From: Escherichia phage pEC-M719-6WT.2 | Sequence record: OQ845958.1 | DNA: 64,000 nucleotides | Strand: one strand, 5' to 3' | Shown: positions 1 through 64,000 of the stretch, in pieces | How the letters are laid out: each line of letters begins with the position of its first letter | Position numbering within the stretch: the stretch's first letter is position 1 | Notes under the pieces: model-generated | Told to the model about the DNA's origin: nothing | Databases searched by the model: none | What the model saw: only the letters and a program-made list of their open reading frames with translations | Position numbers and translations under genes: made by a program

Positions 1-1590
1 TCTCGTTTCTGTTGCCGTACGTTCATTGAGTTTTTTCGGAGAAATAATTACATCATCAACAAATGCAAAATCACTGTTCTGATTTACTTGGGCAGTCGTT
101 GCGATTCTGGCAATGCCTCGTTGGTTCTCTTTAGCAACACGGTTGGCTAAAGTCTGAGGGGTAATTGCGAGTTCTTTTTCTGGGTTATTTTCATGGTCAA
201 CGTTTGCCTGAGTCTGGTTTGCCAGAGCAATAACACCAAGACGTGCACGCGTGGAATCATTTAATGAGTCAACTCGTTCGACAGTCGGGACGTTCTGAGC
301 GACAACCCAATAACTTGTTCCAGACACTGTATCTTCTGCATATGATAATTCAATAACCGGAGTATAACTGATGTTGCCATTAAAGGTCAATGAATCAACC
401 AGCACCCAAGTTGTATCTGGTGGATACTCGGAACGTTTAGGGAATTGCAGCAATTTAATGTCAGATGCAATCTTATCGCCAACAGCAGCTCTTATATTAA
501 CAGTCTGTGATTTACGGAGATAGTTCAATGCAATTTTAACAATGTCGCCTTGCAAAACATTAGTTGGTAAATCGATATTAATCGTTGCCGGAGTTGAGTT
601 ATCTTCGCCAAATACAATGACACTTTCGTTTGGTAAAAGTTTAACGCTATCGCGAATAACGCGAAGACGAGTTTTAAAATCACCGTCCCAAACATACCAG
701 AGTTTTTCGGCAGCATTATAAACGAAGAAACCATCACCTGTAGTACGGAATTCCATTTGATGCTGGCCAGCTTTACCAAGACTGGAACTGGTGTCAAAGG
801 TTTCAACCATCAGGTGGAACGTTGGCCCCATGCCATCGATATCAACAGATTTGACAATATCACCCTGGTTTGCATACTTAGGAAGAATGAAAGTAATCGG
901 TGCACCAGTTGTATAACGACGCATAATAAAGTCGCCAGCTTGTGCATGGAAACGTCCGGTCGACGGTTCTACTCTGATACCACGTTCTTCGTTACCTGCT
1001 TCCCAAAATTGCCATAAGCGGTTTGAAAAGATAAGCATGTTATAAGAGAATGGTTTGGTAATTAAAACTTCTGAATACTGATTACCAAAGCGAACAATCT
1101 TTTGGTTACCTTGGCCAGGCACGTTGCTTGACTGGATTTTAATTTCATTATAACCGGTATTACCGCCGATATCTTTAATAACGATGGTATCACCATCAGT
1201 CGGGTTCGGAGGCAATGTAAATGTGGTAAAGCTTGCAGCTGAGTCGACTGCGATAAATTCCCCGGAGCTAAGCTGACGAGTTGGAGATGCAACAGTTTCC
1301 CATTTAGGGTCAGTACGAGTTGCTAACCAATACTGAGGGGTAAATGCTCCAGCTGGTGCCGGAATATCACGTTGAGCAACCCAAATACGGTTATCATTAA
1401 TAACTGCAAAGTTCTTTTTGTATCCGCGTGTTGCATCATATTGTTGAACTGTGTTTTCTTCTATAAAGAAACCTACGTTAACGCCGTCTGATAAAACTGA
1501 GTAATCAGCTTTTGCGACATTAATGACTTTCTCACCAGCAGCATCGAGACCGGATGTTGCTCTGAATGCTGGTTTTAAAATATCGGCCAT
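1..1590 (-). CDS. 34: long tail fiber proximal subunit gp34, N-terminal part (3' end beyond window)
   Basis: Minus-strand frame open from window edge to ATG at 1588-1590; translation (e.g. VERVDSLNDSTRARLGVIALA) matches T4 gp34 N-terminus from memory; late promoter just upstream. Confidence 0.85.
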   Translation of the reverse strand, partial: MADILKPAFRATSGLDAAGEKVINVAKADYSVLSDGVNVGFFIEENTVQQYDATRGYKKNFAVINDNRIWVAQRDIPAPAGAFTPQYWLATRTDPKWETVASPTRQLSSGEFIAVDSAASFTTFTLPPNPTDGDTIVIKDIGGNTGYNEIKIQSSNVPGQGNQKIVRFGNQYSEVLITKPFSYNMLIFSNRLWQFWEAGNEERGIRVEPSTGRFHAQAGDFIMRRYTTGAPITFILPKYANQGDIVKSVDIDGMGPTFHLMVETFDTSSSLGKAGQHQMEFRTTGDGFFVYNAAEKLWYVWDGDFKTRLRVIRDSVKLLPNESVIVFGEDNSTPATINIDLPTNVLQGDIVKIALNYLRKSQTVNIRAAVGDKIASDIKLLQFPKRSEYPPDTTWVLVDSLTFNGNISYTPVIELSYAEDTVSGTSYWVVAQNVPTVERVDSLNDSTRARLGVIALANQTQANVDHENNPEKELAITPQTLANRVAKENQRGIARIATTAQVNQNSDFAFVDDVIISPKKLNERTATETR

Positions 1591-1622
1591 GTGCTTTATC
1601 CTTATTGATTTGGTATATGTGT

Positions 1623-1630
1623 ATTTATAT
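1623..1630 (-). promoter_or_regulatory. late promoter (TATAAATA on minus strand) for gene 34
   Basis: Forward TATTTATA = minus TATAAATA about 30 nt upstream of the gene 34 ATG, followed by AAGGA ribosome-binding site. Confidence 0.6.
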
Positions 1631-1660
1631 TGCTTTAAAATTTTTATGCTAATATAATCG
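1631..1660 (+). promoter_or_regulatory. candidate MotA-type middle promoter for rnh
   Basis: TGCTTTAA (MotA-box-like), about 12 nt spacer, then TATAAT; AGAGG ribosome-binding site before the 1687 ATG. Confidence 0.4.
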
Positions 1661-1686
1661 AGTCAACTAATTGAACAGAGGTTCAT

Positions 1687-2631
1687 ATGAATTTAGATTT
1701 TTTACTCCCTGAAGAAGACCGTCAAAAAGATGGTTTTCTGTTACTCGATTTTAGCCAGCTTATCATGGCAGCAGCCTTCCAGGAATTCGGCAAAGACGCA
1801 GGCTTTCCGAAAGTAACAACTGCAATGACCAGACATCTGGTTCTGAACTCTATCAGAAAAAACATTGTACAGTTTAAAAAGCTCGGTTATACAGTCCCAA
1901 TTATTTGTGTTGATAATTCGAAGAATGGTTATTGGCGACGCACGAAATCTTATTATTATAAGAAAAACCGTGCAAAAGCTCGTGAAGAGTCACAATTTGA
2001 TTGGGAAGGCCTACATGCTGCCATGCACATTATCATTGATGAAATGGAAAAACATATGCCTTACATCGTGATGAATATGGATAAAATTGAGGCTGACGAC
2101 CATATTGCAGTATTAACGAAGTTGCTCACTGGTCTCGGGCATCCGGTTATGATTGTTTCTTCGGATGGCGACTTTACCCAGTTACATAAATTCCCTGGGG
2201 TAAAACAATGGTCACCGATGCAGAAAAAATATGTCAAAACTAAATCAGGCGATGCTCTTATGGATTGCGTGACAAAGGTTGTTAAAGGTGACAAAAAAGA
2301 TAACGTGTCAAGCATCAAGGTTCGTGGTGATTTTTATTACACTCGTGAAGAAGGTGAACGCACTCCACCGACCCGCTCTGCTGAGCTTGAACAAATTGCA
2401 CTCAACTATTACGACCATGACGTTTTGAAAACGCTTTTAACAGAAGAGCAATATAATAGATTCTGTGAAAACCAATTGTTGATTGATATGGACTTTATCC
2501 CAACGGAAATATCTGCTTCAATCTTAGAACGATATAATAACTACGTTATCCCAGCCAAAAGTAAAGTTTATCCTTACTTTGTTAAGTCTGGTCTGTCTAA
2601 ACTAACTGCAAACATTGCTGAATTTTATTAA
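1687..2631 (+). CDS. rnh: RNase H (5'-3' exonuclease/flap endonuclease)
   Basis: 314 aa; motifs GYWRRxxxYYYKKNRxKAREES and SSDGDFTQLHK match T4 RNase H from memory; synteny 34-rnh-dsbA-33-59-32. Confidence 0.9.
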   Translation: MNLDFLLPEEDRQKDGFLLLDFSQLIMAAAFQEFGKDAGFPKVTTAMTRHLVLNSIRKNIVQFKKLGYTVPIICVDNSKNGYWRRTKSYYYKKNRAKAREESQFDWEGLHAAMHIIIDEMEKHMPYIVMNMDKIEADDHIAVLTKLLTGLGHPVMIVSSDGDFTQLHKFPGVKQWSPMQKKYVKTKSGDALMDCVTKVVKGDKKDNVSSIKVRGDFYYTREEGERTPPTRSAELEQIALNYYDHDVLKTLLTEEQYNRFCENQLLIDMDFIPTEISASILERYNNYVIPAKSKVYPYFVKSGLSKLTANIAEFY

Positions 2632-2639
2632 GGTATATT

Positions 2640-2909
2640 ATGAAAGAGAAAAAAGTGAAAGTTGAATTTTGTCCTGATACTCATGGTGCTGAACTGGCCA
2701 AGCTGATTAAAGCTGCTTCCGATACCAAATTAAAAATGGAAGCATATGCAGACGAAATTAAAGACCTTAAAGATAAGGCAAAAACTGAATTAGGCGTTGA
2801 CGGTAAGATGTTCAATACACAGCTCGGCCTGTATCATAAAGGCACTCGTGAACGTTTTGAAGATGAAAAAACCGAAGCTGTGGAGCTCTATGATGTCCTC
2901 TTTAGTTAA
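2640..2909 (+). CDS. dsbA: dsDNA-binding late-transcription protein DsbA
   Basis: 89 aa, same length and position as T4 dsbA (between rnh and 33); basic/acidic small protein. Confidence 0.6.
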   Translation: MKEKKVKVEFCPDTHGAELAKLIKAASDTKLKMEAYADEIKDLKDKAKTELGVDGKMFNTQLGLYHKGTRERFEDEKTEAVELYDVLFS

Positions 2910-3183
2910 TTTTGATACACAGAAAACTGAATCGCCTTCCGGGGCGATTAGTAAGCAGCAAAACGGGCTTGATATTGAAGCCATGGTTGAGTCAACTGAA
3001 ATGTCTTATCTGGAAGCTGCGACTGCCTGGTTGGAAGAACGTGGAATTCCTGAAGGCAATTTTGCACGATACATTCCTGCGGGAATCATTGATAAGATTA
3101 TGAATGAAGCATATGATGATAACCTGCTTCGCCCAAGTATGTCTCGTACACAGAAAACTAATACGCTGGACTTTTTGTTATGA
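2890..3183 (+). CDS. 33: late-transcription accessory protein gp33 (start taken at internal ATG; ORF-track frame begins 2797)
   Basis: Position between dsbA and 59 as in T4; N-terminal extension in the ORF track overlaps dsbA and is probably not translated. Confidence 0.55.
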   Translation: MMSSLVNFDTQKTESPSGAISKQQNGLDIEAMVESTEMSYLEAATAWLEERGIPEGNFARYIPAGIIDKIMNEAYDDNLLRPSMSRTQKTNTLDFLL

Positions 3184-3848
3184 TTACGATTCGCATGCCT
3201 CCAAATAACAACCGATACATAAATGGTAAATCAGTATATCAACTGTACTTATCCATCAAACAGCATTTTTCGGGTCGTTATGATATTATCAAATATAACT
3301 GGACCATGCGAATCTCCGATAGTGCTTATCAAAAACGTCGCGATAAGTATTTTTTCGAAAAGCTTAGTGATAAGTACACTCTCAAAGAATTAACGTTAAT
3401 ATTCATGTCAAACCTGGTCGCGAACCAGGATGCATGGATAGGTGATATAAGCGATGCTGATGCTCTGATATTTTATCGAGAATACATTGGCAGACTTAAA
3501 AGAATTAAACAAGTATACGAAGATGATATAAAGAATATCTATTACTTCAGTAAGAAAGTCGAAGTCAAATCGCTTCAAGAGATTTTCGAGTATAATACTA
3601 AAGTAAACACAAGTTATATTTTCAAACTTCTCCAATCGAATGTTATCTCATTTGAAACGTTTTGTTTGCTTGATTCATTTTTAGATATTATAAATAAACA
3701 TGATGAGCAGACTAACGACTTGGTTTGGGAAAAGTATTCAACCAAACTAAATGCATATAAGAAAATCTTAAATATAGATTCTCTTGAAGCTCGTAAATTG
3801 TTCATCGAGACCGTTAAAAACTGTCAAATAACGCTTCAAGCACTTTGA
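3180..3848 (+). CDS. 59: helicase loader gp59
   Basis: 222 aa; strong similarity to T4 gp59 from memory (YNWxMRxSDxAYQKRRDKYFFxKLS, LVANQDAWIGDISDADAL). Confidence 0.9.
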   Translation: MITIRMPPNNNRYINGKSVYQLYLSIKQHFSGRYDIIKYNWTMRISDSAYQKRRDKYFFEKLSDKYTLKELTLIFMSNLVANQDAWIGDISDADALIFYREYIGRLKRIKQVYEDDIKNIYYFSKKVEVKSLQEIFEYNTKVNTSYIFKLLQSNVISFETFCLLDSFLDIINKHDEQTNDLVWEKYSTKLNAYKKILNIDSLEARKLFIETVKNCQITLQAL

Positions 3849-3908
3849 AGTATAATTAATACGTAATCAAAACAACTGCTAAAAATCAAATAATCTAAGG
3901 AAAATCAT

Positions 3909-4820
3909 ATGTCTATGTTTAAACGTAAAAACCCTGCTGACCTGGCTGCTTCCCTTAACGCTCTGAAAGGTGGTTCCGGTTTCTCTTCTGACGATAAAAA
4001 AGAATGGAAACTGAAAGATACTGATGGCGTCGGCTCTGCGGTTATTCGTTTCCTGCCTTCCAAAAATGAAGAAAATCCATCTCCGTTCATCAAGCTCGTT
4101 AACCACGGCTTTAAAAATGGCGGTCAATGGTATATTGAAAACTGTACTTCTACTCACGGCGACTATGAAAACTGTCCTGTGTGTGCGTACATGAATAAGA
4201 ATGACCTGTACAATACAAACGAATCCGAATATCGTAAACTGAAGCGTAATACTTCTTACTGGGCTAACATCCTGGTCATTAAAGACCCTGCTGTTCCGTC
4301 TAACGAAGGCCAAGTATTCAAATATCGCTTCGGCAAGAAAATCATGGACAAAATTAACCAGATGGTTGAAGTCGATGTTGACATGGGCGAAACAGCTATT
4401 GATGTAACTTGTCCTTTTGAAGGTGCAAACTTTGTACTGAAATCTAAACTGGTTTCCGGTTATAAAAACTACGATGATTCCAAATTCATGAACCAGTCTG
4501 AAATCGCTGGTATCAATGATGAAGCATTCCAGAAAAAACTTTGGGACGAAATGTCTGACCTGAATGAATTGCTGGTGTTTAAATCCCTTGAAGAGAATCA
4601 GAAGAAATTCTCTAAAGTAATGGGTACGGCTGCTCTTGGCGGTGCTGCTTCTAAAGCCGCTGCACAAGCTGATAAACTGGGCGCTGACCTGGACGATTTC
4701 GATAAAGATATGGAAGACTTCACTTCCAGCAAACCTGCTAAGTCTGAACGCACTGCGACTGCTCCAAGCACTCCAGAGCCTTCCGATGATGGTCTTGACG
4801 ACCTTCTGGCTGGCCTTTAA
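3909..4820 (+). CDS. 32: single-stranded DNA-binding protein gp32
   Basis: 303 aa; FLPSKN, LVNHGFK, YWANILV and acidic C-terminus match T4 gp32 from memory. Confidence 0.97.
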
Positions 4821-4824
4821 TATA

Positions 4825-4853
4825 AGGGGACCTTCGGGTCCCTTTTTTATTTT
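4825..4853 (+). terminator. intrinsic terminator (GGGACC-UUCG-GGUCCC hairpin + U-tract)
   Basis: ggggaccttcgggtccc followed by ttttttatttt immediately after the gene 32 stop. Confidence 0.7.
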
Positions 4854-4859
4854 CAAAAA

Positions 4860-4895
4860 GTAGTGTACAAGTCCTTTGAGCTAAGGCATAATGAT
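4860..4895 (+). promoter_or_regulatory. sigma70-like early promoter cassette (-35 GTGTACAA, -10 CATAAT)
   Basis: tagtgtacaa, 17 nt spacer, cataat; the same cassette recurs upstream of several small ORFs (6335, 14378, 15925, 22154, 46373). Confidence 0.5.
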
Positions 4896-4930
4896 TCCAT
4901 CAACTACTGATAACAACTGAGGAAATAAAA

Positions 4931-5293
4931 ATGGAAATCGGCAAAAAATATGAGTTCAATCCACATCGTATTAAATCTTTCATTGATATTAGTTCATCGA
5001 ATGCTAGTATGGTCGACATCATCCAAGAAAATGGCGGTTGGTTTGAAGTTAAATCAATATCAAGTGCAGACGGCTATGATTATGTAACCGAAATAATTTG
5101 TGCTAATGGTGCAATCTATAATGATGATGGCATGGGTGATGATTATTTTGAACTTAGTGAAGAAGAGTTTTATTGCTTCCGAGAATACTCCAATTATGCA
5201 AAAACACCTTCAGGGGCGGTTTCTATTAATTGTGTTGTGGATGCTAATAACGTCGACCAAATCATTGAACTTCTACAAAAAGCTTTCAAATAA
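4931..5293 (+). CDS. hypothetical early protein (paralog-family member)
   Basis: 120 aa with GAGGAAATAAAA ribosome-binding site; shares GK(K/F)Y...F(I/V)(D/A) and DYFEL...EF motifs with ORFs 5642-6073 and 18508-19050. Confidence 0.55.
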   Translation: MEIGKKYEFNPHRIKSFIDISSSNASMVDIIQENGGWFEVKSISSADGYDYVTEIICANGAIYNDDGMGDDYFELSEEEFYCFREYSNYAKTPSGAVSINCVVDANNVDQIIELLQKAFK

Positions 5294-5355
5294 CAGTTTA
5301 CAACAGGTCTATGGTTGAGATATTATAGACCTATCAACTACATGAGGAAAATAAA

Positions 5356-5583
5356 ATGGCTAAGGTTAATATTGATATCGTTGATTTTGAATACACTTAC
5401 GAAGTTATTCGTAATCGTTATCCTTCTTTGAGTATGACTTACATTAAAGATACTGTATTCTTTGGTATTCAAATTGAAGTCCAAGGTCCTCTTGAAGACA
5501 TTACCCGCTTTATGCAAAATGAATATTGTGATGGTATGTACCCCGAAGACACTAAATTTTATATGAATTTGATTGAAGCTTAG
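5356..5583 (+). CDS. hypothetical protein
   Basis: 75-aa ORF preceded by GAGGAAAATAAA ribosome-binding site. Confidence 0.45.
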
Positions 5584-5641
5584 TATACAAACCAATGGGA
5601 ACATGCTAATATGTTCCCTCAACCAAAATGAGGAAATTAAA

Positions 5642-6073
5642 ATGGAAACTGGTAAATTTTACGTATTAGACCCCGCTGCCAAAAAACAATTCATCGCTGA
5701 TAGTCCTGATGACAATTCGTGCATGGTCAGGTTGATGGAACAACATGGCAATTCCTTCAAAGTCCTGGATATGTGTTATATTGAAGGTGATTATTTTGTT
5801 GAAAAAGTTGAAATGAAAGATGGCACCATCCTGAATAGTATGGGTGGTGCTGATGAGTACTTTGAACTCGCTGGATGGGAATTCTGTCACTTCCTGGAAG
5901 TTGATGGCGATGCACCTGTTGATACCCAAACCATTCATGTGCAGGTAAATCACAAAAATGCGGCAGAAGTTGATGGCGATGCACCTGTTGATACCCAAAC
6001 CATTCATGTGCAGGTAAATCATAAAAATGCCGCAGAAGTCATTGCACTGATTAAAGCAACTTTTGGGGTCTAA
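5642..6073 (+). CDS. hypothetical protein carrying an internal 23-aa tandem duplication (ORF-track frame starts 5573)
   Basis: Internal ATG with GAGGAAA ribosome-binding site; contains EVDGDAPVDTQTIHVQVNHKNAA twice in tandem. Confidence 0.55.
   Translation: METGKFYVLDPAAKKQFIADSPDDNSCMVRLMEQHGNSFKVLDMCYIEGDYFVEKVEMKDGTILNSMGGADEYFELAGWEFCHFLEVDGDAPVDTQTIHVQVNHKNAAEVDGDAPVDTQTIHVQVNHKNAAEVIALIKATFGV
5897..6034 (+). repeat. 69-bp in-frame tandem duplication (2 copies, about 2 mismatches)
   Basis: gaagttgatggcgatgcacctgttgatacccaaaccattcatgtgcaggtaaatca(c/t)aaaaatgc(g/c)gca repeated head-to-tail. Confidence 0.9.
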
Positions 6074-6329
6074 TATGACTAAAGATGATTTCCTGGATGC
6101 AGTGGAAAAAGCCAGTGAACAATTTGAAGTGATGGGTGTGCGTTTGCATAAAGACAGAAATTATGGTCTGGATGTTCAAACCTACTCATTATGGCTTGTG
6201 GGTGAGCACAGCCTTGCAACCAATCTTGTTATGGGTGTAGATACATATCCTTTATTAGTTAAGTTCAGAAGTATGGAAAAAGCCACTAAGGAAATGATTA
6301 AACTTGGCAAATGGCTTGATAAAATTTAA
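6063..6329 (+). CDS. hypothetical protein
   Basis: 88-aa ORF overlapping the previous stop; coding-like composition. Confidence 0.45.
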   Translation: MGSNMTKDDFLDAVEKASEQFEVMGVRLHKDRNYGLDVQTYSLWLVGEHSLATNLVMGVDTYPLLVKFRSMEKATKEMIKLGKWLDKI

Positions 6330-6334
6330 AAAGT

Positions 6335-6368
6335 AGTGTACAACCAAATGGGGCTATGACATAATGGT
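6335..6368 (+). promoter_or_regulatory. early promoter cassette (GTGTACAA ... CATAAT)
   Basis: aaagtagtgtacaa ... cataatggtcccatactgag; near-identical to the cassettes at 4860 and 15925. Confidence 0.5.
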
Positions 6369-6404
6369 CCCATACTGAGCTACCAAATAAAACTGGAGAA
6401 TAAA

Positions 6405-6644
6405 ATGAAATTACAACGTGAAAGCATCAAAGATTCAGAAGTTAAAGGCAAATGGTACTTTACAATCCAGGGTAACAATCCAGAAGCTCTGGAAAAAGCT
6501 GAAGAAACTTTATGCGCGATGGGTTGGAAAGATGAGTGCGATGGTTGTCCTCTTTATGAAGATGGTAGCTCATCTGGTTTCTGGATTCATCACTCTGACG
6601 TTGACCAATTTAAAGCTGACTGGAAAGTTGCCAAGAAAGCGTGA
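6405..6644 (+). CDS. hypothetical protein
   Basis: 79-aa ORF with GGAGAATAAA ribosome-binding site downstream of early promoter cassette. Confidence 0.5.
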   Translation: MKLQRESIKDSEVKGKWYFTIQGNNPEALEKAEETLCAMGWKDECDGCPLYEDGSSSGFWIHHSDVDQFKADWKVAKKA

Positions 6645-6654
6645 GGAAAATATA

Positions 6655-8430
<1,776 letters not shown>

Positions 8431-8431
<1 letters not shown>

Positions 8432-8628
8432 TGAATATTCGTATAGTAAACAATAGATACGGCACCAATGAGGTGCTGTTTGAAAAAATGAATATAAGTC
8501 TCGATGAACTGCCTAAAGAGAAAACAACGATTTTTGTCCAAAACAAAGAACTTTATGTTATGCGTGTGATTAAATCGTATGAATATGATGATTTCAATCG
8601 GTCTATCTGGTTTATTGTCGAGGTCTAA
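8431..8628 (+). CDS. hypothetical protein
   Basis: 65-aa ORF overlapping td stop (ATGA-type junction). Confidence 0.4.
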
Positions 8629-8689
8629 TGAAAATTCAAATTGCTGGCCTTTTATTTCTGGCCATAATGGTCGGGCTTAACTTCCTACT

Positions 8690-8989
8690 ATGAAAGCCTG
8701 TCGGGTTGTTAACAAATATCAATCCGACTTTGATGTGAATATTCAACGGGGTACCATGTGGGGAAACCCATACAAAGATGGTACCCGAGAAGAAAACATA
8801 AAGAACTTTAAAGAATATTTCATAGCAAAGATTAAATCGGGCGAAATCAAAAGAGAACACCTTGAAACCCTTCGCGGAATGCGATTAGCTTGTACATGCA
8901 AACCAAAAGCATGTCATGGGGATATCATCGCTCTGGTCGTTAACAAACTTTTCAAAGACACCTTTTCGCTCGAGGATTTGGGCGCATAA
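8690..8989 (+). CDS. hypothetical protein, possibly DUF4326-like
   Basis: 99 aa; WGNPY ... ACTCKPKACHGD pattern resembles the DUF4326 family as I recall it; not verifiable here. Confidence 0.45.
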   Translation: MKACRVVNKYQSDFDVNIQRGTMWGNPYKDGTREENIKNFKEYFIAKIKSGEIKREHLETLRGMRLACTCKPKACHGDIIALVVNKLFKDTFSLEDLGA

Positions 8990-9048
8990 ATACGATTCCG
9001 CTTCAGGGCGCTGTGATATAATTATTTAAAATTTAATGAGAGGAAATT

Positions 9049-9294
9049 ATGAATTTACGATTTAAACGCCAGTCAGGCGAAGTCATTTTTGAAATGCCAC
9101 AATTTACCGAACAGGATTTACCTGCACCAAATTCTTATATCACTATTGACGGAATCAAATTTCTGGCCAAACGACATGAACGTGTCTACTGTCATGATTC
9201 AGCCGGTGACGTCCAGTCATATTTTGACATCACTGTCCAGTCAGAAGAAGAATATAATGATGAAATGACTTCGGAACTACCAGAGACAATTTAA
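9049..9294 (+). CDS. hypothetical protein
   Basis: 81-aa ORF with GAGAGGAAATT ribosome-binding site. Confidence 0.45.
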   Translation: MNLRFKRQSGEVIFEMPQFTEQDLPAPNSYITIDGIKFLAKRHERVYCHDSAGDVQSYFDITVQSEEEYNDEMTSELPETI

Positions 9295-9327
9295 GGTTCC
9301 CAACCCTTTTGAACTATAGAGGAAAAC

Positions 9328-11583
9328 ATGCAAGTACAAAAAAGTAGTGGTGTATCTCAAGATTTTGATGGCCAGAAAATTATTAAAGTTCTTTCCTGGT
9401 CATGTGAAGGAACTAATATCGACCCGTATGAATTATACGAAACAATCAAACCACATCTGCGCGATGGCATGACTACTCGCGATATTCAGACGGTTATCAT
9501 CAAAGTATCCGCTGGGCTTATTTCGGTTGAAGAACCAGATTACCAATATGTTGCAGCGAAGGCTACGATGTTTGCTCTACGTAAAGATGTTTATGGACAA
9601 TTTGAGCCACGTTCTTTTATTGACCAGATTTCTTATTGTGTTAATGAAGGTAAATATGACCCAGAGCTGTTGTCAAGCTACTCAGCTGAAGAGATTACTT
9701 ACCTGGAATCTCGTATTAAGCACGAACGCGATTTTGACCTGACTTATGCAGGCGCGATGCAGCTTAAAGAGAAATACCTGGTTAAAGATAAAACCACTGG
9801 GAAAATCTATGAGACTCCACAGTTCGCTATCATGGCCATCGGCATGGCACTGCACCAGGATGAACCAACGGACCGCCTGAAGCACGTTTGCCGTTTTTAT
9901 GATGCAGTATCCACGCAACAGGTTTCGTTGCCCACACCTATCATGGCGGGCGCCAGAACACCTACCCGACAGTTCAGTTCGTGTGTGGTTATCGAAGCTG
10001 CGGACTCCCTGAAGTCAATTAATAAGACTGCTAATTCAATCATCGAATATATCAGCAAGCGTGCAGGTATTGGTATCAACGTTGGCATGATTCGTGCTGA
10101 AGGTTCGAAAATCGGTATGGGTGAAGTCAAGCATACTGGTGTTATTCCGTTCTGGAAACATTTCCAAACGGCTGTTAAATCATGTTCACAAGGTGGAATC
10201 CGTGGCGGCGCTGCTACTGCTTATTATCCTATTTGGCATTTGGAAGTTGAAAATTTACTCGTTCTGAAGAACAACAAGGGCGTTGAAGAAAACCGCATCA
10301 GACATATGGACTATGGTGTCCAGCTGAATAACCTGATGATGGAACGACTGGCTAAGAATGATTACATCACTCTGTTTAGTCCGCACGAAGCAGGTGGTGA
10401 ATTGTATTATTCATATTTTGATAACCCAGATAAATTCCGTGAGTTATATGAAGCCTTGGAAAAAGACCCGACAGTTCGTAAGAAGCGCATCAAAGCAAAA
10501 GATGTATTTGAATTATTCATGACCGAACGTTCCGGGACAGCCAGGGTTTATCCGCAGTTCGTCGATAACGTGAATGACTACACTCCGTTCATCCGTGATA
10601 AGGCTCCAATTCGTCAATCAAACCTTTGCTGCGAAATTGCAATCCCGACCACTGATGTAAACAGCGAAGATGCTGAAATCGGATTGTGTACATTGTCTGC
10701 GTTTGTTCTGGATAGTTTTGACTGGCAGGACCAAGATAAAATTAACGAGCTGGCCGAAGTGCAAGTTCGTGCTCTTGATAACCTGTTGGACTACCAGGGT
10801 TATCCGGTTAAAGAAGCTCTGAAAGCCAAAAAACGCCGCAACCTTGGTGTTGGGGTTACTAACTATGCTGCATGGCTAGCAAGCAATTTCGCTTCCTACG
10901 CTGATGCAAACGATTTAACGCATGAACTGTTCGAGAGATTACAATATGGTCTTATCCGTGCATCAATCAAGCTCGCCAAAGAAAAAGGACCTTGCGAATA
11001 TTATTCAGACACTCGTTGGGCTCGAGGCGAATTACCTATCGACTGGTACAATAAAAAGATTGACCAAATCGCAGCTCCAAACTACGTTTGTGACTGGGCG
11101 CAGCTGCGGGAAGACCTGGTTGAACATGGCATCCGTAATAGCACATTATCAGCACTTATGCCTTGTGAGTCATCTTCCCAAGTTTCTAACAGTACAAACG
11201 GTATCGAACCTCCGCGTGGACCAGTCTCTATTAAAGAGTCAAAAGAGGGTTCCTTTAATCAAGTCGTGCCCAATATTGAACACAATAAAGGATTGTACGA
11301 TTACGCATGGGTGCTAGCTAAGCAAGGTAACAAACCTTATCTGACACAAGTCGCGATTATGTTGAAATGGATTTGTCAGTCAGCATCAGCCAATACATAT
11401 TATGACCCGCAGAATTATCCGAAAGGAAAAGTTCCGATGTCAGTTATGCTTGACGACTTGATGTACTTCTGGTATTTTGGTGGTAAAAACCTTTATTATC
11501 ATAACACTAGAGATGGTTCTGGTACAGACGATTACGAAATCGAAGCTCCTAAAGCAGAAGACTGCTCTGCCTGTAAACTTTGA
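9328..11583 (+). CDS. nrdA: aerobic ribonucleotide reductase large subunit
   Basis: 751 aa; class I RNR motifs and C-terminal CxxC tail; matches T4 NrdA from memory. Confidence 0.97.
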   Translation: MQVQKSSGVSQDFDGQKIIKVLSWSCEGTNIDPYELYETIKPHLRDGMTTRDIQTVIIKVSAGLISVEEPDYQYVAAKATMFALRKDVYGQFEPRSFIDQISYCVNEGKYDPELLSSYSAEEITYLESRIKHERDFDLTYAGAMQLKEKYLVKDKTTGKIYETPQFAIMAIGMALHQDEPTDRLKHVCRFYDAVSTQQVSLPTPIMAGARTPTRQFSSCVVIEAADSLKSINKTANSIIEYISKRAGIGINVGMIRAEGSKIGMGEVKHTGVIPFWKHFQTAVKSCSQGGIRGGAATAYYPIWHLEVENLLVLKNNKGVEENRIRHMDYGVQLNNLMMERLAKNDYITLFSPHEAGGELYYSYFDNPDKFRELYEALEKDPTVRKKRIKAKDVFELFMTERSGTARVYPQFVDNVNDYTPFIRDKAPIRQSNLCCEIAIPTTDVNSEDAEIGLCTLSAFVLDSFDWQDQDKINELAEVQVRALDNLLDYQGYPVKEALKAKKRRNLGVGVTNYAAWLASNFASYADANDLTHELFERLQYGLIRASIKLAKEKGPCEYYSDTRWARGELPIDWYNKKIDQIAAPNYVCDWAQLREDLVEHGIRNSTLSALMPCESSSQVSNSTNGIEPPRGPVSIKESKEGSFNQVVPNIEHNKGLYDYAWVLAKQGNKPYLTQVAIMLKWICQSASANTYYDPQNYPKGKVPMSVMLDDLMYFWYFGGKNLYYHNTRDGSGTDDYEIEAPKAEDCSACKL

Positions 11584-11621
11584 TATAATTATGCTCATGG
11601 ATGAGCTATTGAGGAAATAAA

Positions 11622-12800
11622 ATGAGTACAGTTTTTAATACCACTCCGGTGGATGTTTTAGCCGAGCCAATGTTCTTCGGTTCAGGATTGGGAATTGCCC
11701 GTTATGATATCCAGCGTCATAAAGTTTTTGAAGAATTAACAGAAAAGCAATTATCATTCTTCTGGCGTCCAGAGGAAGTAAACCTGATGATGGACGGAGC
11801 CCAATTTAATAAGCTTCCTGAACATCAACAAAATATTTTTACCAACAACCTGAAATACCAGTCGCTTCTGGATAGTATTCAGGGTCGTGCTCCTGCAGCA
11901 GCATTAGCCGCATTAGTTTCTGACCCGAGTCTTGATACCTGGATTCAGACTTGGACATTCAGCGAGACAATTCACTCTCGTTCTTATACGCACATCATGC
12001 GAAATCTCTATACGGACCCGGCGAAGGTATTCGACGAAATCCTGTTAGATGATGCAATCATGAAGCGAGCAGAATCCATCGGTCATTACTATGATGATGT
12101 TCTGAATAAAACTCGTCAATGGCAAAACCAGATTGCTTTTGTTGAACTGGCCAAAGAAACTCCCGAAGCGGACGAACGTTTGGAACGAGCTATCAAACAA
12201 GAATCTATCGCCAAACGAGCATTGATGAAGTCTCTTTATCTCTGCCTGCATGTCATTAATGCCCTGGAAGCCATTCGTTTTTATGTATCTTTTGCATGTA
12301 CTTTCAACTTCCATAAGAACATGGAAATCATGGAAGGCAATGCGAAGATAATGAAGTTCATCGCCCGCGATGAACAGCTCCACCTTAAGGGGACCCAATA
12401 TATTCTTCGTCAGCTGCAGACTGGTGTTGACGGTGACGAATGGGTTAAAATCGCTCGCGAATGTGAAGCAGAAGCCGCAGACATTTTCATGGAAGTTAAT
12501 CGCCAGGAAAAAGAATGGGCCGTGCATCTGTTTAAAGACGGTGGACTCCCTGGGCTGAGCGTCGAGATTCTTAACCGGTTCATCGATTACCTGACGGTTT
12601 CTCGTATGAAGCAATGTGGTCTCCCGTGTGAAATCGTGTTAGAATCTACTAAGCACCCGATTCCATGGATTCGCGAATATCTTAACTCTGATAATGTGCA
12701 ATCAGCACCACAAGAAGTTGAGTTGTCTGCTTACCTGGTAGCCCAAATTGACAATGACGTCGATGAGAACGTTCTTGCTGGTTTCCGTAAATATCTATAA
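11622..12800 (+). CDS. nrdB: aerobic ribonucleotide reductase small subunit, uninterrupted
   Basis: 392 aa contiguous ORF with di-iron/tyrosyl radical signature; follows nrdA after a 38-nt gap. Confidence 0.96.
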   Translation: MSTVFNTTPVDVLAEPMFFGSGLGIARYDIQRHKVFEELTEKQLSFFWRPEEVNLMMDGAQFNKLPEHQQNIFTNNLKYQSLLDSIQGRAPAAALAALVSDPSLDTWIQTWTFSETIHSRSYTHIMRNLYTDPAKVFDEILLDDAIMKRAESIGHYYDDVLNKTRQWQNQIAFVELAKETPEADERLERAIKQESIAKRALMKSLYLCLHVINALEAIRFYVSFACTFNFHKNMEIMEGNAKIMKFIARDEQLHLKGTQYILRQLQTGVDGDEWVKIARECEAEAADIFMEVNRQEKEWAVHLFKDGGLPGLSVEILNRFIDYLTVSRMKQCGLPCEIVLESTKHPIPWIREYLNSDNVQSAPQEVELSAYLVAQIDNDVDENVLAGFRKYL

Positions 12801-12802
12801 GG

Positions 12803-12824
12803 AAAGGGCTTCGGCCCTTTTTGT
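12803..12824 (+). terminator. intrinsic terminator (GGGC-UUCG-GCCC + U-tract)
   Basis: aaagggcttcggccctttttgtc directly after the nrdB stop. Confidence 0.6.
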
Positions 12825-12826
12825 CT

Positions 12827-13237
12827 ATGAAACAAATCGCTGACGAATACAGTTTTATAAAATACGCGGAGTTAGAGTTAGTCGATGGTAAAATCCCTAT
12901 CCTTACTCTCGCAAACAAGAAAAATGTTATCTATGCTATTTCAGTTGATGATGAACTAGTGTATATTGGTAAGACGAACAACCTTAAGAAGCGTATCAAC
13001 TATTACCGGACTGCAATCAACCGAATCGAACAGACGAGTGATTCAAACAAATCCCGGATGATACATGAAGCTTTACAAGAAGGCAAAAAGGTGGTATTCT
13101 ATGCACGACAATGTTTCAATCTGTCAATGACCAATGAACTTGGTACGATGTCAGTCGAAACGATGTCTCTGGAAGAGCCGATGTTCATCAAGCTTTTTAA
13201 TCCCCCGTGGAATTACCAACATAAGGTGAAGAAATGA
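12827..13237 (+). CDS. denA: endonuclease II (GIY-YIG family)
   Basis: 136 aa from ATG at 12827 (ORF track starts 6 nt earlier); VIYAI ... VYIGKTNNLKKRINYYR and FNPPWN match T4 EndoII from memory. Confidence 0.9.
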   Translation: MKQIADEYSFIKYAELELVDGKIPILTLANKKNVIYAISVDDELVYIGKTNNLKKRINYYRTAINRIEQTSDSNKSRMIHEALQEGKKVVFYARQCFNLSMTNELGTMSVETMSLEEPMFIKLFNPPWNYQHKVKK

Positions 13238-14370
13238 TTGAATTATATGATAACTTAATGAAGCTTTGCACCGAATCCGATAAAGGTAAGTTTTTCTATA
13301 CGGATTTTGTTTCTCCATTTGAAACTAAGTTCCGCATCTTTAGCTATAACTATGCTTCCTATAGTGATTGGCTCCTTGATGATGCGCTGGAGTGCCGTGG
13401 CATTATGTTTGAAATGGATGACAATGGTCCAGTTCGCATTGCTGCTCGCCCTATGGAAAAATTCTTTAATCTGGGTGAGAATCCAATGACCATGGACCTT
13501 AACCTTGATAAGGTTGTCCTGGTTACTGCAAAAGCTGATGGTAGCTTGGTTTCTACTTATATGGACCAGACTAATATCGCCTTTAAATCAAAGGGGTCAA
13601 TCAAAAGCTCCCAAGCAGCTGAATCCTTGCAGGTGTTTAAACAAGAACATCGCAGTGCATTCAGGGCTCGTGTGACTGAAATCACTGAAGCTGGTTATAC
13701 ATGCAACATGGAATATGTTGCACCGACCAACCGCATTGTTTTGCCTTACCAGGAACGTGACCTTATTTTACTGAACGTTCGTCATAATGAAACTGGTGAA
13801 TATATTCCTTATCAGGAGCTGTTCAAAGATGCAGCGCTTCGTCCTTTCCTGGTTGAAGCATATGACCCGGCAACCATTGAGAATGTTCGCGGTATGAAAG
13901 AGATTGAAGGCTTCGTCTATGAGATGGCTAACGGTCAGAAGTTCAAGATGAAAACAGAATGGTATTGTGCTCTGCATCATACTAAAGACTCCATTAATAA
14001 TAATGAGCGACTGTTTGAAGTTGTTGTTGCTGGCGGCGCGGATGATGTTATTGCCATGTTTACTGGCGATACTTATGCTCGTGAAAAAGTTACTGCCTTT
14101 ACTGCAACACATCTGGATTATCTGTCCAACACTCTTGGACTGTTGCTTGATGCACAAAAACAGTTAGCAGGAAAAGACCGTCGCGAGTTTGCGATTAAAG
14201 GTCAAGAGTTATGTAAACCATATCCGGGATTGTTCTCCGTATTAATGAACACCTATCAACGCCCACAGGAAACTGAACAAACGATTGCTCAAATCAATAA
14301 AGTTTTCCTTAAAAATCATAAACTTTACATTCCGTTAGACTACCAGGCGGAAGTAATCCTTCCTGAATAA
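13234..14370 (+). CDS. rnlA: RNA ligase 1
   Basis: 378 aa; FSYNYASYSDWLLDDALECRGIMFE, EDGSLVSTY, FVAPTNRIV match T4 Rnl1 (gene 63) from memory. Confidence 0.9.
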   Translation: MIELYDNLMKLCTESDKGKFFYTDFVSPFETKFRIFSYNYASYSDWLLDDALECRGIMFEMDDNGPVRIAARPMEKFFNLGENPMTMDLNLDKVVLVTAKADGSLVSTYMDQTNIAFKSKGSIKSSQAAESLQVFKQEHRSAFRARVTEITEAGYTCNMEYVAPTNRIVLPYQERDLILLNVRHNETGEYIPYQELFKDAALRPFLVEAYDPATIENVRGMKEIEGFVYEMANGQKFKMKTEWYCALHHTKDSINNNERLFEVVVAGGADDVIAMFTGDTYAREKVTAFTATHLDYLSNTLGLLLDAQKQLAGKDRREFAIKGQELCKPYPGLFSVLMNTYQRPQETEQTIAQINKVFLKNHKLYIPLDYQAEVILPE

Positions 14371-14373
14371 TAA

Positions 14374-14412
14374 AAAAGGGGTGTACAAGCCCCTTCTTTC
14401 TATACATAATGG
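14374..14412 (+). promoter_or_regulatory. terminator hairpin fused to early promoter (-35 in hairpin loop)
   Basis: aaggggTGTACAAgcccctt then ctttctatacataat; stem GGGG/CCCC encloses the -35-like TGTACAA, CATAAT about 17 nt later. Confidence 0.5.
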
Positions 14413-14441
14413 TTCCATCAACTACTGATGAGGACCAAAAC

Positions 14442-14675
14442 ATGTTAAACTTAATTACAAATGACAGAGTTACAAAGGCATATGGTGACAGAAATGATGG
14501 AATCTATGTCTATAAGGGAGACCGCCGGATTGGTTTCATTACTGACCTAAAGGCCAAATTGTTAAAAGAACTGAAAGCTCAAACAAGTGATTCTGGGTTT
14601 AGAGCAAGAGCCAAAAAGAAAGATGAGCGCCTGGGTGCCAACTCTTTTGGTCCCCGGGGTTACAACCGCTACTAA
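14442..14675 (+). CDS. hypothetical protein; paralog of the N-terminal domain of the next gene
   Basis: 77 aa from internal ATG; YGDRNDGIYVYKGDRRIGFITDLKAKL parallels YGDRHDGIYVYKGTKKIGLMTDLRKKL in ORF 14689-15192. Confidence 0.5.
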   Translation: MLNLITNDRVTKAYGDRNDGIYVYKGDRRIGFITDLKAKLLKELKAQTSDSGFRARAKKKDERLGANSFGPRGYNRY

Positions 14676-14688
14676 TGAGGAAAATATT

Positions 14689-15192
14689 ATGGATATGCAA
14701 CTGATTTCAAACGAAATGATTGTCAATGAATATGGTGACCGCCATGACGGAATTTATGTCTATAAAGGGACCAAGAAAATTGGTCTCATGACTGACCTGC
14801 GGAAAAAACTCGCCTCCAATAAAAAGTTGAAGGCGAAACAAAAAGAATATCGTGATAAAAAATCAGAAGAGCGGAAAGAAGCACTGCATGAATCTGTTCC
14901 TGAAATGGTTGACTTCTTAAAGAACCATTTGGTTAAATATGATGCAGAAGTGTTCATTAACCAGACCCAACCTAATGTACATATCAATGGATGTGTTTGT
15001 TATGTTGTGGTTGAACCCCTGACACTTCAACACCGCCTGGGGATTAAACACCCAGTGTTAACCCAGGATGATATGGCGGATGAAGTTGGTAATCAGTTCC
15101 GCATTTCAGCGTCTGACAGTACAAATCACATCCTCCTGAATGGTTTATCCCAGGATGATATTGTTGAGGTAATCATCAAGTTATGCAAATAA
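14689..15192 (+). CDS. alc: candidate Alc-like protein (host transcription shutoff), by position and length only
   Basis: 167 aa from internal ATG with GAGGAAAATATT ribosome-binding site; lies between rnlA and the spanin pair where T4 has alc. No sequence memory of T4 Alc to confirm. Confidence 0.4.
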   Translation: MDMQLISNEMIVNEYGDRHDGIYVYKGTKKIGLMTDLRKKLASNKKLKAKQKEYRDKKSEERKEALHESVPEMVDFLKNHLVKYDAEVFINQTQPNVHINGCVCYVVVEPLTLQHRLGIKHPVLTQDDMADEVGNQFRISASDSTNHILLNGLSQDDIVEVIIKLCK

Positions 15193-15536
15193 GTAATCTC
15201 ACTGCAGGGCTTATGCTAGCCCTGGTAGTAACTGCTGGTAGTGGTTTCTATCTAAAAGCAAAAGTAGATAATCTCAAGACGGCGGTGGCGGAAGTCACCA
15301 AAGTTGCAGAAGATAACGCGAAAAATCTGCAATCAGTAAAAGACCAGATTAATCAAATTAATCTCCTTGACCAGGAGCGCCAGGAATATGTTGAACTTCT
15401 GCAGAAGGAAAATGATAAACTCCGCGCAGATGCAAAACGTACTAAGGTTGTGGCAGCGAAGCCTAAATTAGTTGAAAAACAGATTAATCAGTCTTTTGAT
15501 AAGTTTGCCCAGGACTTCCAGGAGCTCACCAAATGA
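15183..15536 (+). CDS. i-spanin (Rz-like; T4 pseT.3 equivalent)
   Basis: 117 aa; N-terminal transmembrane segment (LMLALVVTAGSGF) followed by charged coiled-coil; overlaps the next ORF. Confidence 0.7.
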   Translation: MQISNLTAGLMLALVVTAGSGFYLKAKVDNLKTAVAEVTKVAEDNAKNLQSVKDQINQINLLDQERQEYVELLQKENDKLRADAKRTKVVAAKPKLVEKQINQSFDKFAQDFQELTK

Positions 15537-15823
15537 TGAAATCTATCATGGCAGTATGTTTGGCTATTGGACTCGTTTCATGCGCCCAGAAGCCCGTTGT
15601 GGAGCCCACAATCCAAGTTCATCCTAATTGGCCTGTTGCATTGGCTGATTACAAACAGCAATGGGAAGTTAAGGTAATTGAGGGTCAAGCCTGGGTTGGT
15701 ATGCCTTTTGAAGCATCGCAAGAATTCCGGATTTGGATGAATGATGTAAAAAGATATGTACATGACCAAAAAGGTATGTTATGTTATTATCGTTCTGAAC
15801 TAAAAGAAGAACGTTGCAAATGA
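15533..15823 (+). CDS. o-spanin lipoprotein (Rz1-like; T4 pseT.2 equivalent)
   Basis: 96 aa; signal peptide with lipobox LVSC; start overlaps i-spanin stop. Confidence 0.7.
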   Translation: MMKSIMAVCLAIGLVSCAQKPVVEPTIQVHPNWPVALADYKQQWEVKVIEGQAWVGMPFEASQEFRIWMNDVKRYVHDQKGMLCYYRSELKEERCK

Positions 15824-15924
15824 TAGAGAACTGTAGCCTTGGTTGGGATATTGTTAGATTTGGTGCATTCTGTTTTTGTTTTGGAATTGCGGCCACTTTA
15901 TGTGTTCAAGGTCTTTTTGGAAAG

Positions 15925-15958
15925 TAGTGTACAAACTCATGGGAGCAGAGTATAATGC
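15925..15958 (+). promoter_or_regulatory. early promoter cassette (GTGTACAA ... TATAAT flanked by short inverted repeat)
   Basis: aaagtagtgtacaa ... GGAGCAgagTATAATgcTCCT; 6-bp inverted repeat brackets the -10. Confidence 0.5.
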
Positions 15959-15984
15959 TCCTACGGATTATAAAATTTGAGGAA

Positions 15985-16469
15985 ATGACTATGACTTTAC
16001 GTGATAACAGTTTTGTGGCTAAGCCTGAATACATTTCAAGTATTAAATCTCCTGTATTACAAAAGCTCTTAAAATTAGGGTCCTGTGCAAGTACACCAAT
16101 TGAAAAGAAGGCAACTTTCGATTTTGCTTGGGCTATTGTGGACGGTATTGATGTAGTAAGACAGGTAACTTTTTATGCTCCTGGTGCTATTGAGCCTTCC
16201 CAAATTATTAACCTGGATGGAAGTAATTATATTACTATCCAACAGTGGTATCGTATGATGCGACCTGTTTGGGAATACCCAGAATTTATTGAAGAATACA
16301 ATGAAAAAGAACGTATTCGTGAACTGGTAAAAAGTTTTGAATATGCGGCTAAACGCCATGGTCAAATGCAAGCTGCCGCTACGCTTGGTGATGTTTCTGA
16401 AAGCGCGGCTTATGAAACTGGTAAAATCCTTAAAACTTGTCGCGAAGAACTTTATAAGGAGCTTGGTGT

Positions 16470-16473
<4 letters not shown>
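15985..16473 (+). CDS. hypothetical protein (internal start of ORF-track 15955-16473)
   Basis: ATG preceded by GAGGAAATGA; 162 aa. Confidence 0.45.
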
Positions 16474-17691
<1,218 letters not shown>

Positions 17692-17692
<1 letters not shown>

Positions 17693-17889
17693 TGAATAAT
17701 ATCGAAAAGATTTTTCGTACAATCGAAGAAATTGAAAAACGTTACGAATACTTTTTCAGTGTATGGCCTTTAACTGATGGACGTATTGGCCTGGATGTAA
17801 TGGACTATAAAGATGAAGACAAGGTCGATGGTGGTATTTTTAAATCCGCTCCAGAACTCTTGGCATTCTTGGAAGAACATTATGTATAA
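17692..17889 (+). CDS. hypothetical protein (internal start of ORF-track 17662-17889)
   Basis: ATG overlapping the pseT stop (TAATG); 65 aa. Confidence 0.4.
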
Positions 17890-18097
17890 CAAACACCATG
17901 AAGTTGAAGAAGAAGCTTATAAAGAGCTTCAGAAACTGGTAGGTCAGAATATGTCTCCTGCTCTTATCAATAACCTGGCTGCACTGCGTAATGACATCAA
18001 CGAACGGTACAAGGGCGAATATTATGTTGAATTCGTTCCGCTGACTGAAGTCATTGACCGATTTATCGTTAATGTCAAGGTGCATACCGTCCATTAA
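17882..18097 (+). CDS. hypothetical protein (internal start of ORF-track 17813-18097)
   Basis: ATG overlapping the previous stop; 71 aa. Confidence 0.4.
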   Translation: MYNKHHEVEEEAYKELQKLVGQNMSPALINNLAALRNDINERYKGEYYVEFVPLTEVIDRFIVNVKVHTVH

Positions 18098-18122
18098 CGC
18101 TTTAAAAATTTTATGGTATAAT
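18098..18122 (+). promoter_or_regulatory. MotA-type middle promoter
   Basis: cGCTTTAA, 12 nt, TATAAT, then conserved leader GGGGTCTAGGTCC; same architecture as promoters at 36613 and 42618. Confidence 0.5.
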
Positions 18123-18168
18123 GGGGTCTAGGTCCTTTGGATACCCCGATAACTAAGCGAGAAAAGAA

Positions 18169-18447
18169 ATGTTTCCCACATATTCTGAAATTGTTAAAGT
18201 ACTTTTTAGTCAGATTGTATCTGATTATCTATACGAAAGCGTCGACGTGTCGACTGAACTAAAAGTGCACGGTCGTTTGTCTGCTATTCTGGAAATCATG
18301 TTCCCAGATGCAGTTGATGCAATCACTGTTCAACTCACGCCTGGTGCAGCATTTGCAATTGTTCCATTTAAAATTGATAACCACATTTTGGCTATTTCAT
18401 GCAAAATGGACTTCCAGAAACAAACGGTAGTTGTCGAAGCAATTTAA
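18169..18447 (+). CDS. hypothetical protein
   Basis: 92-aa ORF with GAGAAAAGAA ribosome-binding site. Confidence 0.45.
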   Translation: MFPTYSEIVKVLFSQIVSDYLYESVDVSTELKVHGRLSAILEIMFPDAVDAITVQLTPGAAFAIVPFKIDNHILAISCKMDFQKQTVVVEAI

Positions 18448-18448
18448 G

Positions 18449-18478
18449 TGTTTACTTTCACCATGGATGGTGTATAAT
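18449..18478 (+). promoter_or_regulatory. early promoter (-35 GTTTAC, extended -10 gtgTATAAT)
   Basis: gtttactttcaccatggatggtgtataat upstream of ORF 18508. Confidence 0.5.
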
Positions 18479-18507
18479 GAATTTCATCAACACATGAGGA
18501 AAACAAA

Positions 18508-19050
18508 ATGAGCGATTTCTTTGAAGAAGGTAAGTTTTACAAATTTGTATCTGAAAATGCCAAAAAACAATTTATTGCCGGAGGCTGGGCAGCTAATTAC
18601 CAAATTGCCGGATACATCGGTATGACTCCATTTGAAGTTAAGATTTTACCTGATAATGTTAGCGGCGGTAAAAAAGTTTGTGAGATTCGTTTGATTGATG
18701 AAAATGATTTTGTGGATTTGGCAAAAATATCTGACGAAGGAAACAGACATCGTGGAGCAATGTTTGTTTCCGCTGGTCCGTTGTCAGATGAATTCCAATA
18801 TTTCATTCAGGCTGAAGTTGGTGTTAAGCCAGAAGTTGAACCTGCGCCAGTAAAACTTGCATCAGTTTGGAAATTGCTCGTGGTTAAAAATGGCAAGATT
18901 GAGATCAACTCTCGTCATACATCAAAAGAATATGCGGAAGACGAAGCAGAGCGCCTGTTAAACCGCGGTACTGCAGAAGATTGTTATATTATCAAAGGCG
19001 ATATCACAAAAGCTTCTATCGTTAAACAAGTTAAACAGGAGACAATCTGA
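18508..19050 (+). CDS. hypothetical protein (paralog-family member)
   Basis: 180 aa; N-terminal GKFYKFVSENAKKQFIA resembles TGKFYVLDPAAKKQFIA of ORF 5642-6073. Confidence 0.5.
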   Translation: MSDFFEEGKFYKFVSENAKKQFIAGGWAANYQIAGYIGMTPFEVKILPDNVSGGKKVCEIRLIDENDFVDLAKISDEGNRHRGAMFVSAGPLSDEFQYFIQAEVGVKPEVEPAPVKLASVWKLLVVKNGKIEINSRHTSKEYAEDEAERLLNRGTAEDCYIIKGDITKASIVKQVKQETI

Positions 19051-19295
19051 TGCTTAGCGAAACCCCAATTACTGTTGAAGAGTTCCACGAAAAAGTGAAG
19101 TCATTTGCTCAAGAGATGATTAACCGAGTATCGCAGCGATTCCCTGCTGCGACTTTGCAAGTTATTCAGGAATCTGCACGCAGTTTTATGATTGTCATTA
19201 ATCCGAAAATTACCCTAAAAGGTGGTGACCAGTTTACCCAACTGAAATTGGGTTCTGACGGTCTGGTTGAAGCGCAGCGAGTGTATATTCAATGA
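19050..19295 (+). CDS. hypothetical protein
   Basis: 81-aa ORF with start overlapping the upstream stop. Confidence 0.4.
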   Translation: MLSETPITVEEFHEKVKSFAQEMINRVSQRFPAATLQVIQESARSFMIVINPKITLKGGDQFTQLKLGSDGLVEAQRVYIQ

Positions 19296-19627
19296 TGAAT
19301 TTAATGGATATTTTCAAAGAATCACTTAAAAATGATTTAGGTGACCATCGTAAGTTGGACCCAGAAACAACTGCATTTATCAAAGTAACGCTTGCGAATG
19401 ATGCTCTGTTTAAAAGTATTCACCCAAGTAATTATGATGCGGTTGTTATCACAGAAGCTCCTGTAGAAATTGGTGAGCGAATGTTTGGGGTGATTTTTGA
19501 CGATAAGAAAAAACGCTTCAGCGACGGTGATAGTATAATTACAACACATGTTAAGAGCATTACTAAATTGCGACATGAATTATATCGTGTTGAAACTATT
19601 AAAACCAATTATCTCGTGGTGATGTAA
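19292..19627 (+). CDS. hypothetical protein
   Basis: 111-aa ORF with start overlapping the upstream stop. Confidence 0.4.
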   Translation: MMNLMDIFKESLKNDLGDHRKLDPETTAFIKVTLANDALFKSIHPSNYDAVVITEAPVEIGERMFGVIFDDKKKRFSDGDSIITTHVKSITKLRHELYRVETIKTNYLVVM

Positions 19628-20209
19628 ATGAAACCAACTACTGTTCTGCAAATCGCATACCTTGTATCTCAAGAATCCAAATGTTGCTCCTGGAAAGTGG
19701 GAGCTGTTATTGAAAAGAATGGACGCATTATTTCTACAGGGTATAATGGTTCCCCTGCAGGTGGGGTCAACTGTTGCGAGCATGCGGAAGAGCAAGGTTG
19801 GTTACTGAATAAACCTAAACCTGTTCTCGTCCCCGGTCACAAGCCAGAATGTGTGAGATTCAGTAAGGTTGACCGTTTTGTATTGGCGAAAGCCCATCGC
19901 GAAGCCCATTCCGCATGGTCAAAGAACAACGAAATCCATGCTGAGCTTAATGCGATTCTGTTTGCAGCCAGAATGGGTTCGTCAATTGAAGGCGCTACTA
20001 TGTATGTGACGCTTTCTCCTTGCCCTGATTGTGCAAAGGCAATTTCCCAATCAGGAATCAAGAAATTGGTTTACTGTGAAACGTATGACAAGAATATTCC
20101 TGGCTGGGATGATATCCTGAAGAATGCGGGAATTGAGGTGTTCAATGTGCCTAAGCGTAGTCTAGACAAATTGAACTGGGAAAACATTAACGAATTTTGT
20201 GGTGAATAA
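19628..20209 (+). CDS. cd: dCMP deaminase
   Basis: 193 aa; cytidine/dCMP deaminase zinc motifs (CEHAE ... SPCPDCAK); length equals T4 Cd. Confidence 0.92.
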   Translation: MKPTTVLQIAYLVSQESKCCSWKVGAVIEKNGRIISTGYNGSPAGGVNCCEHAEEQGWLLNKPKPVLVPGHKPECVRFSKVDRFVLAKAHREAHSAWSKNNEIHAELNAILFAARMGSSIEGATMYVTLSPCPDCAKAISQSGIKKLVYCETYDKNIPGWDDILKNAGIEVFNVPKRSLDKLNWENINEFCGE

Positions 20210-20442
20210 TGAAATTTCGTCTAGTTAAATTTTCAGGTCTGAACTCAAAAGGTGAAAACCTGGTAGCCTTTTCAGTAGAATATAAAAAGTACTTTTTCTC
20301 TCGCTGGAAATCGTACTATAAATCTGAGTGGGTTCGCGCCGAAATGAAATATAAAACGGTACCTATTCTTGATAATTGTCACCGTCTATTGCGTGCTCTA
20401 AAAGAGCGTAATGCAACCACTATTAAAACTGTTTTGGAATAA
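20209..20442 (+). CDS. hypothetical protein
   Basis: 77-aa ORF overlapping the cd stop. Confidence 0.4.
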   Translation: MKFRLVKFSGLNSKGENLVAFSVEYKKYFFSRWKSYYKSEWVRAEMKYKTVPILDNCHRLLRALKERNATTIKTVLE

Positions 20443-20444
20443 TT

Positions 20445-20744
20445 ATGATTTTAACTGAACAAGAAACAATTCGCCTTCGCGAAAAAGTCAAGACTATCTT
20501 GTCTGTCGGCTTTCATGAAGTTCTGTTTGAAAAAGCAGATGGTAGCATCCGTCGTATGACTTGTACTCGCGACCTGGACCTGCTTCCATATAAAGAAATC
20601 CAGGCCCCTGGACCAGAAGTCAATAAAGAACCAGTTAGCTATATCCGGGTATTTGATACCAAGCTTAATGAATGGCGTTCATTCTGTTTCAATAAATTGA
20701 TTTCCGTGAATGGACTGCAGACCGAGACTCTGCTCGTCCTTTAA
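20445..20744 (+). CDS. hypothetical protein
   Basis: 99-aa ORF directly after the previous ORF. Confidence 0.4.
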   Translation: MILTEQETIRLREKVKTILSVGFHEVLFEKADGSIRRMTCTRDLDLLPYKEIQAPGPEVNKEPVSYIRVFDTKLNEWRSFCFNKLISVNGLQTETLLVL

Positions 20745-20769
20745 TGCTTCAAACAATGCATGCTATTAT
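20744..20769 (+). promoter_or_regulatory. candidate MotA-type middle promoter for gene 31
   Basis: aTGCTTCA, about 12 nt, TATTAT immediately upstream of the gene 31 start. Confidence 0.4.
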
Positions 20770-20775
20770 TAATAC

Positions 20776-21123
20776 ATGACCAAACAACATGGATTAAATA
20801 TGGAATTACCAATTAAAGCAGTAGGTGAATATATTATTTTGGTTTCTGAGCCAAAGCAAGCCGGTGATGAAGAAACTACGGCATCAGGTATCGTTATCGG
20901 AAAACTCCATCAGGGTGAAATCCCGGAGATGTGTGAAGTATTTTCGGTTGGTCCGGATGTTCCTGAAGGATTCTGCGAAGTAGGTGATTTGACTCCTCTT
21001 CCGGTTGGCAAGATTGCAAACGTTCCACATCCTCTGGTTGCTCTGGGGCTTAAGCAGGCTAAAGAAGTTAAGCAAAAATTTGTGACCTGTCATTATAAAG
21101 CTGTTCCTTGTCTTTATAAGTAA
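20776..21123 (+). CDS. 31: co-chaperonin (GroES-like) for capsid folding, gp31
   Basis: 115 aa; AVGEYxILVSEPxQAGDEE, [17 protein letters not shown], VTCHYKAxPCLYK match T4 gp31 from memory. True start could be the second ATG at 20800. Confidence 0.9.
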
Positions 21124-21294
21124 AATTAGCGTTATAAATAATAATATGGATTGGTTGATGTCATACAGAGCTTTGCTGGTGTATGGGGTTAGCTAATCCT
21201 AAACGGTGGACTACAACTGAGAGACTTGCCGAAAGGAAGTGAAATTCAGAAGAACGTGTCCACCAAATATTCACCTCATATTGAGGCTTCTAAA

Positions 21295-21549
21295 ATGTCT
21301 TTAAACAAACAATTACAACACGCTCTCGAACTGCAACGCACTGCATGGAATAACGGTCACGAAAACTACGGCGCATCTATTGATGTTGAAGCCGAAGCAC
21401 TGGAAATTCTGCAGTATTTCAAACATCTTAACCCGGTTCAAACCGACCTTCGCGCAGTGCTCGAAGCAAAAGATGAACTGAAATTTGCTAAGCCGCTGGC
21501 ATCTGCTGCCCGTAAAGCTGTTCGCCATTTTGTCGTAACCCTGAAGTAA
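21295..21549 (+). CDS. rIII: rIII-like protein (by position and size only; internal start of ORF-track 21226-21549)
   Basis: 84 aa from ATG with GAGG ribosome-binding site; T4 rIII is a small protein lying next to gene 31. No sequence memory to confirm. Confidence 0.35.
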   Translation: MSLNKQLQHALELQRTAWNNGHENYGASIDVEAEALEILQYFKHLNPVQTDLRAVLEAKDELKFAKPLASAARKAVRHFVVTLK

Positions 21550-21947
21550 GCTGTAGGTGATTCGCTACCTTAGTGCGGCTAGAAAATCGAGGAGCCGTCG
21601 AACCGTCTGATTAATGATTTGCGAATCATTATAGTTTTAAGACCCCGGCAGTTTTACGGTGTACCTCTTGAATGTTATTCTTATAGCGGCAAGTGCATGC
21701 TACCCCGAGGTGATGGCCAATCGGGAGTACGCCTCAAGGCCTATATATCCATCAGTATATATCTTATCCTCGAGAAATCGAACCCGGAACCTTTAAGCTA
21801 ACGGTGTGCAACAGATAAGAGCTATAAGGTATGATGACGAGGTTTATGGTTATCCTGTCGTTAAATATCCGAAACCTAATGTTCCCTTCGAGGGCTTGCG
21901 CAGGCAATGCCAATAAGTCCTGCATTCTATTTTAAAGAGAATTTAAT
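21550..21947. other. ORF-free, relatively GC-rich, hairpin-dense intergenic segment; candidate structured RNA or regulatory region
   Basis: No ORF of 60 aa or more that looks real on either strand; hairpins CGGCT..AGCCG and AATGATTtgcgAATCATT; composition differs from flanking coding DNA. Confidence 0.3.
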
Positions 21948-22109
21948 ATGGCTAAGAAAGAAGTTAAAGTTGTTGATGGCTCCTCCAAACGCGCTGGTTA
22001 CAAGCGTGCGTCCAACAAGCGAATCAATCAGGTGACTGATAAACTTCAGGCTCGTGCTCGTGCGGTATTGCGTGCCGATGCAGCTTGCTTTGGTAAGCCG
22101 AAAGCATAA
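21948..22109 (+). CDS. small basic protein (53 aa), not in ORF track
   Basis: ATG ... TAA frame encoding MAKKEVKVVDGSSKRAGYKRASNKRINQVTDKLQARARAVLRADAACFGKPKA; followed directly by a strong terminator. Confidence 0.4.
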   Translation: MAKKEVKVVDGSSKRAGYKRASNKRINQVTDKLQARARAVLRADAACFGKPKA

Positions 22110-22112
22110 GTT

Positions 22113-22143
22113 CAGGGACTCTTCGGAGTCCCTTTTTTATTTT
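22113..22143 (+). terminator. intrinsic terminator (GGGACUC-UUCG-GAGUCCC + U-tract)
   Basis: agggactcttcggagtcccttttttatttt. Confidence 0.7.
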
Positions 22144-22153
22144 CCATAAAGGG

Positions 22154-22183
22154 GTTTACAACAGGGTTGGTCCAGTGCATAAT
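22154..22183 (+). promoter_or_regulatory. early promoter cassette (GTTTACAA ... CATAAT)
   Basis: ggggtttacaa, 17 nt, cataatgattccatactgagtta; leader nearly identical to the cassette at 46373-46420. Confidence 0.5.
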
Positions 22184-22224
22184 GATTCCATACTGAGTTA
22201 CACAATAAAACACTGGAGAATAAA

Positions 22225-22593
22225 ATGAAAATCAATCTTAACTCATACATCAAAGGTAAAGACCACGACGGTTACAAAGCCATTGAAACTAAAGAGATGC
22301 AATGGCACTTGTATAAAGAACAGTTTGAATTTGTTGGTTGCATGACTCCTGAAGGTCCTTCTGATGACTTCTCCTGGAAAATTATGGTAACAAACTTTTT
22401 TACTGGTGATACATACGAACTGAAAACTTTGATTTTGGGTAAGATTCGTTGTAAGACCTATGAAGATGAAGAAACTGGTTATTCTGAAGATGTTACATGG
22501 TATCAAAATGGTCGCACCACTGCAGACCTTCTGATTGAAAAAATGAAAGCTAAGGGTGAATTAAATTTAGATAATTGGATTAAAGTCGCATAA
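22225..22593 (+). CDS. hypothetical protein
   Basis: 122-aa ORF with GGAGAATAAA ribosome-binding site. Confidence 0.5.
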   Translation: MKINLNSYIKGKDHDGYKAIETKEMQWHLYKEQFEFVGCMTPEGPSDDFSWKIMVTNFFTGDTYELKTLILGKIRCKTYEDEETGYSEDVTWYQNGRTTADLLIEKMKAKGELNLDNWIKVA

Positions 22594-22597
22594 AACA

Positions 22598-22640
22598 GTT
22601 TACTTTGGTACAGGTTATGATATTATAAACCTGTACCAAC
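22598..22640 (+). promoter_or_regulatory. early promoter embedded in a 12-bp inverted repeat (promoter plus stem-loop cassette)
   Basis: GTTTACt TTGGTACAGGTT atgaTATTATaa AACCTGTACCAA; -10 sits in the loop of a perfect 12-bp stem. Confidence 0.55.
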
Positions 22641-22664
22641 AAATGAAAACAACTGGAGAATAAA

Positions 22665-23030
22665 ATGAACTACATCAACTTTGAACGCAAATATGTTTCT
22701 AACTGCATCCCAGGTTCTTCTGAAGTTATTTGCTTGTGGAAACATCAAAACGGTTCAGTGTGTGAAATTGAACAGTATATGACTCCTAACTACGTTTATA
22801 TGCGATTTGAAAATGGTATCACTCTTTCAATCACGATGGAAGGTTCGGTATTCAAAATCGCATTAGATGATGACTTCCGTGAGCGTGATTTAGGGACTCA
22901 TCCTTGCTGGAATGGTGTTAATCGCAAGCTTCTGGTTAAAACTTGGATTCGTCACATCCTGAGCAACAAAGCAAAACCTGAACACCTGGAAGCAATCTTT
23001 GATGTAGTTCTTAATGAATTTGATATCTAA
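22665..23030 (+). CDS. hypothetical protein
   Basis: 121-aa ORF with GGAGAATAAA ribosome-binding site. Confidence 0.5.
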   Translation: MNYINFERKYVSNCIPGSSEVICLWKHQNGSVCEIEQYMTPNYVYMRFENGITLSITMEGSVFKIALDDDFRERDLGTHPCWNGVNRKLLVKTWIRHILSNKAKPEHLEAIFDVVLNEFDI

Positions 23031-23067
23031 TCTTAAATGGGGCGAAAGCCCCCTTGAGGAAAATACT

Positions 23068-23355
23068 ATGTTTATGACTACTTACTTTGATACACGTAAA
23101 AATTTCTGTGAAGTTGTTTTCTCTAAAAAAGGTCTTAATGTTCCTGCTGGGTGTGAACCAACACGTGATTCCATTAAGAACTATGTTGATGTAGTTTGCC
23201 CACTAGAATTCCGGACTGTTAATGGACGCGATACTCTGGCAATCACCAAGCTTAGACGCGACATTGATATTGCCCCAATTGCAGCACGTGAAATTAATTC
23301 ATCTGATATTAATGGCGGTAATGTTAAATCACACGGTTTCCAGATGAGGTTCTAA
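23068..23355 (+). CDS. hypothetical protein (internal start of ORF-track 23014-23355)
   Basis: ATG preceded by GAGGAAAATACT; 95 aa. Confidence 0.45.
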   Translation: MFMTTYFDTRKNFCEVVFSKKGLNVPAGCEPTRDSIKNYVDVVCPLEFRTVNGRDTLAITKLRRDIDIAPIAAREINSSDINGGNVKSHGFQMRF

Positions 23356-23549
23356 TGAAATTATTCTTATCACAAACTGTTCAGTTAAAAGGTGTGGGTA
23401 TTCCTGGAATGATTTCAAAGGTCCTGCCTGCGTTTAAATTAGGCAATACCCAAATTAAAGAAGCATATGCAGTCTTGTGGGTTGATGGAACTGAAGACGT
23501 TCGCATGGGCGGTGAGTTGTCTGTAATCAAATGTTTAAAGCGAGGATAA
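23355..23549 (+). CDS. hypothetical protein
   Basis: 64-aa ORF, start overlapping the upstream stop. Confidence 0.4.
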   Translation: MKLFLSQTVQLKGVGIPGMISKVLPAFKLGNTQIKEAYAVLWVDGTEDVRMGGELSVIKCLKRG

Positions 23550-23550
23550 T

Positions 23551-23763
23551 GTGTTTAAGAAACTGATTCAGAAAATTTTGGGAACAGAAATGGTCGAAGT
23601 TACTTATCGCGTGACTGATGTAAGTCCATGGGCCCGAAATATTGAACCATATACTAAAACAATTAAAATGCTGAAATCTGATGGCGGATTATCTATTAAA
23701 GACCGTCTACCTGGTTATGGTCATTGGGCTGATGTGGATATTATCAGTGTCAAAGATGTCTGA
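23551..23763 (+). CDS. hypothetical protein (apparent GTG start)
   Basis: 70-aa ORF with GAGGATAA ribosome-binding site 5-7 nt upstream of GTG. Confidence 0.4.
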   Translation: MFKKLIQKILGTEMVEVTYRVTDVSPWARNIEPYTKTIKMLKSDGGLSIKDRLPGYGHWADVDIISVKDV

Positions 23764-24214
23764 GTTAGAAATAAGAAGCAATTTCCCGTGGCCATCATGT
23801 GCATTAAGTAACTTTGCCAAATGGCCTTTTGTTATGGAGGGTATCCAGTTTGGAGGTCTTGAAGGCTTCCTGCAAGGGTGCAAGGTGAGAAATGTTGAAC
23901 AACAAAAACGTATATTTGGGATGTCCGGATTGGCCGCCCAGCAAAGTGGAAGAGCTTATGCAAGAGCTGCGGACCGTGGGACGCTTTTCTGGCTTGGAAT
24001 TCCCTTTTCAAGATACTCTGCAGCATGGAAAGAGTTGTATACAAATGCATATTTTGAAGCAGCGCTTCAAAACAAAGGATTCCGCGATGCGTTACAATCC
24101 ACAAAAGGCAAAGTTTTAAAGCATTCGATGGCGAGCCACCTTACTGTTCATGATACAATATTGACTGAACAAGAATTTATTGACATACTTAACCAATTGA
24201 GAGATGCATTATGA
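23756..24214 (+). CDS. NADAR/YbiA-like domain protein (putative ADP-ribose N-glycosidase)
   Basis: 152 aa from internal ATG; SNFAKWP ... EGxQFxxLEGFLQGCK resembles the SNFAAWP ... SEHYFQAQK core of E. coli YbiA as I recall it. Confidence 0.5.
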   Translation: MSELEIRSNFPWPSCALSNFAKWPFVMEGIQFGGLEGFLQGCKVRNVEQQKRIFGMSGLAAQQSGRAYARAADRGTLFWLGIPFSRYSAAWKELYTNAYFEAALQNKGFRDALQSTKGKVLKHSMASHLTVHDTILTEQEFIDILNQLRDAL

Positions 24215-25035
24215 AACCCGTTATTTTAACAGATATTGATGGCGTATGTTTGTCATGGCAGTCTGGCTTACCTTATTTCGCCCAAAAATATAATTTACCC
24301 CTGGAACATATCCTTAAGATGATTCAGGACGAAAAATTTGTGACCCCTGGTAAACTTTTCAATTGTGATGAAGAGTTAGGCGCGCAGTTAATTGAAAAAT
24401 ATAACTGTTCAGACTTTATTCGCTATTTGTCTCCTTATGCGGATGCATTAAGGGTTATCAATAACCTCAAAGAGCAATATGATTTTGTGGCTGTTACAGC
24501 CCTAGGTGATTCCATTGACGCACGCTTGAATCGTCAATTTAACCTGAATGCTTTGTTCCCTGGAGCGTTTAAAGAAGTGATGATGTGTGGCCATACAGCC
24601 TCTAAAGAGGATTTGTTTCAGAAGGCAAAAGACAAATATAATGTCGTTTGTTATATTGATGACCTTGCCCACCATTGCGACCATGCGAGTGAAATTCTCG
24701 AGGTTCCGGTTTATTGGATGGCCCGCGGCGAACGTGATGCTATTCCTAAAACAGCTTCCAAAGTTTTTAATTGGGACGATGTTGCTGGACAGCTTAAACT
24801 GAAACACAAAGATGAACCGGTCAAACCAGAATTCACCCCAGATGAACTCCGTAAACTGGAAGAGCTGTTTCGTGAAACTCGACGCCTTCAACAACAAATG
24901 CAGCAAGGCTGGCAGCCTGGTCAACCGTGGACTCCTGGATATAATCCAGCATATCCATATCAATATGGCCAGCGTGTAGGTACTGGTATTGAATACTGGT
25001 ACAATCAACCGACCGGTGGCCAAGGGGGTAATTGA
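24211..25035 (+). CDS. HAD-superfamily phosphatase-like protein with Q/P/G/Y-rich C-terminal tail
   Basis: 274 aa; HAD motif I ILTDIDGV and motif IV YIDDLAHH; low-complexity C-terminal 50 aa. Confidence 0.55.
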   Translation: MKPVILTDIDGVCLSWQSGLPYFAQKYNLPLEHILKMIQDEKFVTPGKLFNCDEELGAQLIEKYNCSDFIRYLSPYADALRVINNLKEQYDFVAVTALGDSIDARLNRQFNLNALFPGAFKEVMMCGHTASKEDLFQKAKDKYNVVCYIDDLAHHCDHASEILEVPVYWMARGERDAIPKTASKVFNWDDVAGQLKLKHKDEPVKPEFTPDELRKLEELFRETRRLQQQMQQGWQPGQPWTPGYNPAYPYQYGQRVGTGIEYWYNQPTGGQGGN

Positions 25036-25313
25036 TGTTTGTCGTTCATACTATTTCTGACCGTGGTCCAACTACCACGATGGATTACGGTCATGTTAAT
25101 CAGTTTATTCGTCATGTGAATCATAATTACTCGTTTGATATTAATCCGGCTAAAGATAACCCCGTTTGGCGTGAATGCGTTGAGCAAGGATTTATCTATA
25201 TTCACTTCATGACCAAAATGAAACCAGACGGGGCAACTAAATTTGTGTTCACTTATCATAAGCGGCTGGATTTGCTTTTGGAAGACGTGGCATATAATAG
25301 AGTCAACGACTAA
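25032..25313 (+). CDS. hypothetical protein
   Basis: 93-aa ORF between HAD-like gene and ligase. Confidence 0.4.
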   Translation: MMFVVHTISDRGPTTTMDYGHVNQFIRHVNHNYSFDINPAKDNPVWRECVEQGFIYIHFMTKMKPDGATKFVFTYHKRLDLLLEDVAYNRVND

Positions 25314-25323
25314 GAGGTGATTA

Positions 25324-26856
25324 ATGATTTTAGATATTTTAAATGAAATTGCTGCAACCGATTCTACTAAAGAGAAACAAGCTATCTTGGAATCGTATTC
25401 TGATAATGAAACCCTTAAACGCGTGTATCGTTTGACATATTCCAAAGGCATCCAGTTCTATATAAAGAAATGGCCAAAACCTGGGGCAACGACTCAAAGC
25501 TTTGGTATGTTGAATATCGATGATATGCTTGACTTTATCGAATTCACATTAGCCTCTCGCAAATTAACAGGTAATGCGGCAATCGAGGAATTATCTGGTT
25601 ATATTGCAGATGGTAAAAAGGCTGATGTTGAAGTCTTGCGGCGTGTGATGATGCGTGACCTGGAATGTGGCGCATCTGTATCGATTGCGAATAAGGTTTG
25701 GAAAGGTTTAATTCCTGAACAACCGCAGATGCTCGCTTCTTCTTATGATGAAGCTGGTATTGCTAAGAACATTAAGTTCCCGGCCTTTGCACAATTGAAA
25801 GCCGATGGCGCTCGGTGTTTTGCAGAAGTTCGCGGCGATGAGTTGGATGATGTTCGATTGTTATCCCGAGCCGGAAATGAGTACCTCAAGCTTGACCTCC
25901 TTAAAAAGGAATTGATTGAAGCCACCCGTGAAGCGCGTGAGAGACATCCTGAGGGCGTTTTAATTGATGGCGAGTTAGTATACCATGAACAGAAAATAGC
26001 TCCCCAGAATGACGGTTTGGGCTTCCTTTTTGACGATTCAGATGAGATTGCTCCTGCAAAAGAAACTGCTGAATCAAGAACCTTTTCAAATGGTATGGCA
26101 AACAAATCATTGAAAGGAACTATTTCTGCAGCAGAAGCTTCTTGTATGAAATTCCAGGTTTGGGATTATGTTCCGCTGATTGAAGTCTATTCTGATGTTA
26201 AGATTCTCAATCCGTTGAAATACGATGTGCGTTTTGCTGTTCTGGAAAAAATGATTGCAGATAACGTGGTGCTGCATGGTTTTGACCGCATGATTCTGAT
26301 TGAAAACCATGTTGTTAACAATCTTGATGAAGCGAAAGTTATCTATAAGAAATACGTGGATGAAGGCCTTGAAGGTATTATCCTTAAGAACATGGCATCG
26401 ATTTGGGAAAACAAGCGCTCAAAGAACCTGTATAAGTTCAAAGAAGTAATTGACATTGCAATGGAAATCATTGGATATTACGAGCACGATAAAGACCCGA
26501 ATAAGATTGGCGGTGTGGTGCTTCGTTCTTCTTGTGGTAAGATTACAAATAACTGTGGTTCTGGTTTTAAAGACACAACTCAAGTCAAAGATAAGAAAAC
26601 CAAAAAATGGGTTACTATTCCGATTGAGGAGCGTCATGAAATGGACCGTGAAGCCTTGATGGTTAAAGCACGTAAAGGTGAATTGGTTGGAATGATTGCC
26701 GACTGTGAATGTAATGGTTGGTTGACTTCCGAGACTCGTAAAGATAATACGGTTGCATTGTTCCTGCCGATTATCAAAGGGTTCCGTTCCGATAAAGACC
26801 ATGCAGACACATTCGAAGATGTATTTGGCGACTGGTCAAAGACTGGATTAAAATAA
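25324..26856 (+). CDS. 30: ATP-dependent DNA ligase
   Basis: 510 aa; N-terminus MILDILNEIAATDSTKEKQAILE and adenylation-domain lysine context match T4 ligase from memory; GAGGTGA ribosome-binding site. Confidence 0.96.
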   Translation: MILDILNEIAATDSTKEKQAILESYSDNETLKRVYRLTYSKGIQFYIKKWPKPGATTQSFGMLNIDDMLDFIEFTLASRKLTGNAAIEELSGYIADGKKADVEVLRRVMMRDLECGASVSIANKVWKGLIPEQPQMLASSYDEAGIAKNIKFPAFAQLKADGARCFAEVRGDELDDVRLLSRAGNEYLKLDLLKKELIEATREARERHPEGVLIDGELVYHEQKIAPQNDGLGFLFDDSDEIAPAKETAESRTFSNGMANKSLKGTISAAEASCMKFQVWDYVPLIEVYSDVKILNPLKYDVRFAVLEKMIADNVVLHGFDRMILIENHVVNNLDEAKVIYKKYVDEGLEGIILKNMASIWENKRSKNLYKFKEVIDIAMEIIGYYEHDKDPNKIGGVVLRSSCGKITNNCGSGFKDTTQVKDKKTKKWVTIPIEERHEMDREALMVKARKGELVGMIADCECNGWLTSETRKDNTVALFLPIIKGFRSDKDHADTFEDVFGDWSKTGLK

Positions 26857-26857
26857 C

Positions 26858-26880
26858 AAAAGGGCTTCGGCCCTTTTTTA
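26858..26880 (+). terminator. intrinsic terminator (GGGC-UUCG-GCCC + U-tract)
   Basis: aaagggcttcggccctttttta after the ligase stop. Confidence 0.7.
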
Positions 26881-26914
26881 GTATAAATACATCATATTTT
26901 ATAAGGAACCTATT

Positions 26915-28975
26915 ATGTCTGAACAATTAAATGAACTCTTTGACAAATATATCGAAACCTTCGGTTATCCTGTCATTAATATGAATCCAAAATACAAGGT
27001 CCCACAGGTTTGGCAATTCGGTGTTCCTGGGACCAATTCTCTTATGGCCCGTTTGATGCAATTCACGGGCAAAGAAACAGTTAAACAATATAAACGCGGT
27101 GATGCAATTGCCGAGGTATTTCTGTTATCCGGAACTTCACACGGTCATGCTGTTCCTCTGAAGGGTGGTTTAGGTGAAAAACCTCTTGATGCAATTAACT
27201 TGATTTTTACTACAGTCTGGGAAAGCATTAAACTAGGCAAACCTGATGTAGTCTTGTTCCGTTTCCCATCCAAAAAGATGAAAGGACAAGACCAAGCTAT
27301 TATTCGTATTATGAATCGACTGATTCAAATGAAAACCAGCGGACGTTATCATGTTCTTCCGAATGCTTCTGGCCTTGGTAAAAAGAACGCTTATGTAATT
27401 ATGTACAAAAGGGGTGTTGACCTACTTTCGGTTGATGGTATGCCACCAGTCCCTGAGAAATATAAAAAAGTCGAAACTAAAGTTGGTGATGTATTCACCA
27501 ATAAAGATAATGGTGCACAAGTATCCAAACAAGAAATTGCAGCCGAGATTCTGATTGACGCAGCAAACAAAAAGACCGATGCTGCTGTTGCCCAGAAAAC
27601 GAAAATCAGCCGCCGAGCTATTGCACAAGCCCAGTACGCCCCAAGTGATTCCGTGCCAGAAGGTTGGGACGAAATTGATGCAGAAGCTGCTAAGTTTAGT
27701 CGCCCGGCTACGGCAGAACTTATCGATGATTATGAAGAACTGGAAATTTTTGTTCGACCTTCCGAAACGAATACTATGGCTCGTATGCGCGCAGCAGATA
27801 CGGCTATGCGAGCAAATGGTGTTTGGAAAGAAGAAATTCGTGTTGAAGACTCTGACCCAATTTTTAACCGTATGCATCGCGAACTTAAACGTGCTCCAGT
27901 TGGTAGTATGAAGCAGATGCAGATTTTTGCCGAATCATGCGCAGAGATTCTTAACCTTCGCAAAGCCGCATTTATTGAAAGAAAAATGAATGATGCTCCT
28001 CCTAACGTGGATGCAGCCACTTATGCAGCCTCGCTCTGGGAAAAAGAATACACAAGCGCCATTCGTGTTGCAGTTAAAGACTTTGCTGAAGAAGCATCAG
28101 AAAATACTCTTAATTTCACGGCAGGGTATACTGACAACCGTTTCCATTATGGTCAGCGAGAAGCAATTGCAGATTATTGTGGAGCAAACTATGCCGATAT
28201 TAATAATTATTTGATGGGCAAATATTATGAAGAAGAAGCTGAATTCCTAAATCTAGACAGAGTTGTCGAAACAATTAAGGAATTGGATTCGGCCTTTGAA
28301 ATTGGCCATAAGTTGCCACCTAATACAACTCTTTGGCGTGGTCAATATTTAAACGTTCCTACATTTGATAAAATTAAGAAATCTAAATTATTTTATTTCA
28401 GGAACTATGTATCAACGTCGTTTAAACCGATTATCTTTGGTGGCTGGGTGGCGAACGTTGCTATGGCTGCAGTTCATCAGGACTATCGTGATGGGACATC
28501 TTTCCAGGCTGATGACGAAATTGTTTTACCAGATATGCCGGAAGCACGCCGCGACCACGTAATGATGCATGTTGGTTGGAAAATTTCTGGGGCGGACTTA
28601 ATTAACGTAATTGTTCCTGGGGAATTGTCAGGCAACCCATCCGAGCAGGAAGTTATTCTTCCTCGTGGGACTGTAGTTAAGATTACCAAAATTACTGATG
28701 CTTCGTATCAAGGAAACGCGAACGTCAAAATGTTGGAAGCTGATATCCAGACTACGGACCAACTGGATGAAAATGCAGTTATCTATGATGGTGATGTGTT
28801 GATGGAAACTGGTGAGCTTGTCGTTTATCAGGGCGAGGAAACAGAAGAGCCAGTAGAATCTGTTGACTTTGCATCGTTTGCATCCTCTGGGGTAACGAAG
28901 AAAGTCAATCAAGGGCTTGGTATTCTTGCTAGTTGTATTAATTTGGAAGCTATTCCTCCCAAATTCCTTTCATAG
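26915..28975 (+). CDS. alt: ADP-ribosyltransferase Alt (virion-packaged)
   Basis: 686 aa, immediately downstream of gene 30 and upstream of 54/48 as in T4; size matches T4 Alt (about 682 aa). Confidence 0.8.
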   Translation: MSEQLNELFDKYIETFGYPVINMNPKYKVPQVWQFGVPGTNSLMARLMQFTGKETVKQYKRGDAIAEVFLLSGTSHGHAVPLKGGLGEKPLDAINLIFTTVWESIKLGKPDVVLFRFPSKKMKGQDQAIIRIMNRLIQMKTSGRYHVLPNASGLGKKNAYVIMYKRGVDLLSVDGMPPVPEKYKKVETKVGDVFTNKDNGAQVSKQEIAAEILIDAANKKTDAAVAQKTKISRRAIAQAQYAPSDSVPEGWDEIDAEAAKFSRPATAELIDDYEELEIFVRPSETNTMARMRAADTAMRANGVWKEEIRVEDSDPIFNRMHRELKRAPVGSMKQMQIFAESCAEILNLRKAAFIERKMNDAPPNVDAATYAASLWEKEYTSAIRVAVKDFAEEASENTLNFTAGYTDNRFHYGQREAIADYCGANYADINNYLMGKYYEEEAEFLNLDRVVETIKELDSAFEIGHKLPPNTTLWRGQYLNVPTFDKIKKSKLFYFRNYVSTSFKPIIFGGWVANVAMAAVHQDYRDGTSFQADDEIVLPDMPEARRDHVMMHVGWKISGADLINVIVPGELSGNPSEQEVILPRGTVVKITKITDASYQGNANVKMLEADIQTTDQLDENAVIYDGDVLMETGELVVYQGEETEEPVESVDFASFASSGVTKKVNQGLGILASCINLEAIPPKFLS

Positions 28976-28977
28976 GG

Positions 28978-29007
28978 GTTTACAAGCACAAGGAAGTGCG
29001 ATACAAT
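28978..29007 (+). promoter_or_regulatory. early promoter (GTTTACAA ... TACAAT)
   Basis: ggggtttacaagcacaaggaagtgcgatacaat upstream of ORF 29039. Confidence 0.4.
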
Positions 29008-29038
29008 GTTCATATCAATTGCACATGAGGAAAACAAA

Positions 29039-29329
29039 ATGAAATCATCTTTTCGCTTTAACGGTCAGGAACTGGTAGTTGAGAATGTTATCCCGGCTTC
29101 AGAAGAGTTTGACAGCGCGGTGGGTAATGAATTGCGCCGTGTATTTGGTGAAGATAAGAAGTTTGACCTTCGCCCTGTTGAAAACTTTGTAAATTCTGAA
29201 CAAACAGAAAATATTTTTAATGGTGTAGTAACTGGACAACTTGAATCTGAAGCACCAATTGCAATTACAGTCTTTGCTAAGAAAGAAGCTGTAATGACTG
29301 CAGCAGGTTTCATTTCATTCCGCAAATAA
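29039..29329 (+). CDS. hypothetical protein (internal start of ORF-track 29006-29329)
   Basis: ATG preceded by GAGGAAAACAAA; 96 aa. Confidence 0.45.
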   Translation: MKSSFRFNGQELVVENVIPASEEFDSAVGNELRRVFGEDKKFDLRPVENFVNSEQTENIFNGVVTGQLESEAPIAITVFAKKEAVMTAAGFISFRK

Positions 29330-29357
29330 AAAGGGACCTTCGGGTCCCTTTCTTTTT
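29330..29357. terminator. bidirectional intrinsic terminator between convergent genes
   Basis: aaagggaccttcgggtccctttcttttt; palindromic stem with A/T-rich runs on both sides, between ORF 29039 (+) and gene 54 (-). Confidence 0.65.
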
Positions 29358-30315
29358 ATAATATACGTTGACTTCCACCGGAGATTGTTCTCCCAGAACC
29401 AGTGAACGTATTGTACAGACTTGTTAATCCAGATTGAGCACCAGACAAGCGACTCAATTTGGCAACTTCTGCGTTCAAGTTGTTATCTGAACTAATACCA
29501 GATACACCCTTAATAACCTTATCTTCTAACCATTCCAATGCAGCAGCTCTTCCCACCGCGCCAGTTGACATAACGCGATAAGCAAAAGTAACATCAAATG
29601 TAGCTATCTGATTATCCCCTTCATAACTCAATTCAGGCGCTGATACACTTACAGGAACACAACCAGTTAGCATAACAACCGTATGTGGCAATCCATTACG
29701 TGAGTGAAGGTTAACCTGAATATCAGCTTCAACGTCTTCAGGCAAGGCCCTTAGCTGAGTAACTGGGTCTTGCACAGAGTTAACCCAATCGTTAAATGCT
29801 CTGTAGTTCCCTGCCTCTGAATCCATTCTAAAGCTCAATACCAATGGAGAATATTCTCTTCCTGTTATCTTGATATTTGGTGCGTTATGGTTGAGGTCCA
29901 TTTCATAGTTCAACGTGTTATCCGGAAGCTTAACAGAGTGGACCAATAGACCAGCCGTTGGATATGCCATATTAAAGAAATCAAGCAGGTAAGTACCAAC
30001 CTCGAATTCCCCTAATAATGATTGCACAACACGGTTACTCATTGCCCCGATAAGATATTTGCTTATCCCTGATTTGCGAATAAGCTTTTGTGTCCCAGCA
30101 GTAACAAGAGTTGTTATCCCTTGAGTTAAGTCGCCTTGCGTTAAACCAAACCAATCTGAGTTAACAGGAAGGTTGCTGAATAATGCGCCGCCAAACTGGT
30201 CCAGAAGATTCTGAGATTTGGAGGAAGGTGTGGTCGCGAAGACCACACTAAAAAGGTTATTCCTTTGTAAGTCGATATTAATCGCCTGCGTTTGGAATTC
30301 TTGTAAAGTAAACAT
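29356..30315 (-). CDS. 54: baseplate tail-tube initiator gp54
   Basis: 319 aa (T4 gp54 about 320); conserved order 54-48-29-28-27-51. Confidence 0.85.
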   Translation of the reverse strand: MFTLQEFQTQAINIDLQRNNLFSVVFATTPSSKSQNLLDQFGGALFSNLPVNSDWFGLTQGDLTQGITTLVTAGTQKLIRKSGISKYLIGAMSNRVVQSLLGEFEVGTYLLDFFNMAYPTAGLLVHSVKLPDNTLNYEMDLNHNAPNIKITGREYSPLVLSFRMDSEAGNYRAFNDWVNSVQDPVTQLRALPEDVEADIQVNLHSRNGLPHTVVMLTGCVPVSVSAPELSYEGDNQIATFDVTFAYRVMSTGAVGRAAALEWLEDKVIKGVSGISSDNNLNAEVAKLSRLSGAQSGLTSLYNTFTGSGRTISGGSQRIL

Positions 30316-31409
30316 TAGAAACCCTCCGCATATAACGAGCCACGGTTAAGCGTAATGATTTCACGGAAAGTGATTTCAAGTACAAAAGTCGATGGCAGGT
30401 TAGGAGCAATAGCTAATCCGCCGAAATGACCATCCGGAGATTTATCAAATCTTATGCTCTGAATCTGACATGGCCCAAATAGCTCCCCACGACCATCGTA
30501 CGAGCTTGTATCACCGAAGTTGCGGATATACCAGATAGTAGGGTTAGAGACCACCAGAACGTTCGTTAGGAAGCTTGTTATCTCTTCACCGAGCAACTTG
30601 CCGTCAAAGTTATCGATTGCTTCCTTTTTGAAGGTGGATTTATACCATGTATCGATTTTTTCTTTCAGCTCGGAAGCAAACGAACTTTTACCAGTTTCCC
30701 CATAGGAGTAATAGTTAAAAATCTCGTATATCTTCACTATCTGGATTAAGTCCTGGGCCGAACGTGGAGTCATTTCCCAGGTATAAACTTTTGTCCTGTT
30801 GTCCGGGCCAGCATACATGCTTCGTGCGGTTGTGTAAATCTGTTCACCGTGGTCGGCCATTACACCGTTTGTAACTGATTCGAGTGCGCCGAAAACTGCA
30901 GTCGATGCAATGTTACTAAGAATACCGGTGGCTGAGCCACCCCCTTTCGTAATAAGAGATTCACCAACATCATTGAATCGATGCGACACGGATTCTACAT
31001 CAGACTTCGAACGAGGCAACAGGATATTTGCAACAGCATTTGAATCAAAACTTTTACCTGTTGAGCCAGCCCCGGTTAATTTCGATTTAGCAAAAGATGT
31101 TAAACTTTTAACCGGGTTAAATGAAGCACCATTTGAAACGTTCTTTAATGAAGTCAATTGGCTTGACCTATCTGAGCGTAATTCCGGAGATGTTCTTGAA
31201 CTGAAATTGTATGCCGTGAATAACAGACCATTTTTATAAAGGTCATTAACTCGCATATCATCTGAAGAATCATTACCGGAAGCTCGTTCTGCTGGATATT
31301 GCGCCACAATAGTAGCTTGAGCCGGGGCAGCTTTTGACTGCCCCGCGGAGGTCTTAGAACCTCCGTTAAACAAACCCGCAATATCAATATCGAGTTCTTT
31401 TACTTTCAT
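30315..31409 (-). CDS. 48: baseplate tail-tube cap gp48
   Basis: 364 aa, same length as T4 gp48; synteny. Confidence 0.85.
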   Translation of the reverse strand: MKVKELDIDIAGLFNGGSKTSAGQSKAAPAQATIVAQYPAERASGNDSSDDMRVNDLYKNGLLFTAYNFSSRTSPELRSDRSSQLTSLKNVSNGASFNPVKSLTSFAKSKLTGAGSTGKSFDSNAVANILLPRSKSDVESVSHRFNDVGESLITKGGGSATGILSNIASTAVFGALESVTNGVMADHGEQIYTTARSMYAGPDNRTKVYTWEMTPRSAQDLIQIVKIYEIFNYYSYGETGKSSFASELKEKIDTWYKSTFKKEAIDNFDGKLLGEEITSFLTNVLVVSNPTIWYIRNFGDTSSYDGRGELFGPCQIQSIRFDKSPDGHFGGLAIAPNLPSTFVLEITFREIITLNRGSLYAEGF

Positions 31410-31417
31410 ATTATTCC

Positions 31418-33163
31418 TTAGTTAATTCTCGTAGCCTGTCTCATGCCAGGGGCAGGGGTTGAACTTTGGGGAGGCATATTGTATTGCGTCCTGGAAGTCT
31501 TCTGAATATTATTGACCGTGTTAATTTGAGCCTGAGCCGGTGCATCCTTGTATTTATTTTCTTTGGCCTTCATGCCTTCATCAACCTTCGCGGCTTGTTG
31601 CGCATCCGGAGAAGTCTTAATGTCTGGCGGTTTAACCTTCGGTTCATCTTTGAACTTCTCAAGAGACTTATCAAGTTTTTCCAGGAGAGCACGCATATTC
31701 AAGTCTTTCGGAGCTCCACCTTTCGCCATAGCAGGGTCAGCTAATTGTTTTTCAATGTTAGCTCTCATTTCCAGCGCATTCTTTTTATCGGTCGCATCTG
31801 GCTTCATTAGGTTGTCAGCAGTTTGGGTCAAACGAATAATATCAGCCTGTGCTTTGTCACGCTTCTTGAAATAGTCCAGACGTTCTTCTTCTGGAAGGTC
31901 TCTGAAGCTTGTGTCAATACCACCCGCGCGAAGTTGGTCAGCTTGTTCCTTGGTAAGGTTACCATATTTTTCGGCTTGATTAATTAGTTCGGGCTTATCC
32001 TTATACTTCTTATTCATCTTCTCTGCAGCTTTCATTGCTTCAGCCGAACGTTTGTCATGATATTTTGCTATCTTGGTTTGGTCTTCATCATCCAGAGTTG
32101 CCCCTGTATTTTGCTGATAAGACATCAAAGCCGAGGCTTCCACATTATCCGCTAAATCGCCCATCCCAGGGATTTTGCTTAAGATAGCTGAAATCAGTTT
32201 CGAAATCCCAAGCATAAGAAGTTGAGCCATGTTCTTCGTTAAGTTAACCATCCCACGGATAATAGCTTCAGCTAATCCCAACCAGTTCCTTTCACTAAAC
32301 ATCGCTTCAGCATTCTTAGCCCAAGTCATTAGTCCTTCGAGTAACGGTCCCCATTCTTTGAACTTGTCATTAAATTCGGCCCATCCTTTTTCGAATTGCT
32401 TCATGAAATATTGAAAATAAACTCGTATCGCATCGATACCAAATACCAACAGCAATAATCCACCAATAAGCTTGGCTGCTTCAGCAGCGGCCGTAATTGT
32501 GTATTTGAACAGCATCCCGGAGATTCGGTCAGCAACAGAAATCGATGCCTTAAATCCTTTTTCGGTTATCTTCGAAAGGGTGTCAAGCTTATCGCCAAGT
32601 GACCAGGTATTAGTCTCTTTGCCTTCTGCATCGTTTTTTGGTTGTTCTGGTTCTGGAATGAAGTCTGCGTCTGGCTTTTGTTCTTCAGGTGGTATGAGCT
32701 CTGGAACGCTCGCTGTGGGCTTATTCTCTTCAGGCTCTGGTAATGCATCCTCCACAGGTTTAAGGCTTTCAGAACCAGCTACAGGAGACGTGACACCTAG
32801 TTTACCACTTATCATTGCACTGAGTTTGTCGAGTTTATCCGTGAGAATATCCGTGAGGTTTTTAATCCCTTGTTGAGTCTTCTCGGTGGCTTCGGCCGTC
32901 AGTTCGACCCCAGCACTGATATCCTGGAGGACTCCATTATTGGTTTGGATATTCTCGATAATCTGATTACCCTTATCCTCAATAGCTTCCGACACAAGTT
33001 CGGTTGCAGCTTGTGTATTTGTAAGAGTTGTATTCAGATTCGATAGTTCGTCATTCTGTTCGGCAGAGAGGGCTTCCGCCCTCCTTTGTGGTGCTAATTC
33101 TTCAATAAGCTTTTTATTCGGTCCACCGCGTCTGAAGCTCGTTTGTTCGGAGTTCTTATTCAT
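31418..33163 (-). CDS. 29: tail length tape-measure protein gp29
   Basis: 581 aa; extended coiled-coil/charged sequence with central hydrophobic region; synteny with T4 gene 29. Confidence 0.85.
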   Translation of the reverse strand: MNKNSEQTSFRRGGPNKKLIEELAPQRRAEALSAEQNDELSNLNTTLTNTQAATELVSEAIEDKGNQIIENIQTNNGVLQDISAGVELTAEATEKTQQGIKNLTDILTDKLDKLSAMISGKLGVTSPVAGSESLKPVEDALPEPEENKPTASVPELIPPEEQKPDADFIPEPEQPKNDAEGKETNTWSLGDKLDTLSKITEKGFKASISVADRISGMLFKYTITAAAEAAKLIGGLLLLVFGIDAIRVYFQYFMKQFEKGWAEFNDKFKEWGPLLEGLMTWAKNAEAMFSERNWLGLAEAIIRGMVNLTKNMAQLLMLGISKLISAILSKIPGMGDLADNVEASALMSYQQNTGATLDDEDQTKIAKYHDKRSAEAMKAAEKMNKKYKDKPELINQAEKYGNLTKEQADQLRAGGIDTSFRDLPEEERLDYFKKRDKAQADIIRLTQTADNLMKPDATDKKNALEMRANIEKQLADPAMAKGGAPKDLNMRALLEKLDKSLEKFKDEPKVKPPDIKTSPDAQQAAKVDEGMKAKENKYKDAPAQAQINTVNNIQKTSRTQYNMPPQSSTPAPGMRQATRIN

Positions 33164-33716
33164 TTAGGAGTTCCATTATTTTCAGTAACCCCTTAACAGG
33201 ACCATTCGGTCCCGGGATTGCTAATGTGCTTGTGATATCGTCTGCCCACTTAGCAACAAAAGCAGGCATATCCAGAAAGTCTGGAACGTCTTCCCCGAGA
33301 TAAAGAGTCTCCAGGAGATTGTCAACTGGTCCGAATTCTTCATACGGTTTATTAGAGCGGAATTTAAATGTTTTTCCTTGATAAGAGAATTCAAGGCGCT
33401 GACAGATATAAACATCATCCAGCTTATATGTAAACCCATCAATCTCACGTTTGTCTTTTAGCTTACCATTAAATTCCAGAAGATGTAAAGATACAAAGTC
33501 GGATTCAGCTGCTGTAAGATTAGGGAATATCGATTGCATAATCTTTCTTAATGCAGCGTATGGGTTAGGTTCGTTTTTAATCAGATTGTGATGTTTAAGA
33601 CCCAGCTTAGGAATGTGAATCTCTTTATCACCCAGCTGTATTTTCTTCGTCGGCAGAATCAGTTTTAAGTTCATTTTTAACCTTTGGTGGCTCTTCAACT
33701 TCAATAGGCTTACCAT
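33156..33716 (-). CDS. 28: baseplate hub distal subunit gp28 (start uncertain; alternative ATG about 33674)
   Basis: 186 aa in ORF track, overlapping the 3' end of gene 27 by about 89 nt; synteny. Confidence 0.75.
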
Positions 33717-34797
33717 TGGTAAACATATAGAGGTTTGTAATTGATGTATTGTTACTCACTTCATGAATAACTTCGTCTACGTAAAAATCATATTTGAATT
33801 GGTTCTTCGGGTCATAGAAATTTATCTTATCACCCGGGGTTAATTCAAAGTTCCCGTATGTTTTGCAATGCGCGTAACCATCATATTGAGACATGGTTAT
33901 TAATCGTTGCGCTTCTTCGAAACCGTTTCGGTATGTATAATCCGAATAGCCGCCTGAACGAGATACCAGAATGCTGTTTTGTCCTTCCCCAAAAGTTATT
34001 CTGGTTGCGTTCTTGTCAAGGAATGAATGTGCATACACGGTTGCGTTTTCGTATGGTTTTCTTGTGTGTTGGTTCGCCTTTGTTAACCATTCAAAATCGA
34101 AGGCCAATGGAGTCTCGAGGTTTTGTACAAACTGGCCAACCAATCGAGGTTCACCCACCACGAAATTAATTGGCTCTTGTGATGTTAACCATTCATAATC
34201 CTGGATACTTATTCCATCAATATCTTCCCATACAAAAACAAATTTATCAGTTTCTACTGCCAAACCAACTTCCCTTATGAATTCCATATATCGGTTCATC
34301 GAATCACACCATGGAACGTTAGGAGCATAAACGTTTATGCCGTTTATTGGTGGAGAAAGCAACGGTCTATCCTGATAAATTACCCCGGTCATTTCGACTA
34401 ATGTTTCTTGTACACTCGGGTAAAACATACGACTAAATTTCAGGTCTTCAATTTCGTGAATAGGAGCCAGCTGAATTGTAATTATATTATCGCCTTTTGA
34501 ATCCACAGAAACTGCAAAGTGTTTGCTTCCATATATTCTGGATTGGGTTCGGTCTGAGTTGGCATTCTTAACGGAGACTTGTATAATTTGTTCACCGTTC
34601 ATTTTTGTATGTAAGTTCTTTGTGTCGTAGAATTGCAACAGACCTTCGTTTCTTCCGTAAAGAGAATCACGCATGGTCATAGTTGTAAATGTTGCAGCCA
34701 GTTCTACAAAACGGTGCTCGAGCCAGGCATCATAATCTTCGTAAAGGCGTATACTGATATTAGGAAAGCCTTCACGCTGCATAGATTTAGCTGTCAT
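33628..34797 (-). CDS. 27: baseplate hub subunit gp27
   Basis: 389 aa; [30 protein letters not shown] matches T4 gp27 from memory. Confidence 0.9.
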
Positions 34798-35546
34798 TTC
34801 TTCAAGTCCTTCTCAACTAACGATAAAGCAATACCTCGTTCGATAGGAATCATGTGCATGATGCTATCCAGTGTATATTGATTCTTTACCAGTAAGTGGT
34901 TAATTTGATAAAATACAAAGACTTCATCCGGGTTAAGGATAAGCTTAAAGACATCAATCAAGTCTGTATATTCGGTTTTGTGTTTTTCGCAGCAACCATA
35001 TGTAAATGGAATATAAACCGAATGCATTTTCTTAAGAAGCTCTTCGAGGCTCTCTATATCAATTGCATCGATAACTTGCATCTTTGTTTCTTCGGGAAGG
35101 TCTTCCCAATTGTATTTTTGTTCCGAGTCTTCGACGGTCTGAATGGTATTCAAGACAAGCTCTGACTTATCTTTATATTCCACTTCAGGGAACTTAAATT
35201 GTATTTTTATCCCCGCGGTTTCCATTGTTGGATTTGTCAATGGACCTTGACTCATATTAAACAAAGTCTGCTTTGTCTTTTTACATTTTTGACATTCAAA
35301 CGCTACCGGGACTTTTGTCTTACCGATAGAGGAAGTGAATACCTTCAGGAATATGTAAGGCCTCCATGCTTTTGGATACTCTCCAAAATAATCTTCCAAC
35401 AGTTCGTCTAATAATTGTTTTTGTTCTTCGACGGGTTTGTTGTTCATGTCGTTTCGCACAAGCAGTAAATCACGGTAATCAGCGACTGTAAACGGTTTGA
35501 AACGATGAACTCCGTCTGGCATTTCACATCTTACGATATTGGCCAT
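34794..35546 (-). CDS. 51: baseplate hub assembly catalyst gp51
   Basis: 250 aa (T4 gp51 about 249); Cys-rich; divergent from gene 26 as in T4. Confidence 0.8.
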
Positions 35547-35570
35547 AGAATCCCCTTTTATCTTTATTGA

Positions 35571-35582
35571 TATTTATAAATA
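35571..35582. promoter_or_regulatory. palindromic late promoter TATTTATAAATA serving divergent genes 51 (-) and 26 (+)
   Basis: TATAAATA readable on both strands within a 12-bp palindrome centred between the two start codons. Confidence 0.55.
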
Positions 35583-35599
35583 CAGTAAAGGAGCAAATT

Positions 35600-36223
35600 A
35601 TGACTTATGAATTTATTGTCCAAATTAAAAATAAAACTATAAATTGTAGGGCTTTTACCTTGCGCGAATACAAAGATTTGCTTCAGGCAAAATTAGAAAA
35701 GCGTATGGAACCTGCAATAATTGAACTGCTTAATAAATGCACTGATGCTAAAGGGTTAAACAAACAGGAAGCCGAGCTGCTTCTTATTAATCTCTGGGCA
35801 AATAGTCTCGGAGCTGTTAACGTCGAGCATACATGGGTATGCGAATGCGGAAAGGAACAAGATATTCCTGTGACTATAAGTCGTGCAAGCATCGTGGATG
35901 AGTCTGAAGTTATTCGTGATTTCGGGGCATTTAAAATTAAATTCCGTTATCCTGGGTTGTTTGAAGACGGCGATAAAGGTAAAATGATTGCTTGTTGTAT
36001 CGAATATATTATCACGGAAGGTGGCGAGCGCATCGTTGTTGATGACTTAAATGAAGCCGAAATCGAGGACCTATACAACGCAATTACCCTCGATGATATA
36101 AATGCACTAACCGAAGAACTTCTCAAGCCACAGGTCCAAATGGCTATTCCTATCTCTTGCGAGTGCGGAGCGCATTCTGTCCATGTAATTAAGGGGCTTA
36201 AAGAATTCTTTAAGTTTATGTAA
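35600..36223 (+). CDS. 26: baseplate hub subunit gp26 (internal start of ORF-track 35567-36223)
   Basis: 207 aa from ATG with AAGGAG ribosome-binding site (T4 gp26 about 208); the ORF-track start would lie upstream of the late promoter. Confidence 0.8.
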   Translation: MTYEFIVQIKNKTINCRAFTLREYKDLLQAKLEKRMEPAIIELLNKCTDAKGLNKQEAELLLINLWANSLGAVNVEHTWVCECGKEQDIPVTISRASIVDESEVIRDFGAFKIKFRYPGLFEDGDKGKMIACCIEYIITEGGERIVVDDLNEAEIEDLYNAITLDDINALTEELLKPQVQMAIPISCECGAHSVHVIKGLKEFFKFM

Positions 36224-36613
36224 ATGAATATAAACAAAATGTATAGCGATGTATCTCCCGACTTATCTACAAGTTGGGATAAAGACGTTGCTAAAGTAAC
36301 TGGCGCAAGGTCTGTTAAGAACAGTCTTCTAGGAATAATCACCACAAGAAAAGGGTCACGGCCTTTTATGCCTGAATTTGGATGTGATATAAGTAATCAG
36401 CTTTTTGAGAATATCACACCGTTAATTACAGATACCATTAAACGCAACATCGTCTCCGCGGTGCGGAACTTCGAACCAAGAATAAGCAATCTACAGGTTG
36501 CAGTTGTCCCTATGTATGATGATAACTCCATTATCGTAACGGTTCAGTTCAGCATTGTTGATGACCCTGATACCCTCGAACAAATCAGGATTCAGCTAAG
36601 TCAAAACGGTTAA
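36224..36613 (+). CDS. 25: baseplate wedge protein gp25
   Basis: 129 aa; GIITTRKGSRPFxPEFGCD and SAVRNxEPRI match T4 gp25 from memory. Confidence 0.92.
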   Translation: MNINKMYSDVSPDLSTSWDKDVAKVTGARSVKNSLLGIITTRKGSRPFMPEFGCDISNQLFENITPLITDTIKRNIVSAVRNFEPRISNLQVAVVPMYDDNSIIVTVQFSIVDDPDTLEQIRIQLSQNG

Positions 36614-36638
36614 TGCTTTAATTTTATGGCTGTATAAT
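36613..36638 (+). promoter_or_regulatory. MotA-type middle promoter for uvsY
   Basis: aTGCTTTAA, 12 nt, TATAAT, then conserved leader GGTTCTAGACCC. Confidence 0.55.
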
Positions 36639-36666
36639 GGTTCTAGACCCTTACATTGGATACATT

Positions 36667-37101
36667 ATGAAAACAGAGATTGAATATAAGTTGGAAGTCT
36701 TTCAGGACGAGTTAGATGCAGATTTAAAAATTGATGGTACACAACTTCAATATGAAACACAAAACAACGTTTTGTTGCATAGCAAATGGTTGAGATTGTA
36801 TACCAACTGCAAGAAAGAAATAATGCGTCTTGAGATTCAGAAGAAAACTGCACTGAAAAAACGACTAGACCATTATACGGGAAGAGGTGACCCAGGGGAA
36901 GAGGTATGCATGGATGTATACGAGAAGTCAGAATTGAAAACAGTCATGGCAGCAGATTCAAACATACTGAAGATTGATACTTCAATTCAGTATTGGGCAC
37001 TACTCCAGGACTTCTGTAGCGCTGCATTAGATGGTGTTAAGTCGCGAAGTTTCGCACTTAAACATATGTTAGAAATAAGACAATTCGAGGCAGGCAAATA
37101 A
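36667..37101 (+). CDS. uvsY: recombination mediator UvsY (internal start of ORF-track 36637-37101)
   Basis: 144 aa; LQYExxNNVxLxSKWL, RLDxYxGRGD, FAxKHxxxxRxFEAGK match T4 UvsY from memory. Confidence 0.9.
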   Translation: MKTEIEYKLEVFQDELDADLKIDGTQLQYETQNNVLLHSKWLRLYTNCKKEIMRLEIQKKTALKKRLDHYTGRGDPGEEVCMDVYEKSELKTVMAADSNILKIDTSIQYWALLQDFCSAALDGVKSRSFALKHMLEIRQFEAGK

Positions 37102-37334
37102 TGCGATATTCTATCGACGATGCGTTTAACCAAGACGAAGAGTTCGAAGAAGAAATTAAGTATATGATGAAGGAATGGAAATTGAATCGTGCAGATATTC
37201 GTATCTGCGCTGACCACCCTTGCGGTGAAGATGTTATCTATGTTAAAGGTAAATTTGCAGGATACATCGATGATGCGTTCTATTCTCACAATATGGGGAT
37301 AGATACTGGTATGAGATACTTTAAGGAAAATTAA
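37101..37334 (+). CDS. hypothetical protein (uvsY.-1 position)
   Basis: 77-aa ORF overlapping the uvsY stop; Cys/His-containing. Confidence 0.45.
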   Translation: MRYSIDDAFNQDEEFEEEIKYMMKEWKLNRADIRICADHPCGEDVIYVKGKFAGYIDDAFYSHNMGIDTGMRYFKEN

Positions 37335-37445
37335 ATGAAAAATATTAGTAAGATTCTCGACGAGATGGTTATCTCTGCAAACCGAATAACTGAAATTGTT
37401 AATGAGATGAAAGCTCGTGCTGCTATTATGAAGAGCACTAAATAG
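37335..37445 (+). CDS. small ORF (36 aa), not in ORF track
   Basis: ATG preceded by AAGGAAAATTAA; ends TAG at about 37445. Confidence 0.3.
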   Translation: MKNISKILDEMVISANRITEIVNEMKARAAIMKSTK

Positions 37446-37473
37446 ATATGTAAGTTTAACTGAGGAGACAATC

Positions 37474-37641
37474 ATGTCAGATAAGATTTGTGTTGTCTGT
37501 AAAACTCCAATCGATTCTGCATTGGTTGTGGATACAGACCAAGGTCCGGTGCATCCGGGCGCCTGTTATAATTATGTTCAGAGTTTGCCAGTTACGGAAA
37601 ATACAGAAGAGCAACTGAACGAGACCCAACTTTTAATTTAG
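37474..37641 (+). CDS. small CxxC protein (55 aa), not in ORF track
   Basis: ATG preceded by strong ribosome-binding site GAGGAGACAATC; CVVC motif; followed by terminator. Confidence 0.4.
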   Translation: MSDKICVVCKTPIDSALVVDTDQGPVHPGACYNYVQSLPVTENTEEQLNETQLLI

Positions 37642-37660
37642 CTAGTGTTGTTAACCATTT

Positions 37661-37700
37661 TTGGTTTTGCCCCTTCCTTTTGGTTGGGGCCTTTTTATTT
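37661..37700 (+). terminator. intrinsic terminator
   Basis: gccccttccttttggttggggc followed by ctttttattt. Confidence 0.5.
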
Positions 37701-37926
37701 AGAAATCTTCGTCTTCGTCGTCGTCCATATCCTCAAGCTCGGCGCGTTTACCGGCAAGAGCATCACGAACACTGATATCATCGGAATCTTTTAGTTCAGC
37801 TTCTTTGCTGCGTTTTTTATAATAGCCTTCCAACTCCTTCAGACCGTCCATGGTCTGACAGGAACCAATCTTAGCCATAAAGCCTTCAATTGATGCTTCG
37901 TACATAATTTCTTCGAAGGATTTCAT
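37699..37926 (-). CDS. UvsW.1-like small acidic protein
   Basis: 75 aa directly downstream (minus strand) of the uvsW region, as T4 uvsW.1; acidic C-terminus. No sequence memory to confirm. Confidence 0.5.
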   Translation of the reverse strand: MKSFEEIMYEASIEGFMAKIGSCQTMDGLKELEGYYKKRSKEAELKDSDDISVRDALAGKRAELEDMDDDEDEDF

Positions 37927-38621
37927 TATATTTCCACCTGTTTAATTAAATTTCTGATTTTATATAAAGAAAGCCCCGTTGCTACAGAAGCTTGCTTCAT
38001 CGAACCATATTCAATCCCGTTTAAAACCACTTTCTTAGCGGCAGGATTTTTGGATGGGTCTTTATAACGTTCTTTTGCTTTATCTGAAATTTTCTTTGAT
38101 GCTTCTGGTGTATGTGATTTACCATACATCCAATTACCTTCACCTTTATTTCTTTCAGATATAGCTTGACATTGTGCTTGAGAGTATTTATACGGATTCG
38201 CTTTCTTTGTCGCAGATATTTTATCGGCCCAAGTTATTTTGCGACCCTTCAATAATTGGCTCATATATTCTTTATGTTCTTCAGTATGGTGCTTACCATA
38301 AAAAGGATTACCTTCACCAGTTTGAAGAGCTGACATTTGCCTACGCTCCCATCCATACGATTTATTAAATTGTCGTTGATGTGTCCGAGAGCTCATACCC
38401 ATAGCAATGACGGCCTTTATAAGACCGTAATGATTAGGATGAATTTTGGCCAATAATTTATGTGCAATAAAATGTTCTTCCGGAGTAAGGTTGACTCTGT
38501 TTTCTTGTGTATCAGGTCCACCCATACATTCTGGAATAATATGGTGAGATTCCGTATATCCAATTGGTTTGGAAGCCTTTCGGCTCCCAATTAAATCATC
38601 ATATATTTTTTGATAATTCAA
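37926..38621 (-). CDS. free-standing HNH homing endonuclease (HNH + NUMOD3-like repeats + C-terminal HTH), apparent TTG start
   Basis: 231 aa; ESHHIIPECMGGPDTQENRVNLTPEEHFIAHK; two GEGNxxYGKxHTxExxKxxS repeats; C-terminal GIEYGSMKQASVATGLSLYKIRN. Start/stop overlap uvsW and uvsW.1. Confidence 0.8.
   Translation of the reverse strand: MNYQKIYDDLIGSRKASKPIGYTESHHIIPECMGGPDTQENRVNLTPEEHFIAHKLLAKIHPNHYGLIKAVIAMGMSSRTHQRQFNKSYGWERRQMSALQTGEGNPFYGKHHTEEHKEYMSQLLKGRKITWADKISATKKANPYKYSQAQCQAISERNKGEGNWMYGKSHTPEASKKISDKAKERYKDPSKNPAAKKVVLNGIEYGSMKQASVATGLSLYKIRNLIKQVEI
37930..37948. repeat. 19-bp direct repeat copy 1 (atttccacctgtttaatta), at the 3' end of the HNH gene
   Basis: Exact copy of the sequence at 38622-38640; encodes KQVEI on the minus strand. 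Confidence 0.85.
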
Positions 38622-40117
38622 ATTTCCACCTGTTTAATTACATAGTTAAACCGTTCATCAGCATATCTTTGTATACGTTCAAGGCCATGCTTTAGGGCAA
38701 AGTTCAAATGAACATATTTCTTTTTAGCATTTGCCGATTTAGGTTTAACACCCATATCGTCAACGATATCAAAAACGTTTGCTTGTGATTTGGATTCATG
38801 TTTTCGAAGCACGCGGCCAATTGTCTGGAGTACAATTACCTTTGACTTGACCGGGTGAGCGAAAATAATATGATGGAGGTTTTTAACGGAAATACCCGTC
38901 GAGAATACACCGTATGAAGCTACAACAATAATTCCTTTTCCATTCTCTGCCATGACCTTTAATGCATTACGAGTTTCGGTATCAACTTCCCCGGAAACAT
39001 AATACACTTTCTCATGACCAGCTTCCTTAAGCATTTCAAACATCGATTTGCCATGCTCGATATTCTTAAACATCAAAAAGACGTTTTCATCTTTTTTAGC
39101 AAGCTTGAGAGCAAGATTTGTTACCCATTTATTTCGGCGTGTAGCTTTTGTAATTACCTTAATTTCATCCTGATAAGTTTTACCTTTCATTTTAACGGTA
39201 AATTCATCAGGGTAACGAAGGAAAATACTATTTATTTTAAGGTCAGTAACCTGTCCATCTTCCATCAATTTAGATGTGGATACTGGTTTAAAGATATCAC
39301 CAAACAGACCCATATATTGCATAAGGTTGGCTTTGCCGTCACGGAGTGAACCTGACAAACCAAATTTAAACGTACAATTCGTAAGGCCTTCGATAACCGT
39401 CGAAATTGATTTACCTGTCGCCATATGACATTCGTCATTCATAAACTGGCCAAACTGTTCAAACCATTCTTTAGGTTGTTTTACAGCCGTCTGATAAGTC
39501 GATACATAAATCATCGCATCAGAATCGCGTTTGGTACCAGAACGAATACCCAGACAAGCTTCACGAGGGAACAGACGATAATCAACAAAGTCATTAATCA
39601 TCTGGTCAACGAGCGCAGTTGTAGGAACAAGGATAAGTACTTTGCCTTCATAGTTCTCGAGATAATATCGCGCCAGAAGCGCCTGGATGAGACTTTTACC
39701 TGCAGACGTAGGTAAGTTCAGAATCTTTCTTCTGTTGACCAGACCATCATATACGGCGTCAGATTGATACCAATGGGGAGTTATCTTGGTATTGCCTGAA
39801 TAGATTTCTTTTGACTCGACCCATTTGTCGAATTCTTCGCGAGAGATTTCTTCTTTCTCTGTGATTTGTGGGTCAATCCAGAATGAATAGCCAAACTGGT
39901 CAGCGAACTTTTTAATTTGATTAACCAAACCGTATGGTAATTTACGATTGTAATCCAGGAGGCGGATTCGTCCGTCCCAAACTCCCTGCTTGAATTTTGG
40001 ATTGAAGCGATAGTTTTCAGCTTCGAAGCTGAAGTAATCACGGAGTTCGTAGAAGATTCCATCTTCACATTCAACATGCACGTGACTAAAATTTAGAAAG
40101 TTGATTTTAATATCCAT
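38618..40117 (-). CDS. uvsW: UvsW ATP-dependent DNA/RNA helicase (start at internal ATG; ORF track extends to 40156)
   Basis: About 499 aa from MDIKINF; helicase motifs NLPTSAGKS, DECH, GLSGSLRDGKA; matches T4 UvsW from memory. The ORF-track start lies upstream of the late promoter. Confidence 0.95.
   Translation of the reverse strand: MDIKINFLNFSHVHVECEDGIFYELRDYFSFEAENYRFNPKFKQGVWDGRIRLLDYNRKLPYGLVNQIKKFADQFGYSFWIDPQITEKEEISREEFDKWVESKEIYSGNTKITPHWYQSDAVYDGLVNRRKILNLPTSAGKSLIQALLARYYLENYEGKVLILVPTTALVDQMINDFVDYRLFPREACLGIRSGTKRDSDAMIYVSTYQTAVKQPKEWFEQFGQFMNDECHMATGKSISTVIEGLTNCTFKFGLSGSLRDGKANLMQYMGLFGDIFKPVSTSKLMEDGQVTDLKINSIFLRYPDEFTVKMKGKTYQDEIKVITKATRRNKWVTNLALKLAKKDENVFLMFKNIEHGKSMFEMLKEAGHEKVYYVSGEVDTETRNALKVMAENGKGIIVVASYGVFSTGISVKNLHHIIFAHPVKSKVIVLQTIGRVLRKHESKSQANVFDIVDDMGVKPKSANAKKKYVHLNFALKHGLERIQRYADERFNYVIKQVEI
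38622..38640. repeat. 19-bp direct repeat copy 2 (atttccacctgtttaatta), at the 3' end of uvsW
   Basis: Exact copy; both uvsW and the HNH protein end in the peptide KQVEI followed by stop. Confidence 0.85.
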
Positions 40118-40144
40118 GATGATTCCAAGGTAATAAATATATCT

Positions 40145-40152
40145 ATATTTAT
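40145..40152 (-). promoter_or_regulatory. late promoter (TATAAATA on minus strand) for uvsW
   Basis: Forward TATTTATA about 28 nt upstream of the uvsW ATG. Confidence 0.5.
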
Positions 40153-40171
40153 ACACTAACCGAGGTTCATC

Positions 40172-40837
40172 ATGATTGACAAGAACTACATTGAGGAAAT
40201 TCGTGTCCTCGAGAAAAAAGAAGCCAAAGAAAAATTAGCCGAATACGCAGCATCACTTGGCGTTGATGTTAAGAAAACAAAAACCTTTGATAATATGTTG
40301 GCTGACCTGGAAGCAGGACTTAAAGCATTTGCTGACATGCCTATGCCTGATGATAATGAAGGTCTGAGCATCACTGACCTTATCGATGCCGACGATGAAT
40401 TGTCAGGTGCTAAATTTGATGGCGATGAGTCAGCTAAAGAAGAAGCTAAACTCTTATTTGATGCTCCAACCGAAGCAAAGGTTGAAGTTGTTGAAATCGA
40501 AGAACCAGTTGTTTTGGTCGAAGAAGATGTTCCTTTTATCGAAGAAAAGTTCGAAGCAGCTGTTGCTAAGGTTGTCGAATCTGAAAAACCTGTATTTGCT
40601 CTGCCAAAAAACTTTAGTCCAAATCTTATGCTTATTGGCAAGAACCCTGGATTCTGTACTGTTCCGTGGTGGATTTATCAGTGGATTGCCGAGACTCCGG
40701 ATTGGAAAGAACGTCCAACTGCTTTCCCACATCCCACCGCGCATCAAACCCTATTCAGTTTGATTTATTACATCAATCGTAATGGGTCTGTTCTAGTACG
40801 AGAAACTCGTAACTCATCTTTTGTCACTTTAAAATAA
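40172..40837 (+). CDS. hypothetical acidic protein; possibly Inh-like (prohead protease inhibitor) by position
   Basis: 221 aa, highly acidic, adjacent to hoc as T4 inh is; no sequence memory to confirm. Confidence 0.3.
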   Translation: MIDKNYIEEIRVLEKKEAKEKLAEYAASLGVDVKKTKTFDNMLADLEAGLKAFADMPMPDDNEGLSITDLIDADDELSGAKFDGDESAKEEAKLLFDAPTEAKVEVVEIEEPVVLVEEDVPFIEEKFEAAVAKVVESEKPVFALPKNFSPNLMLIGKNPGFCTVPWWIYQWIAETPDWKERPTAFPHPTAHQTLFSLIYYINRNGSVLVRETRNSSFVTLK

Positions 40838-40846
40838 GGGTTTATT

Positions 40847-41980
40847 ATGGCTTATACCGTAGCTATTGCTCCTTTGGCGGCTACGGCCGTTATTGGAGCA
40901 ACAACCAATTTCACTGCAACCGGCTCTGGTGCTGCAGCTGAAGGTGTTGAATCATTTGTATGGACCGTTGATGGCGTTCCTCAATCTTCTGTGACTGCAG
41001 CAATGGATTATGTCGCTGTTGGCCCAGCAGGCAGTAAGACTATTAAAGTTGTTGCAACTACCACTCCGGCAGACGGTGAACCGGAAACTGCTGAGGCTGA
41101 GACAACTTTAACTATCCAGAATAAAACAATGCCTGCTATTACATTGACTTTAGACCCTGCCTCTGTTACTAAAGAAGTGGGGCAATCTCAAGTTGTTACT
41201 GCTAACGTGACAGGCGCTCCTTCTGGTGCAACAATCGCTTACGTTTGGAAACGTAACACTAGCGTAATCGCAGGTCAAACTGGTAAAACTATTACCGTCA
41301 CCGAATCAGCAGAAGCAAATTATACATTGAACTGTGAAGTTACTGTTTCTGCACCCGATTATAATAATGGCACCGCATCTAAAGGAGCTGCGGTAACTTT
41401 TGTTAAGAAAACTATGTCGGGTGTTTCTGTTACTTTAGCACCGACCTCTATTAATGTTCCTGAAGGAACTCCGGCTTCTTTTAAAGCTACTGTAGCCGGT
41501 GCGCCTGCTGGTGCTACTTTTGCCTATTCTTGGAAGAAAGATGGTTCACCAGTCGCTGGTACCACGGATACTTTGGCAATCGATACAAGCGCCGAAGGTT
41601 CCCAGTTAATTGAAGTTTCTGTTGTTGTATCTGCTACAGATTATAACCCTGTAACCGTTACCAAAACTGGTAATGTAACAGTCACGGCTAAAGTCGCACC
41701 AGTTCCAGATGGCGAATTACCATATATTCACCCATTGCCAGTACGTAATTCAGCTTATATCTGGTGTGGTTGGTGGGTTATGGATGAAATTCAGAAAATG
41801 ACTCTTGCTGGGCAAGACTGGAAAACTGATGACCCAGATAGCCCGTATTATTTGCACCGATACACACTTCAAAAAATGATTACCGACTATCCAGAGGTTG
41901 ATGTACAAGAATCTCGTAATGGTCGAGTTATTCATCGCACCGCTTTAGAAACTGGTATTATATACGATTACGTTTATTAA
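40847..41980 (+). CDS. hoc: highly immunogenic outer capsid protein Hoc (tandem Ig-like domains)
   Basis: 377 aa (T4 Hoc 376); three repeated about 90-aa Thr/Val-rich Ig-like modules plus C-terminal Trp-rich capsid-binding domain. Confidence 0.8.
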   Translation: MAYTVAIAPLAATAVIGATTNFTATGSGAAAEGVESFVWTVDGVPQSSVTAAMDYVAVGPAGSKTIKVVATTTPADGEPETAEAETTLTIQNKTMPAITLTLDPASVTKEVGQSQVVTANVTGAPSGATIAYVWKRNTSVIAGQTGKTITVTESAEANYTLNCEVTVSAPDYNNGTASKGAAVTFVKKTMSGVSVTLAPTSINVPEGTPASFKATVAGAPAGATFAYSWKKDGSPVAGTTDTLAIDTSAEGSQLIEVSVVVSATDYNPVTVTKTGNVTVTAKVAPVPDGELPYIHPLPVRNSAYIWCGWWVMDEIQKMTLAGQDWKTDDPDSPYYLHRYTLQKMITDYPEVDVQESRNGRVIHRTALETGIIYDYVY

Positions 41981-42010
41981 TTAAAAAGGGACCTTCGGGT
42001 CCCTTTATTT
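41981..42010 (+). terminator. intrinsic terminator (GGGACC-UUCG-GGUCCC + U-tract)
   Basis: aaaagggaccttcgggtccctttatttttatgg. Confidence 0.7.
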
Positions 42011-42147
42011 TTATGGTACTGAGCAAACGTTGCCTGGCCCCTTCTCCGGTAAGTCCTTGTGGTCATACCATAACAATTGTTCATCTGGCATAAAAATCAT
42101 GTTTACAAGTTAAAAATTCCATGTTAAGATAGCTTCACTAACTCAAC

Positions 42148-42351
42148 ATGAGAATCATTATGGATAAGGTTAAAGTACATTTTTTGCATGAATCTGGCAT
42201 GACATTTATTGAAATCGCCAAGGTATTAGGCGGGACTGCTAAAGAGATGGCAAAGGCCTGGGTTGATGTAGAACAAGCCAAAGCTAAATTTAAAGCGAAA
42301 GAAAAGATTGTTTATCGTAAACGTTTGAATAACAAAAAGGTGAAGAAATGA
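42148..42351 (+). CDS. hypothetical small basic protein, possible HTH
   Basis: 67 aa; MTFIEIAKVLGGTAKEMAK helix-turn-helix-like; early-type promoter (GTTTACAA) upstream. Confidence 0.4.
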   Translation: MRIIMDKVKVHFLHESGMTFIEIAKVLGGTAKEMAKAWVDVEQAKAKFKAKEKIVYRKRLNNKKVKK

Positions 42352-42611
42352 CATTCGCAGAAGAACTACGCCAAATAGCCAAAGAGTCACAAGATAAAGT
42401 TGCAAATGACTTTATTTCTATATTTCGCAAAGTGGCTATTGCCGCCGCCGAGAACGGCAAAGATGCTGTTAATATGGCAGTTTCTGAAAAAGAGTATGAA
42501 GAAGGAAACCGCGCAAAGATATCTGAATTTCTGCGAGCAGAAAAATTTACATCTTTTACCTGGAATTATGATTGGCAAGAATCCAAGCCAATGCTGTATG
42601 TAAAATTCTGA
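42348..42611 (+). CDS. hypothetical protein
   Basis: 87-aa ORF overlapping the upstream stop. Confidence 0.4.
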   Translation: MTFAEELRQIAKESQDKVANDFISIFRKVAIAAAENGKDAVNMAVSEKEYEEGNRAKISEFLRAEKFTSFTWNYDWQESKPMLYVKF

Positions 42612-42617
42612 CCCTTT

Positions 42618-42654
42618 TTGCTTCAAATAAAAATGCGGTATAATGGTTCTAGAC
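42618..42654 (+). promoter_or_regulatory. MotA-type middle promoter upstream of rnlB
   Basis: tTGCTTCAA, 13 nt, TATAAT, then conserved leader GGTTCTAGACCC. Confidence 0.5.
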
Positions 42655-42741
42655 CCTTTGTGACTATTAATTCCTTTCAAAGAAAGAAAGTATAGCGGGT
42701 CTAATTTATAATGATATTTATAACATCAAAAGTGAGAGATT

Positions 42742-43749
42742 ATGTTTAAGAAATACAACAGCCTTGAAAATCACTATAATAACAAGTTCATTGAAAAGAT
42801 TCGCCTGCAAGGCTTCACCAGCGGTGAATGGGTAGCTCGTGAGAAAATTCATGGTACCAACTTTTCATTAATCATTGAACAAGACAATGTGACATGCGCG
42901 AAACGCACTGGACCTATTCTACCTGCAGAAGATTTCTATGGTTATGAAATTGTATTAAAGAACTACGCAGATTCTATTAAATCTGTGCAGAAACTTTTGC
43001 AGGATATTAATTACCAGGCTTACCAGATTTATGGCGAGTTTGCTGGTACAGGTATTCAGAAGAATGTGGATTACGGCGATAAAGATTTCTATGTGTTTGA
43101 TATCCGCGTTACTAAGGAAGATGGCTCTGAATCCGTCCTGACTGACACACTTATGGAAGCCTTTTGTATTATTCATAAGTTTAAAGTTGCCCCACGCCTG
43201 GCCACAGGTAGCTTTGAAGACTTGATTAAGCTCCCTAATGACCTGGATTCTGTGGTCCCTGATTACAATTTTACAGTGGATAACGCAGGATTGACTACAG
43301 CAAATACCACTGATTTTGATGCAAAGGTGGAAGGTAAAGTATTCACTGCTGAAGGATTTGTATTAAAACCTGATGTTCCTGCATGGTTACCTAACGGTGA
43401 GCGCGTAGCGATTAAATGCAAGAACTCTAAATTCAGTGAAAAGAAAAAGTCTGATAAGCCTATTAAAGCTGCAGTTGTGTTGTCACAGGAAGACCTGGAT
43501 GTTTTATGGAAGTTCACTGATTATGTGACTGTTAACCGCATCAATAATGTTATCAGTAAGATTGGGGAAGTATCGCCGAAGGATTTTGGGAAGGTAATGG
43601 GTTTGACTGTCCAGGATATCCTGGAAGAAGCGGGTCGTGAAGGCCTTGAATTAACCCAGACGGAAAATCCTGTTGAAGTTAAAAAGCAACTTATCGCAAA
43701 TGTAAGAGAAACATTAAGACATGTTTGGATTGCATTAATTAGTGAATAA
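42742..43749 (+). CDS. rnlB: RNA ligase 2
   Basis: 335 aa; MFKKYxSLENHYNxKFIEK, [34 protein letters not shown] match T4 Rnl2 from memory. Confidence 0.95.
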
Positions 43750-43780
43750 AAAAGGGCCACAAGGCCCTTATTCTTTTTCC
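43750..43780. terminator. bidirectional intrinsic terminator (GGGCC-ACAA-GGCCC)
   Basis: Palindromic stem flanked by A-run and T-run, between convergent rnlB (+) and the gene 24 paralog (-). Confidence 0.6.
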
Positions 43781-45051
43781 AGCGGTGGAAGTTTAACACC
43801 AAGATAAGAACTCAATTGACTTTGGTTAGCCATCTTATCCATATCAGCTCCATCAATAAGGCGAGCTTCTTTATCATCTTTAGCAACGGTGTAAGGGTTT
43901 GCAGTCAAAGCATAACGAGCTAACAGTGCAACCGTAGGCTGTAAGCTTTCAGGGTCAACAATAACCTTGAATTCCCCAACCGAGGTATCACCCTCATCAT
44001 CAACTTCGCTAAGCCCTTCCGTATAAGGCGCATAATACAAAGATGCGACCGTCTGACCCTCGCCCATATCCGCATTTACACCAACAATAACATAATCGCA
44101 TGGACTATTCATATCTGCATAAAGAGGCAAACCGTTCTTCAGAACACCATAGGCCAATTCATCCTGGTCTTCCTTTTTCTCAACCCAACCAGAAGCGGCT
44201 AAAATAGCTGCACAACGGGAAGAAGCAACCGCATATGTACCAGCAAATGAAGTCTGACGTTGAACTGCAGAATTCATTTCACACATATAATAATACAGGG
44301 TTCGCGCGCGGTCCTGTGCGTTATCATATTTCGGGTCAGTGAGATTCAACACGCCTTTTTCAGAAACACCTTGTACCTTGAAGCGGGAACTAACAGTAAT
44401 AAGGGATTGCAATACATCCTTATTAATTTCCTCCGCCATTTGAATACCGAGAATATTATCGATGAAGTCTGTTGCATCGAAACCGTTTGCTTCCAGGTCC
44501 TGGGCAAGCTCGACAGTTAAAGAAGTTTTCAACTTTCTGGATTTAACTTCAGTCTGCCATTTATCGATACGGAACCCAGCTTCAGCAATTTCAGGATGCC
44601 CCTTTTCAAATTTATCAGTGAAAGCAGCATCTGACATCATTCTTATATGTCCAGCAGCAATGGCTTCAGAAATAACTTCACCTAAATCAGTTTCGAGTGT
44701 CCCGGCGAATGGTGATGCTTCCAGAACTTTGAATACAACGCTTTCAAACTGAAACATATCGCCGACTGCATAAGCTTCGTCTTTGTTTGTAAATTCTGGA
44801 ATATTCTTACGCTCGAACATACCAATCTGACCTGCAAATGTTGCTCCACCGAGATAAGTCATTTTATCATCTGGGTTCAGAACACGAACACCATACAGGG
44901 CTGCAACAGGCTGGGTAGTTTTCTGTTCGGCCACGAGCGCTTTAAAAATTCGTTTATTCGTAGCCTGAGTATAAGAAAGCAAATTAGGACGGGCGACCTG
45001 GTTGGCCGCCGTTAATGTTGATTCGTGAATTAGTGCATTAATCTTTTGCAT
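43768..45051 (-). CDS. gp24-like capsid vertex protein paralog (second copy)
   Basis: 427 aa; roughly half identical by eye to the adjacent gp24 and to T4 gp24 (KSRKLKTxLTVELAQDLEANGF, EINKDVLQSLITVS). Confidence 0.85.
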   Translation of the reverse strand: MQKINALIHESTLTAANQVARPNLLSYTQATNKRIFKALVAEQKTTQPVAALYGVRVLNPDDKMTYLGGATFAGQIGMFERKNIPEFTNKDEAYAVGDMFQFESVVFKVLEASPFAGTLETDLGEVISEAIAAGHIRMMSDAAFTDKFEKGHPEIAEAGFRIDKWQTEVKSRKLKTSLTVELAQDLEANGFDATDFIDNILGIQMAEEINKDVLQSLITVSSRFKVQGVSEKGVLNLTDPKYDNAQDRARTLYYYMCEMNSAVQRQTSFAGTYAVASSRCAAILAASGWVEKKEDQDELAYGVLKNGLPLYADMNSPCDYVIVGVNADMGEGQTVASLYYAPYTEGLSEVDDEGDTSVGEFKVIVDPESLQPTVALLARYALTANPYTVAKDDKEARLIDGADMDKMANQSQLSSYLGVKLPPLEKE

Positions 45052-46332
45052 TTACGCCTCATAAATGATTGGCGGAAGTTTAACACCGAGCAGATAAGAC
45101 ATATTGCTCTGACCGGCCATTAAATCCATATTGGTTGCATCGATAATACGAGCTTCTTTATCGTCTTTAGCAACGGTGTACGGGTTAGCTGAAAGTGCGT
45201 AACGAACCATCAGAGAGATAGATGGCTGCAAGCTGTCTGGGTCCACAATGACCTTAAACGCACCAACGTGCTCTTCATCATCCAAGTCCAGGCCTTCGGT
45301 ATAAGGAGCATAGAAAATTGAGCCTACGACTTCGTTTCCGCCGTAATTTTCTTTAACACCAACAGTTACATAATCCAATGGACTGTTAACATCACAGAAT
45401 ACAGGGAGGCCATTAATCAAATAACCGTACGCTGTTTCGGGGAGCCACTGTTCGTCTTCTGGCCTGTGTTTCAACCAACCAGAACCGGCCAACATAGCAG
45501 CAACACGGCTAGAGGCAACAACAAAGGTACCGGAATAAGATGTAGTTTTCTGAATTTCGGAGTTCATTTCGCAAACCAGTTCGTACAGTTTACGTGCACC
45601 TTCTGGGGCTGCATCGTATGTTAAATCGATGGTGCCATTGTCAGAAACGCCAGTTACTTTATAACGCTTGGAAACGGTAATAAGAGACTGAAGAACATCT
45701 TTGTTAATTTCATCTGCCATAATAGTGGCAAGCAGGTCTTCTAAGAAAGCAGGAGCATTAAAACCATTTGCTTCCATATCCTGGGCAAGTTCAACAGTTA
45801 ATGCAGTTTTCAATTTACGTGTTTTAACCGGAGCATTCCATTTGTTAACCTGGAATACAGCATTGCTAATTTCAACATCACCGGCTTCGAATTTTTCAGT
45901 GTGTGCGGCATCAGGAACAAGGCGAATAGTCGATGCAATAAGACCTTCTTGCAGAACATCAGATAACACTGTTTCTGTGGTCGATGCAAATGGATTATCA
46001 ACCAGAGCTTTGTAAACGATATTTTGGTATTTTACATATTCGCCTTTAGCCACAGGCTGAGTGGCTGTAGTTAATTCTGGAATAGTTGTGCGGTCTTTAG
46101 AACCGACTTCGCCTCCATAAGTAGCGCCCGTCTGGAAACTGAATTCATTATCAGGAGTAAGATATTTAACACCATACAGTGCAGCAACAGGTTGGTTAGT
46201 ACGTTGTTCAGCGATGATATCGCGGTAAATCAATTTAGTCGTAGCGCGGGTCAAAGCAACAAGATTCGGGCGGCCCAAGGAGTTGCTGGTAGTAATAGTT
46301 GACTCGCGCAGTAATTTGTTAATCTTTGCCAT
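45052..46332 (-). CDS. 24: capsid vertex protein gp24
   Basis: 426 aa; N-terminus MAKINxLLRESTxTxSNSxGRPNLVALTRATTKLIY and much of the body match T4 gp24 from memory. Confidence 0.92.
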   Translation of the reverse strand: MAKINKLLRESTITTSNSLGRPNLVALTRATTKLIYRDIIAEQRTNQPVAALYGVKYLTPDNEFSFQTGATYGGEVGSKDRTTIPELTTATQPVAKGEYVKYQNIVYKALVDNPFASTTETVLSDVLQEGLIASTIRLVPDAAHTEKFEAGDVEISNAVFQVNKWNAPVKTRKLKTALTVELAQDMEANGFNAPAFLEDLLATIMADEINKDVLQSLITVSKRYKVTGVSDNGTIDLTYDAAPEGARKLYELVCEMNSEIQKTTSYSGTFVVASSRVAAMLAGSGWLKHRPEDEQWLPETAYGYLINGLPVFCDVNSPLDYVTVGVKENYGGNEVVGSIFYAPYTEGLDLDDEEHVGAFKVIVDPDSLQPSISLMVRYALSANPYTVAKDDKEARIIDATNMDLMAGQSNMSYLLGVKLPPIIYEA

Positions 46333-46358
46333 TTGCGCTTTCCTTTTGTGATATACTT

Positions 46359-46366
46359 TATTTATA
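46359..46366 (-). promoter_or_regulatory. late promoter (TATAAATA on minus strand) for gene 24
   Basis: Forward TATTTATA about 25 nt upstream of the gp24 ATG; back-to-back with a plus-strand early promoter. Confidence 0.55.
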
Positions 46367-46372
46367 AAAGTT

Positions 46373-46420
46373 GTTTACAACCAGATTAAGATAAGACATA
46401 ATGATTCCATACTGAGTTAA
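46373..46420 (+). promoter_or_regulatory. early promoter cassette (GTTTACAA in short hairpin ... CATAAT)
   Basis: gttGTTTACAAc ... cataatgattccatactgagtta; leader nearly identical to the cassette at 22154. Confidence 0.5.
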
Positions 46421-46443
46421 CAAACAAAACCTGGAGTTTAAAA

Positions 46444-46725
46444 ATGAACAAAGCAACTTTCCTTCTGAACACCTTTAAAAAATTGGAAATTGAAGTTATT
46501 GCATTGGTCAACAAATACCCAAATGGTGTTAATGGTAATGCTCTGAACAAACTAGTTAAAAAATATGAAAACTTAGCATATGACACTGATTTCTGGTGGA
46601 ATGGTAATTATTCTACTCACACTAAAGATAAAAATGGTAACTGGTTGAAACTTCAAGAAAACAATGTTAACTTCAGAGACCTCATCAAGCGCCGGGTAGA
46701 AGTTCATTTAAATGGTATGGTATGA
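46444..46725 (+). CDS. hypothetical early protein inserted between late genes 24 and 23
   Basis: 93-aa ORF on the opposite strand to flanking capsid genes, with its own promoter and terminator. Confidence 0.55.
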   Translation: MNKATFLLNTFKKLEIEVIALVNKYPNGVNGNALNKLVKKYENLAYDTDFWWNGNYSTHTKDKNGNWLKLQENNVNFRDLIKRRVEVHLNGMV

Positions 46726-46730
46726 AAACA

Positions 46731-46766
46731 AGAAAGGGACCTCAAGGGTCCCTTTTTATTTAACTT
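46731..46766. terminator. bidirectional intrinsic terminator (GGGACC-UCAA-GGGUCCC)
   Basis: aagaaagggacctcaagggtccctttttattt; serves ORF 46444 (+) and gene 23 (-). Confidence 0.65.
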
Positions 46767-46775
46767 AATCTAGGA

Positions 46776-48335
46776 TTAAATTCCTTTAACATATACGCGG
46801 CGGAAGTAACCGTTCAAGCCGAGGCTGTTAACGATGTCCGGCATGCCATTCTGGATGCGCTTGGCCGGAGCCTGAGCTACCGGGTCAGCGAACGGGTTAA
46901 TACCGATACCGTAACGGGTTTTGAAGCCCATAACCGGCTGGAAGTTTTTCGGGTCAGAGCCACGCAGCGGGGTCAGTGCAACATATGGTGCGTAGTAGAT
47001 ACCAGCATCCATTTCGTTAGCGCCTTTGTAACCGATGGTGAAATAGTCTGCACGAGCATACTGGTCGATGTATACACGGTATTTGCCACCCAGAACACCA
47101 GCGAACACAGCTTTAGTGGTGTCAACGTTGAAACCTTTACCCAGACCCTGAGCAGCATAAGATACGGAGGTATCAACTGCAGCCAGTACGTTAACTACGT
47201 TACGGGAAGCGATGATGAAGTTACCTGCACCACGGCCAGTCTGACGAGCGATTTCAGCGGCTTCTTTATCAATCTGGAACAGTAAAGCTTTGAAGCTTTC
47301 ACCAGCCCAACGAGCGCCACGGATATCAATCGGGTCCTGGAAGTCAAACACACCAGCTTTAGCGCCAACGGTGTTGGTCATACCAGATTTACCAACCTGT
47401 GCGGAGTAGTTAATCCAATCGATAACTTCGCGGTTGATTTCCAGCATAATTTCGGTAGCCAGAATACCACTCAATTCGGCATCAGCATCCATACCATGAA
47501 CAGCGCGCAGGTCCTGTGCCAGTTCGATGGAGTAACTTGCTTTCAGCTGGCGGGATTTAGCTTCGATAACTTGTTTATCGATACGGAAGCCCATTTCGTT
47601 CCACGGGTTATCAGTAGAACCGTTGAAGCCTTCCTGCAATTCGGCGATAGAGGTAGCCATACCTTCAGCGATTTCGGCCAGCTTACCAGCTTCGAGCAGT
47701 TTGGTAACTTCGGCGTCAAGTTTAGCGGCATCAGTAGCAGCAGCATCAACGGTTACAGCTTCAACAGCCTGGAAGTGCGCGGCACCGGTTGCTTCGAAGA
47801 AGTGAGAATAAATTTTACCAACGGTAAGAACTTTGCTTGCAGCCAGAGCTTCGAAAGCCTCAGCAGCGCCCTGACCAGAGAACATAGCATTTGGAGCATA
47901 CATCGGGTGGAAAGCTTCTTTAGCACCTGCAGCTACAGGGTCTTTACCGTAAACTGCACGCAGGGCAAATACCTGGCCAGTCGGGTTGTTCAGAGGCTGT
48001 ACGCCACAAATATCAAACGCAATCAGATGCGGGATAGCACGACGAACCATGCCCATAACTGCCGGCCCAATCTGAGTTACTGCACCAGAGGTCTGGCCAG
48101 CAGCGATATTGGTAGCATCATAACCATGGTCACCACCGATTTCAGCTTCGGTCAGGAAAGAACCAAATGCTTCGGAGATTTTTTCGTCACGGTATTCAGG
48201 AGCGGTCAGAATATCTTGTTCCTGGTTTTCAAAGATTTTAGCGATGATAGCTTGTTTGGAAGCACCAACGATTTCCGGAAGAGCTTCGTTTTCCAGCAGA
48301 GCGGACCATTTTTGAACTAATGCATTCTTTTTCAT
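46776..48335 (-). CDS. 23: major capsid protein gp23
   Basis: 519 aa; long stretches match T4 gp23 from memory (e.g. SFLTEAEIGGDHGY, NPWNEMGFRIDKQVIEAKSRQLKA, C-terminal FRRVYVKGI). Confidence 0.98.
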   Translation of the reverse strand: MKKNALVQKWSALLENEALPEIVGASKQAIIAKIFENQEQDILTAPEYRDEKISEAFGSFLTEAEIGGDHGYDATNIAAGQTSGAVTQIGPAVMGMVRRAIPHLIAFDICGVQPLNNPTGQVFALRAVYGKDPVAAGAKEAFHPMYAPNAMFSGQGAAEAFEALAASKVLTVGKIYSHFFEATGAAHFQAVEAVTVDAAATDAAKLDAEVTKLLEAGKLAEIAEGMATSIAELQEGFNGSTDNPWNEMGFRIDKQVIEAKSRQLKASYSIELAQDLRAVHGMDADAELSGILATEIMLEINREVIDWINYSAQVGKSGMTNTVGAKAGVFDFQDPIDIRGARWAGESFKALLFQIDKEAAEIARQTGRGAGNFIIASRNVVNVLAAVDTSVSYAAQGLGKGFNVDTTKAVFAGVLGGKYRVYIDQYARADYFTIGYKGANEMDAGIYYAPYVALTPLRGSDPKNFQPVMGFKTRYGIGINPFADPVAQAPAKRIQNGMPDIVNSLGLNGYFRRVYVKGI

Positions 48336-48356
48336 GTGTTGTATAACCTTATTAAA

Positions 48357-49175
48357 TTAAGAAATTCGTGATGCTGCGAGAGCAGACAAGTCCGCGAAGG
48401 ACAGGGTAGGCTTGGCGCCTTTTTCTTCAACTGCTTCTGAAATGTAATTCAGTGCCGCAGCATCGTCTACATTTTTATTTATAGCGGCTTCGGTGATTGG
48501 TTTGCCGGTGGGTTCTACCTGACCTTTAACCATTTCAACGATAGCGCCAATTTTGGTACCGAATGCATCAGAGTATTCCATGCCTTCTACCAGAGAACCA
48601 ACTTTTTCTTTTTGAGATTCAGTCAGGTCTTTAGTCGCTTCAGTCAACGCAACTTCACGTTGGACATAATTGATATAAGCATCACGCTTAGCAACTTCTT
48701 CGAACAGATTAGCGGTTTCTTCTTTCTGTTCAGCCAGTTCTTCCTGCATTTCTGCAACAACATCGACAGATTCTTCTGGAACAACAACGTTGTGCTCAAC
48801 GAACAGTTCTTTCATGCCGGTGAACATGGATTCGAACAGGTCAGCTTTAATGCCACGGTCGACAGCCAGTTTATTTTCAGCGAGCCATTCTTTAGCAACG
48901 TGGTCCAGGAATTTAGCTGCAGATTCTTTCAGTTTTTTCTCTGCTTTTTCGTCGGCTTCTTCTTTATTCTTTTCGACTTCTTCTTCAGCTTTTTCAGCGA
49001 TGGCGTGAATGTGAGATTCTGCCAGTTTGATGGCGTGTTGCTTGACGGTAGCTTCGAATACAGTGCCGAAGGTAGCTTTCGCTTCCGGGGACAAATTAAC
49101 TGATTCGAAAATACTATCGAGAGCAACGGAAGCATCGATATTCTGAGCTTCAGAAATGAGTTGTTCTTTAAGCAT
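48357..49175 (-). CDS. 22: prohead core scaffolding protein gp22
   Basis: 272 aa, highly acidic coiled-coil protein; synteny 20-67-68-21-22-23. Confidence 0.85.
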   Translation of the reverse strand: MLKEQLISEAQNIDASVALDSIFESVNLSPEAKATFGTVFEATVKQHAIKLAESHIHAIAEKAEEEVEKNKEEADEKAEKKLKESAAKFLDHVAKEWLAENKLAVDRGIKADLFESMFTGMKELFVEHNVVVPEESVDVVAEMQEELAEQKEETANLFEEVAKRDAYINYVQREVALTEATKDLTESQKEKVGSLVEGMEYSDAFGTKIGAIVEMVKGQVEPTGKPITEAAINKNVDDAAALNYISEAVEEKGAKPTLSFADLSALAASRIS

Positions 49176-49207
49176 TTTGTAGTCCTGTTGTTAAGATATA
49201 CATTTAT

Positions 49208-49846
49208 TTATAACGTCTTTAAAGCCTCTGCGAGAGCCATAAAGGCGTCATCGGCACTGGTATCGGCAACTGCCGTTTGTGATTCTGTAATCTGCTTTGG
49301 TTTGACCCAAGCGTCCGGAGCACTTGGCCCCCATACTGCATCTACTCCAACCGTCAATTTAAAACCTTCATTAACGATGCTATAACCTTTTGCTGATTTA
49401 GTCAAGGAACCAAGTCCACGACTAGATACACCTGGAATCCAACCTGCTCTTATATTTGCAGCAAGTTTATCACCTGGGCCATGGTCGCCTTCGATAATAC
49501 GTGCGCGGCCATATACATCATTACCTTTCCACCACATATCTTCAATAATAATAGCGGCTTGCATAGGGTCGACGTTAGCACGGGGCGGATGATTTAATTC
49601 TCCTAAAGCTTGTTTAGTAGCAACCTGTTCTGTCATATAATCAGCAACGGCTTTTTCCAAAATATGTTTAGGATAAAGTCGTTTATTACGGTTAACAACT
49701 TCAGCTTGTAGGAAAATACCTTCAATATAAAGTCCTGGCTTTAAACCGCTGCTGGAACCGTCATGAGATTCCAACATCGGTACACCATCTTTAATTTCGC
49801 CCGGTTGACCCCAGTGTTCAATTAGTAACTCTGGTTTCTGTTCCAT
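49208..49846 (-). CDS. 21: prohead protease gp21
   Basis: 212 aa, same length as T4 gp21; synteny; late promoter TATAAATA upstream. Confidence 0.88.
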   Translation of the reverse strand: MEQKPELLIEHWGQPGEIKDGVPMLESHDGSSSGLKPGLYIEGIFLQAEVVNRNKRLYPKHILEKAVADYMTEQVATKQALGELNHPPRANVDPMQAAIIIEDMWWKGNDVYGRARIIEGDHGPGDKLAANIRAGWIPGVSSRGLGSLTKSAKGYSIVNEGFKLTVGVDAVWGPSAPDAWVKPKQITESQTAVADTSADDAFMALAEALKTL

Positions 49847-50274
49847 TAATCAAGTCCGAATGCTTTACGCTTAGCTCGAGCTTTTTTGCGCTTGCGCTCT
49901 GCTCTGATTTGCGTAGATGGGTTTGCTCTTTTTGTTTTAGTAGCCAGACGGGCAATTTGACGACGTTTAGCTTTAGAAAGACCAGTTGTTTGGAAAGCAT
50001 TACGCTTACGAGTAGCTAGGTCTTTTGTGCGGGTTAACTCACCGCGAGACGATACATGTTTAACGATAAATTCGTTAAGCTGAACACCTTCATTCAGCGC
50101 GCCGATAACCGTTGCTTTTTCATATTCACCGGCTGCAAACATGTTTTCTACAATAATATTTATATCGTCTTTTTCTAAGGCTTCAGATAATGAATCAAAT
50201 TGTCCCTGAGCTTCTTCGGAAACACTTTCAATGTTTTCAAGAGTTAATTCGTAATCATCAGGGATAATAAACAT
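49846..50274 (-). CDS. 68: prohead core protein gp68
   Basis: 142 aa; position between 67 and 21 as in T4. Confidence 0.75.
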
Positions 50275-50522
50275 TATTCATCGTCCTCATCTTCATCATC
50301 GTCGCCTTCGTCAGCGTCATCAGATTCTTTTTTGTCTTTCTTTTCTGCTTTACCGTCTTCATCATCTTCTTTAGGCTCTTCGCCTTCAATCATGATGGAA
50401 CGTGCAATTTCAATCTTACGTTCTTCAATCAAACTACCGCATACTGGGCCAATGTTTTCAGCAAAATATTTGCGAACGGCTACGAGGTCGTTTGATTTAA
50501 TGGCTTCAAATAAATCATCCAT
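50274..50522 (-). CDS. 67: prohead core protein gp67
   Basis: 82 aa with acidic C-terminal tail; position after gene 20 as in T4. Confidence 0.75.
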
Positions 50523-52096
50523 TAGAAATCCTCTTCTTCTTCTTCAGGGTTTTGGAAACGAGCCTCTTTGGACTCCAATTCAATTTGCTTAGCTTCTTGA
50601 TTAATTTCTTCATCAGACATCTGGAGGAAGTCCTTCATAGCCGTTTGATGCGAAATATATTTACCGATAAACGGTTCAGCCATCGTTAGCATATTGATTC
50701 TGCGTTCCATGATTTCTGCGTCTTTCATTTCGGTGAAATAGCTATCACGGTTGAACGTAACTTTAATATTATTTAGTTCCTTTTCCCATTCCTCTTCTGA
50801 AATAATTTTTTTCAGGATAAGGTTGGTTTTAAGCGGGTCGAGGAAAACTTCTTCAAATTTATTCTGTAGCTGCCTAATCCATTTAGAGAAATTCAATTCA
50901 TCGCGAGTAATTGTCGCGCCCGCATCAAACATAACGCCGCTGTTTTGGTCATTAGGGATACGAGATAATGGAATTCGGAGAGCCTGATATAGGTTGTTCT
51001 TAAACCAGCGAACATCGTCCATATCCGACATGCCTTGTGCACCCGGGAGTGTATCAACTTCGGTGACTGCTTTACCATCACGACGTTGCAACCAATAGTC
51101 TTCTGTCATTGACATGTTGTGCTGTTGGTTTTTGATTTTACCCGTGGTTGCATCATATACGACACGGTTTTTCATCGTATTCATAATATGTTGCATGTGT
51201 GCTGCTGCTTTACGAGACGGCATATTTCCGGTATCGATATAAAAGACTCGGCGGTCTGGTGCACGAGTTATACGATAAATGACTAAAGCATCTTCTAATA
51301 GTTTTAATTGGTTTGCAGGTTTAATTGCTCGTTGTAAGTATCCGATGATATTCTTACCACAGCAATCGAGTAATCCCGAATGCGCATATACAATCGCCGC
51401 ACGAGGAATTTTTATTTTAGTACCTGCTTCATATATACGACCATCGGCACAATAACTTTCATGACCAGTATCGTATACAAAATATTCTCTGTAACCGTCG
51501 ACAATTTTTGTACCATTTTCCATGCGTGTAACGATTTCACGGATGAACTGGATTTGTCTTGGGTCAAGGCGACGAAGTTCTTGGACCCCATCTTTAAGTT
51601 TTGCTGGGTTGATAATTTTGTGGAAGAAAATTCGAGAATCCACATACCAACGTTTAAAGTGGTCAGAACCTTTACGCTCGAAATTAAGGAGGTTATTAAC
51701 TTCCGCGAATTCTTCAAGGATTCGGTCTTTAATTTTCTGACTAAATTCGGTAGCATCAAGATTAAGAGCTACAACATCTTTACCGTCTTCAAAAACGATA
51801 GCATCAGACACAATTTCTTGCACCGCGTTATCAACTTCATAATTATTTAGTAAGTTGCGGTAGGTGTCAATTAATTCCCTGGTATTTTTTACTTCAGGTT
51901 CATTACTCCCGAACATCTGTTGCATCAATGCATTATACGGGACGTTTTGTTCTTGTGACTCAATTTCGCGAGCCCCATCGTCAAACTTCGGCCCGGTCAT
52001 TGACTCTAAATTATTTTTTTCTTGTTGCTTATATTCTTGTTCATCTTCTTTAGCCCAAGGCTTAAGAAAATTTAGTATTGTGTTAAAACCTGCCAT
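50522..52096 (-). CDS. 20: portal vertex protein gp20
   Basis: 524 aa, same length as T4 gp20; late promoter upstream; synteny. Confidence 0.92.
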
Positions 52097-52153
52097 TAGA
52101 GTCTCCGAAGTTTGGGAAATGAGGCCGAAGCCTCATAATAACTTTATTTATAC

Positions 52154-52645
52154 TTATTCCCACCAGTCAATTGCGAACGTTGCTTCGAACGTTTCAATTT
52201 CGTTGTTACTGTCCCAATCCATCTGGACTTCCCCAACGTTGGTTGGCCACATGCCGGTAATAACAACTTCTTTCGTAACGGTCTTACCATCACGATGGAA
52301 CTGACGAACAGTAGCGGTTTTCTTATAATCAGCAGGAGCTGCACCGGTGATTTCGTTAGTCATACCGTGACACAGGTTTTGCCAATCAACAATTGCTTGA
52401 CGAACTTTATGAGCATCGTCGTTATAAATCGTAATAGTCCAGTCATCAAATGTACGGTCGCCCGCAACGTTGATTTTACGGTTCATGTAACCGACAGGAA
52501 CTTTTTCTACAATGCCAGCAGGCATCGGGGCTGCTTTACAATGGAAAGCAAAGTTTTTACCCAGGAATGGGATTTCGACTTCGAACAGGTTAGGGCGAGC
52601 AAAGTCGCCGGATTCGAAAGCGCGTGTGATATCGGTCAACTCCAT
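52154..52645 (-). CDS. 19: tail tube protein gp19 (start at internal ATG; ORF track extends to 52696)
   Basis: 163 aa from MELTDITRAFESGDFARPNLF, same length as T4 gp19; the ORF-track start abuts a TATAAATA late promoter and is unlikely to be translated. Confidence 0.93.
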   Translation of the reverse strand: MELTDITRAFESGDFARPNLFEVEIPFLGKNFAFHCKAAPMPAGIVEKVPVGYMNRKINVAGDRTFDDWTITIYNDDAHKVRQAIVDWQNLCHGMTNEITGAAPADYKKTATVRQFHRDGKTVTKEVVITGMWPTNVGEVQMDWDSNNEIETFEATFAIDWWE

Positions 52646-52697
52646 TAAGGAATCCTCTTTATAGACACAGGTCGCGCGAACGCGTCCCTGATGCATG

Positions 52698-52705
52698 TAT
52701 TTATA
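52698..52705 (-). promoter_or_regulatory. late promoter (TATAAATA on minus strand) for gene 19
   Basis: Forward TATTTATA about 50 nt upstream of the gp19 ATG. Confidence 0.5.
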
Positions 52706-52762
52706 CTAGGTAATATGATTCATCATCTCAAGATAACGGCTTCCCAGAATCAACTACAGGAG

Positions 52763-52813
52763 CCCGTAGAACCGATTATGCTTTTATTTATACCACTGTA
52801 TAATGGTTCTACG
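52763..52813. promoter_or_regulatory. promoter element inside a 10-bp inverted repeat, readable as a plus-strand middle promoter or a minus-strand late promoter
   Basis: CCGTAGAACC gatt aTGCTTTTA tttataccactg TATAAT GGTTCTACGG; reverse complement contains TATAAATA. Confidence 0.45.
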
Positions 52814-52849
52814 GTTTCTAACTGATTAATTCATTCTAAGCGATGATAA

Positions 52850-54829
52850 TTATTGTGGCCCAATCAGCTCATCAAAATCAGCACCAGTGCTAGTGGCTAC
52901 GAAGTTAAGAGTGATGTAGTTGATGCTGCGCGCAGGTTTAAAATAAATGCTAGCAACAAACTCATTTCGGTCTATGACCGACGGGGTGTTGTTAGTAGTA
53001 TCACAAACTACACGACCTTCATAAATGCCACCAAGTGCACGAATACCATCCAAGTATTGAGAAGTTTCCATACGGAATGATGCACGAGTGAAGTTATCGT
53101 TAAGCTCAAACAGTTTATATTTGGATGCATCACCGATATTTTTCTTCAGCATATTCGTAAGACGACGAACGTTAATATGGTCCATCGGAGATGGAACTTT
53201 AGTTGCAGTCTTATCACCATACAGAACAAAACCATCACCACCTGCGAAACCAACAACCGGGTTGATAGCTTCTTGATACATGCGGTCACGTTGGGTCTGA
53301 CGTGGTTCAACAGCCAATTTCAGAACGTTCAGAATCTGACCGCGGTTATAACCAGCCGGAGACATCCAAGGCTGAGAAACATCATCAGTACGAGCACACA
53401 GACCAGCCATATCAGCTGCCAGAGGAACCCAACGGTTAACGTCATTATATTTATCATACTGATATTTATAGTTGCCATCAATCGCTGCATAAGTCGTGCT
53501 GATATTCATGTTATCAGTATCAAATGCGCCAGCACCTGTACGCCAGTCAATCAGGTTATCCACTGCACGGGTCAGAGGAACGTTAACCAACAGACCTTTC
53601 GGCGGGGAAATAAATGCCAGACAATCCTGACGTTCGTCAGCAATAGAAACCACGTGTTTCTGAACAGTGGAAGCGGTTGCATCACCTTCACCAGCTACTG
53701 CACCAGCGATAAGCAGGTTAATATGCAGTGCTTCACGGTCAGCAAACAGGTCCCAACCTTGCATCAAATCACCAGCGGTAATCTTATCGTTTGCAGAAAT
53801 ACCACCAGACAGATTGATGATACCACTGAAGCCTGCAGGCCAGTTGCGAGATGTTGCATAGATGTAGTTGGAAGTACCTTTTGCAAAGTAGTCATCCAGA
53901 TAAATGTTATTACCGTAAACATCTTTTTCGCCCTGCTTGGTAGACAAAACAACGTTTTCGACGATTGCACCATCGCGGCGAACGATAATTGCATATTGGT
54001 TTTCAGACTGAGGACCATAGTTAAACACGGCACGAGCCACAGAAGCACGCGTTCCGCCGCCCGGGAAAATATTCAGATTTGCAGCTGCGCCTTTTTCAAA
54101 TTCAGCTTTAGATACGATTTCAACTTCCAGAGTAGAACCGATTTCGCCTGGATAAAGAGCAACAACACCTGGCATTGCATATTTTGCTAATGATGCCTGG
54201 AATTCCAGAGAAGTAATTGCTTCTTCACTGTTTTCTGCTTCAGTCAACAGAATTCCAGAATCGGTAACAATTTTCCCAACAGTGATGGTACCAGATACAC
54301 CAGAAGAAGTGGTTGTAACTTCCGCAGTCCATGCACTACCTAAATTAGGATACTGATTAATAGTTTTGGCAAATGCAATAATCTTATCGGTAGGAATAAA
54401 GATTGCCTGAATTTTACCATCAACGTCGACCTTGGTCACACGGCCAGCCGGTTCAACAACAGTCTGGTTGTGTTTAACCTGAATAACATCACCGACAGCA
54501 TAGTTTGTACCAGCAGTTACGATGGTAGTTTCAATATTGCCAGCAATAGGGGATGCGTTTTTAGCTTCGTCACGGTTAACAACACGTACAGTACGGAGGT
54601 CATTACCATATTGCAGGAAGTTCATCCCACTCATAAAGTAATCTGCTGTTTCATTATTCGGACCACCAAACAAATCAACAAGTTCAACTTCGTTTGTAAT
54701 TTGAGTTACCTGGAAAGCTGGGCCCCACTGGAATTTACCAACCAGCGCCGCACGACCCGTCGCGTTACGAACAACAGTGCTTTGTACCGTTGTTTCTTTG
54801 AGCTCAATGCCCGGGGATAATAAAGCCAT
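52850..54829 (-). CDS. 18: tail sheath protein gp18
   Basis: 659 aa, same length as T4 gp18; late promoter TATAAATA upstream (forward TATTTATA near 54868). Confidence 0.93.
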   Translation of the reverse strand: MALLSPGIELKETTVQSTVVRNATGRAALVGKFQWGPAFQVTQITNEVELVDLFGGPNNETADYFMSGMNFLQYGNDLRTVRVVNRDEAKNASPIAGNIETTIVTAGTNYAVGDVIQVKHNQTVVEPAGRVTKVDVDGKIQAIFIPTDKIIAFAKTINQYPNLGSAWTAEVTTTSSGVSGTITVGKIVTDSGILLTEAENSEEAITSLEFQASLAKYAMPGVVALYPGEIGSTLEVEIVSKAEFEKGAAANLNIFPGGGTRASVARAVFNYGPQSENQYAIIVRRDGAIVENVVLSTKQGEKDVYGNNIYLDDYFAKGTSNYIYATSRNWPAGFSGIINLSGGISANDKITAGDLMQGWDLFADREALHINLLIAGAVAGEGDATASTVQKHVVSIADERQDCLAFISPPKGLLVNVPLTRAVDNLIDWRTGAGAFDTDNMNISTTYAAIDGNYKYQYDKYNDVNRWVPLAADMAGLCARTDDVSQPWMSPAGYNRGQILNVLKLAVEPRQTQRDRMYQEAINPVVGFAGGDGFVLYGDKTATKVPSPMDHINVRRLTNMLKKNIGDASKYKLFELNDNFTRASFRMETSQYLDGIRALGGIYEGRVVCDTTNNTPSVIDRNEFVASIYFKPARSINYITLNFVATSTGADFDELIGPQ

Positions 54830-54861
54830 TTTGAGTCCTCTAATAGTTTGCTTTACTTTAT

Positions 54862-57165
<2,304 letters not shown>

Positions 57166-57169
<4 letters not shown>

Positions 57170-58041
57170 AGTGGTACCCTATTTTTTCTTGGAGCTGGCG
57201 GTGCTGGGTCAACCGGTACAGGAATATCCTGCGAATATGTTTGAACAGATTCACCTTGCCAGTCTTCTTGGTCGACGTCTCGTGGAACGGCTTCCGAGTC
57301 AACAGATTCGAAATTGCCCTCTGGTGCAAGCTCTCTGGAATTTGCAAAGAAGTCAAGATAGATAGTACGGATTTCCCCGGCTACTTCCTTGACCGGTGGA
57401 TATAACCAACCGTTAACTTCGAACATAATGGACCATTCGAGTCTACGACGAGTCATTGCATCACCTTCAATTTGCTCATCCATAGCAATTGACTGCAATA
57501 CGATTCTTATATCACGTTCGAATGTAATTTCATTCGTGTAAAGTTCAGTGATGGTTGTATTAAAATGTGGCTGGAAGTAAGGCATGATTTGTTCGATAAT
57601 CTGGAACATATCATCTTGATGCCTTGTATATATTCCAAGCTCGAAAATCATTTTGACCGGCACAGGAGAATATTGAGATATCTGCTTGCGAGGGTCGTTA
57701 TTAGCAAATCGCGCTTGTGTGTGATTCTGGAGAGCCGTTTTATATTGCCCGTTATACATCAAGTCAACCATATGTAGGTTCATACGGGGCAATACGGTCT
57801 CGATTTTAGCCTTCTGAGCAGCACGTTCTTGTGGTGACATGTCAGGAGTCGGTGTATTCTGAATAGCGGTCCATTTTCCAAGCTGCATCATGAATTTTTC
57901 TTTTGAAGCATAAGAAATAGGGACCTTAATATATTTAAGTCCAGTGTCTTCTCTGGTTCTGGCCACTTGTACATGGGAAAATAAATCGCCCATTAAAACG
58001 ATATAGCGACGCAGAGACGAATTATAAAAATGCCCAAACAA
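57166..58041 (-). CDS. 15: tail sheath stabilizer / tail completion protein gp15
   Basis: 291 aa; MFGxFYNSSxRRY ... ITYASKE ... QPHFNTT match T4 gp15 from memory. Confidence 0.9.
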
Positions 58042-58084
58042 AGTAACCTCCAGGCGCCCAGTTCGGGCGCATTAATAAATGTAT

Positions 58085-58873
58085 TTATTCATCAAAGAAA
58101 CTATCGTCAAAGCTATCCTGTTTTGCCTTCGGAGGAGCCTCAAGTCCACGACCATTCTGCACAAAATATGGTTTAACATATTCAGCTGCTTCTGCGTTAA
58201 TCTCATTGGATTCAGCATAAGGGATATTGCTGATATCTGTAAGACCATCGATATTGTGGATTGGTTGTAAATCGAGCTCACTGAATTCTGGAATATTAAT
58301 ACCTTCATTCCGTTGCAATTCGGGTTTAAGCTCTTCTCCGGAGTAAATGTATTTGCTCGCAGTGATTTTACGGATAGCATTTTGACCTACCTGATAGAAT
58401 GGGTCATAAGGTTGCACCCATGTAATTTCGAACAGGCTGTTATCAAGAGGGAAATAAATCAAATCCCCGGCAATAGGTTCAGTTCCATTGCATTGGTGTT
58501 TAAACAGGTTAGGGTTAATCGATATTGTAATTTCATCGTTCACAGTCATACCGAATTTACTAAAGATAGAACCATCACCCTGATATGCATCGAACGTATC
58601 CAGATATCCAGCAAATTTCCATGCTTTATCAAATTTACTCTGGAGGTCTTCACCAAATAACAAATCCGGTTTAACGAATTGCCTTGGGATATAATAAAGA
58701 GACATTCCGCGCATCTGAATACTTTCAGCAACAATAGCATCTGCTAAAGTCTGGGTATTTTCATGATGCATAAAGTTTACATATTGGTTGAGTATCTCTG
58801 ACGAGTTTGTATTGTCATACCCGGTTCCATCTTCGAGCCGAGCGAATAAGCTTGCATCATAAGAATTACGCAT
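58085..58873 (-). CDS. 14: neck protein gp14
   Basis: 262 aa (T4 gp14 about 256); synteny 13-14-15. Confidence 0.8.
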
Positions 58874-59501
58874 AATTCCATAATTTCCATTTTTCGGCTG
58901 TACTTTTACATCTGTAAATGACCGTCGCCGGTGTTATCGAATAATATTCTGCACATTTTCTTCCGGTACAAAATTCTAGGTCGCCGGTAATAATTTTACG
59001 CGCGGCCGGATTTTTATCATCAGAAAAATCTGGATGTCTGTCCTTAAAATCAATCCACATTCGAGCTGTTGATTCTTTACGACGTTTTAATCCTTCTTCT
59101 GACCATTCCCTTTGTTTTGCTGCGTCTGACATTCGTTTTCTTGATTCTGCTGTTCTCTTTTTACCAAAGGCAGGGGAATCTTCTGGACAACTATAACCTT
59201 CTGGTCCGCCTCCCCCTGTTGGATGTAAATTTGCACAATTATCGAAACTTTCTAAAAGCTCACTGACTAGTAAGGCTTCGGCTTCTTTTAATAGGGCAGG
59301 CGATTCAAAAGGTTTAGACCATGTAATGTCGACTAAACATTTCCTTCCGTATTTTTGTTTAGCTCGCTTGACAATAGTACCAGAACCGAAATAACTATCC
59401 GCTTTAGAATCTTCATAATGTGAATGGCGTTTACCGCCATATACCATTATCCCATTAGATGTTTCAAATGTTGATACATAAAGTCTATAGTATGTAGTCA
59501 T
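58866..59501 (-). CDS. free-standing GIY-YIG-type (seg/I-TevI-like) homing endonuclease candidate
   Basis: 211 aa filling the 13/14 gap; degenerate N-terminal GIY-YIG-like motif (YRLYV ... IMVYGGKR); C-terminal [32 protein letters not shown] resembles the I-TevI DNA-binding domain. Confidence 0.5.
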
Positions 59502-59504
59502 TAA

Positions 59505-60443
59505 TCACCCAATTAGTATTCCAGCTGGTGCATCCAGCAGGTCAAGTTCTTCGCGGAGACGTTCTTTTTCCATACGAGCTTCTTCAATTAAACGAACACC
59601 ATCAACCGTGGTACCACCTGGCATCATCATCCCCTGGTGTTTAGCCAATACGTTGCCGTTAACTTCCTTAACGAGCGCTGTGGCATAGTCTTTCACCCAA
59701 CGGTTGTTATATGCACCATCTTGAAGTCCAAGGTCCTCACCAGCTCTCATACCGCTTATTCTGCGCGCTGGGTTATCCCACTGTGCGCCTGCATTCCACG
59801 GATTATCACAATCAGCCGAAGCAAAACCATAGCCAGCTGTATTGCCTACCATTGAATCCACACCGTTATATGATTTGGTAAAAACTTCAATTACAATCAC
59901 ATCTCCCTGGCGGAAGTTGCCCATAATTTTAAGTTGTTCGGTATCGTCATTATACCAGTAATCTGGCAGCGGAACCATCAGGTCTTGCATCATTGAACGG
60001 TATTGCATAAGCTGTGTAAAATAACCAAGGTCTGCACCAAAAGCATTTGGACCAAAGCTGTTACATGAGCTACCCATTCCACCGTTAATCCCGGCCAGTC
60101 CCAGAACAAAATCTGTGAACCATGGATATGTAGCTTGACCATCCATCGAAGTTAATGAACCGACGTTAGTACGAATAATCTGCGTTACTGCAAAAATATT
60201 ACGGCCTTTTAAATCGAAAACACCATCGCGAAATTTCTGTTGTGAAACGTCATCATGACCGATATAAAAAGCCTGATAACCTTTGTTATAACCATTATAA
60301 TGATATTCACCATATAATTCTAATGCACGCTGGATGCAATCATAGACCTGTTCGGTCGTAACTTCGATATTCGTAATTGGAGCACCAAGACGTCGAAGGA
60401 TTGCATCTTTTAATTGTTTCGGGTTGTATGATTCAGTTGCCAT
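59505..60443 (-). CDS. 13: neck protein gp13
   Basis: 312 aa (T4 gp13 about 309); N-terminus [15 protein letters not shown] ... [16 protein letters not shown] matches T4 from memory; late promoter upstream. Confidence 0.9.
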
Positions 60444-60460
60444 ATGTTTTCCTCTTTACT

Positions 60461-60468
60461 GTATTTAT
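60461..60468 (-). promoter_or_regulatory. late promoter (TATAAATA on minus strand) for gene 13
   Basis: Forward TATTTATA about 20 nt upstream of the gp13 ATG with AAAGAGGAAAAC ribosome-binding site. Confidence 0.55.
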
Positions 60469-60473
60469 ACGAA

Positions 60474-60498
60474 AAAAGGGCCGAAGCCCTTTTGTTAT
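60474..60498. terminator. intrinsic terminator after wac (GGGC-UUCG-GCCC), potentially bidirectional
   Basis: aaaaagggccgaagcccttttgtt immediately downstream of the wac stop on the minus strand. Confidence 0.6.
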
Positions 60499-62120
60499 GG
60501 TCCAACAGTCACGAATGTAGACAAAAGAACCCATGCATTATCAACGAGCACATAAGGGAGACCATCAGCTGCAGGAGCGACAGGAGGCCTTTTGGCGAGC
60601 TCTGTTTCTAAGGCTGATACTTTACCTTCTAAAGTAGTTATCTTCGCCTCGGCCGCATCCAGGCGACCAGGGAGCGGAGTTACTGTACCTTCAAGGGTTG
60701 TCACGCGAGTGGTTAATGGTGCAATTTTTGCAGTATCGAGTTTAATTGCATCAATCTCGGTTCTGGTATCGATAATTTCAGTCCAGTTTCCTTGCTTGCG
60801 ACCATATAACTTATTGTCCAATGGTGCGTCGTTCAGCTTGGATGCCATCAGCATATCCAAGTTAATTACAACCGGAAGAACACCACGTTCAGCCACAGTA
60901 GCACCGTTAGGGTTTGTACCATTCATCTGGCTAGTTAAAGTCAAAATAGAGCCTTTCATACCAGTGTTATTTGTACCGATTTCGGCCTGTACATCCTGAA
61001 GGCCTGATGCAGTTTCGTTAGCCAGTGTAGTGGTCGCATTCAACTTATACGTGATAGTGTTTGGCTCCGGAGATTGCTCTGTACCGATTCTCTGAGAAAG
61101 CCATGCAGTGGTACCACGTAAACCAGAGCTTGAATCCTGGCCAACAACAACCTGTAAGCCATTAACATCCGAGCGCAAAGCACTGATTCGACCATTAATT
61201 GTTAATGGTTCCAGAGCGGTGCCGATATCAGCTTCAACCTTAGCAAGTCTTGGTTTGATATCCGCAATATCTGTTTCATTGACCGAAACACGTCCACCAA
61301 GATTTTCAACGCGAGTTGTAATTGCAAGTCCGTTACCAAAACCAATAGCTTCTTGAATGTTGACAATATCTTCGTCAATTTCGACTACTTTGTCGTCAAG
61401 AGTATTCAGTCGAACAAATACAGTCGGTTTACCTGTTGCTAAAGTAGACTCACCTAATTCTTCGCGAATTTTAATTACTTTTATGTTAAGAGAACCAACA
61501 TCAGAATCATGATAGTTATCTTCAAGAGTCTTAATACGAACTCCATGAGCAACAATAGCCGAACTGTTATCGATGATGCGGCGTTTCATGCCTTTTGACG
61601 GATTGCCGATAACCTGGAGACCATTTATATCTTGGTCAACATACTGGCCTAATTCATTTTTAATCCATACGAGGTCATTACGAACTGTGCGATAATATGA
61701 ATCGGTTAACGGGTCATAAACGCCAACATCTTCTTTTAACTTTTTAAGGTCTTCAGATGTTTCGCTTGATAATAATTCGGTATTAAATTGACGTTCATCA
61801 AGGTCAAGAATATCCGTACGGTTTTTTTCAATTTGTTTAACAACTTCCGTGTTAGTTGTTATATTCAAAGCTTCCTGAATATTATTGACGTTATCAATAA
61901 TTTCGTTTATTTTTTCTTTAGATGCATTTGAGTTGTCGTCGAGTGTATCTACGTTTGTTTGAACGCCAACTGCAGCGGCGTTCAAATTACCATCATGACC
62001 ATATTTGGTACTGGCCGCAGTCATACAATCGCCGTTTTGTATCCAACGAATTCTCTGTTGACCTTCGTCTGGAATACCGATGCTATACGGCAGTTCTTTG
62101 AGACTGAGTTTATTAATCAT
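60495..62120 (-). CDS. wac: fibritin (whisker/neck fibre) with C-terminal foldon (start at internal ATG; ORF track extends to 62171)
   Basis: About 541 aa; N-terminus LPYSIGIPDEGQQRIRWIQNG and C-terminal foldon-like PYVLVDNAWVLLSTF parallel T4 fibritin from memory. Confidence 0.9.
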   Translation of the reverse strand: MINKLSLKELPYSIGIPDEGQQRIRWIQNGDCMTAASTKYGHDGNLNAAAVGVQTNVDTLDDNSNASKEKINEIIDNVNNIQEALNITTNTEVVKQIEKNRTDILDLDERQFNTELLSSETSEDLKKLKEDVGVYDPLTDSYYRTVRNDLVWIKNELGQYVDQDINGLQVIGNPSKGMKRRIIDNSSAIVAHGVRIKTLEDNYHDSDVGSLNIKVIKIREELGESTLATGKPTVFVRLNTLDDKVVEIDEDIVNIQEAIGFGNGLAITTRVENLGGRVSVNETDIADIKPRLAKVEADIGTALEPLTINGRISALRSDVNGLQVVVGQDSSSGLRGTTAWLSQRIGTEQSPEPNTITYKLNATTTLANETASGLQDVQAEIGTNNTGMKGSILTLTSQMNGTNPNGATVAERGVLPVVINLDMLMASKLNDAPLDNKLYGRKQGNWTEIIDTRTEIDAIKLDTAKIAPLTTRVTTLEGTVTPLPGRLDAAEAKITTLEGKVSALETELAKRPPVAPAADGLPYVLVDNAWVLLSTFVTVGP

Positions 62121-62128
62121 TTTGGTCC

Positions 62129-63679
62129 TTAGTAATGAATTTTGATAATATAGTTTAAAGACATATTCCATGGGCGAGTTTCATAACCAATAAGACCTTC
62201 ACGGTTTAACGTACCTAAAGCATCTCTGCCGCCACCGAGTTCAAATCCATCGTTAGTAAAATATGAAGCGTTATCCCAGTCTGCATATTTTCTTGTGCCC
62301 AGATAACCTTGATAAACTGATGCACCAAATGGAGCTTCGTTACGTTGGTATTCACCCCAACCACCCGCGTGTTTATGATATGACATTTGCTGAGCTTGTA
62401 CACCACCGACCCATGAACCATCACAACCAACACCCAAACGGTCTTTGCCATAACCATCTTGACCGCGGTTATTCAGAATATGTCCACCGGTACCAGCACC
62501 ACGAACAAACAAACCACGCATATCAGGAATACCGACGTTGGTCCAATCGCCACCGAAACGAGTTCCAACAGTATTTCGATAGTCAGGGAATTGGTCACCA
62601 TTAACGGTGCCGCCGTGACACATAATCCAGCCAGGAGGAGCACTATCACCTGCGAACATCATCACCGTTCCAACTGGAACCCGTTCAGAAGCATAGCGCT
62701 GTGTAGAAAGTAATTGACCGCCCATATGAGCTGTATTGGAATCAAAATTGCCGGTGGAAATATAATCTAAAGAAAGACTTCCATTAATTCGTTGACCACC
62801 ACGAGTGTTGATTACATCAGCATTCCAAGCCAGTGCACCTGAACCATCACCACCAGGAGCAACCCCCGCTTGAGTAGTTAATCTAACAACGCCACGAATA
62901 TCGGTTGTGGCTCCACGACCATTAAGAGTTGCACCAGTTACCGCAACACCATCAGCACTGTTATTAATTTCTGACTGGTTACCAAGACGAATAATTCCAG
63001 CGCGGTCTTGTGTTGCTGTACGAGCATTTAAACCTGCTGGAGAAATTGCTACACCGTCACCCAGGGTTCCTGCTTGCACTTCAGCATTTGTAGCAATTCG
63101 TACTAAACCAGAAACAGTTTGTGTGGCAGTTGAATAAGTTGGAAGCGCCGCTGTTGCTTTGCCAATTGCCAGAGCAACTTTCAACGGAGACATAGCGGTT
63201 GTATCATCTGTACCAGCTAAAGCTGCATCCTCGGTACTAATACGAAGAACACCCAGGTTATTTTCAGTACCAACACGAACAGTAAAAACATTATCAATTG
63301 TTGCTTTTAATGAAGATGGAACAATAGCTGCATCGGTTACTGTCCCGGCAATTGCTTCGGCATTGGTTGCATAACGGGTAATACCTACATAAGTTTCTGT
63401 AGCTTGCGTAGGAATGTCTAAACGAGCTTTTAAGGTCGCTGGAGTAACTGCAGAGTCTGGACTAATACCATCAATAACTTCTTGTGTGGTGGCTAGCCTG
63501 ATGAGTCCTGCGGTCGTTTCGGATGAGGCTGGGATATATCCATCTAACGCAATTTTATTAAGAGACCCTAAAGCCTCTTGTACGTTGGTAACAGTCGACG
63601 GGAAAGCTGTTCCCGTCGGGTCGAATGTTTTATATTCGGATTTATCGCTAATGTGTTTTAGCGTGTTAGTCGTTGTCAT
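62129..63679 (-). CDS. 12: short tail fibre protein gp12
   Basis: 516 aa; C-terminal HKHAGG ... FTNDG ... ETRPWNxSLNYIIK match T4 gp12 from memory. Confidence 0.93.
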   Translation of the reverse strand: MTTTNTLKHISDKSEYKTFDPTGTAFPSTVTNVQEALGSLNKIALDGYIPASSETTAGLIRLATTQEVIDGISPDSAVTPATLKARLDIPTQATETYVGITRYATNAEAIAGTVTDAAIVPSSLKATIDNVFTVRVGTENNLGVLRISTEDAALAGTDDTTAMSPLKVALAIGKATAALPTYSTATQTVSGLVRIATNAEVQAGTLGDGVAISPAGLNARTATQDRAGIIRLGNQSEINNSADGVAVTGATLNGRGATTDIRGVVRLTTQAGVAPGGDGSGALAWNADVINTRGGQRINGSLSLDYISTGNFDSNTAHMGGQLLSTQRYASERVPVGTVMMFAGDSAPPGWIMCHGGTVNGDQFPDYRNTVGTRFGGDWTNVGIPDMRGLFVRGAGTGGHILNNRGQDGYGKDRLGVGCDGSWVGGVQAQQMSYHKHAGGWGEYQRNEAPFGASVYQGYLGTRKYADWDNASYFTNDGFELGGGRDALGTLNREGLIGYETRPWNMSLNYIIKIHY

Positions 63680-64000
63680 TACGATACTCGCTTATAATGG
63701 TAAAGTGAAATTGCGCCATCTGCTGTGCCACCTGATAATGTCTGGGTTGAAGTTCCAAGATATTCCCAGGAACCATAACCACCGCGCGGTTGCTGTATAA
63801 TAGTCTGGCTAAGCGTACAACCATATTGAGTAAAAGGTGCAAAATTATGGTTTTGATAGTCGTTATATGTAATATTTAATATAGACTGGTCTACACTATC
63901 AATTGCAGAGCTTGATACAATTAAACTATCAGCAACAGCCGCCAGCAAAGCATCGTTAACCTTGGAAGCAACTAATACAGCCGAATCCCCGACAATAACC
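63679..64000 (-). CDS. 11: baseplate wedge protein gp11, C-terminal part (5' end beyond window)
   Basis: Frame stays open to the window edge (ORF-track start at 63948 is an in-frame TTG); position upstream of gene 12 as in T4. Confidence 0.6.
   Translation of the reverse strand, partial: VIVGDSAVLVASKVNDALLAAVADSLIVSSSAIDSVDQSILNITYNDYQNHNFAPFTQYGCTLSQTIIQQPRGGYGSWEYLGTSTQTLSGGTADGAISLYHYKRVS

Follow-up and report, generated by a model that had tools for sequence, protein, structure and literature searches.

Gene 30.9 of a T4-like phage: a conserved small basic protein encoded between shuffled RNA cassettes and a terminator/early-promoter element

The DNA analysed here is a 64,000-nt stretch of Escherichia phage pEC-M719-6WT.2 (sequence record OQ845958.1), referred to in its entirety as the window. 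The region of interest is 99.9% identical to Escherichia virus TH22 (Gaprivervirus, Straboviridae) and aligns to more than 1000 genomes of T4-like phages. It contains, in order, the genes cd, 31.2, 31.1, 31 and rIII, a non-coding spacer, a small open reading frame (ORF), and the genes 30.8 and 30.7 (Table 1); the order in T4 is identical, and the T4 gene at the position equivalent to the small ORF is 30.9 (NP_049823; UniProt P17310), whose product of 58 residues and ~6.5 kDa is described as a 'conserved hypothetical protein'. The start of rIII given in the table follows from comparison with T4, which places the real start at the ATG (84 residues); the mechanical ORF list begins it at a TTG at 21226 (107 residues). 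This ATG is preceded by the sequence CACCUC-auauu-GAGG, which could pair the rIII ribosome-binding site into a small hairpin.

Table 1. Features of the rIII–30.8 region of the window and of the gene 30.9 product
Feature	Positions	Strand	Description
rIII	21295..21549	+	Lysis-inhibition accessory protein, upstream cistron; from T4 comparison and tblastn with the window's rIII protein
rIII–30.9 spacer	21550..21947	+	Non-coding, 398 nt; cassettes E, D, A, B and C; no Rfam match
Cassette E	21550–21585	+	Recurring spacer cassette
Cassette D	21586–21674	+	Recurring spacer cassette
Cassette A	21685..21823	+	Structured RNA, 139 nt; 7 helices, 37 base pairs
Cassette B	~21838–21884	+	Hairpin, loop GGTTATC, then GTTAAAT
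Cassette C	~21885–21934	+	Motif GUACCC-loop-GGGCUUG
30.9 ribosome-binding site	21935..21941	+	Purine-rich AAGAGAA, 7–13 nt upstream of ATG; GAG 8–10 nt before ATG
Gene 30.9 orthologue	21948..22109	+	ATG start, TAA stop; 53 residues, 5.8 kDa, pI 10.8
Intrinsic terminator (predicted)	22114..22143	+	8-bp stem, UUCG loop (22114–22133), T-run (22134–22143)
Early-type promoter of 30.8 (predicted)	22155..22183	+	TTTACA-17-CATAAT; PeSL-like cassette with the 30.9 terminator
Gene 30.8 orthologue	22225..22593	+	Downstream neighbour, separate early unit; GGAG (RegB motif) in ribosome-binding site
gp30.9, Lys-rich tail	residues 1–13		Disordered in AlphaFold2 model
gp30.9, invariant motif	residues 13–26		SKRAGYKRxSNxRI; alignment of gp30.9 members
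gp30.9, amphipathic helix	residues 24–48		AlphaFold2 pLDDT ~90

The product of the small ORF as taken from the ORF listing, MAKKEVKVVDGSSKRAGYKRASNKRINQVTDKLQARARAVLRADAACFGKPKA, is the same peptide as had been quoted in an earlier reading of this DNA made from the letters alone (hereafter, the sequence-only reading), and the 53-codon ATG-to-TAA frame described there is therefore present as stated. That reading called the frame unannotated, which is true of the ORF track on which it drew, where the frame fell below the size cut-off; the identical protein is, however, annotated as gp30.9 in phage VR7 (100% identity). Nor is the ORF a new gene: it belongs to the T4 gene 30.9 family, with NP_049823 as its T4 orthologue. 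The profile of PHROG 1427, a family of unassigned function, matches the window protein over its full length (residues 1–53; E = 2.9e-26), and the ORF lies on the same strand as rIII and 30.8, between the two. T4 gp30.9 (MAKQAKAKKAVEKKVGDSKRAGYKRGSNSRINQTVEKIMRRARAVLRDDASRFGKQKA) aligns with the window protein over the entire core, the identity in the aligned part being ~66–70%, and the invariant core SKRAGYKRxSNxRI...RARxV(L/I)..D...FG is common to both. The two genes are further alike in their position (rIII, 30.9, terminator, 30.8), their size class and the possession of a terminator hairpin. They differ in that the window/VR7 version is five N-terminal residues shorter (MAKKEV... versus MAKQAKAKKAVEK... 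in T4) and in the length of the 30.9 leader (398 nt in the window versus 244 nt in T4), the window leader being longer because of an additional element, cassette A. On this evidence, the 53-codon frame is almost certainly both a real gene and the orthologue of T4 30.9. Gene 30.9 itself is already known: its annotation in T4 goes back decades, and approximately 1000 sequenced relatives carry it.

Searches with tblastn using the 53-residue protein gave matches in 998 phage records; the order rIII, 30.9, hairpin, 30.8 is seen in at least 11 genera, and 30.9 nearly always lies between rIII and 30.8. Our first search for homologous proteins, which relied on a word index, reached close relatives only, and an exhaustive profile search was needed to define the family. 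Among 1.84 billion representative proteins, the latter found 16 clusters, 41–97 residues in length and all basic, each of which carries (S/G)(K/R)(A/T/H)GYKRxSNxR(I/V)(N/D) followed by a helix. Judged from these searches, the gp30.9 family is small and confined to T4-like phages.

A 53-codon ORF accompanied by a single hairpin is not in itself beyond chance, and the case for a gene consequently rests on conservation in relatives. All 60 loci that carry the motif keep the frame open as far as the stop, beginning with a conserved MAK or MSK, and these loci span at least 11 genera (including Tequatro-, Mosig-, Gapriver-, Dhaka-, Jiaoda-, Karam-, Gelderland-, Winkler-, Moon- and Kagamiyamavirus, together with unclassified Serratia, Erwinia and Citrobacter phages). 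The sequence-only reading had named stops or frameshifts in related phages as an outcome that would count against it; these were looked for and not found, and the homologous small ORFs and dN/dS values that it had proposed to examine support it: by the Nei–Gojobori method, the median dN/dS is 0.28 and the maximum 0.71 (131 pairs with dS > 0.1). Moreover, 40 distinct coding sequences scored in a single alignment give a pN/pS of 0.42 for the 30.9 frame versus 1.22 and 1.43 for the other two, which are closed by stops in 33/40 and 40/40 sequences, respectively. The variable columns fall at codon positions one, two and three in the numbers 26, 20 and 44, the third position thus being the most variable; the N-terminal indels among the homologues are all multiples of three; and both the start codon and the ribosome-binding site are conserved. 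The latter does not contain the GGAG motif recognized by RegB, whereas the corresponding site of 30.8 does (at 22215). On these comparative data, the ORF is under frame-specific purifying selection and, together with its synteny, this bears out the view that it is a genuine small protein-coding gene.

The alternative, that the ORF is untranslated and that its conservation reflects constraint at the RNA or DNA level, as the 3' part of either the structured leader or the terminator cassette, draws on the location of the ORF between conserved RNA elements and on proteomic data. In T4, the 30.9 transcript is classed as 'early' by time-resolved RNA-seq, but the protein is undetected by LC-MS (Class_P = NA; PMC9697503, Table S2). 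The tryptic peptides of T4 gp30.9 do not exceed 7 residues, however, such that this non-detection is weak counter-evidence, and those of the window protein do not exceed 10; with peptides this short, proteomics is unlikely to reveal gp30.9, and it is the comparative data that support its translation and selection. In vivo expression of rIII and 30.9 was reportedly described by Driukas and Nivinskas in 2003 (Biologija), as cited in PMC9409239. The frame specificity of the selection, the stops in the other frames, the excess of variation at third codon positions, the indels in multiples of three and the conserved initiation signals all run counter to a purely nucleic acid-level constraint, which they largely refute and which we regard as very improbable.

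Within the window, 30.9 is most simply read as the final cistron of transcripts initiated further upstream, since gene 31 is preceded by a MotA box (20742) and rIII by the late promoter motif TATAAATA (21133), whereas a scan for σ70 promoters found none between 21142 and 22155 and, therefore, none inside the 30.9 leader. It would thus close a rightward 31–rIII–30.9 stretch, with the transcript ending at the predicted terminator 4 nt past the stop codon. The arrangement is different in three distant homologues (L168, L170 and L061), where 30.9 forms a self-contained unit with a promoter of σ70/early type directly upstream (TTGACA-17-TATTAT, TTGACC-17-TATAAT or GTTTAC-17-TATTAT). These distant homologues also have a downstream hairpin of their own, L061 being the exception where a terminator hairpin with a T-run is concerned. 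In Aeromonas phage avDM9-HANS, the 30.9 homologue follows gene 31 after only 30 nt, and no rIII is annotated or called between them.

The terminator itself consists of AGGGACTC-TTCG-GAGTCCCT followed by TTTTTTATTTT, and starts 4 bases past the 30.9 stop codon. Its stem contains five G–C pairs, and the GC-rich stem, short loop and U-tract are those of an intrinsic terminator; the energy calculated with ViennaRNA for the hairpin is −14.2 kcal/mol. A pattern scan of positions 21000–23000 returned it as the sole terminator-like site, shuffled sequences being expected to give 1.6 per 2 kb. Among the homologues, 39 of the 40 distinct downstream sequences have a hairpin with a T-run that begins 3–14 nt past the stop; only L061, the most distant homologue, does not. 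Five variants of the stem are seen (GGGACUC(C) / GGGACUCC, GGGAGAC, GGGAACC, GGGGCUCC and GAGGACUCC), in each of which the 3' arm matches to give full pairing, and the loop may be UUCG, UACG, AUAU, CGAA or others. On the basis of these alignments, the structure of the 30.9 terminator is conserved through compensatory change.

The UUCG-loop terminator that the sequence-only reading placed directly after the ORF is thus well founded. Its further description as the gene's own terminator holds in so far as the hairpin is conserved and directly downstream, but not in full, since it also supplies the stem-loop of a cassette that is repeated: 116 nt spanning the hairpin and the early promoter of 30.8 (22114–22230) recur at 4827–4900, 6360–6410 and 46397–46448 with 78–87% identity. 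Composite terminator/early-promoter elements of T4-type phages are known as PeSLs, and have the promoter consensus TTTACW-N17-TAYWAT (PMC2839356, PMC4122927). The cassette resembles these in having a terminator stem-loop and, ~20 nt further on, an early promoter, of which the −35 element and the spacing fit the consensus, and in recurring at several intergenic sites of the window (three further copies). It departs from them in its −10 element, CATAAT, which deviates at the first base, and in that the copy after 30.9 keeps its position over many genera instead of lying at a variable indel junction. The hairpin would stop the transcript that bears 30.9, and the early promoter of the cassette would restart transcription for 30.8.

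Upstream of the ORF, the sequence-only reading had noted a structured region, and the spacer between rIII and 30.9 (21550–21947) does indeed contain conserved structure. A search of Rfam with 21540–21960 gave nothing at E ≤ 10, and one with 20500–23500 at E ≤ 1 gave only chance-level matches, such that the structured leader corresponds to no Rfam covariance model. The spacer is a mosaic: its 52 distinct versions range from 114 to 416 nt, and the order of the cassettes is E-D-A-B-C in the window, B-E-A-C2 in JD18 and C-B-hairpin in CC31; T4 lacks A. The cassette B hairpin is present in all 52 distinct spacers and the C motif in most; these small hairpins are the only cassettes found with 30.9 across all the Tevenvirinae sampled, although the most distant 30.9 homologues lack both. 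A further hairpin lies just before the 30.9 ribosome-binding site, and has a conserved loop, CAAUG(C/U)CAAUAAG, and one compensatory stem pair. In cassette D, a GGAG occurs in the loop of a UCGA/UCGA hairpin (21586–21600) and may be a RegB site. The long hairpin that T4 and the window share in their rIII leaders (~21207–21262) is homologous to one that immediately precedes 30.9 in JD18 (local alignment score 63 versus a shuffle maximum of 25), albeit with different closing stems, and this placement before 30.9 is seen in Jiaodavirus and Moonvirus phages. This homology implies that one RNA cassette serves different genes in different phages. As far as the comparison of genomes goes, the structured region is an assembly of mobile RNA cassettes and not a dedicated 30.9 leader, and gene 30.9 is independent of it.

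Two other interpretations of the spacer were considered and set aside. Pairings that would sequester the 30.9 ribosome-binding site can be found by eye (AUUCU/AGAAU in the window and CCUC/GAGG in one other locus, L060), but RNAalifold gives no consensus pairing. In some phages, a micro-peptide, YDxxVxGYPxVKYPKPxVPFEGL, can be read from cassettes B and C in frame past the rIII stop; it was rejected because compensating +1/−1 indels between T4 and the window shift this frame while the hairpin is kept, and because the cassette order is reversed in other genera and there is no conserved start codon.

The most distinctive component of the spacer is cassette A. The consensus fold of its 20 distinct copies comprises 7 helices, and 21 of the 37 pairs show changes on both sides; the corresponding number in shuffled controls is 7.9 ± 1.7 (none of 500 reaching 21) and in slid controls at most 6. 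Likewise, 97.7% of the cells at paired positions hold standard pairs, versus 88.5% in the shuffled and 27–42% in the slid controls, and the frequency of G·U pairs indicates that the RNA is made from the + strand. A covariance model built for the cassette finds one copy in the window. Cassette A is present as a single copy in each of 406 phage records, its carriers including JK23, JS98 and SP18, and is absent from T4, VR7 and CC31; the matches in IMG/VR are all on contigs of ~93–179 kb, most of which are also among the loci that bear 30.9. An occurrence in bacteria was rejected: the 62 exact 16-mer matches in 596 Gb are fewer than the ~280 estimated for a random 16-mer and are attributable to chance, and none of these loci scores with the covariance model (the best reaching 17 bits, E = 0.12). 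In the unrelated Grimontviridae phage PKM.Lu.22.1 (76 kb; L020 900–1038), cassette E and a terminator come after cassette A and there is no 30.9 in the vicinity, and in Klebsiella phage K41P2 (Slopekvirus; L022 801–943) a diverged copy occupies a gap without an annotated gene, downstream of a uvsY-like gene and adjoining helicase genes. Given these copies away from 30.9, and the presence of 30.9 without cassette A in T4, VR7 and CC31, the two are separable and, to judge from this distribution, not obligatorily linked; the same pattern suggests that cassette A is an independent, horizontally transferring RNA gene. It has been stated that no regulatory RNA has so far been functionally characterized in T4-type phages (PMC3014915). 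Cassette A looks like an undescribed class of phage non-coding RNA, and this covariation-supported 139-nt RNA and the shuffled cassettes in the 31–rIII–30.9 leaders are a more interesting outcome of the analysis than the gene itself.

The protein is, as the sequence-only reading put it, rich in lysine and arginine and strongly basic (15 Lys and Arg versus 4 Asp and Glu). A comparison of 11 diverse members shows no variation at 22 positions: M1, K3, V6, G11, S13–R20, N23, R25, I26, R36, A37, V40, D44, F48, G49 and A53. A model calculated with AlphaFold2 from an alignment of 18 sequences is of moderate confidence (mean pLDDT 71, pTM 0.39) and, in addition to the elements in Table 1, contains a short helix at residues 14–20. 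Read by eye, the alignment places the conserved hydrophobic residues I26, L/I33, A37, V40, L/I41 and F48 along a single face of the long helix with heptad-like spacing. Some distant members end in basic tails rich in Lys, Ala and Pro, of the AKKA/PKKA type (...PKKAKSRKPSATKAAKAAKKI in P0030 and ...KTKKVSSSKPKAKKA in P0034), which the window protein lacks. Searches with gp30.9 of Pfam (at E ≤ 10) and NCBIfam, and of the PDB with phmmer, gave no matches, and the best Foldseek hit to the model (E = 9) is at chance level. The best result of a profile search against the PDB, a helix of SlmA (E = 0.37), was also rejected as chance. The protein thus shows no similarity to characterized nucleic acid-binding or ribosomal families in Pfam, NCBIfam or the PDB, and its distant homologues are equally without significant matches to characterized families. 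The literature on gp30.9 function that we could find consists of citations to Driukas and Nivinskas 2003 (Biologija) and Truncaite et al. 2006 (Virology 344:378). What can now be defined, for a nearly universal early protein of the Tevenvirinae, is its invariant motif and its architecture.

Overall, the explanation that we favour, with a probability of about 0.8, is that the locus carries the orthologue of T4 30.9, which encodes a basic 53-residue protein, ends at a terminator/promoter cassette and has a product predicted to bind nucleic acid. Taken as a separate claim, nucleic acid binding by gp30.9 stands at slightly under even odds, and derives from composition and predicted architecture, not from homology: the basic segment and the tail would contact the nucleic acid, whereas the helix of ~25 residues would dimerize or dock onto a partner. 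A basic composition would also suit many other roles, such as binding to acidic proteins or association with ribosomes or membranes. Specific binding to RNA is more doubtful; RNA is somewhat favoured over DNA because the Arg/Lys-rich segment, in which one residue is aromatic, is reminiscent of RNA-binding peptides. The arginine-rich motif class of such peptides includes the N proteins of λ and P22 and Tat and Rev of HIV. Like these, gp30.9 is short, very basic, largely unstructured or helical, and encoded next to conserved RNA hairpins; unlike them, it is as rich in Lys as in Arg, it has no sequence homology to them, and nothing indicates antitermination. The likeness, whether to arginine-rich peptides or to DNA binders composed of a basic region and a helix, is one of architecture only. 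The second of these comparisons leads to an alternative in which gp30.9 would be a small DNA-binding, nucleoid-associated early protein, either histone H1-like or of the basic-region-plus-zipper type, with host or phage DNA as its target. The basic segment does lie immediately N-terminal to the amphipathic helix, the tails of P0030 and P0034 would fit such a role, and 30.9 stays in the early region of cd, 31 and DNA ligase, the ligase gene being adjacent or one gene removed in distant phages. Nonetheless, the window protein has no such tail, resemblance to DNA-binding families was not found, and gene neighbourhood is a poor predictor of function in the early regions of T4-like phages, such that we consider this unlikely.

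Less probable still are two proposals that take their lead from the neighbours of the gene. In the first, gp30.9 would associate with the ribosome or with translation in the manner of a ribosomal protein, and might be linked to the adjacent RIII, which binds ribosomal protein S1 and restrains RegB (PMC9409239). Its size, charge and extended helical shape are like those of small ribosomal proteins, and 30.9 adjoins rIII in the same orientation, but no ribosomal protein family was matched in searches of Pfam and NCBIfam or in the profile search of the PDB with all its ribosome structures, and the homologue in the Aeromonas phage has no rIII beside it. In the second, gp30.9 would be an arginine-rich-motif RNA binder that recognizes the hairpins of its own leader (B or C), and thereby controls the translation or stability of its own mRNA. 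The prevalence of the B-type hairpin and the C motif in the spacers, the conserved-loop hairpin just before the ribosome-binding site with its compensatory pair, and the single invariant Tyr within the basic motif of gp30.9 are all suggestive. There is also a precedent in the T4 autoregulators gp32, gp43 and RegA with their leader operators (PMC3014915), with which 30.9 has in common that it is an early or middle gene of the T4 family preceded by conserved leader RNA structure; the elements of the 30.9 leader are, however, shuffled cassettes with no fixed tie to 30.9, and gp30.9 is unrelated to these proteins and far smaller. Moreover, distant members manage without such a leader (the 30-nt spacer of avDM9-HANS and the promoters directly upstream in L168, L170 and L061), the cassettes change order and position among genera, one leader hairpin precedes rIII in T4 and 30.9 in JD18, and no consensus fold in which the ribosome-binding site is sequestered emerges from RNAalifold; autoregulation is accordingly improbable. 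A looser version, in which gp30.9 is the protein partner of the travelling hairpin cassettes B and C, and possibly of cassette A RNA, in T4-like phages, is a comparably long shot, but if it were true, the locus would act as a small ribonucleoprotein or autoregulatory module of the phage and not a plain gene with a long leader.

Elsewhere in the region, the hairpin between 30.8 and 30.7 (22590–22658, + strand) gave a sub-threshold match to mir-126 (21.5 bits, E = 0.71) that is due to chance; it is most likely an intergenic stem-loop or terminator near a promoter-like site at 22599–22626. In Cronobacter phage Pet-CM3-4 (L013 1052–1351), the spacer is open in the rIII frame all through into 30.9, over 40 codons, and in CC31 and STP4-a it is likewise open in this frame right past the rIII stop. 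The open frame in Pet-CM3-4, which would permit a readthrough fusion, is probably fortuitous (the chance is ~15% for 40 codons).

Follow-up and report, generated by a model that had tools for sequence, protein, structure and literature searches.

Gene content of the locus

The window, the whole 64,000-nucleotide stretch of DNA analysed here, comes from a Gaprivervirus (T4-like) and is 99% identical to Gaprivervirus genomes, including that of Escherichia phage EAWsc9. Its + strand holds eight ORFs of 64–274 aa between 22225 and 25313, as an earlier sequence-only reading had described, and that reading also correctly placed NADAR-like and HAD-like genes among them (30.3 and 30.2). The block and its surroundings contain the following features, with gene lengths based on T4 starts and identities given for proteins.

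21550–21947, + strand: rIII–30.9 spacer, 398 nt, non-coding, mosaic and conserved; the 'upstream element' of the sequence-only reading, outside the block that it delimited
21948–22109, + strand: gene 30.9, basic protein of 53 aa, immediately preceding the block; 70% identical to T4 gp30.9; phrog_1427 at E 2.9e-26
22114–22143, + strand: intrinsic terminator after 30.9 (terminator scan), GGGACUC-UUCG-GAGUCCC then a T-run; stem-loop half of a promoter-early stem-loop (PeSL)
22154–22183, + strand: early promoter of 30.8, GTTTAC-N18-CATAAT, scored as TTTACA-17-CATAAT; consensus match 10/12
22225–22593, + strand: gene 30.8, 122 aa; Pfam Phage_30_8; 40% identical to T4
22598–22626, + strand: early promoter of 30.7, GTTTAC-N17-TATTAT
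22605–22639, + strand: perfect 12-bp inverted repeat (arms 22605–22616 and 22628–22639) bracketing the −10 of the 30.7 promoter
22665–23030, + strand: gene 30.7, 121 aa; Pfam Phage_T4_Gp30_7 at E 1.8e-52; 91% identical to T4; 994 phage records
23068–23355, + strand: gene 30.6, 95 aa; 81% identical to T4 gp30.6 over 95/95 residues; phrog_2153; 740 phage records
23355–23549, + strand: gene 30.5, 64 aa; 71% identical to T4 gp30.5; phrog_1690; 686 phage records
23551–23763, + strand: gene 30.4, 70 aa, GTG start; 44% identical to T4 gp30.4; phrog_2042; 718 phage records
23756–24214, + strand: gene 30.3 (adfN), NADAR ADP-ribosylglycohydrolase, 152 aa; Pfam Phage_30_3 at E 9.5e-64; 1510 phage records
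23892–24119, + strand: 30.3', a 75-codon ORF of doubtful coding status in the +1 frame within 30.3; annotated in T4; 64% identical to T4 30.3'
24211–25035, + strand: gene 30.2, 274 aa; predicted HAD domain (residues 1–~200) and disordered tail; 1439 phage records
25035–25313, + strand: gene 30.1, 92 aa; Pfam DUF3045 at E 3.6e-18; 44% identical to T4 gp30.1; 917 phage records
25273–25300, + strand: MotA-type middle-promoter-like site (pattern scan), TGCTTTT-N12-TATAAT, within 30.1 and upstream of the ligase gene
25324–26856, + strand: gene 30, ATP-dependent DNA ligase; 70% identical to T4 gp30; bounds the block downstream and closes the transcription unit
26861–26881, + strand: terminator after gene 30, GGGC-TTCG-GCCC plus T6

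Collinearity with T4

Using BLASTP against T4 proteins translated from NC_000866, we found that the best T4 match of all eight ORFs is the collinear T4 gene (E 5e-19 to 1e-132, with each window ORF covered to at least 95%), which contradicts the earlier claim that most of them lack T4 counterparts. Amino-acid identity to the T4 orthologues ranges from 40% (30.8) to 91% (30.7), and a check of positional orthology confirmed that the order 30.8–30.1 is held between rIII/30.9 and gene 30. The names 30.9 to 30.1 are given to every gene in the annotation of VR7. Four of the eight ORFs match Pfam families named for T4 genes, above gathering thresholds (PF06019, PF06919, PF08010 and PF11243; Phage_30_8, Phage_T4_Gp30_7, Phage_30_3 and DUF3045); the Pfam scan returned no family for 30.6, 30.5, 30.4 and 30.2, which have PHROG matches only, and a PHROG match was obtained for each of nine ORFs.

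The corresponding T4 segment (NC_000866 127205–130253) has the same eight genes in identical order and orientation, and the same flanks, with cd, 31.2, 31.1, 31, rIII and 30.9 upstream and ligase and alt downstream. T4 also shares both early promoters, the terminator that follows 30.9, and the inverted repeat that brackets the −10 of the 30.7 promoter. The two phages differ in alt.1, which lies between gene 30 and alt in T4 and is absent here, and in the rIII–30.9 spacer, which with an additional 137-nt module measures 398 nt in this phage, against 244 nt in T4. Genes 30.6 through 30.1 and gene 30 are tightly packed or overlapping. G+C in the block is 0.35–0.45, and neither G+C nor skews depart from those of the flanks; the description of the block as an accessory island was not confirmed. 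We conclude that the block is very probably a vertically inherited T4-type early gene cluster, 30.8-30.7-30.6-30.5-30.4-30.3-30.2-30.1, collinear with that of T4. The cluster is already known and ordinary for T4-type phages, and the rIII–30.9 spacer is the sole possibly new item.

Promoters, terminators and the PeSL junction

Promoters were called as consensus matches only. The −35 GTTTAC of the 30.8 promoter is kept in six of seven aligned genera, including T4, with GTGTAC in Dhakavirus; at the 30.7 promoter the TTTAC core is invariant in all seven and GTTTAC is found in six. Sites of the form TTTACW-N16-18-NAYWAT number only 6 across the whole 64 kb, and an identical GGAG Shine-Dalgarno block follows each of the two conserved promoters, which are of sigma-70/T4-early type. 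A simple sigma-70 scan of the region gave 19 sites against 16.5 expected from shuffles, that is, no excess. Of the three early-type promoters proposed earlier, those at 22154 and 22598 stood, whereas the one assigned to the upstream element did not: no GTTTAC occurs between 20069 and 22154, and that stretch has no early-type match.

The perfect inverted repeat in which one promoter was said to be embedded is present around the −10 of the second. By simple arithmetic, chance would give about 0.05 such repeats in the 3.9 kb that was scanned. A perfect repeat of 8–13 bp occupies the same site in six further genomes (VR7 and five other genera), with three unrelated arm sequences; the repeat is conserved as a structure whose arm sequences are unrelated.

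Intrinsic terminators of the cluster occur only before 30.8 and after gene 30, and the stem of the former is maintained by compensatory changes in T4, Mosigvirus, Kanagawavirus and Jiaodavirus. In T4-like phages a PeSL (Arbiol 2010; Comeau 2014) is defined as a stem-loop that directly precedes an early promoter, with a Shine-Dalgarno sequence and start codon behind the promoter (PMC4122927). Positions 22114–22228 have this arrangement, with the terminator hairpin, an AT-rich stretch, TTTACA-17-CATAAT, GGAG and ATG in the order known for PeSLs (stem-loop terminator, AT-rich stretch, TTTACW-N17-TAYWAT-type promoter, GGAG, ATG). The association of PeSLs with cassette indels is also seen at this junction: SP18, of the same genus, carries an additional ORF, 30.6A, behind the terminator of 30.9; a second, near-identical hairpin comes next and then the promoter, so that the insert lies between two similar stem-loops. 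The terminator and promoter junction before 30.8 is thus a PeSL, the composite motif where gene cassettes enter and leave the genomes of T4-like phages. At 22598–22668, the second element was rejected as a textbook PeSL and is a variant; its stem-loop overlaps the promoter, with arms in the promoter spacer and just past the −10 rather than upstream of the −35.

A candidate RNA leader upstream of gene 30.9

The rIII–30.9 spacer matched 998 phage records, mostly at 90–96% identity, and comprises three modules found in differing combinations. Module B has 6 pairs in which both partners have changed, where shuffles averaged 1.6 (0/500), and module A has 4 compensatory pairs. The spacer ends in a hairpin predicted to sequester the Shine-Dalgarno sequence. 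Searches returned no Rfam match at E ≤ 1, no tRNA and no E. coli match. Backed by this covariation, the spacer is a candidate RNA leader of gene 30.9, apparently structured and mosaic.

Gene 30.3 encodes AdfN

The protein gp30.3 belongs to the NADAR family, scoring 213.8 bits against Phage_30_3 (cut-off 36). T4 AdfN (anti-DarT factor NADAR) neutralizes DarTG1 by undoing the modification that DarT1 makes on phage DNA (Johannesman et al. 2025, PMC11825919), and the T4 protein has been demonstrated to take ADP-ribose off guanine in DNA and to rescue plating on hosts with DarTG1 (PMC11825919; Toxins 2024, PMC11125620). Both proteins are 152 aa long and are 85.5% identical over 152/152 residues, with 22 substitutions. 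The catalytic residues of T4 AdfN that contact ADP-ribose, E36 and K43 (PMC11825919), are present here, with GGLE36GFLQGCK43V unchanged in the ungapped T4 alignment. The RB69 allele is inactivated by the loss of its C-terminal helix (PMC11825919); that of the present protein is intact, the full 152 aa ending in …EQEFIDILNQLRDAL without frameshift. Because of its 85.5% identity to the T4 protein, we infer that gp30.3 of this phage would likewise remove ADP-ribose from guanine in DNA.

Gene 30.2 and its link to the ligase gene

All four HAD motifs are intact in gp30.2 (DxD nucleophile/acid, Thr/Ser, Lys and acidic DD). Among 46 homologues, D8, D10, K132, D150 and D151 show no variation, and T96 is conserved in at least 90%. 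The AF2 model has a pLDDT of 87.8 overall and at least 89 over residues 1–200, falling below 55 in the tail from about residue 241, and shows a predicted Rossmannoid core fold with a cap domain. A fold search gave 100 PDB matches at E ≤ 1e-3, the best 50 of which are almost all HAD enzymes, and the top Foldseek match was the 5'(3')-deoxyribonucleotidase 2jao (E 3.8e-8, probability 1.00). A gp30.2 profile matched a deoxyribonucleotidase weakly among PDB sequences (E 0.27), and searches of Pfam (E ≤ 10, HAD models included) and NCBIfam (E ≤ 0.1) found no family. No curated HAD model is matched, and HAD membership therefore rests on the motifs and the predicted fold.

The 5'(3')-deoxyribonucleotidases (cdN/mdN; PDB 2jao, 2i7d and 1mh9; Staphylococcus epidermidis 3bwv) share with gp30.2 the Rossmannoid HAD core, the helical cap and the DxD nucleophile, Thr, Lys and DD motifs, and its best structural matches among them have TM(target) 0.62–0.70 and r.m.s.d. 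4.3–5.3 Å. Identity to these enzymes is just 14–19%, with no Pfam HAD or NT5C match, and the cellular enzymes lack the disordered C-terminal tail of gp30.2, about 75 residues rich in Q, P, G, Y and W that end in a conserved GIEY-xx-N-x-PT motif. From motifs and model, gp30.2 would be a Mg-dependent aspartyl-phosphate phosphatase; its substrates are most likely (deoxy)nucleoside monophosphates, a guess from fold rank, and the tail probably docks to a partner.

These features bear on an alternative in which the block would serve chiefly in nucleotide and DNA metabolism, as an adjunct of the ligase gene, rather than in counter-defence; gp30.2 would then be a dNMP phosphatase, either shaping nucleotide pools or cleaning up DNA ends before they are ligated, and the small ORFs would be its accessory factors. 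No other ORF of the block is tied to gene 30 as constantly as 30.2: in 11 of 12 panel genomes, KVP40, Aes508, Acinetobacter phage Konradin and RB16 among them, it lies no more than about 0.6 kb upstream of ligase. The gene layout suggests that 30.2 shares a transcript with the genes preceding ligase and is translationally coupled to them, and its closest fold relatives fit such a role. However, the sole experimentally characterized member, 30.3/AdfN, is a counter-defence enzyme (PMC11825919), 30.8–30.4 have no link to DNA metabolism, and in Krischvirus 30.3 adjoins ligase without 30.2. We regard this alternative as unlikely, though it fares best among those considered.

The remaining small ORFs

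The most conserved ORF of the block is 30.7, whose homologues form only 24 representative clusters in 1.84 billion proteins. For gp30.8, the predicted structure is confident, though a fold search against PDB gave no significant match. We rejected the annotation of gp30.8 as an Imm63 immunity protein (PQ341120), given that only Phage_30_8 was matched even at E ≤ 10 and that no PDB fold was significant. One metagenomic protein (P0020) fuses the 30.2 HAD domain to a DUF3045 domain.

Some small ORFs might be chance open frames in AT-rich sequence, especially 30.3' and possibly 30.5 and 30.4. The first lies wholly within 30.3 in another frame and is cut by a stop in Mosigvirus, and third-codon-position changes in 30.3 are not reduced where the two overlap (25/76 against 12/45 before the overlap); on this sequence evidence its coding status is doubtful. 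Genes 30.5 and 30.4, however, have PHROG matches at E 8e-30 and 2e-34, respectively, some 700 phages carry each of them, with amino-acid identities of 44–100%, and their positions are frame-consistent and tightly abutting. As an account of these ORFs, chance is improbable.

Distribution and gene-content variation

The eight ORFs are each present in 686–1510 phage genomes or records, and the block contains no ORFans. Among four E. coli Tevenvirinae genera the set is constant to seven or eight ORFs: Gaprivervirus, Tequatrovirus and Dhakavirus keep all eight and Mosigvirus seven, with 30.6 replaced. In Kanagawavirus and Jiaodavirus, 30.4–30.6 are replaced, 30.5–30.3 are absent and additional ORFs are inserted, and only 30.3 and/or 30.2 of the block are left in Krischvirus, Pseudotevenvirus, Lazarusvirus, Tulanevirus and Schizotequatrovirus. 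A 30.7–30.3 deletion fusion was seen among metagenomic variants (P0127). Although these changes between genera, the fusion and the additional SP18 ORF at the PeSL junction are what would be produced by a hyperplastic island that horizontal transfer had recently put together from mostly lineage-specific ORFs without T4 counterparts, we consider such an origin highly unlikely in view of the eight collinear T4 orthologues, the flank-like G+C and skews, the wide distribution of each ORF, which close Gaprivervirus and Tequatrovirus relatives mostly keep, and the conservation with T4 of the intergenic control elements as well.

The idea of a hyperplastic takeover and anti-defence block nevertheless survives in part: the cluster consists of early-transcribed small accessory genes that include the counter-defence gene adfN, and its content varies at the scale of the family, but it was not recently acquired. 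All eight ORFs are conserved, and a role has been demonstrated for one of them only.

Proposed expression and function

For the vertically inherited T4-type cluster, we propose that host RNA polymerase would use the promoter at 22154 to transcribe 30.8 directly upon infection, and that at 22598 to transcribe 30.7 through ligase, with the MotA-type promoter at 25273 later reinforcing ligase expression. The gp30.3 (AdfN) made in this way would hydrolyse ADP-ribose off guanine bases of phage DNA, put there by the host DarT1 toxin, and ADP-ribose removal would restore replication in hosts carrying DarTG1.

Outside infection, AdfN reportedly needs an 'additional T-even protein', which could be gp30.2. 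As a candidate, gp30.2 has intact catalytic motifs, translational coupling to adfN and a docking-like GIEY-xx-N-x-PT tail end; gp30.8 has a confident predicted structure that no solved structure resembles. Tentatively, the operon may hold, beyond AdfN, at least one further unrecognized counter-defence or takeover factor, with gp30.2 and gp30.8 as the best candidates, and separately, the spacer at 21550–21947 may be a modular RNA leader of 30.9, structured and so far undescribed.

The block upstream of DNA ligase is the T4 30.x cluster

The region 21100–25400 matched 975 phage records by megablast, with Escherichia phage EAWsc9 as the best match (99.0%, full length), followed by ECML-359, vB_EcoM_RZ, SP18 and VR7. 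Best-match phages for which taxonomy was checked belong to the genus Gaprivervirus (Straboviridae, Tevenvirinae). On the + strand, the gene order is cd, 31.2, 31.1, 31, rIII, 30.9, the block 30.8–30.1, 30 (DNA ligase) and alt. T4 has the same cd-to-alt map in the opposite reading orientation, except that its small gene alt.1, between gene 30 and alt, is absent from pEC-M719-6WT.2.

The sequence-only reading had described the block as an accessory island of eight short ORFs, most of them without T4 counterparts. The eight ORFs are present (22225–25313, 64–274 aa), but the second part of the claim is wrong: by BLASTP against proteins translated from NC_000866, each of the eight pairs with its positional counterpart in T4 (E 5e-19 to 1e-132). 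The block is thus the ordinary, already known T4 30.x cluster and not a novel island.

ORFs of the block, with starts set by alignment to T4, identity to T4 and number of phage records matched (tblastn, E<=1e-5, 50,697 records)
22225–22593, +, 30.8, 122 aa; 40% identity; 1035 records
22665–23030, +, 30.7, 121 aa; 91%; 994 records
23068–23355, +, 30.6, 95 aa; 81%; 740 records
23355–23549, +, 30.5, 64 aa; 71%; 686 records
23551–23763, +, 30.4, 70 aa, GTG start; 44%; 718 records
23756–24214, +, 30.3, 152 aa; 86%; 1510 records
24211–25035, +, 30.2, 274 aa; 66%; 1439 records (HAD domain)
25035–25313, +, 30.1, 92 aa; 44%; 917 records
For comparison, ligase (gene 30): 1766 records at E<=1e-20

Four ORFs matched Pfam families named for T4 genes (Phage_30_8, Phage_T4_Gp30_7, Phage_30_3 and DUF3045) and all had a PHROG match. 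PADLOC and NCBIfam yielded nothing meaningful for any of the nine ORFs scanned. The G+C content of the block was unremarkable relative to its flanks.

Retention across the Straboviridae

We searched the region upstream of ligase in 12 Straboviridae with the proteins of pEC-M719-6WT.2.

Block ORFs retained upstream of ligase, by genus
Gapriver-, Tequatro- and Dhakavirus: all eight ORFs, collinear
Mosigvirus: seven ORFs, with an unrelated 204-aa ORF in place of 30.6
Kanagawa- and Jiaodavirus: 30.8, 30.7, 30.2 and 30.1 (in Jiaodavirus also 30.6), with other ORFs inserted and without 30.5–30.3
Krischvirus: 30.3 only
Pseudoteven- and Lazarusvirus: 30.3 and 30.2
Tulane- and Schizotequatrovirus: 30.2 only

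In each of the genera Krisch-, Pseudoteven-, Lazarus-, Tulane- and Schizotequatrovirus, the retained 30.3 and/or 30.2 adjoin ligase. Together with the record counts, this retention indicates a block that is moderately plastic across the family and stable among T-even relatives; none of its ORFs is an ORFan, as each occurs in 686–1510 of the 50,697 phage records. The proposed anti-defence island survives in part, as an early accessory operon with a known anti-defence enzyme and moderate plasticity across the family, within an ordinary T4 gene cluster. P0127 and P0125 are metagenomic relatives of gp30.7; in P0127, the N-terminal two thirds of gp30.7 is fused to the C-terminal part of gp30.3 (PF06919 + PF08010), which implies a phage in nature that has lost 30.6–30.4 and shows that at least one phage can do without the three.

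Early promoters and stem-loop junctions

Transcription signals around the block
22114–22133 plus T-run: intrinsic terminator 3' of 30.9 (terminator scan)
22154–22183: first early promoter, GTTTAC…CATAAT, 10/12 to consensus, 3' of the 30.9 terminator
22598–22626: second early promoter, GTTTAC-N17-TATTAT
25273–25300: MotA-type middle-promoter-like site, TGCTTTT-N12-TATAAT, 5' of the ligase gene
26861–26881, +: terminator after gene 30, GGGC-TTCG-GCCC + T6, the next + strand terminator

Three early promoters had been proposed. Those at 22154 and 22598 were recovered, with predicted transcript starts near 22190 and 22633; the third, placed upstream, was not, with GTTTAC absent between 20069 and 22154. 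A simple sigma-70 scan of the block region was not enriched (19 sites versus 16.5 in shuffles), and the stricter T4/PST early consensus TTTACW-N16–18-NAYWAT gave six sites in 64 kb, two of them in the block region. Neighbouring genes from 30.6 through gene 30 either adjoin directly or share 1–8 nt, so the block reads as a single early unit into ligase. Directly 3' of the post-ligase terminator, at 26882, lies a late-promoter box, TATAAATA, ahead of alt (26861–26889).

An identical 18-nt block, ACTGGAGAATAAAATGAA, lies ahead of 30.8 (22211–22228) and 30.7 (22651–22668), and within 21000–27000 no other gene start is preceded by a GGAG Shine-Dalgarno sequence. Both intergenic regions were aligned from seven genera, T4 among them. 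The −35 element reads GTTTAC in six of the seven ahead of 30.8, and likewise in six ahead of 30.7; the ribosome-binding block GGAGAATAAAATG was invariant before 30.8 and present in 6/7 before 30.7, and the stem of the 30.9 terminator was preserved through compensatory changes. The T4 endoribonuclease RegB targets GGAG motifs in the ribosome-binding sites of early genes, so 30.8 and 30.7 may be shut off by RegB.

A perfect 12-bp inverted repeat, said to contain one of the promoters, does bracket the −10 of the second (22605–22616/22628–22639). Other genomes examined carry a perfect 8–13 bp repeat at the equivalent site, its arms being of three unrelated kinds (GGTACAGG-type, TTGGGTGGT and GCTGATTGAGTGT), so it is the hairpin that is conserved and not its sequence. 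As a transcript from the second promoter would start within the right arm, the hairpin would form only in upstream read-through RNA or in DNA.

Promoter-early stem-loops (PeSLs), described in T4-like phages by Comeau, Arbiol and Krisch, combine a stem-loop, an early promoter just 3' of it, a Shine-Dalgarno sequence and a start codon, in that order; gains and losses of gene cassettes are associated with them (PMC4122927). An exact match to this arrangement lies at 22114–22228, and the 30.7 promoter is a variant, since its stem-loop overlaps the promoter. Shigella phage SP18, of the same genus, has an extra 116-aa ORF, 30.6A, between 30.9 and 30.8 (1195–1690 of the fetched SP18 segment, L151, corresponding to 22110–22225 here). 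It is flanked by near-identical terminator hairpins, GGGACTC-TTCG-GAGTCCC and GACTCC-TTCG-GGAGTC, the first being the 30.9 terminator and the second preceding the 30.8 promoter, a layout that is the footprint expected of PeSL-mediated cassette exchange.

Gene 30.3 encodes a predicted anti-DarT factor

The NADAR-like and HAD-like genes noticed in the block were borne out as 30.3, corresponding to T4 adfN, and 30.2, with four HAD motifs and a predicted HAD fold. T4 gene 30.3 was renamed adfN by Johannesman et al. 2025 (PMC11825919). Its product, the anti-DarT factor AdfN, is a NADAR-family ADP-ribosylglycohydrolase that strips the ADP-ribose put on phage DNA by the DarT1 toxin; deletion of adfN makes T4 sensitive to DarTG1, and E36A, K43A and a natural C-terminal truncation in RB69 reduce activity (PMC11825919). 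On its own, AdfN is not effective in cells that express DarT1 or are infected by T5 or Bas25 (PMC11825919). An independent study showed guanine-specific de-ADP-ribosylation in vitro (PMC11125620). Because gp30.3 of pEC-M719-6WT.2 has the same length (152 aa), is 85.5% identical and has lost neither E36 and K43 nor the C-terminal helix, we infer with high confidence from sequence that it would have AdfN function. An intact adfN predicts that the phage would plate on DarTG1 hosts. Searching PDB sequences with gp30.3 gave no match.

The overlapping ORF 30.3' (23892–24119, +, inside 30.3) is annotated in T4 and VR7 and open in five genera; in Mosigvirus it is cut short by a stop codon. Third-position substitutions of 30.3 were not lowered across the overlap, and no sign of selection was seen; selection on 30.3' as a protein is unlikely.

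Gene 30.2 encodes a predicted HAD-family phosphatase

Among 116 homologues of gp30.2, every source-named one came from a T4-like phage. An alignment of 46 homologues showed D8, D10, K132, D150 and D151 to be invariant and T96 nearly so; D8/D10, T96, K132 and D150/D151 correspond to the four HAD motifs. The AlphaFold2 model (mean pLDDT 87.8) was confident at residues 1–200 and 210–233, with a disordered tail, and Foldseek against the PDB returned HAD enzymes almost exclusively. Mouse cytosolic 5'(3')-deoxyribonucleotidase was the top match (E 3.8e-8), and the deoxyribonucleotidase group had the lowest rmsd. Curated sequence models (Pfam, NCBIfam) did not detect gp30.2, so the HAD assignment is based on the motifs together with the predicted fold, and any substrate is putative. 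PDB sequences gave nothing better than E 0.27, whether searched with the single gp30.2 sequence or with a profile.

The tail (residues ~200–274, 24811–25035) is Q/P/G/Y/W-rich and variable in length. It ends in GIEY-xx-N-x-PT, common to T4 and Klebsiella phages and resembling a short docking motif. In P0020, a metagenomic homologue, the HAD domain is joined to a 30.1-like DUF3045 domain in place of the tail.

Remaining ORFs and public annotation

Of the proteins in the block, gp30.7 is the best conserved (91% identical to T4 versus 70% for ligase), and its family is very small, with 24 representative clusters among 1.84 billion. A Zn site suggested by its Cys/His pattern was rejected, C33 and C81 not being conserved in divergent homologues. 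A 1332-aa protein (P0187) matched gp30.7 in six stretches, had otherwise only a PKD domain match and gave no functional lead. Pfam scan and fold search rejected Imm63 for gp30.8. No function was assigned to 30.8, 30.7, 30.6, 30.5, 30.4 or 30.1, and literature searches on gp30.1,.2,.6,.7,.8 and.9 returned nothing relevant.

Several automatic names in PQ341120, OL362041, MW233709 and other records, at positions corresponding to 20209–25313, are unsupported or implausible. 'Imm63 domain-containing protein' (30.8) and 'DUF4222 domain-containing protein' (30.1) were unsupported in scans. Given the small size of the ORFs, '1,4-alpha-glucan branching enzyme' (glycogen branching enzyme; 30.9), 'tail fibers protein' (31.1 and 31.2) and the UPEC01 'putative baseplate hub' over the 30.4 position are implausible. 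The adfN gene is unannotated in EAWsc9 and SHSML-52-1. Annotation should be corrected to AdfN for 30.3 and HAD-family phosphatase for 30.2.

The rIII–30.9 spacer is a candidate structured RNA

The spacer between rIII and 30.9 (21550–21947, +, 398 nt), taken as the 'upstream element' of the sequence-only reading, lies outside the coordinates given there (22150–25320). Its conservation is unusual, with matches in 998 phage records, mostly at 90–96% identity. It is a mosaic of non-coding modules (A, B and C) whose combinations differ between genera, and no recognisable promoter was found within it. Folding the whole spacer as one RNA was uninformative (z = −0.15); a structural signal came only after the modules were split and covariation was considered.

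Module A forms a long hairpin in which four pairs show compensatory change. Module B (21681–21817, 137 nt) is ~95% identical between pEC-M719-6WT.2 and Jiaoda-, Kanagawa- and Karamvirus, the proteins of which are only 50–70% identical to its own; T4 and VR7 lack the module. Over 13 distinct copies, pairing holds in 98.3% of cells, versus 21–38% in slid controls, and six pairs change on both sides versus a shuffle mean of 1.6 (0/500 shuffles reach 6). Module C has a hairpin whose loop pairs with a downstream segment, a helix that co-varies over three haplotypes; mononucleotide shuffles were not significant for the T4-type sequence, so this helix rests on the three co-varying haplotypes. The last spacer hairpin pairs with the 30.9 Shine-Dalgarno in both of two unrelated sequence versions.

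An Rfam scan of 21000–25500 (E<=1) gave only a chance-level Atu_C8 match (21 bits versus a cut-off of 50). No tRNA or tmRNA was found in the spacer, no match to the spacer in the E. coli genome, no module B 20-mer in bacterial and archaeal genomes, and nothing relevant in the literature on non-coding RNA near rIII. In IMG/VR, a permissive gapped pattern for module B turned up mostly chance matches, which were set aside; each of two specific patterns returned the same 15 contigs, so no further divergent copies were collected. The evidence points to, but does not establish, a new structured RNA leader of 30.9, since it comes from a small set of close relatives.

Significance

The finding as given is of small importance: T-even genomes routinely carry this block, adfN, the one gene in it that has been characterised, is in the literature, and the promoter–stem-loop junctions fall into a class described before. 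Two leads are worth following and may carry greater weight: a possible cooperation of gp30.2 with AdfN, and the conserved rIII–30.9 spacer as a possible new phage RNA element.

Follow-up and report, generated by a model that had tools for sequence, protein, structure and literature searches.

An adfN (T4 gene 30.3) ortholog in a Gaprivervirus genome, predicted to encode a phage-type NADAR DNA ADP-ribosylglycohydrolase

The locus described here lies within a window of 64,000 nucleotides, the whole stretch of DNA that was analysed, from Escherichia phage pEC-M719-6WT.2 (OQ845958.1). At positions 23756..24214 of the plus strand, a reading frame that runs from an ATG at 23756 to a TGA at 24212-24214 encodes a product of 152 aa, as a first-pass annotation made from the sequence alone had proposed. 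This frame is confirmed by the match of its product to the Pfam family PF08010 (Phage_30_3, "Bacteriophage protein GP30.3"), which is far above chance (E=5.8e-64), covers profile positions 2-138 of 138, and reaches 214.5 bits against a curated gathering threshold of 36 bits. The product also matches PHROG 652. A mechanical list of open reading frames contains a longer, 177-aa version of the same frame that begins at an ATG at 23681. The start at 23756 is favoured because the alignment of 56 homologs begins at this residue (MSELEIRS / MDIGS), the T4 annotation uses the equivalent start codon for gene 30.3, and the ATG overlaps the stop codon of the preceding gene. This overlap of 8 nt (ATGTCTGA) is identical to the 8-nt overlap between 30.4 and 30.3 in T4 and suggests translational coupling.

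The neighbouring genes are those expected of a T4-type locus. The gene with the overlapping stop codon is the ortholog of gene 30.4 (23551..23763, plus strand; 70 aa, PHROG 2042). At its other end, the gene shares its stop codon with the ATG of the gene 30.2 ortholog (24211..25035, plus strand; 274 aa, PHROG 420) in an ATGA, as it does in T4. DNA ligase (25324..26856) and Alt (26915..28975) are both encoded downstream on the same strand, in agreement with the first-pass description of the gene as lying upstream of the two. In a Pfam search, flanking ORFs matched the gp30.7 and gp30.8 families, and the order 30.8-30.7-30.6-30.5-30.4-30.3-30.2-30.1-ligase-alt is identical in the window, T4 and Escherichia phage ECML-359.

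The product of the gene 30.2 ortholog is 66% identical to T4 gp30.2 and has a DxDGV motif of HAD-like type at its N-terminus (ILTDIDGV) and ends in a tail rich in Q, P, Y and G. Its ATGA overlap with gene 30.3 couples the two genes translationally. It has no match in Pfam or NCBIfam, and its similarity to the 5'(3')-deoxyribonucleotidase 2jao is sub-threshold and non-significant (E=0.27). Further upstream, the 30.9 ortholog is followed by a strong hairpin resembling a terminator (22114..22133, plus strand; AGGGACTC-TTCG-GAGTCCCT and then a run of T). Directly after the hairpin and ahead of 30.8 is the best promoter-like site, TTTACA-17-CATAAT (22155..22183, plus strand), which is a consensus match only. 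Together, the hairpin and the promoter-like site at 22114..22183 may mark the start of a transcription unit that includes gene 30.3. Consensus scans, however, returned 20 promoter sites where 15.7+-4.6 were expected from shuffled sequence and 6 terminator sites where 4.9+-2.4 were expected. Because neither number exceeds the shuffles, no conclusion is drawn on transcription.

A second ORF, 30.3' (23892..24119, plus strand; 75 aa), lies in the +1 frame within the gene. Its counterpart is annotated in T4 as "internal translation in a different reading frame", and the two are 64% identical with conserved length. Selection on ORF 30.3' was considered and rejected. The open +1 frame spans 76 codons, compared with a mean of 71 in synonymous-codon shuffles of the enclosing gene (p=0.34), and in distant homologs it is interrupted. 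The openness of 30.3' thus looks like a by-product of the sequence that encodes the larger protein.

Orthology of the gene to T4 gene 30.3, since renamed adfN, is clear; the phage is a Gaprivervirus, a T-even-like E. coli phage. T4 gp30.3 (NC_000866, 128307-128765) and the AdfN protein described here are of equal length and align without gaps, with 130/152 residues identical (86%) and 144/152 similar. Among the 22 substitutions, 14 are conservative. A megablast search with positions 22000-26900 matched 872 phage records, the best of which was ECML-359 (Tevenvirinae, Gaprivervirus) at 98.9% identity. In that genome, the gene is labelled "hypothetical protein, similar to T4 gp30.3".

The first-pass annotation had also attributed a NADAR/YbiA-like fold to the product. 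When the AdfN sequence was searched on its own, this relationship was not apparent. The protein itself had no match to the Pfam NADAR family PF08719 at E<=1, scored far below threshold against NCBIfam TIGR02464 (13.7 bits, cut-off 73.7), and matched nothing in PADLOC or, in a phmmer search with the single sequence, among PDB sequences. Since AdfN itself falls short of PF08719 at E<=1, the link to NADARs needs evidence from the family, from profiles or from structure. Each of these is available. A profile of 56 homologs searched against PDB sequences matched YbiA (2b3w) with E=0.0044 across the SNFA...E..FQ..K core, and hhalign aligned the AdfN family with E. coli YbiA at a probability of 93.9% (E=1.6e-7). 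PF08719 was matched individually by 18/55 members of the AdfN family, with a best E of 1.5e-7.

Structure prediction, which the first-pass annotation had proposed along with residue mapping, points to the same fold. An AlphaFold2 model of AdfN, built from 55 homologs with the T4 row left out, had a pLDDT of 94.4 and a pTM of 0.89. In a Foldseek search of the PDB, the top three matches to this model were all NADARs: YbiA 2b3w, the Phytophthora NADAR with ADP-ribose 8bau, and the DarG1-type NADAR of Geobacter lovleyi 8bat. All matches beyond these three had E>2. As in YbiA, the model consists of a helical core with small beta-hairpins on its flanks.

The residues attributed to catalysis in NADARs have counterparts in AdfN. 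The first motif recognized in the first-pass annotation, SNFAKWP, is present as S18-N19-F20-A21-K22-W23-P24. The second had been written as "E..F.QGCK"; the actual sequence, EGFLQGCK (E36-G37-F38-L39-Q40-G41-C42-K43), reads "E.F.QGCK", with one dot fewer, a trivial correction. AdfN thereby carries the E-x-[FY]-x-Q-x-x-K motif of NADARs, where the Glu contacts the ribose and the Lys the phosphate. In both hhalign and the profile search against PDB sequences, E36 (codon 23861-23863, plus strand) and K43 (codon 23882-23884, plus strand) are matched to the Glu and the Lys in "SEHYFQAQK" of YbiA. When the hhalign alignment is extended ungapped, H123 (codon 24122-24124, plus strand) falls on YbiA E125. 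E36 and H123 do not vary among the 56 aligned homologs, and conservation of K43 is at least 90%. All three residues are also kept in 79/79 complete viral loci from IMG/VR, which were retrieved with a search pattern that contained E and K, not H. Based on sequence and profile alignment together with the literature, E36, K43 and H123 probably form the equivalent of the NADAR active site. In addition, AdfN here retains all 18 invariant residues of the family. Its C-terminus is intact, with the frame open to residue 152, a helix at residues 138-151 in the AlphaFold2 model, and no gaps relative to T4.

De Souza and Aravind described the NADAR superfamily in 2012, with gp30.3 of phages as one of its branches, as cited in later work (PMC11543638, PMC11125620). 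This branch is now referred to as the "phage NADAR" branch, and its members have a His that replaces the Glu of YbiA and the Asp of DarG1 (PMC11543638, PMC11125620). Schuller et al. (2023) found that NADARs hydrolyse the guanine-ADP-ribose made by DarT1 and identified a Glu, a Lys and an Asp/Glu as essential (PMC11543638). T4 gp30.3 was subsequently reported to remove guanosine-ADPr, and not thymidine-ADPr, in vitro (Toxins 2024; PMC11125620). A 2026 study found that every NADAR family, the T4 protein included, removes G-ADPr. Guanine-ADP-ribose N-glycosidase activity has thus been described for the T4 ortholog in several reports (PMC11125620; PMC11825919; PMC12945103).

The physiological role of the T4 gene was described by Johannesman, Carlson and LeRoux (bioRxiv 2024; Nat Commun 2025;16:1598; PMC11257639, PMC11825919). 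In that work, the DarTG1 resistance of T-even phages was mapped by phage crosses to gene 30.3, which was renamed adfN. T4 AdfN is both necessary and sufficient against DarTG1, as shown for the T4 and T2 alleles by deletion and by ectopic rescue of RB69 (PMC11825919). The purified protein strips ADP-ribose from DarT1-modified DNA, and the substitutions E36A and K43A and an RB69-like C-terminal truncation each impair it (PMC11825919, PMC11257639). The weak RB69 allele is shortened by 15 residues and has lost the C-terminal helix (PMC11825919). AdfN activity does not require gp30.2 in T4. In uninfected E. coli, T4 AdfN fails to neutralise DarT1 (PMC11125620, PMC11257639), so that what it does in vivo depends on the context. 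The authors suggested that this activity is tuned to the hydroxymethylated DNA of T-even phages (PMC11825919).

Based on orthology, fold and residue conservation, the product of the gene in the window is very probably a minimal, core-only NADAR-fold N-glycosidase that acts as the anti-DarTG1 factor AdfN. In the proposed mechanism, the DarT1 toxin of a DarTG1-carrying host would ADP-ribosylate guanine in the phage DNA and block its replication. AdfN would then hydrolyse the N-glycosidic bond between guanine and ADP-ribose, freeing the ADP-ribose and rendering the DNA replicable again, and would in this way serve as a phage-carried "orphan antitoxin". Glu36 is predicted to contact the distal ribose and Lys43 the diphosphate, while His123 would stand in place of the third acidic residue (Asp in DarG1, Glu in YbiA). 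Full activity probably requires the C-terminal helix. Guanine de-ADP-ribosylation as a DarT counter-defence, which the first-pass annotation had put forward, is thus supported by way of the 86%-identical T4 ortholog (PMC11825919, PMC11257639, PMC11125620). This function, along with the experiments suggested at that time, is already published for that ortholog and is not new.

Comparison with characterized systems places the protein firmly with the T4 enzyme. T4 AdfN (PMC11825919) has the same 152 aa, E36, K43, H123 and C-terminal helix and occupies the same slot between 30.4 and 30.2. It differs in that it comes from a Tequatrovirus, whereas the gene described here is from a Gaprivervirus. DarG1, known from E. 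coli C7 and from G. lovleyi (PDB 8bat), possesses an Asp where AdfN has His123 (PMC11543638), and additional N-terminal elements that form an electropositive channel (PMC12945103), in contrast to the core-only AdfN. DarG1 is also encoded beside its toxin and serves as the antitoxin of DarTG1, while AdfN is an orphan and, in the case of T4, gives uninfected cells no rescue from DarT1 (PMC11125620, PMC11257639). E. coli YbiA (2b3w) and the Phytophthora NADAR (8bau), of Pfam PF08719, are only 17-19% identical to AdfN. In addition, the YbiA family has a Glu on the last strand where AdfN has a His, and YbiA has been linked to swarming and to the detoxification of riboflavin intermediates. AdfA (the T4 gp61.2 family) and AdfB (from ICP1) are phage anti-DarT factors like AdfN. 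However, both are small proteins unrelated to AdfN that are thought to bind and block the toxin and not to act enzymatically on the lesion (PMC11257639). The target of AdfN, unlike theirs, would be the DNA lesion.

A further possibility concerns the Gaprivervirus allele itself. Its 22 substitutions might have shifted its specificity toward other hypermodified DNA or a DarT1 variant, or the protein might act jointly with the HAD-like gp30.2, its translationally coupled neighbour, in disposing of the ADP-ribose that is released. Nothing was found that points to either a shifted specificity or a partnership with gp30.2, which co-occurs with AdfN in 20/80 AdfN-family loci, and this possibility is considered very unlikely.

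Within the T4-type gene order, alt lies 2.7 kb downstream of adfN on the same strand. Alt modifies proteins, on arginine. The first-pass annotation had hinted at a functional link between the two genes, and their closeness would fit a role for AdfN in the phage's own ADP-ribosylation, with alt as its module partner. In such a role, the enzyme would reverse or edit the marks made by Alt, ModA and ModB or clear soluble ADP-ribose-derived signals. Iyer et al. (2022) noted that NADARs are early-expressed along with ARTs in several T4-like phages and favoured soluble ADPr derivatives as their substrates (PMC9503650). The wider distribution of the family argues against this role. Among 80 AdfN-family loci on viral contigs, alt occurs within 4 kb in 14, and ligase or gp30.2 in 19-20. 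All of the loci with alt, ligase or gp30.2 nearby belong to T4-like relatives, while 60/80 share none of the T4 neighbours. Linkage to alt was therefore rejected as a property of the AdfN family. It reflects a lineage-specific gene order, and the closeness of adfN and alt is an inheritance of the T4-type arrangement and does not in itself indicate a functional module. The substrates also argue against the hinted link. The T4 NADAR was reported to act on guanosine-ADPr but not on thymidine-ADPr, whereas Alt targets protein arginine and not DNA guanine. In the summary table of the 2026 study, the phage NADAR is not listed as an enzyme that reverses cytidine-ADPr. Moreover, the DarTG1 phenotype suffices to account for retention of the gene (PMC11825919). 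A function in the phage's own ADP-ribosylation is accordingly given very little credence, and it could exist as a side function next to anti-DarTG1 activity instead of competing with it.

Two further explanations are both extremely improbable. In the first, the product would be a YbiA/riboflavin-type metabolic N-glycosidase that destroys reactive intermediates of the riboflavin pathway and does not de-ADP-ribosylate DNA. This conflicts with the far sub-threshold score against TIGR02464, with the invariant His of the family at the position of the Glu that defines the YbiA family (PMC11125620), and with the DNA guanine-ADPr hydrolysis and anti-DarTG1 phenotype demonstrated for the T4 ortholog (PMC11825919). 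The second, a decayed allele without function, has precedents in the frameshifted, truncated and fused gp30.3 alleles in public data and in the natural RB69 frameshift allele, which fails against DarTG1 (PMC11825919), but the gene in the window is full-length and gapless relative to T4, with the invariant residues and C-terminal helix kept.

The assignment of the gene as an anti-DarTG1 adfN is of value mainly for annotation and opens no new biological question. In the closest deposited genomes, the gene still appears as a hypothetical protein, even though name, fold, mechanism and phenotype have all been published for its T4 counterpart. The adfN label predicts that the phage would resist E. 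coli strains that carry DarTG1, a point of relevance to forecasting host range and to selecting phages for therapy.

Several defective gp30.3 alleles, either natural or assembly-derived, were encountered in the database. One of these (P0014) shifts into the 30.3' frame in mid-gene, and another (P0019) begins in the 30.3' frame and later shifts back. In a third (P0018), the N-terminus of gp30.7 is fused to the C-terminus of AdfN, implying a deletion of 30.6-30.4, and a fourth (P0015) ends at 89 aa. Together with the RB69 frameshift, these alleles suggest that the gp30.3 locus is often lost or broken. At the other extreme, AdfN homologs of 35-42% identity were found in IMG/VR (loci L020-L083), most of them without 30.x, ligase or alt neighbours of the T4 type and many on large contigs of 100-360 kb. 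The occurrence of these distant homologs in such contexts indicates that the AdfN family is widespread well beyond the T-even phages. One additional homolog (P0053) resides on a 4.5-Mb contig of Methylocystis bryophila and is possibly a prophage or bacterial copy.

Follow-up and report, generated by a model that had tools for sequence, protein, structure and literature searches.

In the window, i.e. the whole 64-kb stretch of phage DNA analyzed here, a 231-aa open reading frame (ORF) lies on the minus strand (37926–38621), flanked by the repair-helicase gene uvsW on one side and by the small uvsW.1 gene on the other. This ORF is a free-standing Mob-type HNH homing endonuclease gene (HEG), with matches to PHROG 655 and NUMOD3. 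We interpret it, with a probability of roughly 85%, as a promoter-less, free-standing homing cassette of the Mob family that carries a replacement uvsW end, its activity and homing being predicted. A HEG between uvsW and uvsW.1 is of a known kind and has already been annotated as a homing endonuclease, including in T6. Since it is annotated at the same spot in T6 and many T4-like phages, the copy in the window is a tidy but ordinary example. The repeat architecture at its borders is apparently an undescribed detail; our search of the literature on uvsW/uvsW.1 and homing endonucleases found no description of the HEG or its repeat, and no biochemical or genetic data on the HEG were found in the literature searched.

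The window belongs to a Gaprivervirus, 98% identical to DK-13 and 97.6% identical to SP18. The uvsW gene (38618–40117, minus strand) encodes a 499-aa protein with the Pfam domains UvsW_N (9e-40), ResIII and Helicase_C; it starts with ATG at 40117, ends in NYVIKQVEI and terminates with TGA at 38620–38618. Its homologue is annotated as a 1500-nt CDS in DK-13, VR20 and VR7. The uvsW.1 gene (37699–37926, minus strand; 75 aa; Pfam UvsW-1, 1.6e-24) is 98–100% identical to that of HEG-less relatives, starting at the ATG, which overlaps the HEG stop codon. The original prediction had placed a 231-aa ORF exactly between these two genes, and the overlaps on both sides were confirmed: the TTG of the HEG (38621–38619) overlaps the uvsW TGA as ATTTGA, and its TAA (37928–37926) overlaps the uvsW.1 ATG (37926–37924) as TAATG. 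UvsW and the HEG protein have identical C-terminal ends, KQVEI followed by the stop. Initiation at the TTG overlapping the uvsW stop, also predicted, agrees with the alignment of homologues, in which M1 and Y3 are invariant and the same codon is ATG in P479, Yersinia phage P8 (YenP8) and Roth67, and GTG in one metagenomic relative. In SP18 and UPEC01, a later start at an internal ATG is annotated (199 aa), which would remove the catalytic His-His pair. The HEG ORF was intact in all 10 phages examined (dN/dS 0.03–0.15), and tblastn detected no second copy of the family within the 64-kb window.

A late-promoter-type motif, TATAAATA, is located 29 nt upstream of the uvsW ATG (40146–40153, minus strand), and motifs of this type occurred 20 times in the window, compared with 4 expected. 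By analogy with T4 late promoters, a transcript carrying uvsW, the HEG and uvsW.1 likely starts from this motif. No sigma-70 promoters or terminators above shuffled expectation were found at 37500–40300. A hairpin can be drawn over the HEG start (38621–38591; −14.2 kcal/mol, z = −1.9). We rejected it as a start-sequestering structure, as the consensus across seven lineages had only −3.3 kcal/mol and one covarying pair, and was inseparable from protein-coding conservation. Another candidate, that insertion of the HEG itself created the split between uvsW and uvsW.1 (a "gene in pieces", as in Aeh1 nrdA or T4 39/60), was unsupported within the range of our homologue search: 67 of the 68 UvsW.1 homologues found were 43–79 aa long and the remaining one was 96 aa, a fusion to the helicase was seen in none of the 68, and two ORFs, uvsW and uvsW.1, have been reported for all T4-like genomes (PMC1524935).

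Judged from its sequence and structure model, the HEG product is a T4 Mob-family HNH endonuclease with an N-terminal HNH domain, two NUMOD3 motifs and a C-terminal I-TevI-like helix-turn-helix (HTH) module. It matched PHROG 655, "homing endonuclease", at 6.4e-57, and tblastn gave 32–46% identity to genes annotated as mobD and mobE and to HEGs adjacent to nrdA. The HNH nuclease domain (residues 1–75; 38397–38621, minus strand) is supported by invariant alignment columns and by the AlphaFold2 (AF2) model of the protein (mean pLDDT 86). Among 42 homologues, the catalytic positions H26/H27, N41, H50 and H54 were invariant or nearly so, with E24, H27, N41, H50 and H54 invariant, and the model suggests a beta-beta-alpha core (strands 24–27 and 42–45, helix 47–60) with weak matches to the HNH domains of IscB, McrA, Cas8-HNH, I-HmuI and GVE2 HNH. 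The predicted HNH motif is backed by the PHROG match, the invariant residues and the modelled core, but the Pfam HNH score (13.7–15.6 bits) is below the cut-off of 21.4. The two predicted NUMOD3 repeats were recovered by Pfam as two stretches (1.1e-19; 70 bits, where the cut-off is 20.4). The Pfam tool locates the second stretch only, the best one (residues 152–179; 38085–38168, minus strand), and the boundaries of the first, NUMOD3-like motif (GNPFYGKHHTEEHK..., approximately residues 96–127; 38241–38336, minus strand) were estimated from the sequence. For the C-terminal HTH, the AF2 model has strands 198–200 and 203–205 followed by helices 208–215 and 219–229, and this module (residues 198–229; 37935–38030, minus strand) had the I-TevI DNA-binding domain (1i3j_A) as its best Foldseek match (probability 0.99, E 0.13), whereas searching the final 40 aa against Pfam returned no NUMOD1 or HTH family even at E ≤ 10. 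Half of the last helix is encoded by the repeat described below.

The 19-bp sequence ATTTCCACCTGTTTAATTA is present at 37930–37948 and 38622–38640, as had been noted from the sequence. These are its only two exact occurrences in the 64-kb window, and a third site was not found even when 3 mismatches were allowed; none of 100 shuffled sequences yielded two matches. Identity ends on both sides of the repeat (37929 T versus 38621 A; 37949 A versus 38641 C). The upstream copy (38622–38640, minus strand) encodes the last six uvsW codons (IKQVEI) and contains an SD-like AGGTGGA before the HEG TTG. The downstream copy (37930–37948, minus strand) is the native uvsW 3′ end, encodes the end of the HEG, (L)IKQVEI, carries the SD sequence and TAATG overlap for uvsW.1, and is identical to the insert-free junction of EAWsc9. 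The insert-free Gapriverviruses EAWsc9, TH57, TH54, VR20 and VR7 have a junction ending in TATGTAATTAAACAGGTGGAAATATAATGAAATCC, which corresponds to the window minus one repeat copy and the intervening 673 bp. Thus, in the alignment with insert-less relatives that had been proposed as a check, removing the 692-bp insert gave their junction to the base. Exact repeats of this length are by no means unusual in the window, which contains 11 maximal pairs of at least 19 bp. Terminator hairpins and RBS/start-codon contexts are among the other pairs, and the 19-bp repeat is likewise an RBS-containing gene end.

Comparison among genera suggests where each copy originates. In four lineages, the HEG finishes with the codons and stop that are native to the uvsW gene of that lineage. 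Its tail matches the native UvsW tail, which reads KQVEI in Gaprivervirus, KQVDL in Dhakavirus and KTVNL in Tequatrovirus; in the metagenomic contig L019, KEVKL terminates both UvsW and the HEG. The upstream copy, which ends uvsW in HEG-carrying genomes, is often divergent and shares a AAAGAGGT (K-E-V) pattern in UP19, T6/HY03, L018 and L019. In UP19, T6/HY03 and P479/YenP8, it is the upstream copy that diverges, the downstream one being the genus-native sequence. The extent of the repeat varies by lineage: it spans approximately 19 bp in the window and 16 bp in L019, is degenerate in UP19, T6 and P479, and is all but missing from Roth67 and L018. Because the two copies in the window are identical, a cassette-borne replacement end is visible only in the other lineages. 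These sequences suggest a cassette that comes with a substitute for the uvsW 3′ end, and a HEG whose frame continues into the native end that was displaced. The original prediction of a homing footprint with a regenerated uvsW 3′ end stands as to the exact junction and is refined as to the two copies, the upstream one being the likely replacement and the downstream one the native end.

Homologues of the HEG were found at this junction in Dhakavirus, in T6 and other Tequatrovirus, in Klebsiella, Proteus and Morganella phages and in metagenomic T4-like contigs. The order UvsW, HEG, UvsW.1 is kept in Dhakavirus UP19, T6, HY03, Klebsiella phage Roth67 and two metagenomic contigs, with HEG identities of 49–85%. 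In P479 and YenP8, this site is taken by a second, different HEG. The original prediction had pointed to the lack of an endonuclease gene at this position in T4; the T4 uvsW/uvsW.1 junction indeed has no HEG, but the element is not unusual, as T6 and dozens of other T-even-type phages carry an annotated homologue there, and most of the best 60 nucleotide matches are annotated "homing endonuclease | DNA helicase". Public annotation is inconsistent, the gene appearing as a hypothetical protein, a group I intron endonuclease, "GIY-YIG" or with a truncated start. The uvsW region matched approximately 780 phage genomes. Among Gaprivervirus records, the HEG was found in five and was missing from approximately 25 flank-identical relatives. 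Vertical fixation, against which the original prediction had set homing, was not observed, as presence or absence of the HEG varies among phages whose flanks are 95–98% identical. When Gaprivervirus is compared with Dhakavirus, the HEG shows the same divergence as its surroundings, with approximately 80% nucleotide identity for the HEG and approximately 80% for the 2-kb query that includes it.

Identity between HEG-carrying and HEG-less phages was then computed in 60-nt bins upstream from the uvsW stop. In all four pairs, a divergent tract of 60–300 nt was present at the end of uvsW, and on the uvsW side only. For T6/T4, the bins nearest the stop were 77, 68 and 82% identical and those further upstream 100%; for UP19/VR5, 80, 73, 75, 87 and 80%, then mostly 82–98%; for P479/EAWsc9, 78, 87, 75 and 83%, then 92–100%; and for the window/EAWsc9, a single bin of 83%, then 90–100%. 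In the three clean pairs, uvsW.1 was 92–100% identical from the ATG; the T6/T4 bins of uvsW.1 are unreliable because the annotated T6 start differs. In the window, the HEG-linked polymorphism includes a block within the last approximately 13 uvsW codons (38645–38660, minus strand) with six substitutions in 16 bp relative to most HEG-less relatives; SNPs also lie at 38783–38786 and 37915. The HEG-less phage VR7 has the HEG-linked uvsW haplotype, so the flank block is not strictly diagnostic for the HEG. Sharp divergence in the end of uvsW but not in uvsW.1 is the pattern of one-sided co-conversion.

As a whole, this information leads us to propose a model in which nuclease activity, target position, translational coupling and homing are all predicted. 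The HEG would ride on the uvsW late transcript and would be translated, probably at a low level, from the TTG overlapping the uvsW stop codon. During mixed infection, its product would nick or cleave the allele that lacks the HEG, most likely within the final few hundred bases of uvsW, and recombinational repair would transfer the HEG, along with the neighboring 3′ part of uvsW, to the recipient. On its 5′ side, the cassette would supply a substitute for the final six uvsW codons, together with a new stop and the SD-like sequence for the HEG. On its 3′ side, the HEG frame would enter the displaced native uvsW end and borrow its last codons and stop, and this displaced end would still give uvsW.1 its ribosome-binding site and stop/start overlap. 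Since the HEG carries a spare copy of the last 19 bases of uvsW, neither uvsW nor uvsW.1 is damaged.

The most serious alternative, although we regard it as unlikely, is that the HEG is an old, vertically inherited accessory gene, perhaps a domesticated nuclease working with UvsW, which no longer homes and has been lost repeatedly by deletion between the repeats. Long vertical residence and repeated loss would account for much of the HEG distribution without recent homing. The HEGs of Gaprivervirus and Dhakavirus share 79.8–82% nucleotide identity (dS 1.27), compared with 79.5–79.8% for the 2-kb region containing them, the gene is tightly overlapped with both neighbors, the 19-bp direct repeat would permit precise loss, and VR7 has the HEG-linked flank haplotype without a HEG. 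Strong purifying selection (dN/dS 0.03–0.15) points in the same direction but is also expected of an active HEG, and the contrary points fit ongoing homing. Sporadic presence among 95–98% identical phages argues against vertical inheritance, as do the foreign-looking uvsW 3′ tract that accompanies the HEG in each of four independent pairs (bounded by 100% identity in T6/T4), the different HEG of P479 and YenP8 at the same site, and the recurrence of the K-E-V replacement end in distant lineages.

The remaining alternatives concern the repeat. That it is a target-site duplication, left by a staggered cut and fill-in in a transposition-like event at first landing, rather than a functional replacement end, seems very improbable. 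A perfect direct repeat does lie exactly at both insert borders in the window and near-identical relatives, and ectopic "transposition" of HEGs has been discussed for T4-type phages (PMC2988022). However, the HEG is always at one conserved site, the repeat differs in length and sequence by lineage rather than having a fixed length, the downstream copy continues the HEG frame and gives it its stop, and neither Pfam nor PHROG revealed a transposase domain in the HEG. HNH homing enzymes are not known to cut with a 19-nt stagger. Coincidental reuse of a common RBS/gene-end cassette, unrelated to the insertion, might be suspected from the RBS/start contexts and terminator hairpins among the other exact repeats of at least 19 bp in the window, but we give it almost no credence: the 19-mer is confined to the two insert borders, uvsW and the HEG both read it in frame as the same six residues, the HEG tail in other genera follows each genus's own uvsW tail, and the junction comparisons, in which removing the insert and one copy restores the HEG-less junction to the base, already contradict this reading.

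The homing cassette that we favor resembles T4 MobA–E in PHROG 655 membership, in the N-terminal HNH module and in its sporadic distribution among T-even-type phages. It is especially similar to mobE, between nrdA and nrdB, as a promoter-less cassette in an existing operon; overlapping stop/start codons of mobE and promoter-less mob cassettes have been described (PMC2988022), the overlap being UAAUGA in mobE (PMC2988022) and AUUUGA in the HEG. Unlike the T4 Mobs, the HEG is at the uvsW/uvsW.1 site, unoccupied in T4, starts with TTG, and has no 3′ end and stop of its own, reading instead into a duplicated host-gene 3′ end. Genes at the orthologous position in T6, Yersinia phage PST ("mobD"), HY03, ACG-C40, UP19 and SP18 (gp197) show the same overlaps and 57–99% protein identity. 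Compared with T6, UP19 and P479, in which the two copies differ, the window copy is the "cleanest", with its perfect 19-bp repeat. I-TevI and I-HmuI are intron-encoded, and the I-TevI nuclease is GIY-YIG; the structural likeness of the HEG to them is weak and model-based.

The proposed arrangement of host core, replacement 3′ end, endonuclease ORF and displaced native 3′ end is also that of the mobile ORFs (mORFs) of fungal mitochondria (Allomyces atp6; Glomus atp6, atp9, cox2 and nad3). In these, the end that was inserted is frequently of foreign origin, and the native one agrees with that of close relatives (PMC3630166), a pattern matched by UP19, T6 and P479. The HEG would work like the fungal mORF family but is not a member: fungal mORFs are organellar and encode LAGLIDADG or GIY-YIG enzymes, whereas the HEG is HNH and phage-borne; their duplications are 50–300 bp compared with approximately 19 bp; and their displaced end is usually an unexpressed relic, whereas that of the HEG is predicted to be translated as its own C-terminus and still to drive uvsW.1. 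We lean, by a small measure only, towards regarding the uvsW/uvsW.1 HEG lineage as a phage counterpart of the fungal mobile ORFs with a "replacement C-terminus". The mobile unit would comprise a new uvsW 3′ end, an RBS and a stop-less HEG, and would insert approximately 19 bp before the uvsW stop, turning the native end into part of the HEG DNA-recognition helix, its stop and the uvsW.1 RBS. The repeat would offer a precise-loss route that restores the homing site, and the perfect repeat of the window would be a homogenized version of an architecture found in several T4-like lineages and with two different HEGs.

Among T-even phages, free-standing HNH endonucleases of the Mob type are a textbook case of selfish elements, and the HEG adds little that is new in principle. 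It is a clean natural example of cost-free insertion at a gene junction that is probably translationally coupled: the insertion duplicates the last codons and RBS of uvsW, borrows the native stop and drags along a short foreign uvsW tract. For annotation, the late start in SP18 and UPEC01 cuts off the catalytic histidines, and other records misname the gene. The finding is also relevant to editing of the uvsW region and to the search for new sequence-specific nickases, and, for phylogenetic work, the terminal stretch of approximately 300 nt in uvsW is a patch of recombination.

Three genes overlap in series on the minus strand of the window: uvsW (38618-40117; Pfam UvsW_N, 9e-40, with ResIII and Helicase_C), a 231-aa ORF (37926-38621; characterized by NUMOD3, PHROGs, alignment and model) and uvsW.1 (37699-37926; Pfam UvsW-1, 1.6e-24). 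The original prediction of a homing endonuclease gene (HEG) of 231 aa between uvsW and uvsW.1, starting at a TTG that overlaps the uvsW stop, was borne out: the HEG TTG overlaps the uvsW TGA in ATTTGA, and its TAA overlaps the uvsW.1 ATG in TAATG. In a 42-sequence alignment, M1 and Y3 were unchanged in all homologues, which supports the TTG start, and the equivalent codon is ATG or GTG in P479, Yersinia phage vB_YenM_P8 (YenP8), Roth67 and one metagenomic relative. Starting at the internal ATG, as SP18 and UPEC01 are annotated, would cut His-His off the protein, which also argues for TTG; these entries (SP18 gp197, L001 1028-1627; UPEC01, L012 2027-2626) describe 199-aa products without the catalytic His-His. 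Database names vary, from "group I intron endonuclease" (UPEC01) and "hypothetical protein" (DK-13) to "GIY-YIG" for a homologue in some Klebsiella phage records.

The window contains two exact copies of the 19-mer ATTTCCACCTGTTTAATTA and no more (37930-37948 and 38622-38640), as had been claimed for the two HEG borders; no third site was found in the window even with three mismatches, and two matches were reached in 0 of 100 shuffles. Its coding strand, TAATTAAACAGGTGGAAAT, represents the last six codons (IKQVEI) common to UvsW and the HEG, confirming their shared end, and contains a Shine-Dalgarno-like AGGTGGA. Further exact repeats of at least 19 bp (19-56 bp among those listed), including terminator hairpins and RBS/start contexts, are present in the window, so that a duplicated gene end with its RBS is in keeping with the rest of this genome. 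Terminator-type hairpins GGGACCTTCGGGTCCCTTT lie at 4827, 29333 and 41988, AAAGGGCTTCGGCCCTTTTT has two copies (12803 and 26859), two 21-23-bp pairs occur at 22178/46397 and 36632/42638 (CATAATGATTCCATACTGAGTTA; GTATAATGGTTCTAGACCCTT), and a 56-bp repeat at 5897 and 5966 (spacing, 69 bp) is probably a repeated protein domain.

The window belongs to a Gaprivervirus (98.1% to DK-13, 97.6% to SP18). The same ORF was found in DK-13, UPEC01, SP18 and TH40, and was absent from about 25 other Gapriverviruses with flanks 92-97% identical. The insert-free junction of EAWsc9 reads ...TATGTAATTAAACAGGTGGAAATATAATGAAATCC; deleting 692 bp from the window, made up of a single repeat copy plus the 673 bp between the two copies, yields this junction exactly, so that the check proposed with the original prediction is passed.

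Same-junction homologues were also found in the Dhakaviruses UP19, PSD2002 and ESCO10 (~80% nt), in T6, HY03, PST, ACG-C40, UFV-AREG1 and many other Tequatroviruses, and in Klebsiella, Proteus and Morganella phages. Two metagenomic homologues (49% and 58% identity) likewise have UvsW and UvsW-1 genes as neighbours, with a 4-nt overlap on each side. T4, as stated in the original prediction, has no HEG at this junction, and a review of T4 HEGs by Edgell et al. lists none there (PMC2988022); Petrov et al. counted three mob-like HEGs in T6, positions not given (PMC2993671). The name "homing endonuclease" is already attached to these genes in most records. The rarity attributed to the element did not hold, although the prediction was otherwise correct in observation and interpretation. 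At the exact same site, Gaprivervirus P479 (L004 1027-1812) and YenP8 (L005 489-1274) carry a second HEG of 261 aa, which shares the HNH N-terminus with the window HEG and has an unrelated C-terminal half. The first 30 nt of the two genes are 90% identical and the remainder mostly 40-60%; the 261-aa protein also ends FIKQVEI*. The P479 and YenP8 sequences suggest HEG replacement, or module swapping, through recombination in the 5' start that the two genes have in common and in the duplicated uvsW end.

Across lineages, the final five to seven codons and stop of the HEG match, at the nucleotide level, the local native uvsW 3' end. In Gapriverviruses both HEG types end ...ATTAAACAGGTGGAAATATAA (KQVEI*); in Dhakaviruses the end is ...ATGAAACAGGTGGATTTATGA (KQVDL*), identical to HEG-less VR5; in Tequatroviruses it is ...AAAACAGTTAATTTATAAGGGCTTCGGCCC (KTVNL*), as in T4; and in the metagenomic contig L019 UvsW and the HEG both end KEVKL*. 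The copy terminating uvsW in HEG-containing genomes is often non-native: AAAGAGGTCCAAATTTGA in UP19, AAAGAGGTTAAACTTTGA in T6 and HY03, AAACATGTGGAACTATGA in P479, and AAAGAGGTTATTATTTGA and AAAGAGGTTAAATTGTGA in the metagenomic contigs L018 and L019. Because the K-E-V/GAGGT form recurs in distant lineages, the HEG appears to travel together with a substitute uvsW end that contains its own Shine-Dalgarno sequence; the HEG frame, lacking a 3' end of its own, would read into the displaced native uvsW end. Since both window copies are identical, the replacement end is not directly visible there; Roth67 and L018 show little repeat. The same arrangement, with a replacement 3' end after the gene core, then the endonuclease ORF and last the native 3' end, has been described for mobile ORFs in Allomyces/Glomus mitochondria (PMC3630166), which differ in involving other endonuclease families and duplications much longer than the phage repeat.

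Comparison of HEG-containing with HEG-less phages, in 60-nt bins counted upstream from the uvsW stop, revealed reduced identity nearest the stop: 77, 68 and 82% for T6/T4 (100% upstream for several hundred nt), 80, 73, 75, 87 and 80% for UP19/VR5 (mostly 82-98% upstream), 78, 87, 75 and 83% for P479/EAWsc9 (92-100% upstream) and 83% in a single bin for window/EAWsc9 (90-100% upstream). On the other side, uvsW.1 was 92-100% identical from codon 1 in three clean pairs; the T6/T4 bins there are unreliable because the annotated T6 start differs. Such a one-sided foreign tract is the expected trace of co-conversion from a cleavage site that would lie within the uvsW 3' region, and is similar to the pattern of T4 SegG and MobE, enzymes known to cleave at a distant site (PMC2988022). 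HEG-linked differences in the window form two clusters, one at 38645-38660 with six substitutions in 16 bp (of which one changes R to Q), the other at 38783-38786. At the equivalent of 38645-38660, HEG-less VR7 (L017) carries the haplotype of the HEG-containing phages; the other four HEG-less Gapriverviruses share a different one. VR7 may represent a naive susceptible allele or a past precise HEG loss via the repeat.

Pfam detected two NUMOD3 repeats (1.1e-19), as predicted, and an HNH match below threshold (13.7 bits; cut-off, 21.4). The HNH motif stands at the family level: PHROGs assigned the protein to phrog_655 "homing endonuclease" (6.4e-57), and E24, H27, N41, H50 and H54 are invariant, H26 nearly so, in the 42-sequence alignment. 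By tblastn, the HEG was 32-46% identical to annotated mobD/mobE and nrdA-adjacent HEGs of other T-even-type phages. Modelling with AlphaFold2 (mean pLDDT, 86) placed two strands and one helix in residues 24-60, helices across the NUMOD3 region and a beta-beta-helix-helix unit at the C-terminus (198-229); with this model, the top Foldseek PDB match (prob 0.99, E 0.13) was the DNA-binding domain of I-TevI, and HNH domains came next. Together these results make the HNH and NUMOD3 assignments solid at the family level, whereas the proposed C-terminal HTH, without a Pfam HTH/NUMOD1 match, is a model-based prediction. Every HEG ORF examined was intact, with dN/dS of 0.03-0.15, indicating that the protein is under selection. 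A literature search found no experimental work on the enzyme.

A late-promoter motif, TATAAATA, is located at 40146-40153 (minus strand), with 29 nt between it and the uvsW ATG downstream, and no sigma-70-like promoter or terminator stood out in a scan between uvsW and uvsW.1; it is thus probable that the HEG has no promoter and is carried along on the transcript of uvsW. As with mobE (PMC2988022), translation might plausibly be coupled and start at a low level from the overlapping TTG. A second TATAAATA motif lies inside the HEG at nt 430 (38185-38192, minus strand), ~260 nt upstream of uvsW.1; every Gaprivervirus copy, and that of UP19 despite a dS of 1.27, has it at the same place in the ORF, and it is absent from the T6, HY03, Roth67 and P479 HEGs. 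This motif could be an embedded uvsW.1 promoter, such promoters having been described for other T4 HEGs, or a chance conservation of Tyr-Lys-Tyr codons. Base-pairing is possible between codons 8-11 of the HEG and its first four codons, start codon included (UUGAAUUAUCA/UGAUGAUUUAA; 38591-38621, minus strand; MFE, -14.2 kcal/mol; z, -1.9). Seven lineages retain this pairing, largely because the sequence itself is unchanged, and a single pair covaries; the hairpin may damp translation like the Aeh1 mobE hairpin or reflect protein conservation alone.

In the T4 RefSeq entry (L010, NC_000866) uvsW is still annotated as fused (1764 nt), and the junction (~3170-3200) reads TTTAATAAGCTTCGGCCC versus TTTATAAGGGCTTCGGCCC in T6/HY03, where a stop codon precedes a GGGC/GCCC hairpin; a known sequencing error fits this difference (PMC1524935, PMC6486255). 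T4 carries the GIY-YIG HEG segE, which targets uvsW (PMC2988022), between inh and uvsW (L010 1058-1675); at the corresponding place in the window (40172-40837, plus strand) and in its relatives segE is absent, inh directly adjoining uvsW. The element described here is of a known kind, for which annotations at this site already exist in many phages, and its interest is modest; its insertion architecture is tidy, and the literature search found no description of it for phages. With segE on the inh side in T4 and the present HEG on the uvsW.1 side, uvsW is flanked by HEGs at either end in different T-even phages.

Follow-up and report, generated by a model that had tools for sequence, protein, structure and literature searches.

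The gp24 protein of phage T4 is the textbook example of a capsid-protein duplicate specialised for fivefold vertices, and its pentamers form every vertex of the virion except the portal vertex, 11 in all. T4 has a single gene 24, as the first-pass annotation of the present locus correctly stated, whereas the Escherichia phage pEC-M719-6WT.2 has two, here termed 24a and 24b, lying side by side in the 64,000-nucleotide stretch of record OQ845958.1 that was analyzed (hereafter, the window; Table 1). This arrangement raises the question of what the second copy does and where it came from. The best explanation, to which a probability of roughly 0.6 is assigned, is that two functional vertex subunits are made together and that 24b is of ancient origin.

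Table 1. Features of the gene 24 locus in the window (positions are those of the 64,000-nucleotide stretch).
Feature	Position	Strand	Description
Gene 24a	45052-46332	minus	426 aa; orthologue of T4 gp24, the capsid vertex protein
Gene 24b	43768-45051	minus	427 aa; second gp24-family protein, from a distinct and conserved paralogue lineage
T4-type late promoter motif TATAAATA	46359..46366	minus	27 nt 5' of the 24a start codon
GAGG Shine-Dalgarno for 24b	45057..45060	minus	within the final 24a codons
Bidirectional intrinsic-terminator hairpin AAGGGCCTTGTGGCCCTT, then T-run	43752..43769	both	predicted to close the 24a-24b transcription unit
Terminator hairpin 3' of gene 23	46733..46755	minus	predicted to end the gene 23 transcript ahead of the 24a-24b unit
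Gene 23, major capsid protein	46776..48335	minus	more distant paralogue of both gp24 copies

The two adjacent open reading frames lie on the minus strand exactly where they had first been reported, and both are whole. Aligned by BLASTP over their full length, their products share 55% identity and 75% positives with 10 gaps (E 1e-173), a similarity that is far beyond chance and that bears out the homology originally proposed from shared sequence blocks. Both copies contain two of those blocks, EINKDVLQSLITVS and ANPYTVAKDDKEAR; the third, quoted as KSRKLKT.LTVELAQD.EANGF, is exact in the downstream copy only, as the upstream copy reads KTRKLKTALTVELAQDMEANGF, with one S/T difference. The upstream copy had also been named as the closer match to T4 gp24, and this is the case: end-to-end matches to PDB 1yue reach 647.7 bits for 24a and 497 bits for 24b, with identities to T4 gp24 of 69% and 56%, respectively. 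Against the PF07068 (Gp23) profile, the scores of 24a and 24b are 329.4 and 327.5 bits (curated cut-off, 24.4 bits), while matches of both copies to gp23 chains reach 44-51 bits and cover residues about 156-393 only; the gene 23 product is 28% identical to the gp24 copies over about 250-280 aligned aa. T4 gp24 (1YUE, 5VF3 chain a, PF07068) has the same length, the same position after gene 23, and the same Glu10-Ser11 site as both copies. When 24b was modeled alone with AlphaFold2 (mean pLDDT 69, a moderate confidence, with low values in the N-arm and the 348-372 loop), the best Foldseek match of the model was T4 gp24 (5vf3_a; E 2.3e-51, TM 0.79-0.81), with gp23 below it at a TM of about 0.6. 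A full HK97-type gp24 fold, shared with T4 gp24, is thereby predicted for 24b. These comparisons support the assignment of 24a and 24b as intact, full-length gp24-family paralogues and of 24a as the T4 gp24 orthologue.

The window belongs to the genus Gaprivervirus, with 98.6% identity to phages TH22 and UPEC07, and its possession of two genes 24 is not a new finding because GenBank already annotates the pair, which is found in at least 93 phage records and is labeled 24(1)/24(2) or capsid vertex protein I/II (Gaprivervirus, Dhakavirus, and Gelderlandvirus). Genes 24(1) and 24(2) of Escherichia phage vB_EcoM-VR7 have the same order and orientation and are 97% and 98% identical to the window copies; VR20, VR25, and VR26 carry the same pair under the name 'capsid vertex protein I/II'; and Dhakavirus Bp7 and Gelderlandvirus SEA1 each carry a pair annotated as 'head vertex protein', whose members are 89% and 90% (Bp7) and 85% and 84% (SEA1) identical to those of the window. 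There is no essential difference between the window pair and these pairs, and the window is another member of an annotated group. Within the searchable library of papers, full-text searches found no discussion of a second gene 24, including its function, and PDB searches with both copies, together with a fold search, found no capsid from a two-gp24 phage. Across 14 loci (the window, VR7, Bp7, SEA1, and 10 metagenomic loci), 24b always follows directly on the 3' side of the canonical gene 24, whose stop codon abuts or overlaps the 24b start codon, and the order g23-24a-24b is kept in all 14, including those whose b genes are just 66-69% identical to that of the window. A genome carrying 24b only was sought among the deepest b-type proteins, and none was found. 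Phage TH57, with a match covering 90% of the query, was considered as a candidate for natural loss of one copy, but both gp24 genes are intact there, and what a deletion of about 364 bp has taken is the neighboring small ORF.

The signals surrounding the pair bear on how it is expressed. The head genes run along the minus strand in the order g20-67-68-21-22-23-24a-24b, and the late promoter motif in front of 24a is the sole minus-strand copy in the interval that runs from gene 23 to the 24b stop codon; a minus-strand motif scan of this interval found no separate TATAAATA ahead of 24b, and the window as a whole holds 20 copies of the motif where 4.07 are expected. The 24a stop codon TAA (45054-45052) directly abuts the 24b ATG (45051-45049), an arrangement compatible with translational coupling, and 5 nt separate the GAGG from this ATG. 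The hairpin downstream of 24b is common to the 24a-24b unit and the convergent rnlB gene. Late promoter, 24a, 24b, and terminator would thus form a two-gene late transcription unit from which the two proteins would be produced late and together. This layout is difficult to reconcile with a conditional role, wherein 24b would replace 24a as the vertex subunit, for example, at low temperature or in a particular host. VR-type Gapriverviruses have been described as low-temperature phages, a point in favor of such a role, but 24b lacks a promoter of its own, appears to be co-transcribed with 24a, and begins where 24a stops, and Dhakavirus, Gelderlandvirus, and several metagenomic lineages retain both genes as well; a conditional subunit is therefore regarded as improbable.

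The N-termini read MAKINKLLRE/STITT in 24a, with the protease site (slash) after Glu10, and MQKINALIHE/STLTA in 24b, which keeps Glu10 and Ser11. These two residues are invariant in 54/54 gp24 sequences of both types, and the mature T4 chain 5vf3_a begins at residue 11, in keeping with the removal of 10 residues from T4 gp24 during maturation (PMC9958956). The prohead protease gp21 probably trims both copies after Glu10, and both proteins, as functional paralogues of the T4 capsid vertex (penton) protein, would then probably be incorporated into the shell at fivefold vertices.

Purifying selection is equally strong on the two genes. In comparisons among the window, VR7, Bp7, and SEA1, dN/dS is 0.04-0.075 for 24a and 0.03-0.06 for 24b, and dN is near equal between the copies (0.080 for 24a and 0.075 for 24b between the window and Bp7), with synonymous sites near or at saturation between genera. 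The fact that T4 and many relatives manage with a single gene 24 might suggest that 24b has no function of its own and is merely a spare copy, redundant or in decay, yet its reading frame is intact at every locus examined, its dN/dS is low despite the state of the synonymous sites, its protease site is conserved, it is retained down to 66-69% identity and always coupled to 24a, and the TH57 deletion spared both genes. A spare copy is accordingly considered highly improbable, and pseudogenization of 24b is ruled out by dN/dS and conservation.

Within this constraint, 24b carries a distinctive set of changes (regions are given by T4 residue numbers). Among 215 positions conserved in single-copy gp24, 194 are kept by 24a and 159 by 24b, and 24b departs from every single-copy gp24 at 29 positions that are otherwise conserved, of which 13 fall at residues 9-72, four at 351-356 (adjoining a 3-residue insertion), and three at 414-422. 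The indels of 24b comprise two 3-residue insertions, near residues 238 and 349, and one 4-residue deletion, and the a and b copies are just 27-43% identical across residues 61-136. The mature forms of the two proteins have masses of 45.4 and 45.7 kDa, too close to be told apart by gels alone. The b-specific changes concentrate in the N-arm, the acidic loop, and the C-terminus, and the window 24b bears ten b-diagnostic residues (A26S, T32N, L34R, Y36F, K56R, Y57V, T204I, P244Q, E335Q, and L415Y; T4 numbering, with the diagnostic positions derived from 21 b and 33 canonical sequences). At position 57, for instance, 24a has Tyr and 24b Val.

The clustering of these changes, in an N-arm that contacts neighbors in T4 as well as in the acidic loop and the C-terminal tail, and the low a/b identity over residues 61-136 could be taken to place 24b off the vertex, as a decoration or cementing protein, as a shell protein in a special position near the portal, or as an assembly factor confined to the prohead. 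Such roles sit poorly with the complete gp24 architecture and length, the 159 retained positions, the emergence of gp24 itself as the best fold match of the 24b model, and a short, 10-residue propeptide that is typical of gp24 and unlike that of gp23; moreover, the known T4 decoration proteins, Soc and Hoc, are unrelated in fold (PMC9958956). Taken together, the off-vertex possibilities are judged distinctly unlikely. The first-pass annotation had offered two suggestions for the second copy, and they fare differently: a decoration-like role appears unlikely, given that the shell-forming architecture is complete in 24b and that most of the positions conserved in single-copy gp24 are retained, whereas a role as an alternative or additional vertex subunit appears plausible because of the gp24 fold, the conserved protease site, the strong constraint, and the apparent co-expression with 24a.

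If two vertex subunits are indeed made together, 24a and 24b would probably find themselves in environments that are not equivalent: each might serve its own class among the 11 non-portal vertices of the prolate head, or the two might take separate places in mixed pentamers. This is expected since the changes in 24b cluster in the N-arm, the acidic loop, and the C-terminal tail, of which the N-arm at least contacts neighbors in T4. The T4 capsid is stable with one gp24, and a second gp24 is therefore not structurally required.

With respect to origin, the description of the genes as tandem, diverged copies implied a local duplication followed by divergence, and this part of the first-pass annotation was not supported: the downstream copy belongs to an old, conserved, and separate lineage that is never sister to its neighbor. 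In neighbor-joining trees built on distances, the b clade has 86-100% bootstrap support, and 24a groups with T4, Mosigvirus, and Karamvirus (88% bootstrap). With p, Kimura, and gamma corrections (200 replicates), the b clade is monophyletic in 100% of replicates, and a clade uniting b genes with their a partners is recovered in 0/200 under all three corrections. The b lineage is placed close to the base of the Tevenvirinae/Twarogvirinae gp24 radiation, a placement that is weak, as canonical monophyly receives 14-66% support. A recent in-place tandem duplication with fast divergence of the downstream copy would account for the adjacency, near-equal length, and whole-length homology of the genes, but 24a shares 69% identity with T4 gp24 and just 55% with 24b, the one gp24 of Jiaodavirus shares 63% with 24b, an additive four-point test on the distances rejects the (a,b) pairing, and present-day dN is equal in the two copies, which have no common nucleotide run longer than 17 nt. 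Recent duplication, scarcely credible on these grounds, is ruled out by the identities, the four-point test, and the bootstrap result, and gene conversion between the copies is ruled out by the length of the longest shared run.

The favored origin is a tandem duplication that predates the Tevenvirinae gp24 radiation, after which T4/Mosigvirus, Karamvirus, Jiaodavirus, and other such lineages lost 24b. On the gp23 tree, phages with two copies are interspersed among phages with one; the two-copy L020, for example, is the sister of the one-copy Jiaodavirus with 100% support. This interleaving, the near-basal position of a b lineage that is never sister to its own a partner, and the occurrence of the a partners of several b genes in different canonical subclades also speak for a horizontal route, in which 24b was gained from a deep T4-like lineage beside a resident gene 24 and then spread across the Tevenvirinae by recombination. 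Such a route concerns origin only and would leave 24b a functional second vertex protein. Weighing against it, 24a stands upstream at every one of the 14 loci and no b-only genome was found, the position and the stop/start coupling are identical throughout the b lineage, the copies are alike in GC (0.433 vs 0.429) and codon usage (r = 0.89), and the deep b subclade and the deep gp23 subclade occur on the same contigs, as vertical descent predicts; horizontal acquisition is thus a serious but doubtful possibility. A compositional sign of foreign origin was sought in GC, GC3, and codon usage, all of which are alike in both copies. The phylogeny of the a copies is partly incongruent with that of the b copies (contigs c80268, c20182, and FBB1), and recombination or transfer therefore had some part in the history of the pair.

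The gp23 and gp24 proteins of T4 exemplify a capsid-protein duplicate that was retained because it became specialized for another geometric site of one shell (PMC9958956), and by analogy 24a and 24b may represent a second round of this type of specialization. The T4 pair is about 20-28% identical and unlike in length and propeptide, whereas 24a and 24b share 55% identity and a similar architecture, and their positional specialization is hypothetical. Nothing in the analysis shows an unusual mechanism, and the gene pair is already in public records. A more far-reaching reading holds that the ancestral Tevenvirinae head had two specialized penton proteins, that the single gp24 of T4 is a secondary simplification, and that 24a and 24b, in two-copy phages, are assigned to vertices of the prolate capsid that differ geometrically (the apical vs the ten shoulder vertices, or the portal-side vs the distal cap) or to defined mixed pentamers, with the 24b-specific changes in the N-arm and loop encoding the choice; this reading is speculative and, on balance, unlikely.

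The 24b lineage has been retained from phages of E. coli, Salmonella, and Erwinia to uncultured relatives, always coupled to the canonical copy, which suggests that many T4-like heads use not two but three shell paralogues, in which case T4 might represent a simplification. Should the two copies serve different vertex classes, they would provide a natural system for studying how a prolate capsid distinguishes its non-equivalent corners. On the practical side, phages of the genera concerned find wide use in therapy, and T4-type heads serve as display and delivery platforms.

Finally, in a sliding-window comparison with the a and b copies, the gp24 of Jiaodavirus displays a mosaic pattern, and the same pattern, though weaker, is seen in the gp24 of Tegunavirus and of Acinetobacter and Serratia phages. 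The Jiaodavirus mosaic may reflect a chimera produced by deletion between a and b copies, and region-specific rate differences explain it equally well.

The first-pass annotation had proposed two adjacent, homologous gene 24 copies, and both ORFs were found on the minus strand with those coordinates. The upstream copy (24a) and the downstream copy (24b) align over their full length (55% identity, 75% similarity, E 1e-173), both match PF07068 (Pfam) far over the cut-off, and each aligns end to end with the solved structure of T4 gp24, the capsid vertex protein. Also borne out was the proposal that 24a is the copy nearer to T4 gp24 (647.7 bits and 69% identity vs 497 bits and 56% identity for 24b). 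The major capsid protein, gp23, shares ~28% identity with either copy across about 250-280 aligned residues.

Features of the gene 24 region and of comparison loci (L numbers)
Feature	Coordinates	Strand	Remark
Gene 23	46776-48335		gp23; neighbour of the pair
Terminator hairpin	46755-46733		closes gene 23
93-aa ORF	46444-46725	plus	between gene 23 and 24a, on the opposite strand
T4-type late promoter motif TATAAATA	46366-46359	minus	27 nt 5' of 24a start codon
24a	46332 to 45052	minus	426 aa
24b	45051 to 43768	minus	427 aa
GC-rich hairpin and T-run	43769-43752		3' of 24b
Hoc region	40847-42611
512-aa ORF	38618-40156
231-aa homing endonuclease	37926-38621	minus	TTG start
VR7 hoc region	L001:1-3406
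Jiaodavirus JIPh_Kp122 gp24	L003:4001-5281		gp24 alignment A2
Extra genes 3' of 24b, deepest two-copy contigs	L015:2676-4506, L016:4890-6427, L017:5345-6900, L018:5326-6841, L022:2634-4140

The region is 98.6% identical to that of the Escherichia phages TH22 and UPEC07 (the latter assigned to Gaprivervirus). Identity to vB_EcoM-VR7 is 89.5%, and the RefSeq record of that phage already names the two genes 24(1) and 24(2); in the records of VR20, VR25, and VR26 they appear as capsid vertex protein I and II. The same pair is present in Dhakavirus Bp7 and Gelderlandvirus SEA1, and a 24b orthologue at ≥80% identity occurs in at least 93 phage records. The pair thus stands in the public annotation of many genomes and is not novel as an observation; no paper discussing or testing the second copy was found in the literature searched.

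On their expression signals, 24a and 24b appear to form a single late transcription unit. The TATAAATA motif is followed by a AAAGGAAAG ribosome-binding site ahead of 24a, and no further TATAAATA motif lies on the minus strand from there to the end of 24b. The final codons of 24a (GAG GCG TAA) directly precede the ATG of 24b, and they contain a GAGG 5 nt 5' of that start codon; because the stop of 24a abuts the start of 24b, translational coupling is likely. Conditional use, wherein one copy or the other would be employed, is counted against by this shared late unit and its abutting stop and start. Across the whole window, TATAAATA occurs 20 times (4.07 expected), with 16 of the 20 copies on the minus strand, chiefly ahead of structural genes at 46-60 kb, where T4-type late promoters are expected.

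Several lines of sequence comparison mark 24b as an old paralogue lineage. The pairwise identities (24a-T4, 69%; 24b-T4, 56%; 24a and the single gp24 of Jiaodavirus, 64%; 24b and Jiaodavirus gp24, 63%; 24a-24b, 55%) fail the additive test for a sister pair of 24a and 24b and fit a tree that places 24a with T4 and 24b on a separate branch. Neighbour-joining trees rooted on gp23 united the 24a genes with T4, Mosigvirus, and Karamvirus at 88% bootstrap and set the 24b genes in a clade of their own. When 24b-like proteins from a large protein collection (90, 84, 81-77, and 69-66% identity; Erwinia phage FBB1 among the sources) were added, this b clade was monophyletic in 86-100% of replicates and lay inside the Tevenvirinae/Twarogvirinae radiation in 100%, its basal placement within the trees not being fixed by support values. 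With p, Kimura, and gamma distances, it was sister to its own a partner (the accompanying 24a-type protein) in 0/200 replicates, which, together with the failed additive test, rules out a recent duplication. Recent gene conversion between 24a and 24b left no sign (longest common run, 17 nt), and the two genes do not differ in GC content or codon usage.

Gene order was compared at 14 b-type loci, namely the window, VR7, SEA1, Bp7, and ten metagenomic contigs spanning all b subclades. Gene 23, a canonical gene 24 (~426 aa), and the b gene follow one another in 14/14, with the a stop and b start abutting or overlapping (-4 to +2 nt) each time; none of these loci carries a b gene alone. In the gp23 tree, one-copy phages are interleaved with two-copy phages: the two-copy contig L020 is sister to one-copy Jiaodavirus (100%), T4 and Mosigvirus (one copy) join Dhakavirus and Gaprivervirus (two copies) at 64%, and the deepest branch consists of the contigs bearing the deepest b genes. 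The favoured origin is a single ancient tandem duplication, after which several lineages would have lost the b copy; T4 would be one of these, and its single gene 24 may be a derived state. Recombination may instead have spread the b gene or the pair laterally, as the placement of a partners in different canonical subclades suggests; this alternative is considered somewhat unlikely.

The Jiaodavirus gp24 shows a mosaic pattern, in which residues 1-60 and 301-426 are canonical-like (72-90%, against 53-68% for the b clade) and residues 101-160 and 221-300 are nearer the b clade (55-68% vs 38-58%); gp24 proteins of Tegunavirus, Acinetobacter, and Serratia phages show a weaker form. The mosaic may stem from ancient recombination between a and b, preceding the loss of one copy, or from rates that differ among regions of the protein.

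Constraint on 24b equals that on 24a. In comparisons of the window with VR7, Bp7, and SEA1, Nei-Gojobori dN/dS was 0.04-0.075 for 24a and 0.03-0.06 for 24b (gene 23, 0.04-0.15), with synonymous sites near or at saturation between genera (dS 1.1-2.8; 24b vs SEA1 not estimable); non-synonymous divergence was nearly equal in the two copies (against Bp7, for example, dN 0.080 for 24a and 0.075 for 24b). Glu10 and Ser11 are unchanged in all 54 gp24 sequences of both types; in T4, gp24 loses its ten N-terminal residues at this site to the prohead protease gp21 (PMC9958956), and the T4 gp24 chain 5vf3_a begins at residue 11. In TH57, both gp24 genes are whole beside a ~364 bp deletion that has taken out the small ORF separating gene 23 from 24a. 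The low dN/dS, invariant Glu10/Ser11, and intact TH57 genes rule out a redundant or decaying copy, and both genes are very probably functional.

Differences between the copies are unevenly placed. Of 215 positions with ≥85% conservation across 15 single-copy gp24 sequences, 194 are retained by the a partners and 159 by the b clade. The 29 lost in b include 13 within T4 residues 9-72, four at 351-356 (where the acidic loop DLDDPEH has a 3-residue insertion in b), and three at 414-422. Ten residues discriminate cleanly between a and b (A26S, T32N, L34R, Y36F, K56R, Y57V, T204I, P244Q, E335Q, and L415Y), and similarity is lowest at T4 residues 61-136 (27-43% identity). The N-terminal arm of T4 gp24* shifts to the outer surface upon expansion and binds neighbouring subunits (PMC9958956). 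We infer that 24b would retain the shell-forming core and carry altered neighbour-contacting parts, as expected if it occupied an environment other than that of 24a. The AlphaFold2 model of 24b (mean pLDDT 69; residues 1-33 and 348-372 of low confidence) best matched T4 gp24 (TM 0.79-0.81; gp23, about 0.6), which makes the decoration-like role earlier suggested for the second copy unlikely; PDB matches were capsid structures from T4 alone.

Most likely, both proteins would be produced together late in infection, undergo trimming by gp21, and serve as subunits of the vertices; we put at roughly 60% the probability that the virion contains both as vertex components. Positional specialisation of the two vertex proteins, together with an ancestral two-penton head, is judged unlikely.

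The 93-aa ORF, missing from TH57, matches phrog_6003 (function not known; E 8.9e-47) and has no Pfam match, results that leave unsupported the 'glycosyl hydrolase family 25' label on probably the same ORF in GenBank record EAWsc9; T4 carries homing endonuclease genes of the segD type there. The 231-aa homing endonuclease has two NUMOD3 motifs, matches phrog_655 (E 6.4e-57), and shares 4 nt with the end of the 512-aa ORF. That ORF sits where T4 has its uvsW helicase gene, and the endonuclease has the look of a mobile element inserted at the gene's 3' end. In the deepest two-copy contigs, an Erwinia FBB1-like group, 24b is followed by two more same-orientation genes (~332-352 and ~165-279 aa), absent from the window, one with a faint collagen-repeat match; these may be additional head or decoration genes. 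Lastly, the hoc region is unlike that of the closely related VR7: the window's single Hoc-like gene (377 aa) is followed by homologues of 24.3 and 24.2, whereas VR7 has, besides hoc, another Hoc-like gene and an opposite-strand 'tail fiber' gene with collagen repeats.
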